Assembly (NCBI GenBank): GCA_029288775.1
Contig: JARIGQ010000001.1
Location: 29,044-93,043 of the forward strand
Direction: 5' to 3'
DNA length: 64,000 bases
Origin: Candidatus Nomurabacteria bacterium
GTDB lineage: Bacteria > Patescibacteriota > Minisyncoccia > Phycocordibacterales > UBA5272
The notes beneath the pieces were generated by a model. It was given only the letters and a program-made list of their open reading frames with translations, did no database searches and had not been told where the DNA came from. A program made the translations under genes and the position numbers. Shown piece after piece: positions 1 through 64,000 of the stretch. Positions within the stretch are counted from its first letter, which is position 1. Each line of letters starts with the position of its first letter.

Positions 1-560
1 AACTTTTGAAGAACGTTTTGGAAAAGCAAGGTGCTGAAAAAGTGCTTCATGTGACGACCGGAGGGGGATTTCGCGATTTTATAAGTGGAACATCGCACAC
101 GGCTATGGCTTGTCGTGAACTTGTAAATAGCGGTGGGTTGAGTCCGGAATTTCTGGCTATATGGAATTGGTCCACTATTTTTATCACTAGTCTTACCGGT
201 AAAGAAACGGTTATATTAGACGGTGCGCCGCGTCGTATTGATGAAGTCGCTCCGCTTCATGGGGCGATTGCCTTTTATGGTTATCCTAAACCCACTGTGA
301 TTCATCTTAATGTATCTGAAACATGGGCAATGGATAAACTTGCTTCTCGTGGAAGAGAAGATGATAATGAACGTGAAGAACAAGAAAGGAAAATGAAGTG
401 GTTTAATGAGGACATGCTTCCATGCATTGATGCGTATTCTCGTGATCCGCGCTATGATTTCATTCACGTTAACGGCGAACAGACTGTTGAAGAAGTGCAT
501 GCAGAAATGCTTGCAAAACTGGGTATGGCAATTCCTTCGCCAATGGAAACAACTGTATAG
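1..560 (+). CDS. adk: Adenylate kinase, 5' partial (window edge); short LID variant
   Basis: ILDGAPRR matches the Adk LLDGFPRT motif and RGREDD matches the LID. The P-loop falls off the window. map follows directly, as in secY-adk-map operons. Confidence 0.6.
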   Translation, partial: LLKNVLEKQGAEKVLHVTTGGGFRDFISGTSHTAMACRELVNSGGLSPEFLAIWNWSTIFITSLTGKETVILDGAPRRIDEVAPLHGAIAFYGYPKPTVIHLNVSETWAMDKLASRGREDDNEREEQERKMKWFNEDMLPCIDAYSRDPRYDFIHVNGEQTVEEVHAEMLAKLGMAIPSPMETTV

Positions 561-562
561 AA

Positions 563-1333
563 ATGAAATACGATATTAAATTAAAAAATGAAACGGACAT
601 CAAACATCTTCGCGAATCTGGGAAGTTGCTTGCTCGTGCGCTTAAAGCTACTGCGGAAGAAGTAAAACCCGGAGTTACCACAAAATATTTAAACGATTTT
701 TTTCATGATTTTGTAGTGAAAGGTGGGGGAGAGCCGGCATTTTTAAACTATCAACCCTTTGGTGCAGATTACCCATATCCGGGGGCGATTTGTATTTCGG
801 TAAATGACGAAGTGGTACATGGGATCGGAGGAGACTATGTGCTTAAGGAAGGCGATATTATCGGTCTTGATGGTGGGGTGAAGTTGAAAGGATTGATTAC
901 GGACTCTGCTATTACGGTGCCCGTAGGAAAGGTTAGCGATGAAGATGCTGAACTGCTTCGGGTGACCCAAGAAGCCATGATGGCAGGGATTCGTGCTGCG
1001 ATATGTGGCAACTATGTGAACGATATTTCCAAAGCTATCGAAAAAGCTATTCCAAAAAAATATGGCATCGTAAAAATTCTTTCTGGGCATGGAGTAGGAT
1101 ATAAGGTGCATGAAGAACCGTATGTGCCTAATTTTGACGACGGAGTGAAAGGCCCTAAGCTTGTTCCTGGACTTGTTCTTGCGATTGAGCCCATGGTTAA
1201 TCTTGGAACTGATGAAGTGGTGCTTACCAATGACGGGTATACGTTTGTCACCGAAGATGGCAAGAAATCGGCGCATTTTGAACATACGATTTTGATTACG
1301 GAGGATAAACCAGAAATTATTACTATACAATAG
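563..1333 (+). CDS. map: Methionine aminopeptidase type I
   Basis: GHGVGYKVHEEP and FEHTILIT metal-site motifs. Starts 2 nt after the adk stop. Confidence 0.9.
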   Translation: MKYDIKLKNETDIKHLRESGKLLARALKATAEEVKPGVTTKYLNDFFHDFVVKGGGEPAFLNYQPFGADYPYPGAICISVNDEVVHGIGGDYVLKEGDIIGLDGGVKLKGLITDSAITVPVGKVSDEDAELLRVTQEAMMAGIRAAICGNYVNDISKAIEKAIPKKYGIVKILSGHGVGYKVHEEPYVPNFDDGVKGPKLVPGLVLAIEPMVNLGTDEVVLTNDGYTFVTEDGKKSAHFEHTILITEDKPEIITIQ

Positions 1334-1419
1334 ACAATCTTTTTTAAGAGGAGTAGGCTTAAAGGTGAAGGAAGTGTCGAGGTGATACTTTCAGGGGTAA
1401 TAATGAGGAGGCTAGAGTT

Positions 1420-1827
1420 ATGTCCCGTCAGAATGAACCCGTGTACGTGATGAGCTGTCCCGATAGGCTAATTACTCCCGAGTGGAACTGGCAAATAGCC
1501 GCAGTGCGATTCGAGGAGACTCGCAATGATTTTCTGAAAAACATTCCATCTAAGGGTTTGCAGGGTTCGTGGTATTACACCTGTTTTCCTGTGCGAGGGA
1601 TGACAGGGTGTCCACTTACCGTTGAGCGGATACGTGTGATTCGCAAGATTGTGCAGGAATTTCGGGATGTGGAGCATCCCAAACGCTATGAGCGTGCTGC
1701 GCGCGTGCAGAGTTTGTTTGAGAAATATCTTGAACACCCTCCATGTTCTCTTCTTGATAACTGGGATGGCAAAGCGCCTGAGCGGCTTCAACACGCTCAG
1801 CGTATGTTCGGTCATCTCGGGTACTGA
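1420..1827 (+). CDS. Hypothetical Cys-containing protein (135 aa)
   Basis: AGGAGG Shine-Dalgarno 8 nt upstream of the ATG. An intrinsic terminator follows. The antisense ORF has no RBS. Confidence 0.5.
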   Translation: MSRQNEPVYVMSCPDRLITPEWNWQIAAVRFEETRNDFLKNIPSKGLQGSWYYTCFPVRGMTGCPLTVERIRVIRKIVQEFRDVEHPKRYERAARVQSLFEKYLEHPPCSLLDNWDGKAPERLQHAQRMFGHLGY

Positions 1828-1830
1828 GCA

Positions 1831-1858
1831 AACGGCGCATCGCGCCGTTTTCTTTTTT
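1831..1858 (+). terminator. Rho-independent terminator
   Basis: AACGGCGC-atc-GCGCCGTT hairpin followed by TTTTCTTTTTT. Confidence 0.7.
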
Positions 1859-1899
1859 ATGCACTAGGTTCACCTACCTCTGCACGATATACTTTCTTC

Positions 1900-4608
1900 A
1901 TGGATCAGACTCTAAAAACTCCTGAGGAAGAGATTGCTTATTTGCGTTCGCAAATTCAAAACAAAGTGGAAGCATCCAAAGGGTTCGAAGATCGTTTTAC
2001 CTCAGAAGATCATGCTCATGAAGTAGTTCGTGAGTATAAGCAAGTACCCCTTGAAAAAGCAGTTGCTCCGCAGCAGATGGTTACTGCCGGGGAAAAGCAG
2101 CGGCTTTTGGAATGGCTGACACCCAGAGAAACGGATGAACAGGTAAAAATGCTTGCGCAGGTTATGGCAGAAAAGGGCCTTAAAAATGCTTTTAGTATGA
2201 TGGAGTCGCTTAATTATCCGGAAGTTGAGGACGATTTCGAGCGTTACTTGGTGCAATACCTCATTTCTGGTCATGAAGTTAAAAACAATCTTTCCAAGGA
2301 AGAATGGAAGGCGCTCCATATGAAGCTTTTTGAAGTGGTATTACCCGACGTTCAGGATCAAGGAAAGGGAGCCAAGGAAATGATGGCGCTTATGGAGCAA
2401 TGGTATGCCTCTATGCAGGCACTTGCTCCAGAGCCCACCAACAAGGACAAGAATTACTATTCATTGGAACTTGCAGTGGCTAATGGTACAACCACGGCGG
2501 TTTTTTATTGTGCGGTACATATTGACTATGCTTCGCTTTTTGAAAAAGTGGTGCTTGGTATTTTCCCAACCGCTCAAGTTCGCGAGCAAAAGGAGGATTA
2601 TAATATTTTTACCAAGCACGCTATTACTACGTGTGCGTACGCCTCCGCAAGCACGCATCCAACACTCCCACTTAAAACCTATACCAACATGGAGGGGGAT
2701 CCGATGTCGCTTATTATTGCTTCTTTCACTAAGATAGCGCGGGAAAATGAAGGCCTTGCGCTCCAGCTTCTTATTCGTCCTTCGGGGGATATGTTTGCTA
2801 AGAGGTATGGAGAAATGTTGGAGGATTTGCGAAAAGGGGAGACGCTCAAGCGGGTTATTGAAAAGCAGGATAACTTGAAAGAGTCATTCCGTATTCTCGG
2901 ATCAATGTTTAGTAGTAAATCTGCTGAACAATTAGCTAAAGAAAAAGAGAAGAAACAAACGTTTGTGGACGAAACAGCAATGAAGCATGTACAGGACAAA
3001 CTTTCACGTACTATTGTAGAAACCAATATTCGTATTATTGCTTCGGCAGAAACATTACCTCGTGCACAAGCTATTCGTTCGGAACTTGAGGCTTCATTTG
3101 CCCAATTTGCAGAAGTAAATGGAAACAGCGTTAAATGGGTAGAAGTAGAAGGGCGTAAGCAGAAAGCCATGCTTCACCGTTATTCGTATCGCTTGTGGAA
3201 TGATGATGAAAGTTATCCGCTTAATATAGCCGAGCTTGCATCGCTATTTCATTTTCCAACCCAAACCAAAGATACGGCAAATGTACGCGAACAAACGGCG
3301 ACTCAAGCAGCTGCTCCATTGGACATGCCTTCAGAAGGGGTGGTATTGGGAGTAAATAGATTCCGCGGTCAAGAAACTATGATTCACATGTCGCGAGAGG
3401 ATCGGATGCGTCATTTGTATGTGATAGGGCAGACAGGTACAGGTAAGACCTCCATTTTGAAGAATCTTATTATTCAGGATATTAAAAATGGTGATGGGTG
3501 CTGTTTCATTGATCCGCACGGGTCCGATATTATGGATATTTTGGCGTCCATTCCTCCGGAGCGCTCGCAAGATGTTATATATTTTGATCCAGGGAATACC
3601 GCTCGTCCCATGGGTCTTAATATGCTCGAATATGATCGGAATTATCCTGAACAGAAAACATTCGTTGTAAATGAGCTTTTGGGTATTTTCAATAAGCTCT
3701 TCGATATGAAGACATCCGGAGGTCCAGGGTTTGAACAGTACTTTAGAAACGCAACTATGCTCGTTATGGAGCATCCGGAGTCGGGGAATACGCTTCTTGA
3801 AATTGCTCGTATCTTTTCTGATAAGGACTTTAGAGATTATAAGCTTTCGAAGACCAAGAATCCGCTCCTGCTTCAATTTTGGCAAAATGCGGAAAAGACT
3901 ACAGGAGAACAGGGGCTTCAGAACTGGACCCAGTATGTTAATTCCAAATTCGATGTCTTTCTTTCAAATGACATTATGCGTCCGATTATTGCCCAGGAGA
4001 AGAGTGCGTTTAATATCCGTGACATTATGGATGGACGCAAGATTTTCCTTGTGAATCTTTCCAAAGGACGCCTAGGAGACATCAATGCTTCACTTATCGG
4101 TCTTATTTTGGTCGGTAAGTTCTTACAAGCCGCCCTTTCTCGCGTGGACACCACGGAACGCCCTGATTTCTATCTGTATATCGACGAATTTCAAAACATT
4201 ACCACGCCATCCATTTCAGCTATTCTCTCTGAAGCACGCAAGTATCGTCTTAGTCTTAACTTGGCTCATCAATTCATCGCTCAGCTTCCTGAAGACACCA
4301 AGGGAGCGGTATTTGGCAACGTTGGTTCAATGGCATTCTTTCGTGTCGGACCTGATGATGCTCAATACTTGGAGCCGCAGCTTTCACCAACATTTACTGC
4401 AAGTGACCTTATGAAAATCCAGAATTATCATGCCTATCTTAAAGTACTGGTGAATGGTGAACCGAAAAAGCCATTTGACATTGTAACGCTTCCACCAGAA
4501 AAGGGTGATGCAACACGTATCGAGCCGCTTAAGGAATTAAGCTATCTTACCTATGGTCGACCAAAAGAAGAAGTAGAAGCTGAGATTTTGAAGAAGTATC
4601 AACTTTAA
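1900..4608 (+). CDS. TraD/VirD4 (type IV coupling protein)-like P-loop ATPase with a large uncharacterised N-terminal domain; no TM anchor
   Basis: Walker A GQTGTGKTS, DPHG, Walker B YLYIDEFQN, and an ARKYRLSLNLAHQF TraG-D_C-like motif in the C-terminal half. The N-terminal ~450 aa are soluble and unrecognised. Confidence 0.8.
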   Translation: MDQTLKTPEEEIAYLRSQIQNKVEASKGFEDRFTSEDHAHEVVREYKQVPLEKAVAPQQMVTAGEKQRLLEWLTPRETDEQVKMLAQVMAEKGLKNAFSMMESLNYPEVEDDFERYLVQYLISGHEVKNNLSKEEWKALHMKLFEVVLPDVQDQGKGAKEMMALMEQWYASMQALAPEPTNKDKNYYSLELAVANGTTTAVFYCAVHIDYASLFEKVVLGIFPTAQVREQKEDYNIFTKHAITTCAYASASTHPTLPLKTYTNMEGDPMSLIIASFTKIARENEGLALQLLIRPSGDMFAKRYGEMLEDLRKGETLKRVIEKQDNLKESFRILGSMFSSKSAEQLAKEKEKKQTFVDETAMKHVQDKLSRTIVETNIRIIASAETLPRAQAIRSELEASFAQFAEVNGNSVKWVEVEGRKQKAMLHRYSYRLWNDDESYPLNIAELASLFHFPTQTKDTANVREQTATQAAAPLDMPSEGVVLGVNRFRGQETMIHMSREDRMRHLYVIGQTGTGKTSILKNLIIQDIKNGDGCCFIDPHGSDIMDILASIPPERSQDVIYFDPGNTARPMGLNMLEYDRNYPEQKTFVVNELLGIFNKLFDMKTSGGPGFEQYFRNATMLVMEHPESGNTLLEIARIFSDKDFRDYKLSKTKNPLLLQFWQNAEKTTGEQGLQNWTQYVNSKFDVFLSNDIMRPIIAQEKSAFNIRDIMDGRKIFLVNLSKGRLGDINASLIGLILVGKFLQAALSRVDTTERPDFYLYIDEFQNITTPSISAILSEARKYRLSLNLAHQFIAQLPEDTKGAVFGNVGSMAFFRVGPDDAQYLEPQLSPTFTASDLMKIQNYHAYLKVLVNGEPKKPFDIVTLPPEKGDATRIEPLKELSYLTYGRPKEEVEAEILKKYQL

Positions 4609-4610
4609 GT

Positions 4611-4784
4611 ATGGACGCACCTCTTATTATTTTTGCCCTGACTCTTCTTGCGTACATTCCGCTTGCATGCGTTCTTTTGTATGTGTGGTGGAAATATGGA
4701 AAAGGGGAGGTTGGGGTATCGTTGGCCCGAGTCATTTTCCTTGCCGGTTCGGTAGGGTTGCTTTTCCTTATGATTACCGTATGA
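4611..4784 (+). CDS. Small hydrophobic 2-TM peptide (57 aa); below the ORF-track cutoff
   Basis: Translates as MDAPLIIFALTLLAYIPLACVLLYVWWKYGKGEVGVSLARVIFLAGSVGLLFLMITV. The ATG lies 3 nt after the ATPase stop. Its TGA overlaps the ATG of the next gene (ATGA). Confidence 0.4.
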   Translation: MDAPLIIFALTLLAYIPLACVLLYVWWKYGKGEVGVSLARVIFLAGSVGLLFLMITV

Positions 4785-5335
4785 ATACGTTTACACCAGA
4801 ACATCTTTTAGAAGAAGGAGAAATAATCACAGAACGTATTCGCAAGCACTGGATTGTGTATGTGCAAGCTTTCTTCTTGCATGCTTTCGGCTGCGTTATA
4901 TTTCTCATATGTGCCTATTATCTTGCTTCTAAAGGTGATTTCTCGGCCCTTCTCGGGGAAGGGTCTATATACGGTTCTATGACACTCATTACCTTTGTGC
5001 TCATTTTTTGGACAAGCTTTTTTTATGCATGGACCAAAGAATATTTTGATGTGTGGTATGTGACCACCATGCATATTATTGCCATCAATCAAAAGGAGAT
5101 TTTTACTCGCGATGAGTCGTTTATGGAACTTAATCGTATTCAGGATGTTTTCTTTGAAAAGGAGGGATTTCTCGCTCATGTACTTGGGTATGGAACCTTG
5201 CGAGTGCAGACAGCTGGAACGCTCCAAGAATTCGTAATTGAAAATGTAAAAGACGTGGAGTCTGTTGCTCATCGTCTGATGGAGATTCGAGACCATCTAC
5301 AAGAACGAAAAGATCCCATTAATCCATCTCCCTAA
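4781..5335 (+). CDS. Membrane-flanked bacterial PH domain protein (bPH_2 / YdbS-like)
   Basis: Short N-terminus, two TM helices, then a PH-like domain. The start was chosen at the ATGA overlap, not the 4667 track start, whose N-terminus is non-hydrophobic. Confidence 0.6.
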   Translation: MNTFTPEHLLEEGEIITERIRKHWIVYVQAFFLHAFGCVIFLICAYYLASKGDFSALLGEGSIYGSMTLITFVLIFWTSFFYAWTKEYFDVWYVTTMHIIAINQKEIFTRDESFMELNRIQDVFFEKEGFLAHVLGYGTLRVQTAGTLQEFVIENVKDVESVAHRLMEIRDHLQERKDPINPSP

Positions 5336-6137
5336 GCGCGAGAATATTTTCGTATTTTACTGTAGGGATGTAGTGTTCATCAATTGGAAAGCGTATATTG
5401 TTTTCATCAAAAGCGTAGAGGGAGAATTTTTGGTCTAAAAGAAAGCGAAGAATGTCATGCACAGTATAATCATAGCGTGCAAAATTTCTTGGAGCCGCTT
5501 CAAAGTATACGGCTTGCACCTTGGCAAGCATACGATGCGCTCCACGTAACGCGTGGAATTCATATCCTTCAATGTCGAGTTTAAGAAGGTTAACGTGAGA
5601 AAAATGACCAGCTAGATCATCAAGTGTGAGCATAGGAACAGTAAGTACTCCATCATCATTGATATGGTTTATATCGCTCACATATTCATCTGTTGCTTTC
5701 ATGGTGCCTGTCTTGTCACCCACTGCCACATTAAGCGCTTTTACATTAACACAGCCGTTTGCGCGCAGATTGGCCGTGAGATACCGGTAGGTGCGAGGAT
5801 GCATTTCACACGCCAGTACGTGTCCATCTTTCCCAACAAGCTTTGAGGCGGTGATAGCAAGGGTTCCCAGATGGGCGCCGCAGTCAATAACAATATCGCC
5901 AGGTTTGAGAAATGTTTCATAAAAGAGTTCGTCACTTTTATTTTTTTCCGTACGAGTCCATAACCAAAATGCCAAAGGGGCATACCACACTCGCATGCGA
6001 TACCATTTTCGACGCACCCAAAAGAGAGGGGAAAGTCCCATTCTATACAGAATATATTTAATTAGAGGAATAGGGTTACCACGAAAGAGAGCGCGTCGGG
6101 TAAATTCTTTTTCTCGAAGCGTGTGGAAAAATTTCAT
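5319..6137 (-). CDS. FkbM-family methyltransferase
   Basis: VIDCGAHLGT SAM-binding motif and LKLDIEGYE, both typical of the FkbM family. Confidence 0.8.
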   Translation of the reverse strand: MKFFHTLREKEFTRRALFRGNPIPLIKYILYRMGLSPLFWVRRKWYRMRVWYAPLAFWLWTRTEKNKSDELFYETFLKPGDIVIDCGAHLGTLAITASKLVGKDGHVLACEMHPRTYRYLTANLRANGCVNVKALNVAVGDKTGTMKATDEYVSDINHINDDGVLTVPMLTLDDLAGHFSHVNLLKLDIEGYEFHALRGAHRMLAKVQAVYFEAAPRNFARYDYTVHDILRFLLDQKFSLYAFDENNIRFPIDEHYIPTVKYENILALREMD

Positions 6138-6142
6138 AGTAA

Positions 6143-6170
6143 AGCAAAAACGGCTCTTGCGAGCCGTTTC
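6143..6170 (-). terminator. Intrinsic terminator downstream of efp
   Basis: AAACGGCTC-ttgc-GAGCCGTTT hairpin with a T-run on the minus strand. Confidence 0.6.
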
Positions 6171-6172
6171 GA

Positions 6173-6757
6173 CTAGTTCTTAAGGCGTTCTACGTATTCA
6201 CCGGTATCAGTATTTACCACAATGGTTTCACCTGCTTCGATAAAAAGCGGTGTAGCAATTTGGGCACCGGTTTCAATGGTTACGAGTTTGTTTCCTCCTG
6301 AGGAAGTATTTCCCTTAATGGAAGGAGGAGCGTCTTTGACGAAGAAGTTCATTTTGATCGGAAGTGAAATTCCAATAACACGTTCTTCGTCTTCGTATTC
6401 AAAAACTTTAATGTCAACGAGGGTGTTATCCTTAAGAAAGCGAGCTTGGTCCCCAATTACCTCTCCTGAAATTTGGAAGCGCTTAGCTCTATCTTTTGGA
6501 TCGCAGAACCAAAATTCTCCACGATTTGCATACAGGAAGAGCGCTTCACCTCGACGAATTTCTGCTTCTTCAGCGGTGTCGGAAGCATGAAATGTACCAG
6601 GAACAACTTTACCGTTCAAAAGATTTCTCATTTTTACTTGATTTTGTGGTTTTCTTTTTTGGGTCCGTGCCACATGAGATTCGAGGATTTCGAATGGTTC
6701 GCCATCCACAAGGATGAATTTTCGCGGCTTAATTTCGTCGTAATCAAGAGTTGCCAT
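6173..6757 (-). CDS. efp: Elongation factor P (divergent modification loop)
   Basis: Aligns with EF-P (GEFWF, TGEYVER C-terminus). The start was set at MATLDYDE. The track ORF is extended upstream. Confidence 0.8.
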   Translation of the reverse strand: MATLDYDEIKPRKFILVDGEPFEILESHVARTQKRKPQNQVKMRNLLNGKVVPGTFHASDTAEEAEIRRGEALFLYANRGEFWFCDPKDRAKRFQISGEVIGDQARFLKDNTLVDIKVFEYEDEERVIGISLPIKMNFFVKDAPPSIKGNTSSGGNKLVTIETGAQIATPLFIEAGETIVVNTDTGEYVERLKN

Positions 6758-6876
6758 AGTTTTTTCTATTAAAGATAATGTCGGAATTCTATCACGAAAT
6801 GAAGTAGTTTGACAAAAAGTTTCCTCAGGGGCAGACTGTTTATGTAAGTCCTTACACAGATACACAGGAGACAAAG

Positions 6877-7335
6877 ATGCAAATCCTTGGAGTGTTCGGG
6901 TTGGCTGTGTGCGTATATACCTTTTTTTACCTTCCGTGGCGAGCGCAAGAGCTCGTCCGGTTGGCCGAGAAGGGTGACAATAAAGCCCTTGTAAAGCTGA
7001 TTCTCTTGGACGCATGTCACGGGCACGGCATTCTTCTTGTCATGCGGGAAAATCGCCATCGCGTATATCGCGCTGACGGAACGATAAGGTATTGGGTAAG
7101 CAGTCCTTCTCCCGAGCTTTTGCGGCGGTATCGCAATGCTGTTCTCTATGGGGTTAGGGTATGCGAAGACTGCAAACAGGCCATGGAGCAGATGGTGGCT
7201 ACCTTGTGGTGCTGTGCTGCGGTGCGTTTTGTGGAATCGGAAATCGATGACGCAAACCAAAAAAGATGGATAGTCCAAATTCAGCAGGATCAATTCCGAC
7301 GGGTTTTGAAACAGCTGGATAGGTTATGCATCTGA
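6877..7335 (+). CDS. Hypothetical protein (152 aa)
   Basis: AGGAGA Shine-Dalgarno 6 nt upstream. Ends at a bidirectional terminator. A competing antisense ORF exists. Confidence 0.35.
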   Translation: MQILGVFGLAVCVYTFFYLPWRAQELVRLAEKGDNKALVKLILLDACHGHGILLVMRENRHRVYRADGTIRYWVSSPSPELLRRYRNAVLYGVRVCEDCKQAMEQMVATLWCCAAVRFVESEIDDANQKRWIVQIQQDQFRRVLKQLDRLCI

Positions 7336-7355
7336 AACCCATATGTGAAACACAC

Positions 7356-7393
7356 AAGCGCACTTCTGATAGTGCGCTTGTTTCCTTTTTCTT
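7356..7393. terminator. Bidirectional intrinsic terminator (recA / hypothetical)
   Basis: AAGCGCAC-ttctgatag-TGCGCTT hairpin followed by a T-rich run. Confidence 0.65.
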
Positions 7394-7400
7394 TAAGGGT

Positions 7401-8489
7401 TTATTCCGGTTGTTCGTTTTCTTCAGGATCTACCGAACCTGAATAGGAGAGACCGCCTTCATCCAAATGTTTTCTAATTTGCTTTGCAAGAGCATCTCCA
7501 ACTTTTTTATTTTCACGCAAATAGGTACGTGCCGCGTCATAGCCGCGACCAAGTTTTTCATCGCCATATACGTACACCGAGCCTGAGGATTTGCCGACAA
7601 GCTTGAATTTTTCACCCAAAGCAAGAAGCTCTCCTTCGCGCGAAATACCTTCGTTATAGATGATGTCGAATTCGGTTGTTTTAAACGGAGCGGCAACTTT
7701 GTTCTTCACCACTTTTACTTTTGTGCGAGCGCCGACAACTTCTTCACCCTTTTTAATCTGGGCAATCTTACGAATATCGATACGAACAGAGGAGTAGAAC
7801 TTGAGCGCTTTTCCTCCTGGAGTTGTCTCCGGATTGCCAAACATCACTCCGATTTGCATGCGGATTTGATTGATGAAAATAATAACCGTTTTAGATTTCG
7901 CGGCAATTGCGGTTAACTTGCGAAGGGCTTGGGACATGAGGCGCGCTTGCTTGCCGACATGCTGCGCACCCATATCACCTTCGATTTCATCTTTTGGAGT
8001 AAGCGCCGCGACAGAGTCGATGACAAGGACGTCTACTTTACCACTTCGCACAATTGATTCGGCAATTTCTAGTGCCTGCTCGCCATTATCAGGTTGAGAA
8101 ATGAGAAGTTCATTGATGTTAACACCAAGCTTCTTTGCATATTCAGGGTCCATGGCATGTTCTGCATCAATGAAGGCACATAATCCGCCCATTTTCTGAG
8201 CTTCTGCTACCACATGTAAGGTAAGCGTTGTCTTACCAGAAGATTCAGGGCCATAGATTTCGATAATACGTCCGCGCGGAAGTCCGCCGACACCGAGTGC
8301 CGCATCCAAACCAAGTGAGCCTGTAGGAACAACACCAACATCAACTTTAGGTGCAGAGCCGAGTTTCATCATGGCTCCTTCACCGAATTTATTTTGTATT
8401 TCTCGGAGGAGGGCATCGGAGGAAACTTTTTCGTTTACCTCCTTGCTCCCAACCGTTTTTGCTTGTTTTGCAACTTTCTTTTTTATCAT
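7401..8489 (-). CDS. recA: Recombinase RecA
   Basis: GPESSGKTT Walker A and high overall RecA similarity. Confidence 0.95.
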
Positions 8490-8498
8490 ATGTTTAGC

Positions 8499-8852
8499 TT
8501 ACTGCGGAATAACTCGTAATGTTTTCGTTACGGATGCGCCATAGGCGTCCGTGGCTTCTATTACCAGTATAGTATAGGGGAATTGCGCCACCAATGTTTC
8601 CTTAAAATGGCCATCTGTATCAACGGTGATTGGTCGTCCTTGAAGCGTAATGGACGCCGAGCGCTTTACAAGACCCGATACTTCAAAGGTGGAACTTGCA
8701 ACAAAATCGCCATTATGGGGATTATAGAGAGTAATTGAAGGGCCTGCGATAAGCGGGTAGGCCCGGAAAATGCCGTAGCCCACGCTAACAAGGCACAAGA
8801 GAACAATGAAGGTTCGTTCGATTCTGCGTCTCAGGTCGTAATAGGTGAGCAT
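8499..8852 (-). CDS. Small membrane-anchored Ig-like protein, between ftsK and recA
   Basis: N-terminal TM helix followed by a beta-rich domain. Tightly packed in the ftsK-recA operon. Confidence 0.5.
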   Translation of the reverse strand: MLTYYDLRRRIERTFIVLLCLVSVGYGIFRAYPLIAGPSITLYNPHNGDFVASSTFEVSGLVKRSASITLQGRPITVDTDGHFKETLVAQFPYTILVIEATDAYGASVTKTLRVIPQ

Positions 8853-8854
8853 GT

Positions 8855-11116
8855 CTAGCGGAAGATATCATCGGCGCTTGCATCATGATTTTCCGCGGGT
8901 TCTTCGCTTGCAACATTTCCCACAAGTACTTCGCGATAGCGTTCTCCTTGCCGTGCGGGACCGATGACACCGAAGCGCTCAAGATCATTGATGATACGGG
9001 CAGCTTTGTTGTAGCCCCAACGAAAGGCTGTCTGCAGCGAAGAGGTTGAGGCTTTGCCGGTAGAAATGACGTAGTCCTTAGCCGAGAGGTAATCCTCATC
9101 ATCCTGAGGTTCACTGCCACTATCGGCATCTTCTGTGCTTCCACTTGCTGTGCCCACTTTAACCTTTGATATATCGATATGATCCGGAATGAAATCTAAG
9201 TTAGCCTGCTTGATGTAAGAGACAACTGCACGAATTTCTTCTGTGGAAATAAAAGGAGCTTGAAGGCGAACCAGGCGAGGGTTATCTGACGCCATGTAGA
9301 GCATGTCACCGTTTCCGAGCAAGTCTTCAGCACCGGAAGAATCCAAAATAGTGCGAGAGTCAATTTGAGAAGTAGTTTTAAGGGCGATACGCGCAGGGAT
9401 GTTGGCTTTAATGGTACCCGTAATTACTTTCACATCTGGTCGTTGAGTAGCAAGGATAAGGTGAATGCCTGCGGCACGACCTTTTTGGGTAAGCGCAGTG
9501 ATTAAAGGAGAGATTTCTTTCGGATAGGAGAGCATGAAGTCATTGTATTCATCAAAGATAATCACGATATAGGGCATCTTTGGTGGCAACCCTGTGACCT
9601 CGCTTCCTTCCTTGTTTTTCTTGCGAGCTTTCTCCAAAGCAGGGAATAGAACCTTTTTATTGTAATCTGAAACGTTTACTTGCCCGTTTTCTGCGAGCAC
9701 TTCATACCGGCGTTCCATTTCTTGAATAGCCCAATTGAGCGCCTTGATCGCCCCTTTTGGCTCTTTAATGATTGGAGTGTAGAGGTGGGGGAGATTATTG
9801 TAGGCAGTAAATTCTACGCGCTTAGGGTCCAAAATGATGAGCTTAAGATCGTAGGGTGAATTTTTATAGAGAAGTGAAACGAGAAGATTCTGAAGCGTAA
9901 CTGATTTCCCTGTACGCGTTGCACCAGCCACGAGCAAGTGAGGCATCTTTTCAAGGTCTCCAAAGAGAGGCTTGCCGATAATTGATTTACCTATTGCAAG
10001 CTGAAGCGGACCGCTGGTTTGGAATTCAGGAAGTTCAAGCATTGAACGTAGTCCCAGTTGCGCTTTGCGTTCATTTGGAATTTCAATACCCACCAATGTC
10101 TTACCCGGAATAGGTGCTTCAATGCGCAGGAATTCACTACCGAGTTCCATGGCTAAGTTGTCGTGAAGTGCAACAACTTTGGAAAGGTTTACTCCTTGTG
10201 CAGGCTTGAGCGTAAATTGGGTAACAGTTGGGCCAACAGTTACTTCACCCATGTCCACATGAATCTTAAAATGCTCAAGCGTTTTCTGAATCGTAAGCAT
10301 TTTGGATTTGGAATCTCCCGCACCAGATTTGCCAGAATCACCATTCAAAAGTTCAAGCGGTGGCGGAATGAATTCAGGTGTAAGGATGACAGGCTTTGCT
10401 TTGAGCTCTTTAAGCGCAGCATTTGCCTCTTCTTCTGGAGGAGCAAGTTCACCGAAGATCTGACGACGCAGATTATTTGTGCTTACCTCTTCAGGTTCAT
10501 CAATTTCTTTTTCTTCTATAACCTCTTCTTCGACAGGCGTATCTAATAGTTCTGGCTCATCATCAAACGCTCTGTCTTTACGTGATTGGAACAGGTAACG
10601 CACGTGCGTATAGGGGTAAGAAAGAAGAAGCAAAAATGGAGTGAGTGAAGGCTTGCGTTCAAGGACAATAATTCCTCCAATTGCGGTTAAGCCCGCAAGG
10701 AAAGCGACCGTCGGATAAATAGCAAAATTCTTAATGAGAGGCGTAGCTACAATCGCCCCCAGAAGTCCGCCAAAGTTAGGAGAGAAAATGGTACCCAAGC
10801 CTGCTATACCAATAATAAGAAATATGCTTCCAAGTGCGGGTAAAAATCTAAGATTCGGTAGTTCCTCTTTCCAGAGGTAATAAGCTACATATCCGCATAC
10901 AAGTGGAGTAAGGTAAGCAAACACTCCTATGATTGAAGTAATACCAGTGAATAGTATTTCACCACCTTCTCCACCTGCGTGAACCATGGAAAAAATGAGC
11001 AGTACTCCGATCATGACGAAGATTACCGCCAGTACTCCTAAGATGGTTTCGGTAATAACAGGGTCTTTGGTTCTGCGGCGGCGTGTTCGTGCCGGTTCTT
11101 CGTCTCGTAAGGCCAT
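8855..11116 (-). CDS. ftsK: DNA translocase FtsK/SpoIIIE
   Basis: N-terminal TM helices, GATRTGKS Walker A, and a C-terminal gamma winged-helix (LQTAFRWGYNKAARIIN). Confidence 0.9.
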   Translation of the reverse strand: MALRDEEPARTRRRRTKDPVITETILGVLAVIFVMIGVLLIFSMVHAGGEGGEILFTGITSIIGVFAYLTPLVCGYVAYYLWKEELPNLRFLPALGSIFLIIGIAGLGTIFSPNFGGLLGAIVATPLIKNFAIYPTVAFLAGLTAIGGIIVLERKPSLTPFLLLLSYPYTHVRYLFQSRKDRAFDDEPELLDTPVEEEVIEEKEIDEPEEVSTNNLRRQIFGELAPPEEEANAALKELKAKPVILTPEFIPPPLELLNGDSGKSGAGDSKSKMLTIQKTLEHFKIHVDMGEVTVGPTVTQFTLKPAQGVNLSKVVALHDNLAMELGSEFLRIEAPIPGKTLVGIEIPNERKAQLGLRSMLELPEFQTSGPLQLAIGKSIIGKPLFGDLEKMPHLLVAGATRTGKSVTLQNLLVSLLYKNSPYDLKLIILDPKRVEFTAYNNLPHLYTPIIKEPKGAIKALNWAIQEMERRYEVLAENGQVNVSDYNKKVLFPALEKARKKNKEGSEVTGLPPKMPYIVIIFDEYNDFMLSYPKEISPLITALTQKGRAAGIHLILATQRPDVKVITGTIKANIPARIALKTTSQIDSRTILDSSGAEDLLGNGDMLYMASDNPRLVRLQAPFISTEEIRAVVSYIKQANLDFIPDHIDISKVKVGTASGSTEDADSGSEPQDDEDYLSAKDYVISTGKASTSSLQTAFRWGYNKAARIINDLERFGVIGPARQGERYREVLVGNVASEEPAENHDASADDIFR

Positions 11117-11415
11117 AATATGCTGAGGAAATTTGTCCTTTCAGTGTACCAAATTAGGATAGGGGATATAAGGGATAACTCATCCATTTTCTCTACGAGG
11201 AACATACGTTTTGCACACGATATAAAGCTAAGAGGAAAGTAGTACAAGGACATAAAAAATGTATTAGACAAGTCTTTACAGTTACAGTAAAAGGCATAGA
11301 ATGGACACGTATAAAGAAAGCGTTTGGAAAGGACAACAATAGGGGAGGTTAAGCTTTATTTTTAAAGAGACATAGAGGACATTTACTTTTAACAAATAAG
11401 ACAAATAAAAGACAT

Positions 11416-12291
11416 ATGAACGAGGAAGGTAAGCATGACTACGGCACGCTGGTTGCCAAAAAATCGGAACGATTGGTTACTGCTCTTTATCTTGTGACTG
11501 ATCTCATTAGCGATAACGAACCAATCAAGCATGGATTGAGAAAGAATGCGGTTGCCCTTTTGTCGTCCATGAATGCTTTGTCTCAAATGGAAGTAAAAGA
11601 CAGAATTGCTGAGTTGAAGGTGTCACTCAAGTCGGTCACTGAAATAATTTCCCTCCTCCATGTCTCAGTCACTACTGGTATTGTGTCCAATATGAATGGT
11701 GACCTTTTAATGGAAGGGTTTCGTTCCCTTCAGCTTGTCCTAGAAAAGAAACAACCTATCCTTACCCGGGATATGCTCACCATTGAGCATGAAGATGCTT
11801 TACAAGCAGATACTCAGTTTTCTTCTGCTATTACTTCGACCTCATATGATGTCCTCACTCCACTTTCCCTTGCTCGTCTTCATGGAAGTGATGAGGATTT
11901 ACGTAAGACTCAAGCCGAACTAAAATCTTCTCAGATTCTTGCTAAGTTGGAATCAAAAGGACGAAATGATGCAGTTGAAATGTCTGATAAAAATGATGAG
12001 CGTCAAGGGGTTATTAAAAAAGACATAACTTCCGTTCATGCTGTCCTTATGAAGCATGCGGCACCCACTGCTTCGCCACTACCATCTTCATTCCAAATGA
12101 GAAAGCAATCCCGAAGAGACCAGATACTAGCCCTTTTTGTAAAAGGGGTAGATGTGAGCATAAAGGACATTGCTTCCCGTATTAAGGGATGCAGTGAAAA
12201 AACCATTCAGCGTGAATTAAACGCTCTGCTCTATGACAATGTAATCGAGCGAATTGGAGAAAAACGCTGGAGTAGATATATTCTTCGATAG
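11416..12291 (+). CDS. Hypothetical regulator with C-terminal winged HTH
   Basis: C-terminus reads SIKDIASRIKGCSEKTIQRELNALLYDNVIERIGEKRWSRYIL. Sits upstream of the large surface protein. Confidence 0.55.
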   Translation: MNEEGKHDYGTLVAKKSERLVTALYLVTDLISDNEPIKHGLRKNAVALLSSMNALSQMEVKDRIAELKVSLKSVTEIISLLHVSVTTGIVSNMNGDLLMEGFRSLQLVLEKKQPILTRDMLTIEHEDALQADTQFSSAITSTSYDVLTPLSLARLHGSDEDLRKTQAELKSSQILAKLESKGRNDAVEMSDKNDERQGVIKKDITSVHAVLMKHAAPTASPLPSSFQMRKQSRRDQILALFVKGVDVSIKDIASRIKGCSEKTIQRELNALLYDNVIERIGEKRWSRYILR

Positions 12292-12671
12292 ACATAGAAG
12301 GCGCCTTCCAAAATCTCCCCCACCTTAATCAAAAAGTGGGGGAGATTTTGGTATAAGCAACTTCTCCTCGGATTATTCAGAGAACCCTTGCCAATATTGA
12401 CTTTTCTTGCAAAAAGTGAGAGAATTGCGCTTAAGTACAGGAATTGTACTTCAAGCAGTATTATCCACATATAAATGCAGTATTTTATTGCATTTGCATG
12501 GGGAACCACTATACTGCTTGTAGACGTCTCTGTTTGAGAGCGTCCTCTGGTATTTGAGATACATTTATAAGGTATCTTGAAGACAGGTAAGATCGTTGAC
12601 AACAGAATAGTGACGCAGATTAGAAAATCGAAATCACAGTTCGGTCGTTTACGATCATTCTGTCAAAAAAA

Positions 12672-12715
12672 GCATTGCGTTTAGTTAAGTCGAAACTAAT
12701 ATAAACGCATTGCGT
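12672..12715. promoter_or_regulatory. Two GCATTGCGT operator-like repeats; the second is an 11-bp perfect palindrome (ACGCATTGCGT)
   Basis: Direct reading. The copies are 33 bp apart, in the 470-bp leader of the surface-protein gene. Confidence 0.35.
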
Positions 12716-12762
12716 GAGTCGAGTAATCGACTCTTAAAACAAATCTTATAAACATAACGTTT

Positions 12763-15700
12763 ATGTCTAATTTCTCAATGAAGATTGTTGCAGCTGCAAC
12801 AATCGTCGGAGGTGCGATCGCCGGTGCAGTTTCTGCATCAGCTGCTCTCAACCTTCCAACACAGAACTGTTCTTACATGTTCAATACGAACATGAAGCTC
12901 GGTTCTCGTGGTACAGATGTTATGAATCTTCAAAAGATGCTTAACATGTGGCCTCAGACACAGGTTGCCGCTTCAGGTGCAGGTTCTCCAGGAATGGAAA
13001 CTTCTACCTTCGGTCCAGCAACTCGTGCTGCGGTAAATAAGTTCCAAGCTCTTCACCTTGTTGAGCTCGGAATTACTGCTCCTACAGGAAACGTATTCGC
13101 AGGAACACGTGCATTGCTCAACGCAGCATGTAACGGTACTGTAAGTACTAACCCAGGAACTCCAGGTACACCTGGAAACACTACTGGTCCAGTTTCAGCT
13201 ATGCTCTCGGCTTCACAGCCGTCAGGTATGATTGTTCAGGGTCAGTCAGGTGCTCGTCTTGCTGACATGACTTTCACTGGAAACGGTACAGTTACATCTG
13301 TACAGCTTCAGCGTACTGGTGTGTCAACAGACTCATCACTTACTAACGTATACCTTTACGACGGAAACACTCGCATCACTGATGCAGCTTCTGTAGTAAC
13401 AGGCGGATACATCAACTTCAACAATCCTAACGGTCTCTTTACAGTATCAGGATCACGTACAATCACTGTACGTGCTGACATTGCAAGCAACACGAATGGG
13501 CAGTCAGTTGGTGTAAAGCTTAACAGTGTTACAGCTGGTGGTGCAGTCTCTACATTTTCTAATGTAATGGGCAACACTCTCCAAATTGCTAACGTAACAA
13601 CTGCATCAGTAAACATTGCAGCGATGGATACATCATCTCGTACTGTTGATGCAGGTACAGTTAACTACACACTTTGGTCAGGTTCTGCAACTGTATCTAC
13701 ACGCGATGTAAATATGCGTGCAGCTACATTTAAGTTCGTAGGTTCAGCTCCAGCTGACTTCGCAACTAACCTTAACCTCTTCGTTGATGGTGTTAAGATT
13801 GCAGGTCCTTCAATGGTTAACGCGGCTAACAATAACAAGGTTACTTTTGACCTTGGTTCAATGCCATATCTTCTAAAGACTGGCTCACACACAATTGAAC
13901 TCCGTGGTGACATTGTTAAGGGTTCAAACCGTACAGCTACTTTCTCAGTTGAGAATCCAGCTGACCTTATGTTCGAAGATACTAACCTTATGGGTGTAAA
14001 CGTATCTCCAACTGTAGCAAGCGCAACTCTTACTCAGTCAAACTCAGCTTACGGTACTATTACTGTAAACAAGGGTTCAGTAACTGTTAACGTTGATCCA
14101 TCATTCAACGGTACTAAGGTAACAGGTGGTGCTACTAACGTTCCAGTTGGTCAGTTCACACTTAAGGCGTATGGCGAAGACGTGAAGGTAAATAGCCTTC
14201 AGGTTAACTTCAACAACACGACTGCTACATCAATGAACAACGTATCGCTCTATGTAAATGGAGGTCAGATTGGTACGTCACAGAACTACCGCAACGCGGC
14301 TCTTACGTACAACCTTGGTTCATCACTTATCATCCCTGCTGGCCAGACTGTAACTCTTACAGTTAAGGCTGACGTGGTTGATGCAAACAACTCAGCTTGG
14401 TCATCGGGTACGGTACAGGCTCAGATTGGTGGTGTAGCAAATAACGCTCAGGGTCAGTCATCTAATGAACTTACTTCAGTTGCGTCTTCACCAGTATCTG
14501 GCAATAGTCTCACCGTTTCATCTGGTGCAGGAACATTTGCTCGTACTGCAGGTTTCTCAACTGTAACAGTTTCACCTAATACTTCAGGTGTTAAGATTGG
14601 ATCATTCACGATTCAGGCTAACTCATCAGAAGCTATTAATGTGACTTCTATTGGTGTTAATCCAACTGTAGCAACATACGGTATCACGAATATTTCAAAC
14701 CTTCGTGTTATGTCAAATGGTGCAACTGTAGGAACTCCAATTGGAAACCCTTCAACAGGAACTTCAACGTTCTCGTTCCCTCAGATCACTATCCCTGCTA
14801 ACGGTACACAGACATTTGATGTGTTCGCTGACATTGGTCCAGCAACATCAGGTTCTGTAACTACAGGCATGGATATTACATACCGTGGTGCGATCTCTAA
14901 TACAACGACAACTTCAACAGCTGCCGGTGTAGCGATCACATCTGCAAACTCATCACTTACAGCTTCAACGCTTGCGGCTTCATCACCGGTTGCGCAGTTC
15001 GTAGTGGGAGGTTCAACATTCGGTATTGCAACTTACACGCTTAAGACTTCTGCAGCAGGTACGTTAGCTAACGTTCGCGAACTTCGCTTCAACGTTAACA
15101 ATGGTTCGGGTTCAACCCTTACTAACGCTATCCAGTCTGTAACAGTTGGCGGTGTAACAGCTCCAGTAGTTAACGGTACGTCTACTGTTACTGGCCTCAA
15201 TATCCCAGTTAACTCAACTGGTACAGATGTTCCAGTAACTGTTACGTTCTCTAACTACCAGAACGCTTCTGTTAATCCTGGTTCACTTTCTACAACTGTA
15301 GGTAACGTAGCACTTATCCTTACATACGTAGAAGCAACATCAGGAACAGGAAACGTGATCTTCAACACTGTTACTGCAACTTCAAGTACAATGATCGGTG
15401 TAGCTTCTAAGCCTACGGTAACTACCGGTGCAGGCAACGTAGATACACTCGTACTTGGTTCTGAAAACAAGGTTGGTGAATTCACAGTAACCGCAGATGC
15501 TAACGGTAAGATTGCTGTAGGTACAACTTCAGTTGACCTCTCAGCTATCGGTGTTACGAACCCTCAGTTCTCTGCAGGACGTATCGCTGATGGAAACACT
15601 ACGATTGCTAACACAAGCGTAACTGGTTCCTCAACAATGACCGTTACCTTCACAACTCCTTACCAGATCAGTGCAGGTCAGTCAAAGACCTTCTCACTTT

Positions 15701-15873
15701 ACGCAACTGTAAACGGTGCTGCTCAGTCAGGAATCACTCCTTACGTAGCTTCACGCTTCACGACAGGATCGTCTACAGCGTTCATGTGGTATGACGTTGC
15801 AGGTGGAAACACTAGCGAAACTGGTGCTTCAATCTACGGCTTCCCAACATCAAGCTTTACAACAAAGCGCTAA
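12763..15873 (+). CDS. Large secreted surface protein (S-layer-like candidate): signal peptide, PG_binding_1 domain, about 900 aa of Thr/Ser/Gly/Asn/Val-rich repeats
   Basis: Signal peptide at the N-terminus. Peptidoglycan-binding motif (GSRGTDVMNLQKML...AVNKFQA). Almost no charged residues afterwards. Distinct codon usage (GGT/ACT/TCA/GTA/GCA). Confidence 0.85.
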   Translation: MSNFSMKIVAAATIVGGAIAGAVSASAALNLPTQNCSYMFNTNMKLGSRGTDVMNLQKMLNMWPQTQVAASGAGSPGMETSTFGPATRAAVNKFQALHLVELGITAPTGNVFAGTRALLNAACNGTVSTNPGTPGTPGNTTGPVSAMLSASQPSGMIVQGQSGARLADMTFTGNGTVTSVQLQRTGVSTDSSLTNVYLYDGNTRITDAASVVTGGYINFNNPNGLFTVSGSRTITVRADIASNTNGQSVGVKLNSVTAGGAVSTFSNVMGNTLQIANVTTASVNIAAMDTSSRTVDAGTVNYTLWSGSATVSTRDVNMRAATFKFVGSAPADFATNLNLFVDGVKIAGPSMVNAANNNKVTFDLGSMPYLLKTGSHTIELRGDIVKGSNRTATFSVENPADLMFEDTNLMGVNVSPTVASATLTQSNSAYGTITVNKGSVTVNVDPSFNGTKVTGGATNVPVGQFTLKAYGEDVKVNSLQVNFNNTTATSMNNVSLYVNGGQIGTSQNYRNAALTYNLGSSLIIPAGQTVTLTVKADVVDANNSAWSSGTVQAQIGGVANNAQGQSSNELTSVASSPVSGNSLTVSSGAGTFARTAGFSTVTVSPNTSGVKIGSFTIQANSSEAINVTSIGVNPTVATYGITNISNLRVMSNGATVGTPIGNPSTGTSTFSFPQITIPANGTQTFDVFADIGPATSGSVTTGMDITYRGAISNTTTTSTAAGVAITSANSSLTASTLAASSPVAQFVVGGSTFGIATYTLKTSAAGTLANVRELRFNVNNGSGSTLTNAIQSVTVGGVTAPVVNGTSTVTGLNIPVNSTGTDVPVTVTFSNYQNASVNPGSLSTTVGNVALILTYVEATSGTGNVIFNTVTATSSTMIGVASKPTVTTGAGNVDTLVLGSENKVGEFTVTADANGKIAVGTTSVDLSAIGVTNPQFSAGRIADGNTTIANTSVTGSSTMTVTFTTPYQISAGQSKTFSLYATVNGAAQSGITPYVASRFTTGSSTAFMWYDVAGGNTSETGASIYGFPTSSFTTKR

Positions 15874-15924
15874 TCTGCAAACTATTCTGCAAAGAATATC
15901 TAGCTTAGGTTAGGTGTTTGGAAC

Positions 15925-15956
15925 GCAAAAGCCCCCGCAAGGGGCTTTTGCTATTT
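15925..15956 (+). terminator. Strong intrinsic terminator
   Basis: GCAAAAGCCCC-gcaa-GGGGCTTTTGC hairpin followed by TATTT. Confidence 0.8.
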
Positions 15957-15959
15957 ATG

Positions 15960-16161
15960 GCCCACGCTAGCCTAAAAGTATGTAGTGTGGTAGTATTGCT
16001 CTCATAAGCCAAAGAAGTAGGCGTCCTCAAGGAAACAAGAGGACATAAGTCCTGCGGAGGTACTGCTGACACGCACGTGAAAGCGCTACTCTATTCATAG
16101 GTTTATCTTCCCGAATGCCTCAAGCAGGAAGGATGTTCATTACACACTAATCAATAAGTTC
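15960..16161 (+). promoter_or_regulatory. rplJ 5' leader (possible L10 autoregulatory leader)
   Basis: A 200-nt non-coding stretch sits directly upstream of rplJ. The L10 leader is a conserved autoregulatory RNA in many bacteria. Its structure was not verified here. Confidence 0.3.
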
Positions 16162-16650
16162 ATGGCCCTTAAAAAAGCTAAGAAAGCAGAACTTATCGAA
16201 AGCTATACAGATGCGCTCAAGAACTCCAAGACAGCTGTCTATGTGAAGTTCAAGGGACTCCCAGTAGGAGAAACTATGCAGCTTCGTGATTCTCTCTTCG
16301 GAGAAAATCTTCATTACACCGTGGTGAAGAAGACCCTCTGGACTCGTGCAACACAGGCCGTAGGCATCCGTGGCGAAGCACCGCTTGTAGGCGAAGAAAT
16401 GGCAGTGGTATGGGGAGCAGATCTCCTTGCACCTGCGCGTATCGCGTATGAATTCCAGAAATCTCACAAGGATCAGTTTGGAATTCTTGGTGGCATCTTC
16501 GATGGAGAGTACAAGGACGCAAAGGAAATGTTGGCAATCGCTACCATTCCTCCGCGCGAAGTACTTCTCTCCCAGCTTGCTTACCTTCTCAAGTCACCTA
16601 TGCAGCGTCTCGCGGTAGGTCTTGGACAGGTTGCAGCCAAGAAGGCGTAA
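16162..16650 (+). CDS. rplJ: 50S ribosomal protein L10
   Basis: Clear similarity to the L10 family. Confidence 0.9.
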   Translation: MALKKAKKAELIESYTDALKNSKTAVYVKFKGLPVGETMQLRDSLFGENLHYTVVKKTLWTRATQAVGIRGEAPLVGEEMAVVWGADLLAPARIAYEFQKSHKDQFGILGGIFDGEYKDAKEMLAIATIPPREVLLSQLAYLLKSPMQRLAVGLGQVAAKKA

Positions 16651-16686
16651 TCTCATTAGCTATTCGATATTTAAATTACAATTACT

Positions 16687-17055
16687 ATGGAAAAATTCGC
16701 AGATATTCTCGATAAGGTAGAGAACATGTCAGTGATCGAGCTTAACGAGCTCGTTCGCGCAATTGAAGAAAAGTTCGGTGTGTCAGCAGCAGCTGTTGCT
16801 GCCGCTCCAGCAGCTGGAGCTCAAGCAGGTGGAGATGAAGGAAAGGATTCATTCACAGTACACCTTGCTTCAGCAGGTGAAGGAAAGATTGCCGTTATGA
16901 AGGTGGTTAAGGAAGTCCTCGGACTTGGTCTTAAGGAAGCGAAGGACCTCGTTGACGGTGCTCCTGTTGACCTTAAGAAGGACGTTAAGAAGGCAGAAGC
17001 TGAAGAGCTTAAGAAGAAGCTTGAAGAAGCCGGAGCGACAGTGGAACTTAAGTAA
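16687..17055 (+). CDS. rplL: 50S ribosomal protein L7/L12
   Basis: N-terminal dimerisation region, Ala/Gly hinge, and a C-terminal domain ending ...[13 protein letters not shown]. Confidence 0.9.
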
Positions 17056-17070
17056 GATTGTTCCAATAAC

Positions 17071-17099
17071 AAAAAGCACCCGTTTGGGTGCTTTTTGTT
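17071..17099 (+). terminator. Intrinsic terminator after rplL
   Basis: AAAAAGCACCC-gttt-GGGTGCTTTTT hairpin. Confidence 0.8.
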
Positions 17100-17132
17100 A
17101 TACTCCTTTTAGAACTGCACAAGGAGATTGAC

Positions 17133-17345
17133 ATGCCCACAATTGATGATTTGCTGAGCGTGGCCAAAAGTTCGTACCAGAACCATGGCGCGTGTTTTGG
17201 GGTCACTGACCCCAGCCTCCTCCGTTCGCAAACTGTGGTACCTCTGATGTCTCAGGAAACGGAAGGCCGGACTTGCCGCATCGTGATGGTGGAGGACGGC
17301 AACGGGAATTTCGTTCCCGATGATGTCATCCCCACAGGGAAATGA
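17133..17345 (+). CDS. Hypothetical small protein (70 aa)
   Basis: AAGGAG Shine-Dalgarno 6 nt upstream of the ATG at 17133. The track ORF starts earlier, inside the terminator. Confidence 0.35.
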   Translation: MPTIDDLLSVAKSSYQNHGACFGVTDPSLLRSQTVVPLMSQETEGRTCRIVMVEDGNGNFVPDDVIPTGK

Positions 17346-17445
17346 CTTTGCCCGCAAGAAGCCCTTGCGGGCTTCGGTTTTGACACATTTCTCTAACTTT
17401 TCAAGACTGGCGGGAAGGAGAGCATTTGAGTACACTACGGAAACT

Positions 17446-18078
17446 ATGGAGCTACTGTCACGACTGCTCGGCGGACAAGAACGAGTGAAAATTATGCGCT
17501 ACTTTCTCTTTCATGATAAAGCAGTAGTAAGTGCGAGCACGGTAGCAGAAAAGACTAAGTCAAAAGCTACGACGGTGCGCAAGGAATTGAATGCACTCAC
17601 GGGTATTGGTTTTTTGGAGAAGCGTCGCGGAAAAGAATTTGTGACCGGAAAAGGGAAGAGTGTGACTAAAGTTAAGGAGATTACCGGATATACCTTAAAC
17701 GGAGAGTTCCCACATAATCAGGCGCTCAAGGATCTCTTGTTTGATTTTGAATTGCTCGATAAGCGCGAGCTTGCTGCGCGTTTTAAGCCGGTAGGGCGTA
17801 TTAAACTCTTCATTGTATCTGGCGTGTTCTTGGGAGAAGAGGATTCGCGAGTAGATATACTCCTGGTAGGAGAAGCTATCAAGCGTCCTAAGGCTGATAA
17901 GGTGTTGGAAGTATTATCTGCTGAGCTTGGTCGTGAGGTGGTGTATTCGATTATGGATGTAGAGGAATATGCATATCGTTACAAAATGTATGATAAGTTT
18001 GTTCGGGACATTTTAGATATGCCACACGAGAAAGTGATCGATAAGCTTAGTGAGAAGACGGCTCCTGCTCAAGCGTAA
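17446..18078 (+). CDS. Winged-HTH fused to a minimal nucleotidyltransferase (Pol-beta superfamily)-like protein
   Basis: N-terminal wHTH. NTase-like motif VSGVFLGEEDSRVDILLVGE (GS..G..D.D signature). The start codon is uncertain (track start 17320). Confidence 0.5.
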   Translation: MELLSRLLGGQERVKIMRYFLFHDKAVVSASTVAEKTKSKATTVRKELNALTGIGFLEKRRGKEFVTGKGKSVTKVKEITGYTLNGEFPHNQALKDLLFDFELLDKRELAARFKPVGRIKLFIVSGVFLGEEDSRVDILLVGEAIKRPKADKVLEVLSAELGREVVYSIMDVEEYAYRYKMYDKFVRDILDMPHEKVIDKLSEKTAPAQA

Positions 18079-18967
18079 GTAGATACGTTTTGTAAGTAGT
18101 GATATACGCTTGGAAACGCTTCTCATCTTCCATTCCTGTAGTTGCGGGGGTATCGATTGCAGAAAAGGTAGTATTGGTAAGCCCTAAAGATTTTGCCTTT
18201 TGATTCATGTATCCAAGGAATGTAGCATCACCGCGAGAGAGGGCAAGTGTTTTGATAACTGCTGTATCTTTTTGATTGATAAGACGAGGGAGCAGCTTGC
18301 GTCTGGTTGTATAGGTTCCTGAAGAAGGGTCATAGATTTGATCATCTTGGGTGAGTACTTCAAGGGATACAACGGCAGCCATATACCGTGTCATGTCCAT
18401 CGAAGAAATTGATGCAGTCGTTGTAGCGGTCGGGAAAAAATCGTATTCTGTACCGCTTGTCACAATAATAGGGGTACCTTGAGTAATGAATGTATACACT
18501 TTTTCTGCATCTTCGTCGGACAATCGAATACATCCCCCGCTATAGGTGCTTGATACTTTGGTGCCGTTTTCATAATATGGAATGCCATGAATGAAAAAGT
18601 TACCAAAGACGTGCACGCTCCATGGCATGTAGACGTGACCGATTGAGCTGAAATGATTTCTTATTTTGTAGTCGTTTTCATACGCTCCGCCAAGGGTTTC
18701 ATAATAGCTGTCTGGTTTGCCGATAGAGATAATGGGTATATTTTCCAAGGTGCTTGTTCCGTCCTTAAGGGACACCGTGCGCGTTTGGAGATTGACGATG
18801 ACATACTTACCTTCGTACAAAGGGGTGGATGTAGCGTAAGAAGTATTTGAAGTAGAAGGTAAGGCGGAAGGCATTAAAGCAGGGTGTATTTTCCAGCCCA
18901 CAAAAAGGCCAACTGCAGTTGCAAGGAGTCCAAGGGAAATAAAGCCGGAAGTTCGGGAGATATGCAT
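18047..18967 (-). CDS. L,D-transpeptidase (YkuD) family protein, membrane-anchored
   Basis: Catalytic motif HGIPYYENGTKVSSTYSGGCIRL (His...Cys). N-terminal TM helix. Confidence 0.8.
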   Translation of the reverse strand: MHISRTSGFISLGLLATAVGLFVGWKIHPALMPSALPSTSNTSYATSTPLYEGKYVIVNLQTRTVSLKDGTSTLENIPIISIGKPDSYYETLGGAYENDYKIRNHFSSIGHVYMPWSVHVFGNFFIHGIPYYENGTKVSSTYSGGCIRLSDEDAEKVYTFITQGTPIIVTSGTEYDFFPTATTTASISSMDMTRYMAAVVSLEVLTQDDQIYDPSSGTYTTRRKLLPRLINQKDTAVIKTLALSRGDATFLGYMNQKAKSLGLTNTTFSAIDTPATTGMEDEKRFQAYITTYKTYLLTLEQEPSSH

Positions 18968-19181
18968 GAATCGTAAAAACTATAAAACTATATCATATGA
19001 GTGGATAATTTGGATAAAAGACGCCCCGAAGGGCTTATACTATACGTACCTTTATATGTCGAATATAAAGGTACCCCGGAGAAAGTGTTTGGCATACACA
19101 AATCTTTATATGGGAACTGGTGCACGGTTCCGATACCTATACTTTTAGGGGTACACACTTTATAAATTAGTAGTACATAGT

Positions 19182-19847
19182 ATGTTAAATCCAGTTGATG
19201 TTTTGGGACAAGCGCTTGTCGATACCGGCATGACTCTCGTGGCTTTCCTTCCAAATGTCATAATCGCAATTGTTTTGTTCGCATTAGGGTGGGCTTTTGG
19301 TCTTATCCTTGAACGTGCAGTAGGGCATCTTATTTCTGCGCTTCGCATTGACAGTGCGCTCCATCGTGCCGGCTTTGATAAGCTAAGTCAGCGTGCAGGG
19401 GTTCGCATCTCGCTTGCGGGATTCTTCGGAGCAGTTGTAAAGTGGTTCGTGGTGGTTGCGTTTACGGTTGCCGCTGCTGAAATCCTTGGTCTTAATCAAG
19501 TGACTCAGCTCCTCCGTGACATTCTTCTTTACATTCCACAGGTAATTGTTGCTGCGGTGATTCTTGTCATCGCAATGCTTCTTGGAGATTTTGTTGCACG
19601 TCTTATAGACCACTCTACTCGCAGTATGGGTATGCGTGGAAGTTTTGCAGCGCAAGTTGCGAAGTGGTCTATTATTATAGTCGGTGGTATCTTCCCAGCT
19701 CTTACACAGCTTCGTATTGCGCAGGGGTTGGTGGAAGTGCTTTTCACAGGTATTGTGTTTTCAGTTTCGCTCGCACTTGGCCTTGCATACGGCCTTGGGG
19801 GACGTGATGCAGCAGCTCGCTCCATCGAAAAGATGAAGGAACTCTAA
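19182..19847 (+). CDS. Polytopic membrane protein (conserved TM-helix repeat family-like)
   Basis: Repeated amphipathic/TM segments. No catalytic motifs. Confidence 0.55.
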   Translation: MLNPVDVLGQALVDTGMTLVAFLPNVIIAIVLFALGWAFGLILERAVGHLISALRIDSALHRAGFDKLSQRAGVRISLAGFFGAVVKWFVVVAFTVAAAEILGLNQVTQLLRDILLYIPQVIVAAVILVIAMLLGDFVARLIDHSTRSMGMRGSFAAQVAKWSIIIVGGIFPALTQLRIAQGLVEVLFTGIVFSVSLALGLAYGLGGRDAAARSIEKMKEL

Positions 19848-19871
19848 TCATCAGAAAAACCAGGAGATCAT

Positions 19872-19905
19872 AAAAAGCAAGGGTACACCCTTGCTTTTTC
19901 CTTTC
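19872..19905 (+). terminator. Intrinsic terminator
   Basis: AAAAAGCAAGGG-taca-CCCTTGCTTTTT hairpin. Confidence 0.8.
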
Positions 19906-19960
19906 TTTTAGGCCTTTTTCTTTGGCGAAACAGGTAAAGGGGAAAAGGTGAGAAAAGTGC

Positions 19961-19989
19961 TTGACTTCAAAAGGTTCTTCTGATAAGAT
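19961..19989 (+). promoter_or_regulatory. rRNA operon promoter (TTGACT-17-TAAGAT)
   Basis: -35 TTGACT at 19961-19966, 17-nt spacer, -10 TAAGAT at 19984-19989, about 330 nt upstream of 23S. Confidence 0.55.
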
Positions 19990-20630
19990 TATGAGCACTG
20001 TTAATGATGAAGAACACGAAAATTACTAGCTAAAAACCGCAGGCAAGTGACGTTTCGTTACGCGCCCGCCGGTAAGGCGGATTTTCTTTTCTAAAAATTG
20101 TTACAGGGGAGGTTCGTTGACAATAGAATCCCGTGCACAACACGCGCAACAATACTGTTATCCAGTAGTAGTAATATTCACTGGGGTCTAGCGGAGTTTG
20201 TAGTACGGGGAACATGAAAGATAATCAATGCACAAGTAGCTTGTAAACCTGCTTGTGCAGCACGCACATAACAATGGAGCGGTCCGGAGTTATGTGGTAG
20301 TTATGTTTCCTAATAGGAACATAAGAGCATACGGTGGATGCCTAGGCTCTAACAAGCGATGAAAGACGTGATCAGGCGGCGATACGCTTCGGGGAGGTGC
20401 CTAATAACCTTCGATCCGGAGATTTCTGAATGGGGAAACCTCATACGAGTAATGTTGTATGGTCTTAGAGAGCATTCTCAAGACGCGCACCCAGGGAAGT
20501 GAAACATCTCAGTACCTGGAGGAAAAGAAAACAAAAGTTATTCTGCAAGTAGCGGCGAGCGAAAACAGAGAAGCCCAAACCAGCACACCACTTTGCTTTC
20601 AATTGATATCGTTCATGTATGTTTATAAGG

Positions 20631-20987
20631 GGAAAAAAGTTCTTTGCCCGCCTACCAAGGCGTGCACATATCCGATTCATCGGATATGGCGGGTCTCAAT
20701 TAGGGAAGCAGCCATGAGGTGAGCCTCTGTGAGACCGAATGAGATACCAGAGGTTGACGTACGCTTGTTGGTGACGTTGACCGGAGCGCCCGAAAGCGCA
20801 AGCTAACGGGAACAACGCACACGAAATCTCTCGTGTGCGTTGACAATGCCGTAAGGCTTCAAGGTGCTGACAAAAATGCCTTACGGAAGCTGGCCAGGCT
20901 GTGAACGATCGCATCGGCTTGGTTGGAAGGTGAGAGGCCGCAGGAACCCCCGCTCTTTAAAGTTTTGCCGATTATAAATCGGCTCTC
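20631..20987 (+). other. Structured insertion of about 357 nt in 23S domain I, closed by a roughly 50-bp imperfect inverted repeat (20581-20630 with 20988-21048); IVS-like
   Basis: Flanks CAGCACACCACTTTGC...ATGTATGTTTATAAGG and CCTTATAAACATACAT...GCAAAGTGGTGTGCTGG are reverse complements. No counterpart in E. coli 23S helices 9-10. Confidence 0.6.
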
Positions 20988-21251
20988 CTTATAAACATAC
21001 ATGAACGAATACGATATCAATTGAATTGAAGGCAAAGTGGTGTGCTGGGGTAGTAAGACAGAAACGTAGATTTCTAGAAGAGTTACAAAAGGTAAATATA
21101 GACTAAGTTGTTGGAAAGCAACGCCACAGAAAGTGATAGCCTTGTAGTCGAAATATTTATCTCTCTTTTGTTTCTGATCTTGAGTAGTTCGAGACACGAA
21201 TAGCTCGGATGAATCAGCCGGAACTAACCGGTAAGGCTAAATATTGTTAGA

Positions 21252-21297
<46 letters not shown>

Positions 21298-22772
21298 GGA
21301 AGGGGAGTGAAATAGAACTGAAACCGTATGTTTACAAAGAGTAGAAGAGGTATTTATACCTCGACTGCGTGCCTATTGAAGAATGAGCCAACGAGTTGTA
21401 GGTTACTGCAGGCTAAGTGGTATAAAGTCACGGAGCCATAGCGAAAGCAAGTGTTAATAGCGCGAACCAATTGTAGTAGCTTACAGACCCGAAGCCGGAT
21501 GAGCTTACCATGAGCAGGGTGAAGCAGTGCGAAAGCACTGTGGAGGCCCGAACCAGTAGGTTGTACGACTCCTTTGGATGACTTGTGGTAAGGAGTGAAA
21601 AGCTAATCGAATTCGGTAATAGCTGGTTCTCTCCGAAATAGTTTTTGGACTAGCGTCATGTGTTCCCTTTGGGGGTAGAGCACTGGAAGGTTTTGACTAG
21701 TAGAAATACGGCAACACCTATCAAACTCCGAATACCAAAGGTTAAAAACATGGCAGTAAGACCACGGGGGCGAAGCTCCGTCGGTCAAAAGGGAAACAGC
21801 CCAGATCTCAAGTTAAGGTCCCTAAGTATAGATTAAGTGTATAGCGAGGAGGTGGAGTTTCATTGACAATGAGGATGTTGGCTTAGAAGCAGCCATCATT
21901 GAAAGAAAGCGTAACAGCTCACCCATCGAGAGACTCTGCGCCGTAAATGATCGGGACTAAAATCTATCACCGAAACTGAGGGCTTCCTATTTATAGGGAG
22001 CGGTAGGAGAGTGTTCCACTCTGCGCTGAAGCGGAAGGGGTAACCCACCGTGGAGCGTGTGGAAGTACGAATGTTGGCACAAGTAACCGCAAGGAAGGTG
22101 AGATCCCTTCCCGCCGAAAGAATAAGGTTTCCTTTGCAATGATTGTCAGCGAAGGGTTAGTCGGGCCTAAGGAGATGGCAAACGCCGGATCCGATGGACA
22201 TAAGGTTAATATTCCTTAACTTGGTAGTAATGTGATGGGATGACGGGGTGTAGTATGTAAAGCGTCTTATTGGATTGACGTTTATTGTGTAAGTGGCTTG
22301 TGTAGGGAAATCCGCACGAGTATACCGCAAGCACCGTATGAAGGTGAGGGGCAACCCGAGCCAATTTTACAAAGCACGCCTCCGAGAAAAGTCTCTACAT
22401 TCTGTGAATACAGAACGTCTTCTTGTGCCTTTTACTAGGTACGAGCTTGCTTGTATCTAGATCATCTAGGTACAAGAAGATGCTTAAGTTACTATTAATC
22501 CGTACCGCAAACCGACACAGGTATTCGAGTCGAGTAGACTAAGGCGAACGAGTGATATCTCCCTAAGGAACTAGGCAAAAAAGCGATCGTAAGTTAGCGA
22601 TAAGATCTGCCCATAGCAATATGGGCCGCAGCGAAAGTTTCCCTAGCGACTGTTTACCAAAAACACAGCTTCCTGCGAACACGTAAGTGGATGTATAGGA
22701 GGTGACGCCTGACCAATGCGGGAAGGTCAAATATCGGCGGTGCTTCGGTGCTGGATGATATAAGCCCCCGTC

Positions 22773-22804
<32 letters not shown>

Positions 22805-23018
22805 TCTGATCATATCTATGATGTGGTCAGAACGGACTAGGACGGTTATAGGGAATTTGGTTTAAATAAAGTAAAAACAGTCTAATTGTGTACGCTTCAT
22901 AAAGCTACCTGTTGCATCGAAATATGCATTCAGTCCAATGTGATTAACGAGAGACCAACGTCACACATCTGACCATTAGGTTGAAGATGAAGATAGAGTC
23001 CAACTTGAGGAATAGTTG
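22805..23018 (+). other. Group-I-type intron in 23S at the E. coli U1917 site (214 nt)
   Basis: Interrupts the universal GGUCCUAAGGU|AGCGAAAUUCC. 5' exon ends in U and the insert ends in G. P7-like R/S elements GGACUAG and AAGAUAGAGUCC. P9 hairpin CAACU-tgaggaau-AGUUG before the terminal G. P1/IGS pairing was not found. Confidence 0.55.
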
Positions 23019-23588
23019 AGCGAAATTCCTTGTCTGGTAAGTTCAGACGTGCACGAATGGCGTAACGACTGGGGAACTGTCTCAGGGAGTAGCTCGGTGA
23101 AAATACAGTGGGGGTGAAGATGCCCCCTAGCTGCAGATAGACGAAAAGACCCCGTGAGCTTTACTCTAGCTTGGTATTGCAAGTGTTCAATTACTGCGTA
23201 GTGTAGTGGTGAGAGGTTGAAGGTATGATTTCGGTTGTACTGGACTCGTCGATGAAACAGCCATCTGTAATTGGGCACTTGCTAACGTGAACGGAAAAAA
23301 CGTTCGCAGACAGTATCTGGTGGGGAGTTTAACTGGGGCGGTTTCCTCCCAAAAGGTAACGGAGGAGTATATTAAGGTCATCTAGGCGCGAATGGAAACC
23401 GTGCCGATAGCGCAAGGGCATAAGATGGCTTGACTGTGAGACGGGCATGTCGAGCAGACGCGAAAGCGGGTCCTAGTGAACCTACTCTTGGCTTTAGACG
23501 CCGGAGCAGATTAACGGATAGAAGCTACCACGGGGATAACAGGCTAGTTGTGCCTAAGAGTTCATATCGACGGCACAGTTCGGCACCT

Positions 23589-23942
23589 TAACTTTAATCG
23601 GGGTGCGTCAGGAGCAATCCTGTAGCAACACATGTACAATCGTCAAATAAATAATATGTACACAAGAAATCTTGGCTTATAACGGTGAAACCCTTATGCA
23701 TGAACACCATAAGGGCAATACCGTGGGAAGTTTATATGTAAGAAAGCGATCACTCCAATTGTATTGGAGAGCTGCACACCTCAAAATGTGATTACATGTA
23801 TAACCTCGTAGAGACTTGTCACGCATGTGACGGAGTTGTGGTTCAAAGAAGATAAACCATAGCTAATACGCCAACGCCGCCTTTGATCGGGCGGATGAAG
23901 ATATAGTCCGATCCTTCCAGTAATGGAAGACAAATACGACAG
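23589..23942 (+). other. Group I intron in the 23S peptidyl-transferase region near E. coli 2500 (354 nt)
   Basis: Interrupts GGCACCU|CGAUGUCGG. IGS GGGUGC (23601-23606) pairs with exon GCACCU, with U.G at the splice site. S element AAGAUAUAGUCC is an exact consensus match. R-like AGAGACUUG. P9 hairpin CUUCCA-guaa-UGGAAG. Terminal G. Confidence 0.7.
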
Positions 23943-24088
23943 CGATGTCGGCTCATCTTATCCTGGTGGTGGAGAAGCTACCAAGGGTTTGGCTGTTCGC
24001 CAATTAAAAAGATACGTGAGCTGGGTTCAAACCGTCGTGAGACAGGTTGGTTTCCTATCTTCTGCAGCCGTTCGAATATTGAGAAGAT

Positions 24089-24119
<31 letters not shown>

Positions 24120-24474
24120 TGACCTCTGGTGTGTGGGCTCTAGCGCCAGCTGGACCGCCCAGTAGCTATGTCGGGAATGGATAACCTCTGAAAGCATCTA
24201 AGAGGGAAGCCAACTTCAAGATAAGTATTCGTTGAGGGTCGTAAGAGATGATTACGTTGATAGGATCTAAGTGTACGCACAGTAATGTGTTTAGCTGAGG
24301 ATTACTAATTACCCGAATCCTATTAGGAAACATGATTATCACAAATAATCATCGTGCATCTTTCATGTGGTGAGAGGAGGTTGAAGAGTCTGATACCAGC
24401 AATGGTCGCTTACAATTTGGCTTCCTCTCACCACGTGAAGATTTGGTTCTTTCATGTTGTGAACGATATATGAT

Positions 24475-24650
24475 GGGGATGTAGCTCAGTTGGTAGAGCG
24501 TTTCCCTGGGGGTTGGGTGTCAACGCCCGACTTGTCTCCCAGCTAGTTGCCGAGTACAAAAGGCTTAGGCAAAAGGACTGCCGCCGACGAGGTGGAGGAA
24601 GGGGGAGAGCAGGGGGAAGGTCGCAGGTTCAAATCCTGCCATCTCCACCA
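24475..24650 (+). tRNA. tRNA-like gene (probable tRNA-Pro, anticodon GGG) interrupted by a roughly 100-nt insert in the anticodon loop; CCA encoded
   Basis: Acceptor GGGGATG pairs with CATCTCC. Canonical D-arm GCTC-AGTTGGTA-GAGC. T-arm GCAGG-TTCAAAT-CCTGC. Anticodon stem TTTCC pairs with GGGAA only across about 101 nt (about 24512-24612). Confidence 0.45.
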
Positions 24651-24682
24651 TCTCATATATCGACGAAACGTTTGAGTTTTTT

Positions 24683-24794
24683 GTTCTGGTGGTTTAACCT
24701 AAGGGTCACACCTCTTCCCATTTCGAACAGAGAAGTTAAGCCTTAACGTGGCGATGATACTGACATTGTCGGGAAAGTAGCTGCCGCCAGAACA
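24683..24794 (+). rRNA. rrf: 5S rRNA
   Basis: Helix I GTTCTGGTGG pairs with CCGCCAGAAC. Internal CCATTTCGAACAGAGAAGTTAAGCC and GTGGCGATGATACTG match 5S conserved blocks. Confidence 0.8.
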
Positions 24795-24810
24795 AAGGAC
24801 TCAAAACAAC

Positions 24811-24846
24811 AAAAACGCGAAGCGAAAGCTTCGTGTTTTTGTTTGC
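24811..24846 (+). terminator. rRNA operon terminator
   Basis: ACGCGAAGC-gaaa-GCTTCGTGT hairpin followed by TTTTTGTTTG. Confidence 0.7.
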
Positions 24847-24859
24847 TATACTGGAAGAT

Positions 24860-25633
24860 ATGGAGTCCACGTGGTCAGCACGACGCAAACTTATATACGG
24901 CTTAGGGGTGCTTATTGTTATTATTCTTATAGCAGTTTTTTCGCTCCGTAACGTTCTCTTTCCCACCCCTACCTGCTTTGATGGTAAGCAAAATGGATAT
25001 GAAGCAGGAGTGGATTGCGGAGGATCCTGCAGTCTTAGGTGCTCTTCCCAAATTATTCCACTTTCTGTTTCTTGGGCTCGAGCCATTCGCACTTCTTCAA
25101 CGACATATGATTTAGCTGGTCTTATAGGTAATAGGAATGTGGATAGTTCAACGCAAGCTATTACGTACACCTTCTCGATATACGGCCCGGATGGCACGCT
25201 TATGGCACAAATGAATGGCATGACACCGGTTCCGGTAGATGGTGATTTTCCTGTAGTGGTAAACAAGGTATTCCTTCCGGCTCCTCCTTCTTCGGTAAGT
25301 CTCACAGTTCCCGGCAATGCTCTGTTTTATCACGTTACGGAAAGTGCTACCAATCCTACTCTTCGGGTGACATCTACTCGATTTGAAGAAGGGGCTATTC
25401 CTCGAGTCTATGCCACCATTGTAAATACCAAGCGTTTGCGCCTTAAGAATGTTCCGGTGCGTGCCGTGCTGTATGATGAGCAAGGAAACGCTTTTGCCGT
25501 GGGGCAAACGATTATCGACTCTCTCGATAAAGAAGGTGTTGCAAATGTTGTGTTTACGTGGAATACTGCTTTCTCTTTTCCTCCGACAAAAATTCGCATT
25601 TACCCAATCTTGGATCCGTTTGTAGTCTCTTAG
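24860..25633 (+). CDS. Hypothetical membrane-anchored protein with a CxDGxxNxxExxxDCGGxC motif
   Basis: N-terminal TM helix. Cys-rich motif CFDGKQNGYEAGVDCGGSC. The start was set at 24860 because the track start lies inside the terminator. Confidence 0.55.
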   Translation: MESTWSARRKLIYGLGVLIVIILIAVFSLRNVLFPTPTCFDGKQNGYEAGVDCGGSCSLRCSSQIIPLSVSWARAIRTSSTTYDLAGLIGNRNVDSSTQAITYTFSIYGPDGTLMAQMNGMTPVPVDGDFPVVVNKVFLPAPPSSVSLTVPGNALFYHVTESATNPTLRVTSTRFEEGAIPRVYATIVNTKRLRLKNVPVRAVLYDEQGNAFAVGQTIIDSLDKEGVANVVFTWNTAFSFPPTKIRIYPILDPFVVS

Positions 25634-25638
25634 CTTTC

Positions 25639-26769
25639 ATGAAATACATTTCCCAACTCCTGTCCCGCGTCGAAGCATTTTTGTTCATGCCGGTTTTTTT
25701 TATTCTCATTGCGGGGTTGCTCACCATGAGTTCTTTTGAAGTGGGAGATACGTATTTTTGGAAGCAGGGCCTTTTTATCATTATCTGTCTCAGTGCCTTT
25801 TTCTTTGCAGCCAGTTTTGAATATAGATTTTTAAAGCAGACAAGAGTAGTAATTGCTGTGTACACTTTTTTGCTCTCTGTGCTCGGGCTTCTTTTTGTGC
25901 TGGGTAAAGTTTCCAAAGGGGCACAATCCTGGTTTCATCTGGGTGGTTTTTCGTTTCAGCCAACGGACTATATGAAGCTTGGGCTCATTATCGTATTGGC
26001 TAAGTATTTTTCTCGACGCCATATAGAAATTGCCAATATACGTCATATTATCGTTTCCGGTATCTATGCTTTCATTCCATTTGTGCTAGTGGCGCTTCAG
26101 CCGGATTTTGGTTCCGCAATGGTTATTTTTGCCATATGGCTGGGCATGGTGCTTGTCTCGGGAATTTCCAAGAAGCATCTTCTTTTGGTATTTGGCATAG
26201 GAACGGTAGCCTTTTTCTTGGCGTGGCATTTTGCTTTCAAACCATATCAAAAGGCGCGTATTATCAATTTCGTGGATCCTCTCCATGATATTCGAGGAAC
26301 AGGGTACAACGCATATCAGTCTACGATTGCCGTAGGGTCAGGAGGGGTATTTGGGAAGGGTATTGGCTACGGTACTCAATCGCGCCTTAACTTTTTGCCA
26401 GAATACAAGACTGACTTTATCTTTGCGGCATACGCAGAAGAGTGGGGATTTGTAGGCGCAGTGCTTCTTCTTCTTTTTTATCTTCTCATTATGTACAAGC
26501 TTGCAAGTTATGCGCTTGTAGCGGATTCGACTTTTGAAGCCTTATTTACCTATGGCGTGATGATTTGGTTTTTGACGCACATTGTCATTAATATCGGCAT
26601 GAATATTGGTATTATGCCCGTAACAGGTATTCCGCTTCCGCTTATGAGTTATGGCGGCTCGCATTTACTTTCTGAATGCTTGGCACTGGGTATGGCGGTA
26701 GGAATGCATGCCTATGCCAGGGCGGGACACAAGTACCACATGAAAAACGAGTTTTTAGGTTTAGAGTAA
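25639..26769 (+). CDS. SEDS-family peptidoglycan glycosyltransferase (FtsW/RodA)
   Basis: Ten-TM profile. Motifs SDFIFAAYAEEWGF and GIPLPLMSYGGS. Confidence 0.85.
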   Translation: MKYISQLLSRVEAFLFMPVFFILIAGLLTMSSFEVGDTYFWKQGLFIIICLSAFFFAASFEYRFLKQTRVVIAVYTFLLSVLGLLFVLGKVSKGAQSWFHLGGFSFQPTDYMKLGLIIVLAKYFSRRHIEIANIRHIIVSGIYAFIPFVLVALQPDFGSAMVIFAIWLGMVLVSGISKKHLLLVFGIGTVAFFLAWHFAFKPYQKARIINFVDPLHDIRGTGYNAYQSTIAVGSGGVFGKGIGYGTQSRLNFLPEYKTDFIFAAYAEEWGFVGAVLLLLFYLLIMYKLASYALVADSTFEALFTYGVMIWFLTHIVINIGMNIGIMPVTGIPLPLMSYGGSHLLSECLALGMAVGMHAYARAGHKYHMKNEFLGLE

Positions 26770-26785
26770 ACTACTAAAGTTAACT

Positions 26786-27904
26786 TTATTCCTCGTAAAT
26801 CTTAATCGTTTTTTCAATCATTAGCTCCAAGGAAAATTCTTTACGGAGTTCGTTACGACCAGATGTGATTTTTCTAATTGGCGAAGAAAGAATTTCGCGT
26901 AATGTTTCTATAGATGACGCATTTCGTATATCAATGAGTGTAGACCCTGGATCATGAGCAAGCACTTCTGGTATCCCTCCTACATTGCTTGCAATGATAG
27001 GCAAAGTAGATTGTAGCGCTTCAATTGCCACATACGCCAAAGCTTCCGTGCGTGAAGGGAGAAAGAAAAGGTCGAAGCTTTCCAGATACTGAGCTGCGTC
27101 TTTAGTGTGCCCAAGAAGATGAACGCGAGAAGTGAGGTTGTGTTTTTTGATAAGGATTTCGATTTGTGTACGATAGTATCCTTCGCCTAAGATAAACCAT
27201 TCCCACGACAGGTCACGAAGCTGTGAAAGGTAGGTAAGCGCAATGTGGAATCCTTTGCTTGGGTGGAGCTCGCCAATGGATACCATCGCAATTCGTTCGC
27301 GTCGTATTTGCCGAAAATCTTCATAAAAAGCAGTAGGGGATTTGAACGAAATTGGTCCGATACCGTTATGAATAATTACACACTTTGGATATAGCATACT
27401 TCCCGCTCGAAGATCGATTTTAGTTTTATTTGAAACGCAAATGGTTTTATGAGAGGCAAGTACCGCCATTTTCATTAAACCTCGAAGGATAATCTTTTGC
27501 CACAGTGGTCGTTCCTCATTGAATGGCCATCCATGCGCCGTAAATATAATATGGGGCACATTTGCCAAGCGTCCGGCAAGTGTGCCAAAAAGACCTGCCT
27601 TTGAACTATTGATATGAACCACTTCAGGTTGTTCACGCCTAAAAAGAGACACCAACTCCATAAAGGCTCGGAAGGATCCTATGGGATTCATATTGTTCTT
27701 CATATGAAGAAGAGGTAGGACGCGAACTCCTCTTTCTTGTAATCTATGCGTCATTTCTCCTGTTCCGCCGGTAGCTACTTGTACATCAAATCCGCGAGCG
27801 TGGAGCCCTGTTGCGATATCGTAGACATATTTCTGAGCCCCGCCCCAGTTGGACTTTGTAATGACAAGGATAACTTTTTGTCGTTTCGTGGAGCTTTTGT
27901 ACAT
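26786..27904 (-). CDS. Glycosyltransferase family 4 (GT-B)
   Basis: C-terminal EALAYVAIEALQSTLPIIASNVGGIPE. Confidence 0.85.
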   Translation of the reverse strand: MYKSSTKRQKVILVITKSNWGGAQKYVYDIATGLHARGFDVQVATGGTGEMTHRLQERGVRVLPLLHMKNNMNPIGSFRAFMELVSLFRREQPEVVHINSSKAGLFGTLAGRLANVPHIIFTAHGWPFNEERPLWQKIILRGLMKMAVLASHKTICVSNKTKIDLRAGSMLYPKCVIIHNGIGPISFKSPTAFYEDFRQIRRERIAMVSIGELHPSKGFHIALTYLSQLRDLSWEWFILGEGYYRTQIEILIKKHNLTSRVHLLGHTKDAAQYLESFDLFFLPSRTEALAYVAIEALQSTLPIIASNVGGIPEVLAHDPGSTLIDIRNASSIETLREILSSPIRKITSGRNELRKEFSLELMIEKTIKIYEE

Positions 27905-27929
27905 ATGGTATAGTTAGTGTACCAAAGGC

Positions 27930-29282
27930 ATGCTTAAACTTAAATCAAAGCAGATCGCGCTCCTTATCGGCGACATGGCAATAGCGGGCTTATCCCTATT
28001 TGTCGCCCTCACTATACGTTTCTTGGCTGTTCCTCCTGAAGATCGTTTTGTGGTGCATGTGGATCTTTTCCTCCCGGTATTTATTCTGTCCATTATTTTT
28101 TACTACAGTTTTGACTTCTATGAATTTAGTCTATTCCAATCAAAACTTCGTCAATTTTCCAAAATCATTAATCTTAATCTTTTGGCCGGATTAATTGGAT
28201 TAGGATACTTTTATATCATTGCTCCGGCTACCGGCCTTACTCCAAAGACAGTATTGGTACTTTATACAGTTTTAACTATTTTATTTTCAAGCATCTGGAG
28301 GCTTTGGATTGTTCAAAAGTCTTTTCCTGCTTCGGCTCGTTCTCGCACGCTGCTTATTGCTCAAGCAGAGGAATACAGTGAATTACGCGAAATGGTCAAT
28401 GGTCATAGTTTTTATCCATACTATATTACCGACCACTTAGATCTTGAACTGGAAAGCTTGGAAGGTTTGGACACCCTCTCCCAGCTTAAAACGATTTTGG
28501 AGCAGAATAACATAGAGCAAGTGATTGTAGATATTCGTGACGAAAGAACGGTGGAACTTTTGCCGTATCTTTATAACTTAGCTGCACAGAGAAAAATTCA
28601 TGTTTTTGATGCTGCACTTGTTTATCAAGACGTATTAAAAAAAATGCCTATGCGAGGAATTGGACATTTTTGGTTTTTTGAATCTGTTCATTTGAACATC
28701 CAAGCATATGAGGCTGCAAAACGATTTATAGATACACTTATCGCTTTACCTGTGTTGTTGGTATATCTTCCTTTGCTCCCTTTTATTTATATTGCTATTA
28801 AGCTTGATGATGGAGGTCCGCTTTTAAGTATTCAAAAGCGGTATGGACGAGGAGGAAAAATACTTAGTTTGTATAAAATCCGCACTATGAACTTTACAGA
28901 TGAAGGAGCATGGGTAAAGCATAATGTCGAAAATAAGGTGACGCGAGTGGGTCAATTTTTCCGTAAGACGCGCTTGGACGAGTTCCCTCAACTCTGGAAT
29001 GTTATTAAAGGAGATATTTCGCTTGTGGGGCCGCGTCCCGATATTTTGGCCCTTGGTGGTCAGCTTTCAGCACAAATTCCATTTTATATGATGCGCTACA
29101 CTGTGGTGCCTGGTCTTTCGGGGTGGGCTCAGATCAATCAAGTGTATCCTCCCAATTCTCTTGAAGAAACCAAGGAGCGGCTTCAGTATGACTTGTACTA
29201 TATTAAGAACAGATCCCTTGTTTTAGACTTCATTGTTATGGTGAAAACATTTCGGGTGCTGGTTCAACGTACGGGTATTTAG
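27930..29282 (+). CDS. Polyprenyl-phosphate sugar phosphotransferase (WbaP/WcaJ-like bacterial sugar transferase)
   Basis: N-terminal TM helices. C-terminal KRFIDTLIAL...DEFPQLWNVIKGDISLVGPRP. Confidence 0.85.
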   Translation: MLKLKSKQIALLIGDMAIAGLSLFVALTIRFLAVPPEDRFVVHVDLFLPVFILSIIFYYSFDFYEFSLFQSKLRQFSKIINLNLLAGLIGLGYFYIIAPATGLTPKTVLVLYTVLTILFSSIWRLWIVQKSFPASARSRTLLIAQAEEYSELREMVNGHSFYPYYITDHLDLELESLEGLDTLSQLKTILEQNNIEQVIVDIRDERTVELLPYLYNLAAQRKIHVFDAALVYQDVLKKMPMRGIGHFWFFESVHLNIQAYEAAKRFIDTLIALPVLLVYLPLLPFIYIAIKLDDGGPLLSIQKRYGRGGKILSLYKIRTMNFTDEGAWVKHNVENKVTRVGQFFRKTRLDEFPQLWNVIKGDISLVGPRPDILALGGQLSAQIPFYMMRYTVVPGLSGWAQINQVYPPNSLEETKERLQYDLYYIKNRSLVLDFIVMVKTFRVLVQRTGI

Positions 29283-29300
29283 ATGTGATAGTATAGGATT

Positions 29301-30374
29301 ATGAAGCAGAGACTTTTTATAACTGGGGGAGCGGGATATATAGGTGCCATGTTAGCGGATCAGCTTTCTAAGCGCGAAGATGTGGACGCTATTCTCCTTA
29401 TTGATAAGGAGAAAGAAACTGAGCTCACAAAGCACACTGAATATAAGGAAAAGATTACGTTTATTCACGATAACCTTGGCAACGATGAAAAGGAAAGTAA
29501 TTGGATGCAAAAGGTTCGCGAGTTTGCGCCCACGGTTATCATTCATACCGCATGGCAAATTCGGGATCTATATGGCAATCTTCCACTTCAACGTAAGTGG
29601 AATGTGATGGGCTCGGATCACGTATTTGATCTCTCCTTTACGCTTCCTTCGGTGCATCGTTTGGTTTATTTTTCGACAGTGGCATCGTATGGAGCTTTTC
29701 CAGACAATACGCTTTCCCATCGGTTTACCGAAAGTGAACCTTTTCGCAAAACAGACTATAACTACGCAGAAGAGAAGCGAATGGTGGAAGAACGTCTTGA
29801 AAAACGATATACGGAAGCTAAAAAGGATGGATGGCACGGACAAGTGTTCGTTGTGCGCCCTGCGGCTATTACTGGACCACGTGGAAGAGTTGATCGTATT
29901 CGTTTTGGTCTTCAGTCTGCACTCTCGGGGACGCTTAAAGGAAAATCTTTCATATACAGTATTATTTCCGCGCTCGTATCCTGGGTTCCAGTTACACCGA
30001 AGTGGCTCCGTCAGTATATTCATGAGGACGATGTAAATGACATTGTAGAGCTTCTTACGTTTGTTCCCGAAGTAAAGGATATGTACGAAGTGTTCAATAT
30101 TTGTCCGTCAGGGGAGGTGGTGCTTGGAAAAGATATGGCTCAGGCCGTAGGAAAGCGTATGCTCCCGATTCAACCTTGGATGGCCCGAGTAGCTTTCTTC
30201 TTTTTTTGGCATGTAACTCGCGGAAAGATTCCTACATCCCGGGGTTCATGGAAGGGATATTCGTATCCAATTGCTGTTGATGGCTCAAAGCTTACTCAGA
30301 TGTTCGGGTATCACTATAAATATCCCTCAAAAGAGGCTTTTGTGAAGTATATTGGGCGCTATGCCAAAAAGTAG
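29301..30374 (+). CDS. NAD-dependent epimerase/dehydratase (SDR) family protein
   Basis: GGAGYIG Rossmann motif at the N-terminus. Confidence 0.8.
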   Translation: MKQRLFITGGAGYIGAMLADQLSKREDVDAILLIDKEKETELTKHTEYKEKITFIHDNLGNDEKESNWMQKVREFAPTVIIHTAWQIRDLYGNLPLQRKWNVMGSDHVFDLSFTLPSVHRLVYFSTVASYGAFPDNTLSHRFTESEPFRKTDYNYAEEKRMVEERLEKRYTEAKKDGWHGQVFVVRPAAITGPRGRVDRIRFGLQSALSGTLKGKSFIYSIISALVSWVPVTPKWLRQYIHEDDVNDIVELLTFVPEVKDMYEVFNICPSGEVVLGKDMAQAVGKRMLPIQPWMARVAFFFFWHVTRGKIPTSRGSWKGYSYPIAVDGSKLTQMFGYHYKYPSKEAFVKYIGRYAKK

Positions 30375-30381
30375 AGAGGGG

Positions 30382-30410
30382 TTGATAAACGCTTCAAATT
30401 AGGGTATAAT
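30382..30410 (+). promoter_or_regulatory. Consensus promoter TTGATA-17-TATAAT giving a leaderless rplY transcript
   Basis: -10 ends at 30410 and the ATG is at 30421. Confidence 0.6.
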
Positions 30411-30420
30411 TGTACCCACT

Positions 30421-31059
30421 ATGACAACATCCAAGCTTACGATTACGGCGACGTCCCGCGCCCCTAAGGAGACCAAAAAAGAAGGTTTCATTCCAGCTGT
30501 GTACTACGGTTCTCATGCCGCATCTACACCAATTTTTATTGATGCAATTGAATTTAAGAAAGTACTTGCCGGCGCCGGTGAATCAAGTTCTATCGAACTT
30601 GTTACTGAGTCAGGGCACGAGAATGCCATGATTCAGGACGTGCAGTTTGATCCAGTAAAAGGCATGCCAATTCACGCTGACTTTTATGTCATCGAAAAGG
30701 GTCAGAAAGTACACGTAAAAACTCCTATTGAATTTGTTGGTGAATCACAAGCGGTGAAGGAAGGAGGTATTCTCGTAAAGGTAATGCATGAACTTTCTAT
30801 CGAAGGTGAACCAAACAAGCTCCCGGTTCATTTTGAAGTTGATATTTCTAAGCTTGTGACGAAAGAAGATGTCATTAAGGTTTCAGATATTGTGCTTCCT
30901 CCAGGGGTCGCGCTTTATCATATTACGGAGGATGAAATCGTTGCTTCTATTACTGAAGCTAAGGAGGAATCTGAAGAAGCGACTCCAGTAGACTTGTCTG
31001 CTATTGAAGTCGAGCAAAAGGGTAAGAAGGAAGAAGAAGGGGAAGCCGCTGCAGAATAA
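30421..31059 (+). CDS. rplY: 50S ribosomal protein L25 / general stress protein Ctc
   Basis: L25 N-terminal domain plus an acidic C-terminal extension. Confidence 0.85.
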   Translation: MTTSKLTITATSRAPKETKKEGFIPAVYYGSHAASTPIFIDAIEFKKVLAGAGESSSIELVTESGHENAMIQDVQFDPVKGMPIHADFYVIEKGQKVHVKTPIEFVGESQAVKEGGILVKVMHELSIEGEPNKLPVHFEVDISKLVTKEDVIKVSDIVLPPGVALYHITEDEIVASITEAKEESEEATPVDLSAIEVEQKGKKEEEGEAAAE

Positions 31060-31067
31060 TAATGAAA

Positions 31068-31100
31068 ACAAAATCGTCACATAAGGTGGCGATTTTTGTT
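31068..31100 (+). terminator. Intrinsic terminator after rplY
   Basis: AAAATCGTCAC-ataag-GTGGCGATTTTT hairpin. Confidence 0.6.
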
Positions 31101-31111
31101 ATACTTTATAT

Positions 31112-32479
31112 ATGAAACGTTTTATGGCTTTTGTTGTTGCCGTATTTCTGATCGGAACAACATTACTGCCTCTTTTGAATGTGCATGCTCAAACGGCGCC
31201 TACCGAATCTCGCGAACAGCTTGAGCAGGAGCTTGCCGATCTTGAAGCGCAAATCAAAGCATTGAATGGTTCCATTGCTCAAACTCAAGCACAAAAAGAC
31301 TCTTTGGCGCGCGATATTAAGCTGCTTAGTCAAAAGATTGATCAAAGCAAACTTAAAATCAAGCAGCATGATGCTGCTATTGGTCAGCTGACTAAAAATA
31401 TTACCGCAAAGAATAAGAGTATAAATGCGCTCAGTGCCAAAATGGATCGTGAAAAAGACTCTCTTGCTCAGATTATGAGAAAGACGGCATATATGGACCA
31501 ATATTCTTTGGTGGATTTTGGTTTGCAGTCGCAATCACTCTCCACGTTCTTTTCGGATGTAGATTCTTTTTCCACGTTAGATCGCGCACTTAATCAAAGC
31601 TTTGCAGACATACGCGCCACTTCCGCGGAGCTTGAAGAGGCAAAGAGTGATCTTGAACAGGCAAAAGACGATGAGACGCAACAAAAGCTTGCTCAAGAAG
31701 CAGAAAAGAAAAAAATAGAGAGCAATCAACAAGAAAAGAATACACTGCTTACTATTACCAACAATCAAGAAGCAGAATATAAGAAAACACTTGCTACTCG
31801 CCAAGCCGAAGCTGCAAAAATTCGAGCCCGACTATTTGATCTGCGTGACGCCACTGCTATTTCTTTTGGAGACGCATATGATCTTTCCGTACAAGCGTCT
31901 CAGTCCACCGGAGTTCGGCCTGCGCTTATTCTCGCTATCCTTATGCAGGAATCCTCTTTGGGACAGAACGTAGGCTCTTGTTACCTTCGTGACTATAATA
32001 CTGGAGACGGTATTTCCATTAAAACCGGTGCTTCTAAGCCACGTACCATGAGTCCTACGCGGGATGTACCAGTGTTTTTGACGCTCATGCAACAGCTTAA
32101 TCGTGATCCGCAAGGTACGCCGGTTTCATGTTGGATCGCGGCATACAGTGGAGGGCAACCATCCGGATGGGGAGGGGCTATGGGGCCAACTCAATTTATT
32201 CCTTCAACCTGGAAACTCTTTATGAATCGTATTATGGCTGTTACGGGAAAATCCTATGCAGACCCATGGAGTCCACGAGATGCTATTACGGCGACAGCTC
32301 TTTACTTGAAGGATTTAGGGGCGGTTTCGGGAAATGAAGCTTCAGAGCGCAATGCTGCGTGTAAATATTATTCGGGTAGATCGTGCGCCTCATCGTCTGC
32401 AGGGGCTGGCTATGGTAATTCCGTAATGCAAAAGATGTATAGCATGCAAAACGACATCGACAAGTTGAATCAGCAATAA
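31112..32479 (+). CDS. Secreted coiled-coil protein with C-terminal lytic transglycosylase (SLT-like) domain
   Basis: Signal peptide. Roughly 250 aa coiled coil. LILAILMQESSL and GPTQFIPSTW motifs. An extended -10 (TGTTATACT) abuts the ATG. Confidence 0.7.
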   Translation: MKRFMAFVVAVFLIGTTLLPLLNVHAQTAPTESREQLEQELADLEAQIKALNGSIAQTQAQKDSLARDIKLLSQKIDQSKLKIKQHDAAIGQLTKNITAKNKSINALSAKMDREKDSLAQIMRKTAYMDQYSLVDFGLQSQSLSTFFSDVDSFSTLDRALNQSFADIRATSAELEEAKSDLEQAKDDETQQKLAQEAEKKKIESNQQEKNTLLTITNNQEAEYKKTLATRQAEAAKIRARLFDLRDATAISFGDAYDLSVQASQSTGVRPALILAILMQESSLGQNVGSCYLRDYNTGDGISIKTGASKPRTMSPTRDVPVFLTLMQQLNRDPQGTPVSCWIAAYSGGQPSGWGGAMGPTQFIPSTWKLFMNRIMAVTGKSYADPWSPRDAITATALYLKDLGAVSGNEASERNAACKYYSGRSCASSSAGAGYGNSVMQKMYSMQNDIDKLNQQ

Positions 32480-32600
32480 AATGCGAATCTGCTTTGTCGC
32501 TACAGGATTTTCCTTAGTCACCCTAGAAATACCTAAGTTTCCTTCGTAACATCCTCAGGCTTTGCGCAGCTTCATTAATTTCCGGCTGGTTAAAATGAGG

Positions 32601-32629
32601 TTGCATTTTGGTAAAATTCGTGGTAGAAT
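32601..32629 (+). promoter_or_regulatory. Promoter TTGCAT-17-TAGAAT giving a leaderless rpmE transcript
   Basis: -10 ends 8 nt before the ATG at 32638. Confidence 0.55.
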
Positions 32630-32637
32630 CGTTAATT

Positions 32638-32850
32638 ATGAAAGCAGACATCCATCCAGAATACTTTGCTAACGCTATCGCAACATGTGCATGTGGAGCA
32701 ACATACGTTGTAGGTTCAACCAAGGAAAATATAGAGGTTGAAATCTGTTCAGCGTGCCATCCTTTCTATACAGGACAGGAAAAGGTGCTTGACTCAACAG
32801 GACGTGTGGATCGTTTCAAGAAGCGCGCCGCTTCTGCAAAGAAGGCGTAA
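32638..32850 (+). CDS. rpmE: 50S ribosomal protein L31
   Basis: MKADIHPEY N-terminus and a CxxC...C Zn-ribbon. Confidence 0.85.
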   Translation: MKADIHPEYFANAIATCACGATYVVGSTKENIEVEICSACHPFYTGQEKVLDSTGRVDRFKKRAASAKKA

Positions 32851-32855
32851 CCTTA

Positions 32856-32895
32856 AAAAGCGCGAAGAACCAGTCGGTTCTTCGCGCTTTTTCTA
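32856..32895 (+). terminator. Strong intrinsic terminator
   Basis: AAAAAGCGCGAAGAACC-agtc-GGTTCTTCGCGCTTTTT hairpin. Confidence 0.85.
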
Positions 32896-32925
32896 TGCTA
32901 CAATTTTCGCACACCTATACTTCTT

Positions 32926-33897
32926 ATGACGTTTGAAGAGTTCAAAGAAAATCCGCGCACGATGTATACCGCTCAAGAATATGAGCGTCTGTTGAAGGCA
33001 AAAGAAGAAGCGCAAGAAATGCTTGCGGATGCGTCTATGGCAGAACTTGCCCAGTCCGAAATTGATGCCTTAACACCCCAGCTTGAATCGCTATGGAAGC
33101 AAATGGAAGAAACAGCTGAGGCTGCCAAGGAGGAAGAGGCCAAGCCAAAGAGTTTGATTTTAGAAATTCAGGGCGGTGCAGGAGGAGATGAGTCGACGCT
33201 TTTTGCCGCGGAACTTGCGCGCATGTATCAAGGGTACGCGGAACAGAAAAATTGGTCTTGGACCAAGCTTGATGAATCTGTCTCCGATGTTGGTGGATAT
33301 AAGGATGTGTCGTTTGAGGTGAAAGGAAAGGATGCCTATGACGCGCTTCGCTTTGAAACGGGTGTACATCGTGTGCAGCGTATTCCTGAGACCGAGAAGA
33401 ATGGCCGCGTACACACGTCAACTGTTACGGTTGCGGTAATGCCTATACGTACAGCCAAGAAAGTAGATATAAATCCGGCGGATTTGGAATTTGAAACTTC
33501 ACGATCAGGTGGAAAAGGGGGGCAGAACGTAAACAAAGTAGAAACTGCTGTACGTGTGATTCATAAACCAACGGGCCTTGCGGTACGTTGTACGATGGAA
33601 CGATCTCAATTGAAGAACAAAGAGCGTGCACTTGAAATGCTTCAAGCCCGCCTGGATCAAATGGCTCAAGAAGAAGATGATAAAAAGCATGCTTCCGAAA
33701 AGAAAGCGCAAGTTGGTACAGGTGATCGGTCGGAAAAGATTCGTACCTATAACTTTCCGCAAGATCGGGTGACTGATCACCGCATCAGGCAATCATGGCA
33801 CGGAATACCTAAGATTTTGGAAGGGAACATCGGTCCTATTTTTGATGCACTTCAGAATTTTACAGGAGAGTTTGGAGATGTCAGCGACGAAGACTAA
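32926..33897 (+). CDS. prfA: Peptide chain release factor 1 (GGQ followed by NVNK)
   Basis: PxT-type motif RIPETEKNGR. GGQNVNK in place of the usual GGQHVNKT. Confidence 0.85.
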   Translation: MTFEEFKENPRTMYTAQEYERLLKAKEEAQEMLADASMAELAQSEIDALTPQLESLWKQMEETAEAAKEEEAKPKSLILEIQGGAGGDESTLFAAELARMYQGYAEQKNWSWTKLDESVSDVGGYKDVSFEVKGKDAYDALRFETGVHRVQRIPETEKNGRVHTSTVTVAVMPIRTAKKVDINPADLEFETSRSGGKGGQNVNKVETAVRVIHKPTGLAVRCTMERSQLKNKERALEMLQARLDQMAQEEDDKKHASEKKAQVGTGDRSEKIRTYNFPQDRVTDHRIRQSWHGIPKILEGNIGPIFDALQNFTGEFGDVSDED

Positions 33898-34161
33898 TAC
33901 TCGTATACATATTCACATCTCGTAATTGAAAAAGACTAGCGAGTTGTGGTATAGTTTACGTCCGTCTTGTACGTACAGGACGGAAAAGATAAGCTGCGCA
34001 AGCACTGGAATCGATGCTCGGGTACTGCCCACCTTTCCCATATATATGGAAAATCTGGAGAGTATCTGTTTGCAAAAAGGAAAGTGCTTGCTTTGTTTTT
34101 CTTGTATGGTGCTGTGCACGGCATCATGTGTATACACAAATCTTCTAGATGTTCTTTTACG

Positions 34162-34190
34162 AAAAACCCCTTTTAGGTGGGGTTTTTCGT
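34162..34190 (+). terminator. Intrinsic terminator about 265 nt downstream of prfA
   Basis: AAAACCCC-ttttaggt-GGGGTTTTT hairpin. Confidence 0.6.
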
Positions 34191-34215
34191 TTGAGAGGAC
34201 TGCCCCTTTGAGTGC

Positions 34216-34244
34216 TTCACAAAGCTTATTTTTCGTGCTATAAT
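34216..34244 (+). promoter_or_regulatory. Promoter TTCACA-17-TATAAT for rpsB-tsf, with a roughly 220-nt leader
   Basis: -35 at 34216-34221 and -10 at 34239-34244. The rpsB ATG is at 34470. Confidence 0.55.
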
Positions 34245-34469
34245 TGTATACATACATCCAATCGGGCACATCAGGATTTGGACACCTGAGCACTCACGCC
34301 GAAGCACATGGAAGCGTAGGAAACATCCTACTTTGAGGGCGATTGAGTTGTGGCACGAGGCAAATGTTTTATTAAAATCTAGTAAAGAAGTAGTTTCAGT
34401 AATGAATAAATGCGGTAATGCGTTTTCTAAACCACTGAAATCTACTTTTTACTTAATCTACTATGCAAC

Positions 34470-35138
34470 ATGGCAATCACTAAAGAAGCCTTGGCACAGG
34501 CGGGCCTTCAGTATGGGTATTCTCGTACACGCCGTCATCCATCAGTAAAGCCTTTCATCGAAAGCAACCACAATGGTGTTGACTTTATCAACCTCGAGAA
34601 GACTGCAGAGCAGCTTGAACAGGCAACAGTATTTCTTAAGTCTGTACAAGGAGCAGGGAAGACTATCCTCTTTGTAGGAGTTAAGCCTGAAATCCGCCAA
34701 ATCATCAAGGAAGTGGCGCTTTCACTTGGCGCTCCATATATCGCTGAGCGATTCATCGGAGGTACACTTACTAACTTCCCACAAATGAAGAAGCGTATCG
34801 AGAAGCTTCATGATCTTTTGAAGAAGAAGGAAACAGGAGAACTTGCCGTGTACACTAAGAAGGAACAGCTTCTTATTCAGCGAGATATCGATCGTCTTGA
34901 TCGTGACTTTGGTGGTATCTCAGCACTTACTAATCTTCCGGCTGCAATCGTTATCGTTGATCCACGTCATGAAGATATGTGCGTGAAGGAAGCAAAGCGT
35001 CTTCATATTCCTGTGGTTGCGCTTGCAAACACAGACTGTACACTGGAAGGTATCGAGTATCCAATTGTCGGCAATGATGGATCGGTAGGCGCCGTGCGCT
35101 TTGTGCTCGAAAGCTTAAAAGATGCCCTTCAGGCATAA
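34470..35138 (+). CDS. rpsB: 30S ribosomal protein S2
   Basis: Strong S2 family similarity. Confidence 0.9.
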   Translation: MAITKEALAQAGLQYGYSRTRRHPSVKPFIESNHNGVDFINLEKTAEQLEQATVFLKSVQGAGKTILFVGVKPEIRQIIKEVALSLGAPYIAERFIGGTLTNFPQMKKRIEKLHDLLKKKETGELAVYTKKEQLLIQRDIDRLDRDFGGISALTNLPAAIVIVDPRHEDMCVKEAKRLHIPVVALANTDCTLEGIEYPIVGNDGSVGAVRFVLESLKDALQA

Positions 35139-35175
35139 GTGTAGTAGTGTGTAACACTCTCTTGTAGTAATCAAT

Positions 35176-35631
35176 ATGGACACCATTAAAGAACTTCGTG
35201 AAGAAACTGGCCTCTCATTTGCGCAAATTAAAAAGGCGCTTGATGAAGCAGGTGGGGACAAAGATAAGGCGCGAGAAATCCTCTCGCAGTATTCGGCTGC
35301 TCAAGCTGAAAAGAAAAGTGACCGTGAGGTTGCGGCTGGAGTGGTTTCTGCATATGTGCATTCAACGGGCACCACAGGCGTGTTGCTCGAACTCGGTTGC
35401 GAAACTGATTTCGTGGCAAAGAACGAGGAATTCGTAGCACTTGCCAAAGATTTTGCCATGCATGTATGTGCAATGGCTCCGGAGACAGTAGAAGGAGAAG
35501 ACGAAACCGCGCTTCTTAAGCAGACCTTTATTAAGGATGGTTCAATGACCGTAGAAGGTCGTCTTCAGGCAGCAATTCAAAAGTTCGGCGAGAATATCAA
35601 GATCATTAAATTTATCCGCTACAGCATATAA
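35176..35631 (+). CDS. tsf: Elongation factor Ts (short form)
   Basis: N-terminal UBA-like domain (ELREETGLSFAQIKKALDEAGGD) followed by a dimerisation core. Confidence 0.85.
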   Translation: MDTIKELREETGLSFAQIKKALDEAGGDKDKAREILSQYSAAQAEKKSDREVAAGVVSAYVHSTGTTGVLLELGCETDFVAKNEEFVALAKDFAMHVCAMAPETVEGEDETALLKQTFIKDGSMTVEGRLQAAIQKFGENIKIIKFIRYSI

Positions 35632-35644
35632 GCGGACAATTACC

Positions 35645-36040
35645 ATGCTAGTACTCCTCTTAGTAATATGTGGACTGCTAGCCGCACTGCTTGCGGGTTC
35701 TATTCTCGTCTATCAGCGCTATCGTATTACGAGAGGCATGATTGAGTATAACCCTCACTACAATGGTCCAGGGGATGTATCGCTTACGCTTCTAGCTATC
35801 ATTCGGTACGGACTTAAGCGAAGCGTGCAAATGCGAAGATTTCTTCTGCAGTATCTCGCTCATATTGCGGTTCGTGTGATGTACTATACCGATAAGTTCA
35901 CAGCTTATATGTATTCCAAATCACGCAATTGGTTTGTGAAAAACGCCGTGCGCAATCGAGGAACAGTGCCCCATTTCTGGGAACATTTAAAAGTATATAA
36001 ACAGGAAATGGACAGGGAACGAGCCGAAGAAGAAATGTAA
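35645..36040 (+). CDS. Hypothetical membrane protein (131 aa)
   Basis: N-terminal TM helix. A terminator follows. Sits where pyrH/frr are usually found. Confidence 0.45.
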   Translation: MLVLLLVICGLLAALLAGSILVYQRYRITRGMIEYNPHYNGPGDVSLTLLAIIRYGLKRSVQMRRFLLQYLAHIAVRVMYYTDKFTAYMYSKSRNWFVKNAVRNRGTVPHFWEHLKVYKQEMDRERAEEEM

Positions 36041-36049
36041 CAGTAAAGT

Positions 36050-36080
36050 AAAAACCGCCTTGGCAATGAGGCGGTTTTTA
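36050..36080 (+). terminator. Intrinsic terminator
   Basis: AAAACCGCC-ttggcaatga-GGCGGTTTTT hairpin. Confidence 0.7.
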
Positions 36081-36144
36081 CTTGCAGTGTCTAATGACAA
36101 ACAGAGGTTAATATGGTAGGATAATACCTACGCTATAAATAAAA

Positions 36145-36220
36145 GCCAGAATAGCTCAGTTGGTAGAGCAACGGTTTTGTAAACCGTAGGTCCTCGGTTC
36201 GAGCCCGAGTTCTGGCTCCA
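36145..36220 (+). tRNA. tRNA-Thr (anticodon TGT), CCA encoded
   Basis: 76-nt cloverleaf. Acceptor GCCAGAA/TTCTGGC. Anticodon loop TTTGTAA. T-arm CTCGG-TTCGAGC-CCGAG. Confidence 0.9.
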
Positions 36221-36227
36221 GAAACGT

Positions 36228-36923
36228 ATGATAGATACTCGAAAATACATCTTTACGTTTGTACTTACTGTGGCTATCTTTGCTACTGCATTTTTCGCCT
36301 CTTCCTTTTTCTCAGAAAAGAAAGTACAAACCGTTAAACAAATTCAAGACAATATCGCTATCGACATCACTTCTTCTGAAACGCAGTTTGATCTCTTGAA
36401 AGAGGTGCCGTGCTCGGACATTAATGAAAGCATGCTCTCTCCTCAACTTTCAGAAATCGGGGACAGATTATCTCGAACGGAGACTGATCGTGGAGCAAAG
36501 GATGCAGATGTGGTGTATTTAAAGAAATACTACTCTCTTCTTGAGGTGAAGGATTATTTGCTTTCCAGGCAGTTTGTAGCGAAGTGTGGCCAAACCAAGA
36601 AGCCGGTTTCTATTATTTATTTCTATTCTAATACGGGAGATTGTCCAGATTGTGAACGTGAAGGATATGTATTAACTCGCCTCAAGCAAGAGTATCCAGA
36701 TCTCCATGTATATTCTTTTGATTATAATCTTGATCTCTCGGTGGTAGATTCGATGAAGCAGATTTACAATATTCCTTCTGCTTTGCCTGCTCTTGTTATC
36801 AATGACAAAGCAACTACCGGTTTCAAATCTCTTGAGGAGCTTGACGCGCTTCTCCCTGATAGTCTCAAAGCGGCAACTTCTACATCTGTTACGGACGCAA
36901 CAACTACCAAAAAGACTAAATAG
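36228..36923 (+). CDS. Hypothetical membrane-anchored protein with a CPDC (thioredoxin-like CxxC) motif
   Basis: N-terminal TM helix. YFYSNTGDCPDCEREG motif. Confidence 0.5.
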   Translation: MIDTRKYIFTFVLTVAIFATAFFASSFFSEKKVQTVKQIQDNIAIDITSSETQFDLLKEVPCSDINESMLSPQLSEIGDRLSRTETDRGAKDADVVYLKKYYSLLEVKDYLLSRQFVAKCGQTKKPVSIIYFYSNTGDCPDCEREGYVLTRLKQEYPDLHVYSFDYNLDLSVVDSMKQIYNIPSALPALVINDKATTGFKSLEELDALLPDSLKAATSTSVTDATTTKKTK

Positions 36924-36938
36924 TCTTTCTTACAATCT

Positions 36939-38204
36939 ATGATAGAGCAAATTCTTTCAGCGCTCATGTATCCATTCCTTTTTCTTTCGATTTTTTTCGA
37001 AGTGCTTTTATTGGTTTCTTTTTTTGAAAACAAAAAGAAGATCGATGAGGAAGAGGAGGAATACCCGCTTACTCATTTTCCTACAGTAACCGTTGCGGTA
37101 CCGTGTTGGAATGAAGAAAGAACGCTTGCTGCCACACTCGATTCTTTGCTTGCATTGGAGTATCCAAAAGACAAGCTTTCCATTCTTGTAGTAGATGATG
37201 GCAGTCGTGATGCTACCCTTGCCATTGCTCAGAAATATGAAGCTCAGTATCCGGGCATTGTGTATGCACTTCATAAAGAAAATGGAGGAAAACATACTGC
37301 GGTAAATATGGCGCTTGATCGTTCCACTTCTGATCTTTTTGGTTGCTTGGATGCTGATTCATTTGTAGCTTCGCATACCCTTAAGAATATAGTTACGTAC
37401 TTTGAACGAGATCCGACGATTATGGCTGTAACTCCTTGTATACATATTAAGCATCCGACAACTTTTATCCAGCGCATGCAGGCCATTGAATACCTTGTCG
37501 GAGTATTCACTCGCAAAATGTTCGGCTCGCTTGATGCGATACAAGTAACACCTGGTCCATTTTCTATTTTTCGCAAAGAAGTGTTTCAGAAAATTGGTAA
37601 GTATCATAAGGCACATAATACGGAAGACTTTGAAATTACCTTGCGCATGCATAAGGCTCATTTGAGAATCGCTAACTCTCATAAGGCGCTTGTATATACG
37701 GTTGGTCCTGCAACAGCGAAAGGCTTTTTCTACCAGCGACTTAGGTGGGCTCGAGGATTCCTTGAAAATGCAATCGATTACCGTGAACTTTTTTTCAAAA
37801 AGGAATATGGTAACTTCGGCATGTTTACGCTCCCTATGGCATTTATGTTCGTCTTTTATGGTTTGTATGCTTCTATTTTTGCCATCTATTCGGGAATGAG
37901 GGCGTGGGGAAACACTTTTGATCGGTGGGCAACTGTTGGAATTCATCCCCGCATGCCACAATTTGATCTTTTTTATGTAAATACAAATTTTATGTCATTT
38001 ATTGTGATGTTTATGTTTACCATGCTCCTGCTGGTAATTTATATCTCCAATACCCTTACCGATGATCGGCAGCAGTTTTATCGTAACTTTCCCATATTTT
38101 TTATTCTTTATCCTTTTTTTGTTCCCATCTTTTTGGGTAAGGCTGTATTTGATACGCTGTTCAAACAGAAAAACCTGTGGGTGCTTCAGGACACCAAGAA
38201 ATAG
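36939..38204 (+). CDS. Processive family-2 glycosyltransferase (cellulose/chitin/PNAG-synthase-like)
   Basis: DDGS and DAD motifs, QRLRWARG (QxxRW), and C-terminal TM helices. Confidence 0.8.
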   Translation: MIEQILSALMYPFLFLSIFFEVLLLVSFFENKKKIDEEEEEYPLTHFPTVTVAVPCWNEERTLAATLDSLLALEYPKDKLSILVVDDGSRDATLAIAQKYEAQYPGIVYALHKENGGKHTAVNMALDRSTSDLFGCLDADSFVASHTLKNIVTYFERDPTIMAVTPCIHIKHPTTFIQRMQAIEYLVGVFTRKMFGSLDAIQVTPGPFSIFRKEVFQKIGKYHKAHNTEDFEITLRMHKAHLRIANSHKALVYTVGPATAKGFFYQRLRWARGFLENAIDYRELFFKKEYGNFGMFTLPMAFMFVFYGLYASIFAIYSGMRAWGNTFDRWATVGIHPRMPQFDLFYVNTNFMSFIVMFMFTMLLLVIYISNTLTDDRQQFYRNFPIFFILYPFFVPIFLGKAVFDTLFKQKNLWVLQDTKK

Positions 38205-38235
38205 TAAGCGGAACCTCCTGTGATAGAATGATGGT

Positions 38236-39045
38236 ATGAACGGGCATTTTCACCCCATAACTAAGGCTATCGACAAGGTTGCGCGTATTTTTACCGAGAT
38301 TGGATTTGATGTTGTTGACGGCCCAGAAATTGAAAGCGAGTGGTACTGTTTTGATGCGCTTAATTTTCCTCGCAATCACCCAGCGCGAGACATGCAAGAT
38401 ACTTTTCATATCAAAGCAGAAACATTTGATCGCCCAAAAACAGAAAGCGAACAAAAATCTATGGAACGATTTGGAACTTTTAACTACGTGTTGCGAACAC
38501 ATACTTCTGGTGTCCAAGTTCGTACCATCGAAAAATGGATTAAAGAAAGGAGAGAATTTCCAATTGCAGTGGTGGTGCCTGGCCAAGTGTTTCGTAACGA
38601 AGCAACGGATGCTCGCCATGAAGCGCAGTTTTATCAAGTAGAAGGATTGATGGTTGGAAGGGATATAACACTTGCCCACCTCAAGGGCGTACTTGAACAT
38701 TATTTCTCCAAGTTTTTGGAAAAGGATATCAGAGTACGTTTCCGATCTTCTTTCTTTCCTTTTACAGAACCATCAGTGGAAGTCGATATGGAATGTTTCA
38801 AATGTGAAGGTAAGGGAGTTGTGGAGGGTGTACAGTGTTCGGTTTGTTCAGGTTCGGGGTGGATTGAGATTATGGGTGCGGGAATGGTACATCCTAATGT
38901 CCTTCAAAATGCAGGCCTTAATCCGCGTGAGTATCAAGGCTTTGCGTTTGGGGGAGGGCTTGATCGTCTTGTGATGCTCCAAACTGGTATTGATGATATA
39001 CGCCTGCTTTATAATGGAGACCTTCGGTTGGTACATCAATTCTAA
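38236..39045 (+). CDS. pheS: Phenylalanine--tRNA ligase alpha subunit (short form)
   Basis: Class II aaRS motifs (FPFTEPS, GAGMVHPNVL, GFAFGGGLDR). Confidence 0.9.
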   Translation: MNGHFHPITKAIDKVARIFTEIGFDVVDGPEIESEWYCFDALNFPRNHPARDMQDTFHIKAETFDRPKTESEQKSMERFGTFNYVLRTHTSGVQVRTIEKWIKERREFPIAVVVPGQVFRNEATDARHEAQFYQVEGLMVGRDITLAHLKGVLEHYFSKFLEKDIRVRFRSSFFPFTEPSVEVDMECFKCEGKGVVEGVQCSVCSGSGWIEIMGAGMVHPNVLQNAGLNPREYQGFAFGGGLDRLVMLQTGIDDIRLLYNGDLRLVHQF

Positions 39046-39048
39046 GAT

Positions 39049-39840
39049 ATGAACAAAAGTTATTTAGTTATCCTGAGTCTTTCTATCCTCGCTCTTATAG
39101 CGGTTGGGGTATATGTGTATGAGGGTCGCATGATACAAACTTCTCCTGCTGTCTCGGAAGCGACAGCATCAAGTACAGCTCAAGGAGTCCGTGTACAAGA
39201 GGATACGCCTGCATATACCATCGATATTACCTACCCTGCATTTCCTCAGGAGCTACATGGTGCATCAAAAGCAAATGAAGCCATAAAGAATAATCTCGAT
39301 CTTCGACTTGAACAGTTTAAGAAGGAAGCCAAGGAAAGTTTCGAAGCCCCGACTGATTTACCCGCTAGTGTGAAAAGTACAATGGGTGGCAGTCCTACAA
39401 CCGAATATGAAACCGATAGGTATATTTCTTTGTATTTCGGGGGCAATTGGTATATGCGAGGAGCTGCTCATGGTATGAATACGATTGATACCTACGTCTT
39501 CGATAAAAAGCTGGAGAAAGTTGTTGATATTACTGACATGTTTACACCTGGAAGTGGTTATTTGCAATTTCTTTCCACCTACGCTCGCCAGGATTTAGAA
39601 GCACAATCCAAAAAGGGGGATTTAGGACTTACCTATAACGAAAACATGCTTAAAGAAGGAACTGAAGGAACATTTGATAATTTTCGTCTTGCGCTTCCCA
39701 CTAAGGATGGGCTCGTGATTTATTTTACGGAATATCAAGTCGCTCCGTATGCTGCCGGTCCGCAACAGGTTGTAATACCATATGAAAAGTTAAAGCCGTA
39801 TATTAATCCTGAGGGAGCGCTTGCTGACTATCTTAAATAA
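39049..39840 (+). CDS. Membrane-anchored DUF4163/DUF3298 (RsiV/PdaC-like) domain protein
   Basis: N-terminal TM helix. C-terminal YQVAPYAAG motif. Confidence 0.65.
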   Translation: MNKSYLVILSLSILALIAVGVYVYEGRMIQTSPAVSEATASSTAQGVRVQEDTPAYTIDITYPAFPQELHGASKANEAIKNNLDLRLEQFKKEAKESFEAPTDLPASVKSTMGGSPTTEYETDRYISLYFGGNWYMRGAAHGMNTIDTYVFDKKLEKVVDITDMFTPGSGYLQFLSTYARQDLEAQSKKGDLGLTYNENMLKEGTEGTFDNFRLALPTKDGLVIYFTEYQVAPYAAGPQQVVIPYEKLKPYINPEGALADYLK

Positions 39841-39842
39841 GT

Positions 39843-42185
39843 ATGAAATTTTCATTGAATTGGCTTCAAGAGTACAGTAAAGAACCACTTCCAAATGTGG
39901 ATAGTCTTTCGGAAATGATAACGCTTAATGCCTTCGAGATTGAAGGTATGGAAAAGCTTGCTCAGGATATGGTGCTTGATATTAAAGTATTGCCTAATCG
40001 TGCTCATGACGCTCTCGGACATCGAGGTATGGCGCGTGATATATGTGCTTTGGTAGGGAATACTTTTCACGATACTCAGGAATATTATGAAGGGGAAGGG
40101 GATACTTCTTTAGGTGAACCAAAGGTCATTGCAGCTTCTGAAGAATGTACTCGTTTTATGAGTGTACGTATTGAAGGAATAAAAGTAGAAGAATCACCGG
40201 TATGGCTTAAGGAGAAATTAAACGCCATTGGTCAGAAGAGTATTAATTCAATTGTTGATATCACCAATTTTGTTCAGTTTGCTATTAACAAGCCAATGCA
40301 TGCCTATGACGCAAGTTTGATTGCAGGTAATGCGCTCTATGCAAGGAAAGCAAAAGATGGTGAGAAGCTTATCACGCTTGATGATAAAGAACTTAGTTTG
40401 GATAGCGGTACTTTGGTAATTGCTGATGAAGAAAAGGCATTAGGGCTTGCCGGTATAAAAGGAGGCAAGTTTTCGGGGATTACCTCCGAGACGACGTCTG
40501 TGCTTTTGGAATCAGCGAATTTCAACTCCACCCTTATTAGAAAGACTTCGCAAAAGTATGGTATTCGCACGGATGCTTCCAAGCGTTTTGAAAATGAACT
40601 GGCAGATGAGTTGGTAGAAGACGGGCTCCGTCTAACAATTGCCCTTATCAAGAAACTTAACCCTGAAGCTCGCGTGAGTGCTATTGTAGACCATTGGACG
40701 CATCAAAGTTGGCCCTACGTTGTCTCTGTGTCTGTAGAGGAAATCAACAAGCATCTCGGCACTTCCTACGAAGAAAGTGACATTAAAAAAGTTTTTGAAC
40801 ATTTAGGATTTGGCGTGCGAAGTGCGACAACTCGCGAAATTATTGAAGAACAAGTAAAGAAAACAGAAGGAGCTCTCTACCAAAATCCTTCCAGCATGAG
40901 AACTGATGCGCCACATCTTTTTTCCTGTTCTTCGCTTATAAGTTTTCTTTTTGCTGGAGTATGGCAACCAAGTCTCTCTATTGATAAATATGTGTATGCT
41001 TCTCCTCTTAATAAGATTGATGCAAAGTGGGGGGATTTGGTATTTTCCAACACAGGGGAGGGAAAGATCCGCTATGAATCAGTGCAGTTTTTGCCTGGCA
41101 CTACCGTGGAGCAAGGTGTTGACCATGTGGGATTATATTTAGGGGACAACAAAGTGCTTCACATTTCCCATAACACAAATAAGGTTGTCACCCAAACCTT
41201 TGATGAAGCCGCAGACTTCACTGATAAACTTTTGTTTGCGCGACTTGTAGATGTTGAAGCTCCAAGATTATTTGTGAACGTTCCTCCAGAACGTCTGGAT
41301 ATTCGCATCAAGGAAGATCTTATTGAGGAAGTAGCTCGTATGAAAGGATTGTCTTCTATTCCTTCAGTGCTTCCGAATATTGCTCGCACGGGTATTCCTC
41401 ATAAGCGTTTATATTATGAGACCAAAATAAAAAATATTCTTTCTAAGGGGGGCTTTTCGGAAATCATGACGTACTCCTTTGGGGATGAAGGTGAGGTAGA
41501 AATCATGAAAGGCTCTGCTATGGACAAAGAAAAACTTCGCACCAAGCTTGCGCCTGGCCTCTGGAAGGCATTTCAGATGAATATGCTTAATGCGCCGCTT
41601 CTTCAGATTGATACGGTGAAGATGTACGAATTCGGAAACATCTTCACTCCTACTAATGAGCGTCGTCATTTTGCACTTATCATCGATGACGGTAAAAAGA
41701 AATCATCTTTTTCTGAAGAGGTTGATCTTGTGCTTTCTGAAATTAAACGCGAGCTTGGCGTGTCCCAGCTTGAATGCCAAACAGCAAGCACCAAGCCATA
41801 CTGTGTCGAGCTTGATTTTGATACACTGATCGAATCACTTCCTGAGCCTACGACGTATGAACCGCTTGCACAAGATCTATCACCTATTGCTTACAAACCA
41901 GTCTCTCCTTATCCGTTTATTGTTCGTGATATTGCTGTATGGGTACCTGCTTCTATCACATGGGAAACTATCCGTACTCTCGCTTTACAAATCAGTTCTC
42001 CTCTTATTGCTCGCTTGTATTGTTTTGATACCTTCGAAAAAGAGATAGAGGGGGTTCGGAAAACATCCTTTGCTTTCCGTTTTGTACTCCAATCGCATGA
42101 GCGCACGCTTACGGATGCTGAGGCCAATGAAGTGGCGGATAAGATGTACGCACTCCTTAAGGAAAAAGGGTATGAGATTCGCTAA
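39843..42185 (+). CDS. pheT: Phenylalanine--tRNA ligase beta subunit with an NlpC/P60-like domain inserted in the B5 domain
   Basis: B3/4 domain (LDIKVLPNRAHDALGHRGMARDI). B5 domain (EEINKHLG...EHLGFGV ... VNVPPERLDIRIKEDLIEEVAR) split by about 140 aa carrying SCSS, GDLVF and HVGLYLGDNKVLH (Cys/His/His, 12 residues between the two His). Confidence 0.85.
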   Translation: MKFSLNWLQEYSKEPLPNVDSLSEMITLNAFEIEGMEKLAQDMVLDIKVLPNRAHDALGHRGMARDICALVGNTFHDTQEYYEGEGDTSLGEPKVIAASEECTRFMSVRIEGIKVEESPVWLKEKLNAIGQKSINSIVDITNFVQFAINKPMHAYDASLIAGNALYARKAKDGEKLITLDDKELSLDSGTLVIADEEKALGLAGIKGGKFSGITSETTSVLLESANFNSTLIRKTSQKYGIRTDASKRFENELADELVEDGLRLTIALIKKLNPEARVSAIVDHWTHQSWPYVVSVSVEEINKHLGTSYEESDIKKVFEHLGFGVRSATTREIIEEQVKKTEGALYQNPSSMRTDAPHLFSCSSLISFLFAGVWQPSLSIDKYVYASPLNKIDAKWGDLVFSNTGEGKIRYESVQFLPGTTVEQGVDHVGLYLGDNKVLHISHNTNKVVTQTFDEAADFTDKLLFARLVDVEAPRLFVNVPPERLDIRIKEDLIEEVARMKGLSSIPSVLPNIARTGIPHKRLYYETKIKNILSKGGFSEIMTYSFGDEGEVEIMKGSAMDKEKLRTKLAPGLWKAFQMNMLNAPLLQIDTVKMYEFGNIFTPTNERRHFALIIDDGKKKSSFSEEVDLVLSEIKRELGVSQLECQTASTKPYCVELDFDTLIESLPEPTTYEPLAQDLSPIAYKPVSPYPFIVRDIAVWVPASITWETIRTLALQISSPLIARLYCFDTFEKEIEGVRKTSFAFRFVLQSHERTLTDAEANEVADKMYALLKEKGYEIR

Positions 42186-42186
42186 G

Positions 42187-42678
42187 ATGAAACTCGTCGT
42201 TCCCTATTATTCACAATTCGTAGATATTCAGGATCCTTTTTGGATGTTACGTGCTTGCGGAGCGGTATGTCTTAAGATGGTTGCGGAATTTCAGGGAAAA
42301 GAAGTTCCCGATTTAATAATTCTATGCAATGAGGCAAAAGAGCGCGGAGGATACGATATGGTAAATGGATGGGTACATGATTATTTGGTATCTAAAGCTG
42401 AAGAGTTGGGATTGAAAGCATATCGCAAGGAAGGTCTCGATACTCTTGATGAAGTTAAAGCCTTTTTAGAAAAAGGACCGGTAATTGTTTCTGTGGAGAA
42501 ACGTGTGCTTGAGCAAAAGCGCTTTCACATGATTGTGATAACGGGTATTGAAGACGATATGGTTATCTACCACGAACCGGAATCAACTGATAAAGGGAGA
42601 GGGATGAACCGCGTGTGCACTGTGCAAGCATTTATGGACTATTGGCGCGGCAAAGCTATTTTTATCGACTCACCTTAG
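42187..42678 (+). CDS. Papain-like cysteine peptidase, C39-like (Peptidase_C39_2/BtrH-like)
   Basis: VVPYYSQ...ACGAVCLKMV Cys motif and downstream His (FHMIVITG). Its ATG lies 1 nt after the pheT stop (TAAGATG). Confidence 0.6.
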   Translation: MKLVVPYYSQFVDIQDPFWMLRACGAVCLKMVAEFQGKEVPDLIILCNEAKERGGYDMVNGWVHDYLVSKAEELGLKAYRKEGLDTLDEVKAFLEKGPVIVSVEKRVLEQKRFHMIVITGIEDDMVIYHEPESTDKGRGMNRVCTVQAFMDYWRGKAIFIDSP

Positions 42679-43424
42679 AATTGTTCTAGATGCGCTTTCC
42701 AGAGATCATGACGATCATCTATGTGTCTCTCATTGTCACTGCGGCATAGAGATTTCAGTAAAGGTGTATCTTTTATCCATTCCTTGCCATTCCAAAATTC
42801 CAGTGGTTCGACATTTGTTTTATAGAGGGCTTTTTCCGCATAGCAGGTACCGAAATAAAAATAGTGTTTGCCATTTTTTGAAAGTTCTCGTATATGATCC
42901 AGTGCAAGCCACATACCCATGGAAGATTTCGCGTATTCGTGAGCGTAAAAGGAAAACCAGTAATGACTCATGACTTCATCCTCTACCAGTAAAAGGTAAG
43001 CGACAGGTATTCCATCCTTAGCGTATTCGACAATTGAATTGATAAGGTTCATCGAGAGAATAAGTTCGAGACGTTCGCGTGGCATGACGCTTCCGTGAGC
43101 AAGGTTGAAGTATGAAAGGCAGAGGTTGAAGAATGTCTCATCGTGTAGAATATCTTCTACAGTACGAAGCTTTTTTTCAAACATGCCATCAAACATGCGT
43201 AAGACCCGACGGTTTTCACTTGTAGGCTCCCATTTCCTAATATCTGCTCGGGTTCCTCGCGCCATATAAAAAATATCTCGTATTCCTTTGGATCCAGAGT
43301 AGGGAAGAAAACCTCGCTCATAGATTTCATGAAGTTTGTCTCCGTGTTCGCGCTTAAGGTACAACGTATAGGCGAAGGAATACGTTTCGTATGAGTGGCC
43401 AAATTCAGAAGCAAATAACTGCAT
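42675..43424 (-). CDS. Arginyl/leucyl-tRNA--protein transferase-like (ATE/Bpt family) protein
   Basis: C-terminal HYFYFGTCYAEKALYK resembles the ATE_C YK motif. Family-level call only. Confidence 0.45.
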   Translation of the reverse strand: MQLFASEFGHSYETYSFAYTLYLKREHGDKLHEIYERGFLPYSGSKGIRDIFYMARGTRADIRKWEPTSENRRVLRMFDGMFEKKLRTVEDILHDETFFNLCLSYFNLAHGSVMPRERLELILSMNLINSIVEYAKDGIPVAYLLLVEDEVMSHYWFSFYAHEYAKSSMGMWLALDHIRELSKNGKHYFYFGTCYAEKALYKTNVEPLEFWNGKEWIKDTPLLKSLCRSDNERHIDDRHDLWKAHLEQF

Positions 43425-43427
43425 AGA

Positions 43428-44840
43428 TTAAGCGGGAAATTTTTCTTCCAGTGCTGAAATGGTTTCTGGAATGAATCCTCCCATACCTCCTGAACTTAAA
43501 ATAAGAATAACGTCATTATCTTGTGTGTAATTAACAAGATCTATTAATCCAGTAGCAGCATGTTCAAACGGGGTTACTTCGATACCAGAGGCACGCACGC
43601 GCTCTACAATTTCTTCAAGATTTAACTGCTCATGAGTTCCGCTTCCGTGCTCAGGGGGTTTATACATAAACACATGCTCTGCTCCCTTAAATACGGTATC
43701 GTACCAATGAAGTGCTGCACGGTTGCGCCAAGAAAATGTATGAGGTTCAAACACAACAACAAGCCGTCTACTTGGAAAATGAAGTTCCATTGCTTCGATT
43801 GCAGAACGTGCCTTATCAACGGATGATCCAAATCCTTCATAGACGGGAATGGAAGTTTTTTCACTCTTCTTATCCAGTCGACGCACAATTCCTTTGAAGG
43901 TCTGTATACCTTTTGCAAGCTCTTCCGGAGTGAGTTTTTGTGTTTCTAATAGAAGAGCCGCAACTCCAATAATATTTTGTATATTGTGCTTACCTAGAAG
44001 AGTGGTAGAAAGGCGGACAATAACTTCATCATTTTTTACTAAATCAAAGGTTGATTCTCGGCCAAAAGTAATGTTTGCTGCGTGATAGGTTCCTTGTTCC
44101 AGTCCGTACGAAATACTATCGTGAGTTATTTCTCCTAGTTTAGAGTGTACAGTCATATCATCCGTACAGAGGATAAGTTTTCCCTCTTGGGGGAGACCTT
44201 GAATAAGCTTCATGAAAGGGAAAAGATAGTCCTCGTGGGTTGGAAAGACATTTACATGATCATGAGCAAGCGCAGTGACAAGGAGATGTCTTGGATGGAG
44301 GAACATAAACTTAGAAGTAGTGTCCCAATTAGAAGAAGGATATTCGTCGCCTTCCATGATGAAATCATTTCCATTGCCTAGACGCGCATTGGTGGTAGGT
44401 GTAAGGGGAATTGCACCAATGAAATAACTTGGATCTTTCCCGGCTTGCTCGAGACACCAGGAAAGAAGTGATGTGCAGGTAGATTTGCCAAATGATCCAA
44501 CTACCACAGTATTTTCTTTGTGTTCCGAAAGGTGTTCAAGTACTTGTGGAAAAGAAAGGACTGGTTTTCCTGATTCTAAAGCAGCTTTTACTTCTTCATT
44601 TTCTTCAGGAATAAGTTTTGCATGTTTGCCGATGACGATATAGTCCACATCATCTGGAATATTATTTGGAGAAAACGGAGTAGTGCACGGGATTTTATGT
44701 TCCACTAAATAATCAGAAATAGGAGGGTAGAAGCCTTCATCGCTTCCTGTTACGGTTTCTCCTTTGTCGACAAGTAACTTGGCAACCGCGCTCATGCCGG
44801 CGCCGGAGACGCCGATAAAGTGATATTTCATACTTTTCAT
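43428..44840 (-). CDS. Mur ligase family protein (MurC/Mpl-type UDP-N-acetylmuramate ligase)
   Basis: N-terminal FIGVSGAGMS and a central GSFGKSTCTS P-loop. The start codon is ambiguous (44831, 44840 or 44843). Confidence 0.8.
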   Translation of the reverse strand: MKSMKYHFIGVSGAGMSAVAKLLVDKGETVTGSDEGFYPPISDYLVEHKIPCTTPFSPNNIPDDVDYIVIGKHAKLIPEENEEVKAALESGKPVLSFPQVLEHLSEHKENTVVVGSFGKSTCTSLLSWCLEQAGKDPSYFIGAIPLTPTTNARLGNGNDFIMEGDEYPSSNWDTTSKFMFLHPRHLLVTALAHDHVNVFPTHEDYLFPFMKLIQGLPQEGKLILCTDDMTVHSKLGEITHDSISYGLEQGTYHAANITFGRESTFDLVKNDEVIVRLSTTLLGKHNIQNIIGVAALLLETQKLTPEELAKGIQTFKGIVRRLDKKSEKTSIPVYEGFGSSVDKARSAIEAMELHFPSRRLVVVFEPHTFSWRNRAALHWYDTVFKGAEHVFMYKPPEHGSGTHEQLNLEEIVERVRASGIEVTPFEHAATGLIDLVNYTQDNDVILILSSGGMGGFIPETISALEEKFPA

Positions 44841-44904
44841 CATAGCAAAAATGGACAAGAAAAAAAGCAGCGCTTGCGCGCTGCCCAAAGCACCTTTCCC
44901 GCCC

Positions 44905-45774
44905 TTAATCGTTTACGACTACCGCCACGAGATTTCTCCGCTGTACTTCTCCGGCAACCAGTTGCCGCTTATTGGAGTACCAGACAGGTTCACCGTCCTT
45001 CATCTCGCTGTAGGTGCACATCGAGTCAAGGATAATGTTTTGTTCGGGTACACCGAAGCTTGTGAATTGTCGCCGGATGAGCTCTTTAGTGTCGAGCCAC
45101 CCAAGTGTGCGACCGTGACCGTCATCCTTGAAGCATTCCCGTCCCCAGGTTTCGGAGACATAGGTGACGAGACGGGAGTTATGAGGGTTCTCTTTGTCGA
45201 ACATCGAATGCTGGAAGTGCGGTCCAGGTGAGATGGAAAACCCAACCCACACACGCACATCTTTGAGATTCTGACCTTCGAATGCACACCGGCAGATGCT
45301 GTCGACGACGCTTTGGTAGCGTCGAGGAGCTTTTCCCCGTACCCGAGCCATGTCGATGATGCTGTTGCGTCCAGCGTGGGCAGCGACGATGATGTCTCCG
45401 CACTTGGCCACGACGAGTGCGCAGTCTGCTGCCGACATGGCATAGCCGCACGAAGCATCGAGATTAGTCACGCCGTCTGCGTCTGTACCGCGGTAGATGC
45501 GGAATTCTGCGCCCGGGCTGAAACTCATACACGGGATTTCTCCCGGCCATACAATCTCGGCATTCATCTTCGATGGGGATGGTGCAGCGAAAGCTTCCAA
45601 CTCTTCGCTAGCAATGGAAGCCAAAGCTTCGAAGATCGGAGTATGCGTTTTGTGTTGCTCCTTGCTTTCGTCGAAGCCACGAAAGGAGAAATCGCAACCA
45701 TGCTCACGCCCAAAAGCATGCACCGTGATTTCGCCTCCTAAAATCGGGAGCGAAAGTGTAGGTTCGATGGACAT
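44905..45774 (-). CDS. PgeF/YfiH (DUF152, laccase-domain) peptidoglycan-editing-factor-like protein
   Basis: ADCALVVAKCGDIIVAAHAGRNS matches the HAGWRG region. The start was set at MSIEPTL, which has an AGGAAG Shine-Dalgarno. Confidence 0.65.
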   Translation of the reverse strand: MSIEPTLSLPILGGEITVHAFGREHGCDFSFRGFDESKEQHKTHTPIFEALASIASEELEAFAAPSPSKMNAEIVWPGEIPCMSFSPGAEFRIYRGTDADGVTNLDASCGYAMSAADCALVVAKCGDIIVAAHAGRNSIIDMARVRGKAPRRYQSVVDSICRCAFEGQNLKDVRVWVGFSISPGPHFQHSMFDKENPHNSRLVTYVSETWGRECFKDDGHGRTLGWLDTKELIRRQFTSFGVPEQNIILDSMCTYSEMKDGEPVWYSNKRQLVAGEVQRRNLVAVVVND

Positions 45775-45920
45775 TACTGTCTTCCTAAAAGTTGAGTGTA
45801 CCTCTTTCGGATTGAAAGGGCTTCTACTACCAACACTACAATAGTAAAATAAGCTTGTCAATTAAGGCTTTTTGGAGCGCTTTTGCACTGGTATTTAGGG
45901 GGTAAAAATGGTATAATTAA

Positions 45921-48020
<2,100 letters not shown>

Positions 48021-48085
48021 GCAGTTGACGAAAACACTATTTAATAGTAAAATAAAATAGGTAAGTTCAACCAGGAGCAGGCGTA

Positions 48086-48325
48086 ATGTTTGAAATTCTC
48101 TCAGATGGGGAGAACGGAGAAATCATTCTCTTCAACGGGAAAATGTGTCCTCCCCAACCTCCTTGTTCAACCTCGGAGACCGTTGCCGCGGCGACTCACG
48201 ATGCGCGGCGTCCTTTCACGAGCCCGCCGCCGGATTTCCGGACGGTGCGTCGGCCTGTGGTTCCCGTTCTCGTGGAACCAGGGAACATCATTCCGGCATC
48301 CAAGGACCCGAAGCACAACGAGTGA
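48086..48325 (+). CDS. Hypothetical small protein (79 aa) entering the GC-rich island
   Basis: AGGAG Shine-Dalgarno 8 nt upstream. The region is GC-rich and has long ORFs in several frames, so the frame is uncertain. Confidence 0.25.
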   Translation: MFEILSDGENGEIILFNGKMCPPQPPCSTSETVAAATHDARRPFTSPPPDFRTVRRPVVPVLVEPGNIIPASKDPKHNE

Positions 48326-48342
48326 TCGTTCGTGCCCCGGTC

Positions 48343-48372
48343 AAGTCCCGCCATGCGGGACTTTTCTTTTTA
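48343..48372 (+). terminator. Intrinsic terminator inside the GC-rich island
   Basis: AAGTCCCG-ccatg-CGGGACTT hairpin followed by TTCTTTTT. Confidence 0.55.
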
Positions 48373-48420
48373 TTAAATCCTGATAGGATAAAAAGCTGTA
48401 ATAGTTTTTTGGAGAACAAA

Positions 48421-48558
48421 GTGAATCAAGAAACGAAAGAACGGCAGCCGTACCCAGGTGACTGGGCTTTTCCCAAGAGGTACCCGCCCCAACAGCAGGC
48501 CCCTCGGCAAGACGAAAGAAAAGAGGAGCAGCAGCAAGAGCAGCAGGTGCAATTGTGA
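48421..48558 (+). CDS. Hypothetical 45-aa Gln/Pro-rich peptide (GTG start)
   Basis: GGAGA Shine-Dalgarno 5 nt upstream. Its TGA overlaps the GTG of the next ORF (GTGA). Confidence 0.2.
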   Translation: MNQETKERQPYPGDWAFPKRYPPQQQAPRQDERKEEQQQEQQVQL

Positions 48559-48836
48559 GCGCAGAGGTTATTCCGGTTCGCCCGGAAACCCGCGCCATGT
48601 TGCATCTATGCAACGAGATCAGCCAGGGCCGGGTGGGGTGGTTCAATCCCCACGTGCTTACACTTGCGCTTATCCGTGCTTTTCCTTATCTCCACCGGAA
48701 AGAGGATGAGCTCTTCGTGATCGAATTAGCTTGTGGTGTTGCTACATGGAAGATTGTACGTGCACCGCTTGAGTCTGATCCGTCGCATTACTACGTCAGG
48801 TGGCTTACGCGATATTTTCGCAAACGCTTCACCTGA
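48555..48836 (+). CDS. Hypothetical 93-aa protein (GTG start), coupled to the preceding peptide
   Basis: Ends at a strong bidirectional terminator. Arg/Tyr-rich C-terminus. GC-rich. Confidence 0.3.
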   Translation: MSAEVIPVRPETRAMLHLCNEISQGRVGWFNPHVLTLALIRAFPYLHRKEDELFVIELACGVATWKIVRAPLESDPSHYYVRWLTRYFRKRFT

Positions 48837-48880
48837 AAACCGCCCCGGAAGGGGCGGTTGTTTTTTATTTCTTTTCTTTG
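48836..48880. terminator. Bidirectional intrinsic terminator (GC island / thrS)
   Basis: AAAACCGCCCC-ggaa-GGGGCGGTT hairpin followed by TTTTTTATTTCTTTTC. Overlaps the thrS stop. Confidence 0.8.
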
Positions 48881-50628
48881 ATTTCGTTTGTAAGACGAGT
48901 AATGAGATCATCCACTTTCATTTCTCCAATTTTTCCTTCGGTGCGATGCTCCAGGGTCACTGTGCCATTTGCAACTTCTGCATCACCAATAACTGCCCAG
49001 TAGGGTGTTTTCATTTCACGTGCATTTCGTATCTTTTTTCCGAGGCCTTCCTTAGCATCATCAAGTTCTACACGAATGTCTTTTTCTGAAAGTGTGTTTT
49101 TGATGGAAACTGCATATGCTTTATGTGCGTCAGCAATCGGCAAGATAGAAATCTGAGTAGGAGAGAGCCAGAGCGGGAAGTTACCACCCGTATGCTCAAT
49201 GAAGGTAGACATGAAGCGTTCGATAGATCCCATCACCGCGCAGTGAATCATCACAGGACGCTCTCGTTTACCTTCTTCACTTACGTATTCAAGTTCGAGA
49301 TTTGTCGGTTGAACGAAATCGACTTGGATGGTTGCTACCTGCCAGGTTCGACCAATTGAATCCTTGGCCATGAAGTCAATTTTTGGTCCATAGAACGCCG
49401 CTTCACCTTCCCCGTCTATCCAATTGTCAGCGCTTTTTGCATGAATAAGATTTTTAATTGCCGTTTCTGCTTTGGTCCAACCTTCATCTCCACCCATGTA
49501 CTTTTCTGGTGCGTTCGGGTCCCGTCGTGAAAAACGCGGTGTGAGAGAAAAGCCGAATGTCCCATAAAAGGTTTCGATGATTTGCCACACACGCCCCATC
49601 TCTTCTTCAAGTTGGGATTCGCGACAGAATACATGCGCATCATCTTGGGTAATGGATAGTACACGTGCCAGACCAGAGAGTTCGCCGGATTGTTCATCGC
49701 GATAGACCATTGTAGTTTCGGAGAAGCGAAGCGGAAGTTCTTTATATGAGCGCAGTTCGCTTGCATAAATTTGTGCATGATGTGGGCAGTTCATCGGCTT
49801 CATGGCAAAGAGATGCTTGTCACGTGTTTCAATCTTGAAAAGATCTTCGGCGTATTTTGCCCAGTGCCCGCTTTTTATATAGAGATCGCTTTTTGTGATA
49901 TGTGGAATGGTAACGCGCTGATAGCCTTGTTGTTTGCGGAGTGACCATACATAATCATTGAGAGCTTCACGAATGAGTGTTCCACGTGGAGTCCAAAGCG
50001 GAAGGCCTGGGCCTACGAGCTCGCTAAATGTAAAAAGCTTGAGCTGCTTGCCTAAAATGCGATGATCTCGCTTCTTTGCCTCTTCCTGCTGTGTGATATA
50101 TGCATCTAGTTCTTCCTTTGTATCGAAGGCAAGTCCATAGATGCGAGTGAGCATGGCATTTTTTTCATCTCCACGCCAGTACGCGCCGGCGATCTTATCG
50201 AGCTTAAAACTTCCGGGAGCAATGTCTCCTGTGGTGTCAGTATGTCCACCTCCGCACAGATCAAAGAAGGTGTCTCCGGTGTAATAGATGGTGATGGTCT
50301 TACCTTCCTTTTCTAGATTATCTATAAGTTCGCGCTTATAAGGATTCATTTCAAAAAGTGCTCGTGCTTGATCAGCAGTTACTTCTTCGTGATGAAAAGG
50401 AAGTGCTTGGCTTATGATTTCATGCATGGTCGCTTCAAGTTTTGGAAAGTCTTCTGCGCTTGGCTTGCCGGCATTTCCGAAATCAATATCATAGTAGAAG
50501 CCATGCTCAATAGCCGGACCAAGCGTCGGAACAGCATGTGGATAATGGTGCTTTACCGCCATCAGTAGTACATGAGCCAGTGAGTGGCGTTTTTTAGCAA
50601 GTAATGGAAGGGAATCGCTGTGTGACAT
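48865..50628 (-). CDS. thrS: Threonine--tRNA ligase (no N-terminal TGS extension)
   Basis: Class II catalytic core and anticodon-binding domain. The -10 element abuts the ATG (leaderless). Confidence 0.9.
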   Translation of the reverse strand: MSHSDSLPLLAKKRHSLAHVLLMAVKHHYPHAVPTLGPAIEHGFYYDIDFGNAGKPSAEDFPKLEATMHEIISQALPFHHEEVTADQARALFEMNPYKRELIDNLEKEGKTITIYYTGDTFFDLCGGGHTDTTGDIAPGSFKLDKIAGAYWRGDEKNAMLTRIYGLAFDTKEELDAYITQQEEAKKRDHRILGKQLKLFTFSELVGPGLPLWTPRGTLIREALNDYVWSLRKQQGYQRVTIPHITKSDLYIKSGHWAKYAEDLFKIETRDKHLFAMKPMNCPHHAQIYASELRSYKELPLRFSETTMVYRDEQSGELSGLARVLSITQDDAHVFCRESQLEEEMGRVWQIIETFYGTFGFSLTPRFSRRDPNAPEKYMGGDEGWTKAETAIKNLIHAKSADNWIDGEGEAAFYGPKIDFMAKDSIGRTWQVATIQVDFVQPTNLELEYVSEEGKRERPVMIHCAVMGSIERFMSTFIEHTGGNFPLWLSPTQISILPIADAHKAYAVSIKNTLSEKDIRVELDDAKEGLGKKIRNAREMKTPYWAVIGDAEVANGTVTLEHRTEGKIGEMKVDDLITRLTNEIKEKK

Positions 50629-50785
50629 CTTTTAATACTAACAGAAAAAGGCTTTTCTAGTAATACTGAAACTTCATTCTCCCTGGAACATTCCCTTGAC
50701 AGGGGGTGTAGGTTTTGTACTATGAATCTACTTCTTGGACGTGAACACAGATCTTGACCGAACGCCAAGAACAGTATATTTTCAA

Positions 50786-51346
50786 ATGTCACCACTCACT
50801 ATAGGTTTGATTGTTCTCGTTGCAGTAGTGCTTATTCTTATTGGCATGTATAACGGCCTTGTTCGTACCCGTGTGCGCGTACGAGAGGCATGGTCAGATA
50901 TCGATATACAGCTCAAACGTCGTTTTGATCTTATTCCAAATCTCGTAAATACGGTAAAAGGGTCTACTAACTTTGAATCCAGCACGCTTGAAAAGGTAAT
51001 TGCTGCGCGCAGTGCCAGCATGGCGGCCAAGACACCGGGTGAGGTTAGTCAGGCGGAAGTTGGTATGCGCGGCGCCCTCAACGGATTTTTTGCGCTTGCC
51101 GAAAGCTATCCTGATCTTAAATCAAATCAAAATTTTATTGCTCTTCAAAATGAACTTTCAGACACGGAGAATAAAATCCAAGCTGCGCGCCGCTTTTACA
51201 ACAGCGTAGTCACCGACTTCAATACCAAACTACAAACGTTCCCGACTAATATCTTCGGCAGCATCCTTGGTTTTCAGGCAGAAGAATTCTTTGAGCTTGA
51301 AGAAGAGGATAAGGCAGCACGAAATCCTGTCACTGTTAGCTTTTAA
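50786..51346 (+). CDS. lemA: LemA family protein
   Basis: N-terminal TM helix and LemA core (NGLVRTRVRVREAWSDIDIQLKRRFDLIPNLV). The start was set at ATG 50786, directly after the -10 TATATT. Confidence 0.8.
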   Translation: MSPLTIGLIVLVAVVLILIGMYNGLVRTRVRVREAWSDIDIQLKRRFDLIPNLVNTVKGSTNFESSTLEKVIAARSASMAAKTPGEVSQAEVGMRGALNGFFALAESYPDLKSNQNFIALQNELSDTENKIQAARRFYNSVVTDFNTKLQTFPTNIFGSILGFQAEEFFELEEEDKAARNPVTVSF

Positions 51347-51373
51347 TTCCGCTTAGCGGTAGTACAACGGAGT

Positions 51374-52294
51374 ATGGCTTCTCTTTATTCTCATCAGTCG
51401 TCTAATGTGCGCAAGACGTGGCTGCTTATGACAGTGTTTTTCTTGCTTGTGATTGCTCTGGGGTTTGCTTTGTCCTTTATATACGGTAATCCACATATCC
51501 TTTACGGTGCAGTGATTATGAGTGTGCTCATGAATATTTCAGCCTATTGGTTTTCAGACAAGCTCGTCCTTTCGATGGCGAATGCACAGCCGGTTGCATC
51601 CAGAAATGAATATCCTGAGCTATGGAATATTGTGGAGAATCTCTCTATCACTGCCGGGCTTCCTATGCCAAAGCTGTATGTTATCGATGATCCGGCACCG
51701 AATGCATTTGCTACCGGTCGAGATAAAGACCATGCGGTGATCGCTGTCACTACAGGAATTCTCCCGCTTCTTACTAAGTCAGAACTGGAAGGAGTGATTG
51801 CTCACGAGCTTTCTCACATTGGTAATCGCGACATGCTTATTAGTACTATGGTTGTCGTTTTTGCTGGACTTATCTCTATCGTAGCCGATATCGCCCTTCG
51901 TTTTTCTTTCTATGGAAGAGGAAACGATGAAAAGAAGAACCCTCTTTTTTTGGTGCTTGGTATATTTGCGGTTATTCTTGCTCCACTTGCTGCAACTATT
52001 ATCAAGCTTGCCGTTTCGCGTCAGCGCGAGTTCTTGGCAGATGCTTCAGGCGCACTTCTTACACGGTATCCCGAAGGGCTTGCTTCTGCACTTCAGAAAA
52101 TTGCGAGTTTCCATCAGCCTATGCGTGTGCAACGTCCGGCAATTGCTCATCTATTCATTTCTGATCCATCGGGAGCTAATGATGAATCTGAAATTCGTGA
52201 GCATGAAGAAGTATCGTGGATTCAGAAACTCTTTATGACCCATCCACCGATTAGTGAACGCATTGAGCGCTTAACTGGTGGTAGGGAAGTGTAG
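51374..52294 (+). CDS. htpX: Zinc metalloprotease HtpX (M48)
   Basis: HELSHIGNRD (HExxH), TM helices, and the lemA-htpX pairing. Confidence 0.85.
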   Translation: MASLYSHQSSNVRKTWLLMTVFFLLVIALGFALSFIYGNPHILYGAVIMSVLMNISAYWFSDKLVLSMANAQPVASRNEYPELWNIVENLSITAGLPMPKLYVIDDPAPNAFATGRDKDHAVIAVTTGILPLLTKSELEGVIAHELSHIGNRDMLISTMVVVFAGLISIVADIALRFSFYGRGNDEKKNPLFLVLGIFAVILAPLAATIIKLAVSRQREFLADASGALLTRYPEGLASALQKIASFHQPMRVQRPAIAHLFISDPSGANDESEIREHEEVSWIQKLFMTHPPISERIERLTGGREV

Positions 52295-52316
52295 AAGTAA
52301 ATATGGTAGAATACAT

Positions 52317-52345
52317 TCCGCGCACGAAAGTGCGCGGAATTGTTT
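52317..52345 (+). terminator. Hairpin plus T-run immediately upstream of tRNA-Ser
   Basis: TTCCGCGCAC-gaaa-GTGCGCGGAA hairpin followed by TTGTTT. Confidence 0.65.
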
Positions 52346-52432
52346 GGAGGCGTCGCATAGCGGTCTAGTGCACTGCCTTGGAAAGGCAGCAACGGGGTAA
52401 CTCGTTCGAGAGTTCGAATCTCTCCGCCTCCG
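52346..52432 (+). tRNA. tRNA-Ser (anticodon GGA), long variable arm, CCA not encoded
   Basis: Acceptor GGAGGCG/CGCCTCC. Anticodon stem-loop CTGCC-TTGGAAA-GGCAG. T-arm GAGAG-TTCGAAT-CTCTC. Confidence 0.85.
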
Positions 52433-52440
52433 CACAAATT

Positions 52441-52479
52441 AAAACCCCCAGAGATTCTTGCTCTGGGGTTTTAATTTGC
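52441..52479 (+). terminator. Intrinsic terminator
   Basis: CCCCCAGAG-attcttg-CTCTGGGG hairpin followed by TTTTAATTT. Confidence 0.75.
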
Positions 52480-52578
52480 TAAGGAGCTTTAGAAAGCAAG
52501 CCATCTGCATGGCTTGCGGAGATTCGAATAGGGGTCGCGAAACTTTATCGACGAGCTTGCGAGGAGAAGTTTTGTGAC

Positions 52579-52600
52579 CGAATCTCTCCGCCTCCGCACA
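52579..52600 (+). repeat. 22-nt exact copy of the tRNA-Ser 3' end (att-like direct repeat)
   Basis: CGAATCTCTCCGCCTCCGCACA occurs at 52415-52436 (inside the tRNA) and again at 52579-52600. Confidence 0.7.
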
Positions 52601-52639
52601 TCTATCTGCTATACTTTACTAATTACACTTATACAACCT

Positions 52640-53164
52640 ATGGAAAAATATTCAGTACTTTTGGACATTACAAAACAGAACTTACAAGCGCTTCTTCGCA
52701 TTTTGGATAAAGCCGAGGCTCATGTGAAGGAAAAGGGGATTGAGGAAAGTGTCCTGCTTTCAGCTCGTTTGTATCCCGATATGATGGATTTTACCAAGCA
52801 GATTCAAATTTCGTCTGATTATGGTCGCAAGGACTTGGCGCTTTTGGCTGGGAAGGAGCCTGTGAAAATGGAAGATACTGAGACTACTATTGCGCAACTT
52901 AAAGAGCGTGTGCAGAAGTCGCTCGATGTTGTAAATACTTTTACGATGGAAGATTTTGCACATGCCGATACGCAACAAGTGAAGCTTTTCTGGTTCCCCG
53001 AAGGAATGCATGTCAGAGGTAAGGACTTTCTTAACCAGTTTGCAATTTCCAATTTCTTGTTCCATGTGGTGACCGCATATGACATCTTGCGCAAGGAAGG
53101 AGTAAATATTGGCAAGGCAGATTTTATTGGTGACATGACCATGGTTCCTGATACGTCAGCATAA
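52640..53164 (+). CDS. DUF1993-like hypothetical protein
   Basis: C-terminal NFLFHVVTAYDILRKEGVNIGKADFIGD. The start was set at MEKYSVL. The family call is from memory. Confidence 0.5.
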   Translation: MEKYSVLLDITKQNLQALLRILDKAEAHVKEKGIEESVLLSARLYPDMMDFTKQIQISSDYGRKDLALLAGKEPVKMEDTETTIAQLKERVQKSLDVVNTFTMEDFAHADTQQVKLFWFPEGMHVRGKDFLNQFAISNFLFHVVTAYDILRKEGVNIGKADFIGDMTMVPDTSA

Positions 53165-53174
53165 GGTAACTAGT

Positions 53175-53900
53175 ATGAAAAACGCTATAGAAATAGACAA
53201 TCTCCAGAAGGTATACAAAGGAGGCAAAGAAGTCTTGCACGGACTTACGCTTGCCGTACCAAAGGGTCAGTTTTTCGGCCTCTTAGGGCCAAACGGGGCC
53301 GGGAAGACGACTACTATAAGTTGTGTGACGGGTATTACCTCCCCAACAGGTGGGTCTATTTTGATAATGGGTAATGACGTGGTGAAGGAGTATCGAGCCG
53401 CGCGCTCCCATGTCGGTCTTTCTCCGCAAGAATTCAATATCGATATCTTCCAGACGGTCGATGAAATACTTGACTATCAAGCTGGATTTTTCGGCATTAC
53501 TGGAGAACGCATGAGAAAGCGTCGGGAAGAGATGCTTGAGAAATTCGATCTTTTGGCGCATCGCGAAAAGAAATTTCAATTCCTTTCAGGAGGGCTCAAG
53601 CGTCGCGCAATGCTTGCAAAAGCAATGATGCATGATCCTGACGTGCTCATTTTAGATGAGCCGACCGCCGGAGTGGACGTGGAGACACGACATGCACTGT
53701 GGAAGTTCTTGCGAGAGCTTCATGCAAGCGGTAAGACTATCGTACTTACTTCCCACTATTTGGAAGAGGTAGAAGCACTTTGCGAGCGAGTAGCAATTAT
53801 TAAAGACGGGGCTATTCTTATAGATGATACGGTGAAAAATCTTACCCAAGGAAAGAGTTTGGAAAGTGTGTATTTAGAAGTTGTCGACCACGTTGCTTAA
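53175..53900 (+). CDS. ABC transporter ATP-binding protein
   Basis: Walker A GPNGAGKTT, LSGG signature (LSGGLKRR), and Walker B ILDEPT. Confidence 0.9.
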   Translation: MKNAIEIDNLQKVYKGGKEVLHGLTLAVPKGQFFGLLGPNGAGKTTTISCVTGITSPTGGSILIMGNDVVKEYRAARSHVGLSPQEFNIDIFQTVDEILDYQAGFFGITGERMRKRREEMLEKFDLLAHREKKFQFLSGGLKRRAMLAKAMMHDPDVLILDEPTAGVDVETRHALWKFLRELHASGKTIVLTSHYLEEVEALCERVAIIKDGAILIDDTVKNLTQGKSLESVYLEVVDHVA

Positions 53901-53906
53901 ATTCCT

Positions 53907-54695
53907 ATGAAAACAACAAACATTCAAACGTTTAATTGGGCAGGATTCCTTACCCTTGTTCGTCGAGAAGTGGGACGTACTAAGCGTGTGATTGGGCAGG
54001 CAATAGTTACGCCGCTTGTAACTGCATCGCTTTATATTTTCGTGTTTGGCTATGTACTTGGAAGTAAGATAGCCACTATTCAAGGTGTTCCCTACCTAAG
54101 CTTCGTATTTCCTGGCGTGTTTACTATGAACCTTGTTATGGCGGTATTTAGTGCCACATCCTTTTCTATCTTCTTCATGAAGTTTCAAAAGACTATAGAA
54201 GATATGCTTACGCTACCTCTTTCGTATTTGGAACTGGTAATATCGCTTATCATTTCTGGTATTGTGCGCGCGCTTGGTATTTCTCTTGCATTATCCATTG
54301 TAGCTGTATTCTTTGGTGTCAACTCTTTGCCGCATCCTTTTATTCTTATAGGGTATGTGCTTTTAGCAAGTATTCTTTTTGGGCTCTTTGGTGTGGTAGC
54401 GGGTATTTGGGCGGATAACAACTTTGAGAAATTCGGTTTTGTAACCAACTTCTTGCTAACCCCACTTTCCTTTTTGGGTGGCGCGTTTTATTCAGCAAGC
54501 ATGCTACCTCAGAAGTGGCAGTTCGTTGTGCACTGGAATCCGATTTTCTACATTGTGGATGGTATTCGTTATTCACTTACGGGATATCATGAAGCCGGTC
54601 TTCTTTTTGGTACGGGAGTACTTACCGCGCTTTCTTTGGTCATGCTCGGTATCTGTATTTGGATATTCACCACAGGTTGGAAATTGCGCGCATAA
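53907..54695 (+). CDS. ABC-2 type transporter permease
   Basis: Six-TM profile. Adjacent to the ATPase. Confidence 0.8.
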   Translation: MKTTNIQTFNWAGFLTLVRREVGRTKRVIGQAIVTPLVTASLYIFVFGYVLGSKIATIQGVPYLSFVFPGVFTMNLVMAVFSATSFSIFFMKFQKTIEDMLTLPLSYLELVISLIISGIVRALGISLALSIVAVFFGVNSLPHPFILIGYVLLASILFGLFGVVAGIWADNNFEKFGFVTNFLLTPLSFLGGAFYSASMLPQKWQFVVHWNPIFYIVDGIRYSLTGYHEAGLLFGTGVLTALSLVMLGICIWIFTTGWKLRA

Positions 54696-54712
54696 GCTGA
54701 TAGAGTGGGGGC

Positions 54713-55183
54713 ATGAAAGTCGCGGTACTCGATAACCTAAGAAGCGTGTACAACGTGGGCTCTATTTTCCGCACGGCGAATGCTGCGGGGATTGAGAAGC
54801 TCTATTTGTGCGGCATAACTCCCACGCCTCTTGATAAGAAGGGGAGACGACGCAGTGATTTTGCCAAAGTTGCTTTAGGGGCGGAGGATAATTTACTTTG
54901 GGAATATTGGGAAACTACCGAAGGTGCTCTGGAAGATCTTCGTGCAAAGGAGCATCATATTATTGCACTTGAGCAGGATACGCGCGCTATAGACTATAAA
55001 GCTATTGTTATACGAGATAAAGCGAATGTGGCTTTTGTTATTGGCCCTGAAGTCGATGGGATGAAACCTGAAACCCTTGCCCTATGCGATCAGATTGCCG
55101 AAATCCCTATGCTAGGAAGCAAAGAATCTTTGAATGTGACTATTGCCTTCGGTATTGGGGTGTACAGGATGTTGGGTCTTTAA
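54713..55183 (+). CDS. SpoU/TrmH-family RNA 2'-O-methyltransferase
   Basis: SPOUT motifs NVGSIFRTA, IALEQD and VIGPEVDG. Confidence 0.8.
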   Translation: MKVAVLDNLRSVYNVGSIFRTANAAGIEKLYLCGITPTPLDKKGRRRSDFAKVALGAEDNLLWEYWETTEGALEDLRAKEHHIIALEQDTRAIDYKAIVIRDKANVAFVIGPEVDGMKPETLALCDQIAEIPMLGSKESLNVTIAFGIGVYRMLGL

Positions 55184-55203
55184 AAAAGGTATATACTGAG
55201 GCT

Positions 55204-55605
55204 ATGGAACCCACCTCTCCCTCTTTGCCTTCGCCAGAAAAGCCTGATATCAATTTAAATGAAAAGCTCAAGCCGGCAACCCTTGATGTAAATCTAGAGG
55301 AGGTAGAAAATGAGGCACGTGTAAAGGAATGTACAAGCTGGATACAACTGTATGGGGCTTTGGATGCTTTTCATTTTATCCCTATGGGATCCGTTCTTGT
55401 TCCTTCTCCGCAATTTCAAGGTATTGTGGAAGAGGTACGAAAAGAAATTGAAAGCATTAAGCATATGCCCGGCTTTGACCCGCTTCAGGAAAAATACAGG
55501 AAGGGGTTGAAAGAAGTATTGAGAAAAATGCCCAGAAAGTGGAAAATTCGGGAAACTGTTGCTCGATTATCCGGAGTCGAGTATGTTACTGAATCTGATA
55601 ACTAG
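55204..55605 (+). CDS. Hypothetical protein (133 aa)
   Basis: The start was set at MEPTSP. The track start overlaps the previous gene by about 100 nt. Confidence 0.4.
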   Translation: MEPTSPSLPSPEKPDINLNEKLKPATLDVNLEEVENEARVKECTSWIQLYGALDAFHFIPMGSVLVPSPQFQGIVEEVRKEIESIKHMPGFDPLQEKYRKGLKEVLRKMPRKWKIRETVARLSGVEYVTESDN

Positions 55606-55606
55606 T

Positions 55607-55957
55607 ATGGATATTGTTTTTATTGAAAATTGCACTGTCCTAGCCAAGCATGGATATTATAAAGAAGAACATGCAAAAGAGCAGCGCTTTGTCGTGAGTA
55701 TTTACGCCTATACTGATACAGCAAAGGCAGGAGAAGCAGATGATCTCAAGCAGACGCTTAATTATGAACATCTGCGGATGTATATTTATGAAATTCTCTC
55801 CAAATCACCTCACGATCTCATTGAATCTCTAGCCGAAGAAATTGCTAGACGAGTGCTGGTAGAGCATGACGTGCATAAGGTTGAAGTAGAAATTAAGAAA
55901 CCGGACGTATGGAAGGATTCTTCTCCTGGAGTAAGGATTACAAGGAACGCTTCATAG
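55607..55957 (+). CDS. Dihydroneopterin aldolase (FolB)-like protein
   Basis: MDIVFIEN... N-terminus is typical of FolB. Its ATG lies 1 nt after the previous stop. Confidence 0.6.
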   Translation: MDIVFIENCTVLAKHGYYKEEHAKEQRFVVSIYAYTDTAKAGEADDLKQTLNYEHLRMYIYEILSKSPHDLIESLAEEIARRVLVEHDVHKVEVEIKKPDVWKDSSPGVRITRNAS

Positions 55958-56000
55958 CTTCCCCAGGGTCTTGAGCGATTTTTCTGTATACTAGAAACAC

Positions 56001-56336
56001 ATGAAAGGTTTTCGTTTTTTTTCACTCTTTTTCGTCCTCTTTTGCCTTTTCTTACTAGGAGGGTGGGCGGTGTACCATAGTGGGAAAACGATCTTATACC
56101 AGAATAGGATTTCTTCGGACACACAAATAAATACACAAGATTTTCAGATAGTCGATGTCGACGCTCCCGATACTCCTTCTCCACAAAAGAATATAGTCTT
56201 TGCAAGAAACGGTGACTTCCCAGTTCGATTTATTTTCTTGGAAATAGTAAGTATTTTGTACGTATATACGTTCTATGTCCGTGGAAGAAAAATCTCTCCT
56301 CATTCTTTGTGGCAGCAAGCAATCACCTCGCGTTAA
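56001..56336 (+). CDS. Hypothetical small membrane protein
   Basis: N-terminal TM helix. No motifs. Confidence 0.3.
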   Translation: MKGFRFFSLFFVLFCLFLLGGWAVYHSGKTILYQNRISSDTQINTQDFQIVDVDAPDTPSPQKNIVFARNGDFPVRFIFLEIVSILYVYTFYVRGRKISPHSLWQQAITSR

Positions 56337-56340
56337 TTTC

Positions 56341-56370
56341 TTGCTTCTTATTATTTATTACCTCTATAAT
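56341..56370 (+). promoter_or_regulatory. Promoter TTGCTT-18-TATAAT giving a leaderless transcript
   Basis: -10 ends at 56370 and the ATG is at 56378. Confidence 0.5.
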
Positions 56371-56377
56371 CAAATCT

Positions 56378-56698
56378 ATGAACATCAAAACTATTCTTAC
56401 TATCAGTTCACTAGCGCTTACTCTTGGAGTAATGTCAGCTTCAGCAGAAACTATGACGGCTACCACTACAGCAGCTCCTACTAAAAAGATGGAAATGCAT
56501 CAGATGATGAAGCAAGCGCAAGCCGATAAGAAGGCTGCCATGGAAAAGGCTCAGGCAGAGAAGAAAGCTGCAATGGAGAAGGCAAAGGCAGACAAGAAAG
56601 CAGCTATGGAAAAAGCAAAGGCAGACAAGAAAGCAGCAGCTCAGAAATATATGGAGACCAAAAAGGCTCTCAAAATGGCTACGACTACCGCACAGTAA
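56378..56698 (+). CDS. Small secreted Lys/Ala-rich repeat protein
   Basis: Signal peptide followed by four copies of an 11-aa repeat (EKAKADKKAAM) encoded by 33-bp tandem DNA repeats. Confidence 0.5.
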   Translation: MNIKTILTISSLALTLGVMSASAETMTATTTAAPTKKMEMHQMMKQAQADKKAAMEKAQAEKKAAMEKAKADKKAAMEKAKADKKAAAQKYMETKKALKMATTTAQ

Positions 56699-56781
56699 GC
56701 AACGATGCAAACAAAAAACCAGGGACTTCCATCCGTGGTTTTTTGTTTGCAAACTTTTTGTACTACACTGAATCAACTTAT

Positions 56782-57315
56782 ATGCATCCGTATTGCGCTT
56801 ACGTTGCGACACTCAAAGATAAGAAAGACGTTGATAAGGTGTATCATGACCGCTACTATGGTGTGGCTATTAAGGATGATAATGAATTATTTGGAAGGTT
56901 GGTTATGGAAATCAATCAGGCTGGCCTTTCGTGGCGGACAATTCTTTTGAAAGAAGAAGGTTTTAGAAAGGCATATCATAACTTTGCTATTGCAAAAGTA
57001 GCGCAGTATACAGAAAAGGACAGAGAAAGGCTTTTACATGATGCAGCCATTATTCGTAATCGATTGAAAATAGAAGCAGCGATTCATAATGCTCAAGCTA
57101 TTGCGAAGTTACAGAAAGAATATGGAAGTTTTTATGCGTGGTTAAAATTGCTTTCAGAAGAGTTCAAAGATGATAAGGTGGCGTGGCTCAAGGAGTTCAA
57201 GAAGCGTTTTAAGTTCGTCGGAGGAGAAATTATAGGGGAATTTTTGATGAGTATTAATCTCTTGCCTGGAGCTCATGATAGAAAATGTCATCGTTTTCGG
57301 AATGTGATAGGATAA
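56782..57315 (+). CDS. tag: DNA-3-methyladenine glycosylase I
   Basis: CxW...YHDxEWG-like N-terminus and QAGLSWRTIL. Confidence 0.8.
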   Translation: MHPYCAYVATLKDKKDVDKVYHDRYYGVAIKDDNELFGRLVMEINQAGLSWRTILLKEEGFRKAYHNFAIAKVAQYTEKDRERLLHDAAIIRNRLKIEAAIHNAQAIAKLQKEYGSFYAWLKLLSEEFKDDKVAWLKEFKKRFKFVGGEIIGEFLMSINLLPGAHDRKCHRFRNVIG

Positions 57316-57321
57316 GAATAT

Positions 57322-59310
57322 ATGAAAAAACTCCCGCTTACTGAAAAAGATTTTATATGGTCCAAGCTTACTCCAAAGCACATCGAAAAGATCGGCCAAG
57401 AAGCAATTGAATATAAAAGGGAAAGTTACAAAAAAATTAAAGCCATTCTTCCCGAAGATCGTACCTATATAAATACAATGTATGCGCTGGAGCAGGCTGA
57501 TGGCCCTTCAGGCGATATGCTTAAAAAGGTTGCGCTTCTTGGAGAAGTTTCGCCAAAGGAAGAAGTTCGCAACACTGCATCACGCGTTTTAATAGAAGTG
57601 TCTTCCAAAATGGTTGATGTGGAATACGATCGCGGTATCTATACGTCGCTACTTGAATACTACGAAGGCAATTTCCGTGATGAAAAGAAGAAGCTTAGCA
57701 AGGAGGACATAAAGCTCTTGGAAGATATCATCCGTGAATATAGGCGCATGGGATTTGATCTTCAAGAAAAAGATCAGAAGCAGCTTAAGACGTGGCTGAA
57801 GCGTGCGTCTAAACTTGGCGAAGAATTTAGAAAGAATATCAATGACTACCAAGACTATATTCTCTGCACACGCGAAGAGTTAGATGGCCTTGCTGATCGC
57901 GTGATTGACTCACTTCCTAAAGATAAGTCGGGTAAGTATATGGTTACCCTTCAGTATCCGCATATCGGGCCTTTCATGCAGTTTGCCAAGAATAGGAAGA
58001 AGCGCGAAGAACTTGCAGTTAAAAATCTTCGTAAAGGTGGTGCTAAGAATTTAAAGCTCATTAAGGAACTAGTCGAAATTCGCAAGCAGTTCTCTTCACT
58101 TTTAGGATATGCGACCTACGCCCATTTCAAGACTGAAAATCGTATGGCCAAGAAAGGGGAGATCGCTGAAAAGTTTCAAAATGATCTCTTGAAAAAGCTT
58201 ATCTTGCCTGCCAAGAAAGATACGGACATGCTCCGCGCGCACGCGAAGACACTTGGTATAGATACGCTTGAGCACTATGACCTAGCATTTGTGGCAAATG
58301 ACCTGCAGCAAAAGCTCTATGGGGTAGACCCAGAAGCAATCCGTGCTTATTTCCCGCTTGAGCATGTTATGAAGCAGATGTTCACTCTTTTCGGAAAGAT
58401 GTTTGGAATAACGTTTGAACAAAAAGAATGGAAAACCTGGCACAAGGATGTCCGTGTCTATGAAGTAAAGAATAAGGATAAGTCGCTGGTGGGGTATATG
58501 CTTTTTGATCTTTTTCCGCGTCCAGGAAAATATGGCCATGCATGTTGTATAGATATTGTGATCAGCCGAGAAACAGCTTGGAATGCAGATACGATGATTG
58601 CGCCAGTAACGACAATGGTGTGTAATTTCCCTTATCCGACTAAGAAACTGCCGTCACTTATTTCTATCGGTGAAGTAGAAACGTTATTCCATGAGTTTGG
58701 TCATGGGCTTCATATGACGCTTTCACAGACGCGCTATGAATCACAAAGCAGCGCGCATGTGGCATGGGATTTTATCGAGACGCCGTCCCAGATGATGGAG
58801 AATTGGGTGTGGAATGATGAAATGTTGAAGAAGCTCTCCAAGCACTACGCGACAGGAAAATCTCTTCCTCGCGATATGAGGCAAAGAATCATTTCCAGTA
58901 AGAAGTTTTTAAGTGGTTACTATACTATGCGCCAGCTCATTATGGGAAAGCTCGATATGGATTATCATCTTGGGAAAATCGAGAATCCTCAGGAAGCATA
59001 TCGGCAGATGGTGAAATTATATTCAGGAATAGAACTCCCCCACAAGGATTCACTTTTTCCTGCAAGCTTCGGGCATATTGGAGGCGGGTATGATGCCGGA
59101 TACTACTCTTATCTCTGGGCACTTGTATACGCACAGGACGCTTTCTCCTTATTTGAAAAGGATGGAATTACTAATCCGGAAGTTGGCATGCATTGGCGCA
59201 GGGAAGTGTTAGAAAAAGGTTCATCAATAGACGAGCTTGAGCTTATGAAAAAATTCCTTGGTCGTAAGCCGTCTAATGCTGCGTTCTTGAAAGAGCTAGG
59301 AGTGAAATAA
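57322..59310 (+). CDS. M3-family oligoendopeptidase (thimet/oligopeptidase A-like)
   Basis: HEFGHGLH zinc motif with a downstream E. Confidence 0.85.
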   Translation: MKKLPLTEKDFIWSKLTPKHIEKIGQEAIEYKRESYKKIKAILPEDRTYINTMYALEQADGPSGDMLKKVALLGEVSPKEEVRNTASRVLIEVSSKMVDVEYDRGIYTSLLEYYEGNFRDEKKKLSKEDIKLLEDIIREYRRMGFDLQEKDQKQLKTWLKRASKLGEEFRKNINDYQDYILCTREELDGLADRVIDSLPKDKSGKYMVTLQYPHIGPFMQFAKNRKKREELAVKNLRKGGAKNLKLIKELVEIRKQFSSLLGYATYAHFKTENRMAKKGEIAEKFQNDLLKKLILPAKKDTDMLRAHAKTLGIDTLEHYDLAFVANDLQQKLYGVDPEAIRAYFPLEHVMKQMFTLFGKMFGITFEQKEWKTWHKDVRVYEVKNKDKSLVGYMLFDLFPRPGKYGHACCIDIVISRETAWNADTMIAPVTTMVCNFPYPTKKLPSLISIGEVETLFHEFGHGLHMTLSQTRYESQSSAHVAWDFIETPSQMMENWVWNDEMLKKLSKHYATGKSLPRDMRQRIISSKKFLSGYYTMRQLIMGKLDMDYHLGKIENPQEAYRQMVKLYSGIELPHKDSLFPASFGHIGGGYDAGYYSYLWALVYAQDAFSLFEKDGITNPEVGMHWRREVLEKGSSIDELELMKKFLGRKPSNAAFLKELGVK

Positions 59311-59608
59311 GGAGAATCATAAAAAAGAGCGGCCGGAAGGCCGCTCTGAAGGGTTCGGTTCCCCTTGAAGAAACTTGCAAGAAACTTCGGGATTGCCAAA
59401 CCACCTGAAATGGTCTCCAACCTTGGTTGATGCAACTTTGTTAGGCCGGTAAGCTGTACAAGATATGCAGGGAGGGAGTGGGTTGCGTCCACGTCTCCAG
59501 GAGCCAAGGTCAGAGAACCATATTCTACTCTTCTTTTAAAACTAGCGCAATTGGAAAAAATATGGTACTATGCTAGGCACCTAAACGGCAATGCCGTTTT
59601 CTTATTTT

Positions 59609-61402
59609 ATGCAGCAAGAAATTCGAAATATCGCTATTATCGCCCACGTAGACCATGGAAAGACCACGCTTACCGATGCGCTTATGCAGCAGTGTGGAGT
59701 GGGAGTAGAAGGTCAGACTATGGATTCCAATCCTATGGAAAAGGAGCGCGGCATTACTATTACCGCCAAGAATACTTCTGTTCCGTACAAGGGAGTAAAA
59801 ATTAACATTCTCGATACGCCAGGTCACGCGGACTTTGGTTCGGAAGTGGAGCGCGTGTTGCGTTCAATCGACTGTGTGCTTCTTGTGGTGGATGCTCAAG
59901 AAGGGCCAATGCCACAGACTCGTTTCGTACTTAAGAAGTCTCTTGAACTTGGCCTTAAGCCGATTGTGGTTATTAACAAAATTGATAAGCCAGCCTCTGA
60001 TCCTACGCGTGTACATGATGAAGTCTTCGAACTTTTTATGGAGCTTGGGGCAAATGACGAGCAGTTGGATTTTACCACTGTCTACGCCATTGGACGTCAG
60101 GGAGTCGCAATGAGAAAGCTTGATGACGAGCGTAAGGATCTCACGCCGCTTCTTGATATTATTTTGGAAAAAGTTCCTCGCGCTACGGGAGATATGACAA
60201 AGCCAGTTGTTGCCCAGGCCTTCAATCTTGCGTATGACAACTTCCTTGGCCGCATGGCTGTGGTCCGTGTGTACGATGGAACCTTGAAAGTGGGTGAAGA
60301 GTTTATTGTAAAAAAGTCCGATGGAAGTTCTTCCAAGTCTAAGGTAACGAAAATTTTCACCTTTAATGGTATTAATCGTATGGATGTACCTGAGGTTATT
60401 GCGGGTGACATTGCGATGATTGCCGGTTTTCCAGATATTTATATTGGAGATACCTTCGTGAAGAATGCTGAGCAGGAAGCCATGGAGGCGATTCATATTG
60501 ATGAACCAACTATTGCGCTAAATTTCTTGGTAAACGATTCTCCATTTGCCGGGAAGGAAGGTAAATTCGTAACCGGACGTCAAATTCGTGACCGTCTCGA
60601 AAAGGAACTTGAAATTAACGTAGGGCTTAAGGTTGATTTTGATACCGATAAGTATTTGGTATATGGGCGTGGCGAGCTTCACATTGGTGTGCTTTTGGAA
60701 ACTATGCGCCGCGAGGGATATGAACTTCAAGTGTCGCAGCCACAAGTTATTTTCCATGAACATGATGGCGTGAAGGAAGAGCCGTACGAGGAACTTGTTA
60801 TCGATGTGCCGGTAGAATCAGCTGGAGCTGTTATGGAAAAGCTTGGACGTCGCAAGGCAACCATTCTTGATATGAGCGAGAAGCATGGAGTTAATCGCAT
60901 CAAGGCAGAAATCCCTATGCGCGGACTCCTTGGCTATAGAGGGGAATTTGTTATCGATACAAAAGGGCTCGGTATTCTTTCGGCTCGTTACTTGAAGTTT
61001 GGTCCCTATGCAGGCCCAATTCAGCGCCGTTTAGTAGGTTCTATGACTTCTATGGCAACAGGGAAGGCGCTTGCGTTTTCACTTTGGAATTTGCAGGATC
61101 GTGGAACTATTTATATTCAGCCAACCACGGAAGTGTATGAAGGTATGGTGATTGGAAACACATCCAAAGGCGAAGAAATGATTGTGAATCCCACAAAAGG
61201 CAAGCAGCTTTCAAACATGCGTTCATCAGGAGCTGATGAAGCAATCGTTCTTACTCCTCCATGGGAAATTACCATTGAACGTGGACTGGAAATCATGAAT
61301 GCCGATGAGTATTTGGAGGTGACTCCAAAATCCGTTCGACTTCGCAAACAGCTTTTGACCGAAACCGATCGCGCGAAAGCGGGACGTAAGGTCAATCTCT
61401 AA
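59609..61402 (+). CDS. typA: Ribosome-associated GTPase TypA/BipA
   Basis: [15 protein letters not shown]1 motif and EF-G-like domains. An alternative in-frame ATG at 59591 lies inside a hairpin. Confidence 0.9.
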
Positions 61403-61403
61403 C

Positions 61404-61922
61404 ATGAACTCAATTATTCATACTGCTCGCCAGAGAAAGGTGGTAACCATTATAGTGGTAGGGCTTCTTGTATGTGTGGTTGCATACGGATATCGCTGTG
61501 TGGGAAGAAAGATATGCGGAGCAACGATTCTTGATCAGACAGTAAGAAGCGAGGCAAGTATTGTAGCTCCAAATGGAGTTAAACTTTCTTTGGAAATTGC
61601 AGATACGCCGGAGTCTCGCGAGCAGGGTTTATCAGATCGCAACGGTATCCATGACAATGATGGCATGCTCTTTGTATTTGATGAGCCGGGAAAGTATGCA
61701 TTTTGGATGAAAGACATGTATTTCCCTATTGATATGGTATGGGTGAATGAAGATGGTGTCGTGGTACATGTAGAAAATAATGTAAGTCCTGATACCTATT
61801 TTCTTTCAAAGCCTCCGCGGGTATTTGTAAATGGCCCTCAGGCAAGCTATGTATTGGAATTAAAAGCAGGGGAAGCTGAAAAGGATGGCATGTATTTGGG
61901 TACCCATCTTATATTTGAATAA
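61404..61922 (+). CDS. DUF192 domain protein
   Basis: ESREQGLSDRNG...GMLFVF...FWMKDMYFPIDMVWV. Confidence 0.65.
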   Translation: MNSIIHTARQRKVVTIIVVGLLVCVVAYGYRCVGRKICGATILDQTVRSEASIVAPNGVKLSLEIADTPESREQGLSDRNGIHDNDGMLFVFDEPGKYAFWMKDMYFPIDMVWVNEDGVVVHVENNVSPDTYFLSKPPRVFVNGPQASYVLELKAGEAEKDGMYLGTHLIFE

Positions 61923-61924
61923 TG

Positions 61925-61954
61925 AAAAAGCTCTCCGGTAGGAGGGCTTTTTCA
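61925..61954 (+). terminator. Intrinsic terminator
   Basis: AAAAAGCTCTCC-ggta-GGAGGGCTTTTT hairpin. Confidence 0.8.
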
Positions 61955-62252
61955 TATATGTCTTTGTCTGTAAGCCGAATTCTGTTTTTGTGTAGACATG
62001 TATCTTGTCCCGCCATTGCTGTCGAGATCTAGCGACACTCCTTAGTATTGCTAATAAGGCACGGTCTTGCACACGCGTATGTATTTAGCCGTTTCAGCCG
62101 GACTGAACCGGATCGTTTCTGTTCGCAACACGGTGGTCACCCACGACGGGCGTTACCCGCTACGTTTCCACAGTGAAGTGGTGTGTGTTCGGACTTTCCT
62201 CACCGTTTCCGGCGCGTCTACCCAACAAAGAACTTTTTTAGTATACCATATA

Positions 62253-62281
62253 TTACAAAAAAATCAAGTTTGTGCTATACT
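62253..62281 (+). promoter_or_regulatory. Promoter TTACAA-17-TATACT giving a leaderless murJ transcript
   Basis: -10 at 62276-62281 and ATG at 62291. Confidence 0.5.
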
Positions 62282-62290
62282 ATGAAAACG

Positions 62291-63574
62291 ATGATTCTCA
62301 GAAACTCAGCAATTCTTGCTTTTTTTTCCATACTCTCACTTCTTCTTGGTGTTTTACGAGACCGCCTGCTTGCTACCATTGTAGGCGTAGGACCGGTGCT
62401 TGATGTGTATAATGCTGCTTTCCGTATCCCCGATCTCGTCTATGGAATTCTTCTGTCGTTTGTCTCAGCGGCAATTGTTGTGCCATTCATCACAAGTGAA
62501 GTGCATGCCTCCGATCATGATGGACTGGAGAAGAAGATGAATTCGCTTTTGTTTTTCTTTGCTGGAACGCAGATCGTTTTGCTTTCGCTTATGGCGATAG
62601 TGCTTCCGTATGTTACGCAGTATATTGTGCCTGGGTTTGATGCTTCTCAAACCACGCTCTATGTCACTGCAACGCGACTTCTTCTTATTCAGCCGCTTCT
62701 TCTTGGCATTTCCATGCTCATTTCCTGCATTGCTCAGGTCAAGCATAAGTTTGTATTGTATTCTGTTGCACCTCTTTTATATACAGCGTGCATCATCATT
62801 TCCATTCCATTTCTATATCCAACATACGGACTCCTCGGAATTATTGGAGGGGTGGTTATTGGAGCCATTATACATTTTACGGTCCAGTCATATACATGGA
62901 TCACTTCGGGTATGGTACTCAACTCTTCCAAGTTTTCCTGGAGTATTGTGCGAGAGCATCTTCACTTTGCTATTCCTCGTTCAGGTTCCCATATTACGGG
63001 GCAAGTGCGAAATCTTATTTTTGCTACGGTAGCTACCAGTATGGGGGTAGGGGTGCTCTCCATATATGTATTTGCACAACGCATTATCGATGCCTTCATT
63101 CAGGTGTTAGTGCAGAGTGTTTCAAGCGCTTCTGTTCCCATTTTAGCCAAGCACCATGCGCATAATGAAGAAAAAGAATATTCTACGGTTCTTTTGAAGG
63201 TAATTGGAGGTATCGTTGGTCTTTCCTTTGTAATGCAAATTGCGAGCCTCTTGTTCGGAAATTTCATTGTCACGACGCTCTATGGTCATAGCGCTTTTAG
63301 GGGGGATATTGAACACCTTTTTATTCTTTTGGTTTGGTCCTTGCCGCTATATGCAATCAATAGTTATTTGGCAAATGCTTTTTCCGGGAGAGATACACGA
63401 AGTCTTTTTTATGCAAATTTTATGGCAACGCTCTTCACTATTGCAGTGTTATATCTTACCGCCAAAGAGGGGATTGTTGCTTTTGCTTATGCAACGTGGA
63501 CACTCGGTATAAGCTATCTCTTGCTCATTCTGTATTTCTATAGTAGAAAGAGGAGACTTTCGAGTGCGTCTTAA
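62291..63574 (+). CDS. murJ: Lipid II flippase MurJ (MviN)
   Basis: Fourteen-TM MOP-superfamily profile. The start was set at MILRNS, because the earlier ATGs lie within or at the -10. Confidence 0.8.
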
Positions 63575-63578
63575 GAGT

Positions 63579-64000
63579 ATGAATATCCGCAATTTCTCCA
63601 TTATCGCCCATATTGACCATGGTAAATCAACGCTTGCCGACCGCATGCTTGAAATGACGCAGACGGTGGACAAGCGTCACATGAAAGAGCAAGTGCTTGA
63701 TAGCATGGAACTTGAACGTGAGCGCGGCATTACCATCAAAATGACTCCCGTGCGCATGCAGTACAAAAGTGAAGCCGGTGAGGACTTTATTTTAAACCTG
63801 ATCGACACCCCTGGACATATTGATTTTTCTTATGAAGTGTCACGTTCGCTTCGCGCGGTGGAAGGGGCGATACTCCTTGTAGATGCGACGCAGGGTGTGC
63901 AAGCACAAACGATGACCACGCTTGAAATGGCACAGGCTGCTGGACTTACTATCATTCCGGTGGTGAATAAAATTGACAGTCCGCTTGCCCGTGCAGAGGA
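63579..64000 (+). CDS. lepA: Elongation factor 4 (LepA), 3' partial at the window edge
   Basis: [23 protein letters not shown]1 motif and DTPGHIDF G3 motif. Runs off the window. Confidence 0.85.

Follow-up and report, generated by a model that had tools for sequence, protein, structure and literature searches.

A GC-rich small-protein locus, probably native, at the gyrB-thrS junction of a Candidatus Nomurabacteria genome

The GC-rich, ORF-dense patch that lies between gyrB and thrS in this genome is read here, with somewhat better than even confidence, as a native, fast-evolving small-protein locus found at the conserved, convergent gyrB-> <-thrS junction of Parcubacteria/Paceibacteria. Such a patch, in this lineage, would be native variable content, that is, rather than either a foreign toxin-antitoxin (TA) island or an RNA gene. 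What is observed is a layout, its associated signals, synteny, and an absence of known families; we infer that orf79 and orf93 are translated and that promoters and translational coupling are at work, as well as any physical association of the products. At the center of the locus is orf45, which by its sequence appears to belong to a clade-specific, undescribed family of Gln-rich mini-proteins. Taken on its own the locus amounts to a few hypothetical genes in a small cluster. From a different perspective, it may be viewed as giving an unannotated Gln-rich mini-protein family a fixed address in candidate-phyla-radiation bacteria, of which the small proteome is essentially unexplored. The gyrB-thrS junction could also be a convenient marker locus for small-gene turnover in these reduced genomes. 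Here the term ‘window’ is used to describe the whole stretch of DNA analysed, of 64,000 nucleotides (64 kb), with ‘gap’ referring to the 844 bp (48021-48864) that separate the stop of gyrB (48020) from that of thrS (48865), and ‘island’ to the GC-rich DNA within that gap. The features of the gap and of its flanks are as follows:

45942..48020, + strand: gyrB, the left flank, a 692-aa ORF with 64-90% identity to GyrB of 161 related loci
48025-48053, + strand: promoter-like site P1 (TTGACG-17-TAAAAT), from a consensus scan, 10/12 matches
48073-48077, + strand: Shine-Dalgarno-like (SD-like) AGGAG, 8 nt before the orf79 ATG
48086-48325, + strand: orf79, 79 aa, 16.5% Pro, pI 5.6, an orphan
48343..48372 (stem 48343-48363 plus U run), + strand only: terminator T1, with a 9-bp stem and UUUUCUUUUUAUU
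48381-48389, + strand: extended -10-like box TGATAGGAT, putative promoter P2, assigned from sequence
48411-48414, + strand: SD-like GGAG, 6 nt before the orf45 GTG
48421-48558, + strand: orf45, GTG start, 45 aa, 26.7% Gln, pI 5.2
48555-48836, + strand: orf93, 93 aa, basic (pI 9.4), predicted to be helical, an orphan
48838..48869 (stem 48838-48859), both strands: bidirectional terminator T2, common to the orf45-orf93 unit and thrS
48865..50628, - strand: thrS, the right flank, a 587-aa ORF, convergent with gyrB in 92/161 related loci

This is the layout that had been proposed in a preliminary description of the same DNA, i.e., an SD-led ORF of 79 aa, a terminator, a coupled pair of 45 and 93 aa, and a bidirectional terminator. 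Coordinates and signals both bear that layout out, and ‘peptide cassette’, as it was then called, is a fair description of it. The jump in GC that was reported to occur between gyrB and thrS is real as well. Over the gap as a whole GC is 0.52. Between 48100 and 48700 the 200-bp windows stand at 0.55-0.60 (with CCGCCGCCGG found at 48224-48233), and the peak, of 0.645 at 48161, is the highest value for any 200-bp window of the 64 kb, for which the mean is 0.442 and the sd 0.042. The gyrB-thrS island is not the sole GC-rich stretch in the window, another being found at 44851-45770. Long ORFs, also as first described, open in several frames: six of at least 79 aa are present in the gap versus a mean of 1.5 in dinucleotide shuffles (P = 0.001), with the longest, of 137 aa, within shuffle expectation (P = 0.12). 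The proposed frames are those with the locally best coding score, and their GC2 is lower than both GC1 and GC3. GC3 for the island ORFs is 0.57-0.62, versus 0.40 in host genes, a difference that DNA of foreign origin would display as well. Host genes have coding scores of 0.090 +/- 0.027 bits/nt, and shadow ORFs, which are non-coding, have their 95th percentile at -0.013.

Codon-position GC in orf45 is periodic (p = 0.0004), and its upstream box is of a type which also precedes host genes, e.g., ATGTGATAGGAT ahead of 57322. In 10 relatives (loci L003, L006, L007, L009, L014, L017, L021, L081, L087, and L100) the gyrB-thrS interval carries a Gln-rich ORF of 33-58 aa on its + strand, such a mini-ORF being retained at the same address by roughly half of the close clade. 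These ORFs follow a plan, which is a Pro-rich N-terminus, then QQQQxR, then a charged linker, and then (R/K)xQQ(Q/E)xQQxQ(M/L)-stop. In alignment A2, orf45 fits that plan, as PPQQQAPR-QDERKEE-QQQEQQVQL-stop. An SD-like motif lies 6-11 nt before the start of the Gln-rich ORF in 10/10 of the relatives, versus a background rate of 15%, and orf45 agrees with the family in this, in its length, and in its placement, i.e., on the gyrB strand with thrS convergent. At aligned Gln positions CAA and CAG alternate, indicating constraint at the protein level.

Searches with the A2 profile place members at E <= 3e-5 and noise, clearly apart, at E >= 4.9, and in leave-one-out versions the omitted member is always the top match from outside of the training set. 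For orf45 this means a rank of first among the non-training peptides of 44,130 from six frames, with E = 1.5 (10.3 bits); 11 candidate peptides are found in the gap. The motif PYPxDWxFP is common to orf45 and the ORF of L009 (tblastn to L009, E = 0.03-0.05), and the 3' end of orf45 is 70.7% identical over 58 nt to the Gln-rich ORF of L007 (blastn E = 0.001, as obtained with a small database). It is this combination of rank, position, common motif, and short DNA alignment that argues for the membership of orf45. Among 5.8 billion database sequences the family has one match, which is a ‘hypothetical protein’, and the A2 profile has no match among PDB sequences. Gene callers miss ORFs of this kind. 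The literature, as searched for Gln-rich small proteins and for SD or leaderless use in these bacteria, yielded nothing relevant.

Upstream of orf45 is what may be described as unit A (48060-48372), which contains orf79. P1 is positioned compatibly with a transcription start near 48060 and is the sole such site in 47800-49100, but as shuffles too yield about one, P1 is by itself weak evidence. Motifs of the SD type are rare in this genome (3/42 long ORFs). Terminator T1 begins 18 nt past the orf79 stop and has a stability of -14.7 kcal/mol (z = -5.7), with no U run on the - strand. An NCBI record annotates orf79 as a gene, and its sole match among 1.84 billion representative proteins is to itself. 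Over 15 residues it is weakly similar (BLASTP, E = 0.002) to a 126-aa ORF which is found in the same place in L081. Assignment of orf79 to the ‘PKTxWV’ small-ORF family (A4), or to the family of L081 and L082, was considered and rejected: an A4 profile made without the window's sequence misses orf79 at E <= 50, and jackhmmer recruits no orf79, which leaves the 15-residue L081 match alone. An hhalign comparison of orf79 with A4 was disregarded as circular, as A4 includes orf79.

Downstream, the start of orf93 overlaps the orf45 stop, by GTGA (48555-48558), with AGGTG located 5 nt upstream. Of the earlier characterization of its product as Arg/Tyr-rich, the Arg portion stands (10.8%, the same as Leu) and the Tyr portion does not (4.3%). 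An AF2 model of orf93 consists of four helices at a pLDDT of 51, a confidence too low to support fold searching. T2 then closes the unit; on the + strand it has GUUUUUUAUUU and a stability of -19.4 kcal/mol, and on the - strand UUUUC and -18.0 kcal/mol. An ORF which abuts or overlaps the end of the Gln-rich ORF is seen in L006, in L081, and in the window, and in L100 and L009 it is the preceding ORF that overlaps, by GTGA or ATGA. In other genomes the Gln-rich ORF has a different downstream partner or none, and in L007, L014, and L100 it is last before the terminator. A resemblance between ‘LIRAFPYL’ in orf93 and ‘LVRAFExMF’ prompted the idea that orf93 is a truncated ‘HSWL..IIDVLP’ protein (A1). 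This too was rejected, as unproven, with hmmsearch blank at E <= 10 and an hhalign probability of 0.3%. The A1 family itself is of 160-200 aa and adjoins thrS in relatives, its predicted structure, at pLDDT 40, being likewise too poor for a fold search.

The preliminary description matched neither product to a known family, and searches of Pfam, NCBIfam, PHROGs, PADLOC, and PDB lead to the same end. Six candidate ORFs, from both strands, have no match in Pfam, NCBIfam, or PHROGs, nor do five in PADLOC, nor orf79 or orf93 among PDB sequences. No orf93 homologue was found in the search of 5.8 billion proteins, nothing significant in viral, metagenome, plasmid, or phage sets, and nothing significant for orf79 in a viral scan. 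Island DNA (blastn) has no match in plasmid or phage collections, nor does orf93 (tblastn). Against the 161 related loci, blastn, tblastn, and tblastx return no significant homologue of either orf79 or orf93. As these two ORFs are without detectable homologues, their conservation cannot be demonstrated.

The junction itself is a different matter. Convergent gyrB->...<-thrS is seen in 92 of the 161 related Parcubacteria loci, with gaps of 5-5571 bp (median 896). Where GyrB identity is at least 79%, all 22 of 22 loci have gaps of 455-3547 bp, occupied by differing small ORFs; empty sites (5-75 bp) occur only where GyrB identity is 72% or less, with none among close relatives. Genomes at more than 95% ANI were absent from the collections scanned. 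Upstream of the Gln-rich ORF, GC peaks at 0.66 in L100, 0.72 in L081, and 0.60 in L087, gyrB in those genomes being at 0.42-0.55, and the junction sequences of relatives are not alignable to that of the window. In relatives the GC-rich stretch is conserved as protein, with an aa identity of 48% between L081 and L082 (E = 1e-12), and L082 is recovered by the A4 profile. Equivalent slots in relatives hold conserved small protein genes, i.e., the A4 family and the L081/L082 pair. The preliminary description had named conservation in relatives, at the same place and GC content, as what would speak against a horizontal origin, and this is largely what is found, with relatives holding analogous, locally GC-rich clusters of small ORFs. 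As high GC accompanies small Pro/Gln/Ala/Arg-rich ORFs here in several relatives, atypical composition at this locus is not diagnostic of foreign origin.

As a native small-protein locus, the island would be organized into two units. The first (about 48060-48372) would consist of P1, an SD-led ORF of 79 codons that specifies a Pro-rich, probably disordered protein, and T1. The second (about 48395-48869) would begin with the extended -10 promoter, followed by the SD-led, 45-codon Gln-rich ORF, with termination-reinitiation at the GTGA overlap starting the 93-codon ORF for a basic, helical protein, and with the unit closing at the terminator that is common with thrS. The Gln-rich mini-protein would then form a core that the clade conserves, amid neighbours that turn over quickly, these being orf79 and orf93 in the window and other families in related genomes. 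As to biochemical role, our guess is of a small disordered adaptor that works with the product of the adjacent gene.

That orf45 instead is the sole real gene, with orf79 and orf93 being chance ORFs in GC-rich, stop-poor DNA, seems to us unlikely though deserving of some weight. The region would then be a decaying remnant of earlier cargo, or 5'/3' untranslated sequence around a mini-gene. Both ORFs are complete orphans, and their coding scores (-0.022 bits/nt for orf79, -0.014 for orf93), though the best of the local frames, are below those of every host gene and match those of the best shadow ORFs; codon-position GC falls short of significance for orf79 (p = 0.18) and is marginal for orf93 (p = 0.044), the confidence of AF2 in orf93 is low, and a Gln-rich ORF that is final before the terminator in L007, L014, and L100 implies that a downstream partner is dispensable. 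Chance does not readily supply orf79, however, with a promoter-like site, with a well-spaced AGGAG where SD motifs are rare, and with its own terminator, nor does it place orf93 at an exact GTGA overlap with an AGGTG, a linkage to a partner that is similar to those of L006, L081, and L100. The excess of long gap ORFs over shuffles and the conserved small protein genes that equivalent slots hold in relatives also argue for real genes. More doubtful still is that the island houses one or more undescribed structured ncRNA genes, i.e., unit A and/or a - strand RNA over 48555-48835, a structured RNA gene having been the alternative that was entertained from the start. It would account for GC-rich DNA forming an island where the genome is AT-rich, for a promoter-like site and a terminator around about 310 nt, and for a GC peak that relatives share in position though their sequences do not align, the peak, promoter-like site, and terminator being just what is seen with islands of structured ncRNA such as RNase P RNA, tmRNA, 6S, and SRP RNA. 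Further, 48555-48835 folds better than shuffles, at z = -2.6 on the + strand and -4.3 on the - strand, for which a coding role offers no explanation, and it is possible that the - strand there encodes a structured RNA. Yet neither promoter nor terminator is seen for such a - strand RNA, unit A, once its terminator is left off, has no more fold stability than shuffles do (z = -0.7), and relatives keep their GC-rich stretch as protein. In addition, covariance models provide no match at any threshold, Rfam 15 on 48021-48864 being blank at the gathering or E <= 10 level, with E-value mode giving only E >= 1, far below cut-offs; on 11 related loci Rfam finds tRNAs only. RNase P RNA and tmRNA are, as previously claimed, absent from the island, as judged by Rfam and ARAGORN, with RNase P RNA being found elsewhere in the window (61955-62233, Rfam).

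The preliminary description had itself leaned toward a horizontally acquired TA-like cassette, in which orf45 would be the antitoxin and orf93 the toxin. That reading now appears highly improbable, and neither of its parts, the acquisition or the TA-like identity, is supported. The resemblance to type II systems is one of arrangement: small, co-oriented genes with a 4-nt (GTGA) overlap, an own promoter-like box, a single terminator, and an acidic first product (pI 5.2) followed by a basic second (pI 9.4). Composition deviates from that of the host genome as well, in both peak GC and GC3, and the sequence is missing from 161/161 related loci. A type II antitoxin, though, combines a DNA-binding domain (RHH, HTH, AbrB, Phd/YefM) with a toxin-binding tail, whereas orf45 is a low-complexity Gln/Glu/Pro peptide of 45 aa with no domain match, and orf93 matches none of the toxin superfamilies (RelE/ParE, MazF, PIN/VapC, HicA, Doc, GNAT, and others) at cut-offs of E <= 1, or E <= 0.1 for PADLOC. 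There are, that is, zero matches to toxin, antitoxin, or defence families across Pfam, NCBIfam, PHROGs, PADLOC, and PDB. The putative antitoxin moreover is inherited within the clade, in 10 relatives, with varied partners or, as in L007, L014, and L100, with none, a distribution that is neither mobile nor patchy across taxa. Meaningful flanking repeats, an integrase, and mobility genes are all absent, as is any copy of the island elsewhere in the window, 844 bp being too small to house a mobility gene. Plasmid, phage, and viral collections are without a match, and as homologues were found in no other taxon and on no mobile elements, no candidate donor is seen.

Two other known kinds of system invite comparison with the native locus. 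Orphan small-gene ‘islets’ between core genes are alike in having conserved convergent flanks and variable content, here in a gap of from 5 bp to 5.6 kb, and products that are short, fast-evolving, and without family assignment. The gyrB-thrS locus differs from these in keeping one component, the Gln-rich mini-ORF, in place, in being GC-shifted in several genomes, and in lacking mobility genes or repeats. Leader-peptide attenuators, i.e., of the trpL/hisL/pheL type, possess a short ORF in which codons for a single amino acid are repeated near the stop. The Gln run near the stop of the mini-ORFs is similar, as is the intrinsic terminator that lies about 20-40 nt further on in six relatives (L003, L007, L009, L014, L017, and L021). 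An attenuator, though, needs a terminator and antiterminator right after the leader ORF, along with a regulated gene on the same strand. In the window, by contrast, the next terminator is 280 nt past the orf45 stop and it is orf93 that overlaps orf45, while in L007, L014, and L100 there is no downstream target, but only the convergent 3' end of thrS. The Gln-rich peptides also retain non-Gln motifs and variable N-termini.

A more speculative, indeed improbable, extension of the native reading is that the Gln-rich mini-ORF and its variable neighbours form an undescribed, clade-specific Paceibacteria module. In one version, translation of the 11-12 Gln codons would gate the coupled expression of a fast-evolving effector; the module, if this is true, would sense the supply of Gln-tRNA or be a toxin-antitoxin-like pair. 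In the other, GC-rich, disordered small ORFs would mark ongoing de novo gene birth at the junction. Among the neighbours of the Gln-rich ORF in relatives are ‘PKTxWV’, ‘HSWL..IIDVLP’, and SLOG-like proteins.

The DNA belongs to a bacterium of the candidate phyla radiation, in the Parcubacteria/Paceibacteria group. Its GyrB is 64-90% identical to the GyrB of 161 contigs, those labelled by organism carrying the names Parcubacteria, Paceibacterota, Nomurabacteria and similar. The gap between gyrB and thrS, 844 bp (48021-48864), is laid out as follows:

45942-48020, + strand: gyrB, left flank
48025-48053: promoter-like TTGACG-17-TAAAAT
48086-48325, + strand: orf79
48343-48363: terminator T1, U run on + strand only, -14.7 kcal/mol
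48381-48389: extended -10-like box TGATAGGAT, of a type that precedes many host genes
48421-48558, + strand: orf45, Gln-rich
48555-48836, + strand: orf93
48838-48859: terminator T2, on both strands and common to thrS, -19.4 kcal/mol (+), -18.0 (-)
48865-50628, - strand: thrS, right flank, convergent with gyrB across the 844-bp gap

The ORFs, GTGA overlap, SD motifs and two terminators of the preliminary description are all found at the positions claimed. The GC-rich island that it reported is borne out as well: gap GC is 52% overall and 55-60% in the core, with the sliding 200-bp maximum, 0.645 at 48161, being the top value of the 64 kb (mean 0.442, sd 0.042). Six gap ORFs are of at least 79 aa, versus 1.5 in dinucleotide shuffles (P = 0.001). 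The longest, at 137 aa, is within the range of chance for such shuffles (P = 0.12), and ORF length by itself therefore is weakly informative.

Convergent gyrB and thrS are retained in 92 of the 161 related loci, across gaps of 5-5571 bp (median 896). Near-empty junctions (5-75 bp) are seen only with distant relatives, i.e., with GyrB identity ≤72%, and all 22 relatives with GyrB identity of at least 79% have gaps of 455-3547 bp. A filled, variable gap, that is, is the clade norm. Cargo found there includes a SLOG-like 170-aa protein, a 160-200-aa 'HSWL..IIDVLP' family (A1), a 58-126-aa 'PKTxWV' family (A4), Nudix and methyltransferase genes, and small Cys-containing ORFs. Comparison of the window's 844 bp with relatives' gaps by blastn, tblastn and tblastx gave zero alignments, and the window's gap sequence therefore is unique. 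The locus is of an ordinary kind, a junction of variable content occupied by small genes restricted to the lineage, and its mildly new element is an unannotated, positionally conserved family of Gln-rich mini-proteins.

That family (A2) was seen through orf45, of sequence MNQETKERQPYPGDWAFPKRYPPQQQAPRQDERKEEQQQEQQVQL, which resembles a 55-aa ORF of the L009 gap, both displaying PYPxDWxFP plus a Gln-rich tail. A scan for such tails yielded ORFs in 10 relatives (L003, L006, L007, L009, L014, L017, L021, L081, L087, L100; L089 is the same contig as L021), all ten co-oriented with gyrB and situated in the gyrB-thrS gap. Their common plan is a Pro-rich N-terminus, QQQQxR, a charged linker, and (R/K)xQQ(Q/E)xQQxQ(M/L)-stop. 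All ten also possess an SD-like motif 6-11 nt 5' of the start, which is notable because SD motifs are absent from most host genes, being present in 3 of 42 long ORFs (background 15%). At aligned Gln positions CAA alternates with CAG, suggesting that it is the protein, and not RNA pairing, that is constrained.

Among 44,130 six-frame peptides the A2 profile finds members at E ≤ 3e-5 and all else at E ≥ 4.9, and leaving members out one at a time always puts the omitted one first among the non-training matches, for orf45 with an E of only 1.5. As orf45 is one of just 11 + strand gap peptides, the probability of chance placement is ~2.5e-4, and its 3' part has a DNA alignment with L007, 70.7% identical across 58 nt. 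The orf45 product is accepted as a probable A2 member, similarity statistics by themselves being weak. A profile search across 5.8 billion proteins gave one match, a 50-aa 'hypothetical protein', and the family is essentially unannotated. A further relative, L082, has a 100-aa PKTxWV-family ORF (7524-7826) with a Gln-rich frame inside it (7654-7785), out of frame; frameshifting, gene fusion or misassembly of the L082 contig may be the cause.

What adjoins the Gln-rich ORF varies. An A1-family gene lies 0-8 nt 3' of it in L006 and L081, orf93 overlaps it by GTGA in the window, a terminator separates it from the next gene in L003, L009, L017 and L021, and it is the final gene ahead of the terminator common to thrS in L007, L014 and L100. 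An upstream small ORF overlaps it in L100 (GTGA), L009 (ATGA), L006, L007 and L017. Both orf79 and orf93 are orphans in slots that other small genes fill in relatives, as membership in A1, A4 or with L081/L082 is not detected: orf93 lacks an A1 hmmsearch match at E ≤ 10 (hhalign probability 0.3%), the A4 profile fails to recover orf79, and jackhmmer from L081/L082 fails to recruit it. A 15-residue match alone links orf79 with the L081 126-aa ORF (E = 0.002, one comparison).

The A4 proteins (58-126 aa) lie directly upstream of the Gln-rich ORF, often overlapping it (L100:1810-2103, L081:7197-7577, L003:8734-9039, L006, L007, L009, L017, L082), and bear a PKTxWV-like motif and a tail that is acidic and rich in Pro; in L100, L081 and L087 the GC content of their sequence is high. 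The uncharacterised A1 family (160-200 aa; L002, L003, L006, L009, L013, L016, L019, L021, L081) adjoins thrS; G, H and D are invariant in it, and HSWL...IIDVLPxG is its motif. Pfam and PADLOC gave zero matches for it, its database relatives number only 4, and its AF2 model is of low confidence. Also recurring in the gap is a 168-172-aa protein, 'MKWxxFTGTWxLT...TGGAxGVDxFxMDE' (L003, L014, L016, L017, L021, L022, L034, L081, e.g., L081:6620-7132), without a Pfam match at E ≤ 0.01, whose Gly-rich motif recalls SLOG/DprA-like nucleotide-binding domains.

The reading that is somewhat favored is of a native locus with two transcription units. The first (~48060-48372) would encode a Pro-rich 79-aa protein and the second (~48395-48869) the Gln-rich mini-protein followed, by reinitiation at GTGA, by a 93-aa protein that is basic and helical. 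The Gln-rich peptide would be the stable element of the locus, probably acting with the product of whichever small gene adjoins. The analysis demonstrates the signals, the synteny and the orf45 family; that orf79 and orf93 are translated, that coupling takes place and that the products interact is what we infer. The proposed frames have the best local coding scores (-0.022, -0.049 and -0.014 bits/nt versus -0.06 to -0.21 for rival frames), scores which are under those of every host gene (0.090 +/- 0.027) and close to the upper end for shadow ORFs, and their GC3 is 0.57-0.62 versus 0.40 for host genes. GC is periodic by codon position, clearly in orf45 (p = 0.0004) and marginally in orf93 (p = 0.044), but not in orf79 (p = 0.18), for which an NCBI record has a gene call; searches found no homologue of orf93 among 5.8 billion proteins and only orf79 itself among 1.84 billion representatives. 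That orf45 is the sole real gene, the remainder being decaying or untranslated, is unlikely.

Less probable still is an undescribed structured RNA, an alternative that the preliminary description raised and that the searches leave unsupported: Rfam 15 gave zero gap matches at gathering level and chance-level ones only in E-value mode, ARAGORN found no tmRNA there, and unit A (48060-48372), once its terminator is removed, is no more stable than shuffles (z = -0.7). Unit B has a high overall fold z to which the terminator contributes part, and 48555-48835 is stabler than shuffles (z = -2.6 on +, -4.3 on -). This stretch has no homologue for a covariation test. Its - strand, the reverse of the orf93 region, folds at -102.1 kcal/mol, with no promoter or terminator seen for a - strand RNA. 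Quite improbable is the horizontally acquired toxin-antitoxin cassette that had been suggested from composition and the coupled pair. Candidate ORFs on both strands have zero matches in Pfam, NCBIfam, PHROGs and PADLOC, nor do orf79, orf93 or the A2 profile match PDB sequences; viral, metagenome, phage and plasmid searches were empty, and neither flanking repeats nor a second island copy occurs in the window. GC rises directly upstream of the Gln-rich ORF also in L100 (0.66 vs gyrB 0.42), L081 (0.72 vs 0.55) and L087 (0.60 vs 0.43), more weakly (0.56-0.58) in L003, L006, L014 and L021, and this same local rise counts against recent foreign origin by the preliminary description's own test, i.e., GC at this junction in relatives.

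A second GC-rich stretch (44851-45770, reaching 0.62) falls within a Cu-oxidase_4/PgeF-like ORF (44905-45861, - strand, GC3 0.57) adjoining - strand Mur-ligase and FemAB-like genes; 5' of gyrB the closest relatives have instead a + strand Mur ligase and a 100-104-aa ORF. The SD-led small island ORFs contrast with SD-poor host genes, whose starts (e.g., 45942, 50628(-), 29301, 38236, 57322) display instead an extended -10-like box, TGTGATAGnAT or TGnTATACT, ending 5-10 nt before ATG, a position suggesting leaderless or near-leaderless mRNAs. No 16S gene was detected within the window. The RNase P RNA (class A, 61955-62233, - strand, 279 nt, 103.4 bits vs a gathering score of 100) is a reduced form, several helices being shortened. 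The 23S rRNA gene (20311-24327, + strand) is 4017 nt versus a 2925-nt model, with a 453-nt insertion near model position 283 plus further insertions. Between it and the 5S gene is a tRNA (24475-24647, + strand), without an ARAGORN call, which matches the full Rfam tRNA model at 52 bits and spans 173 nt, implying an intron-like anticodon-loop insertion of ~104 nt.
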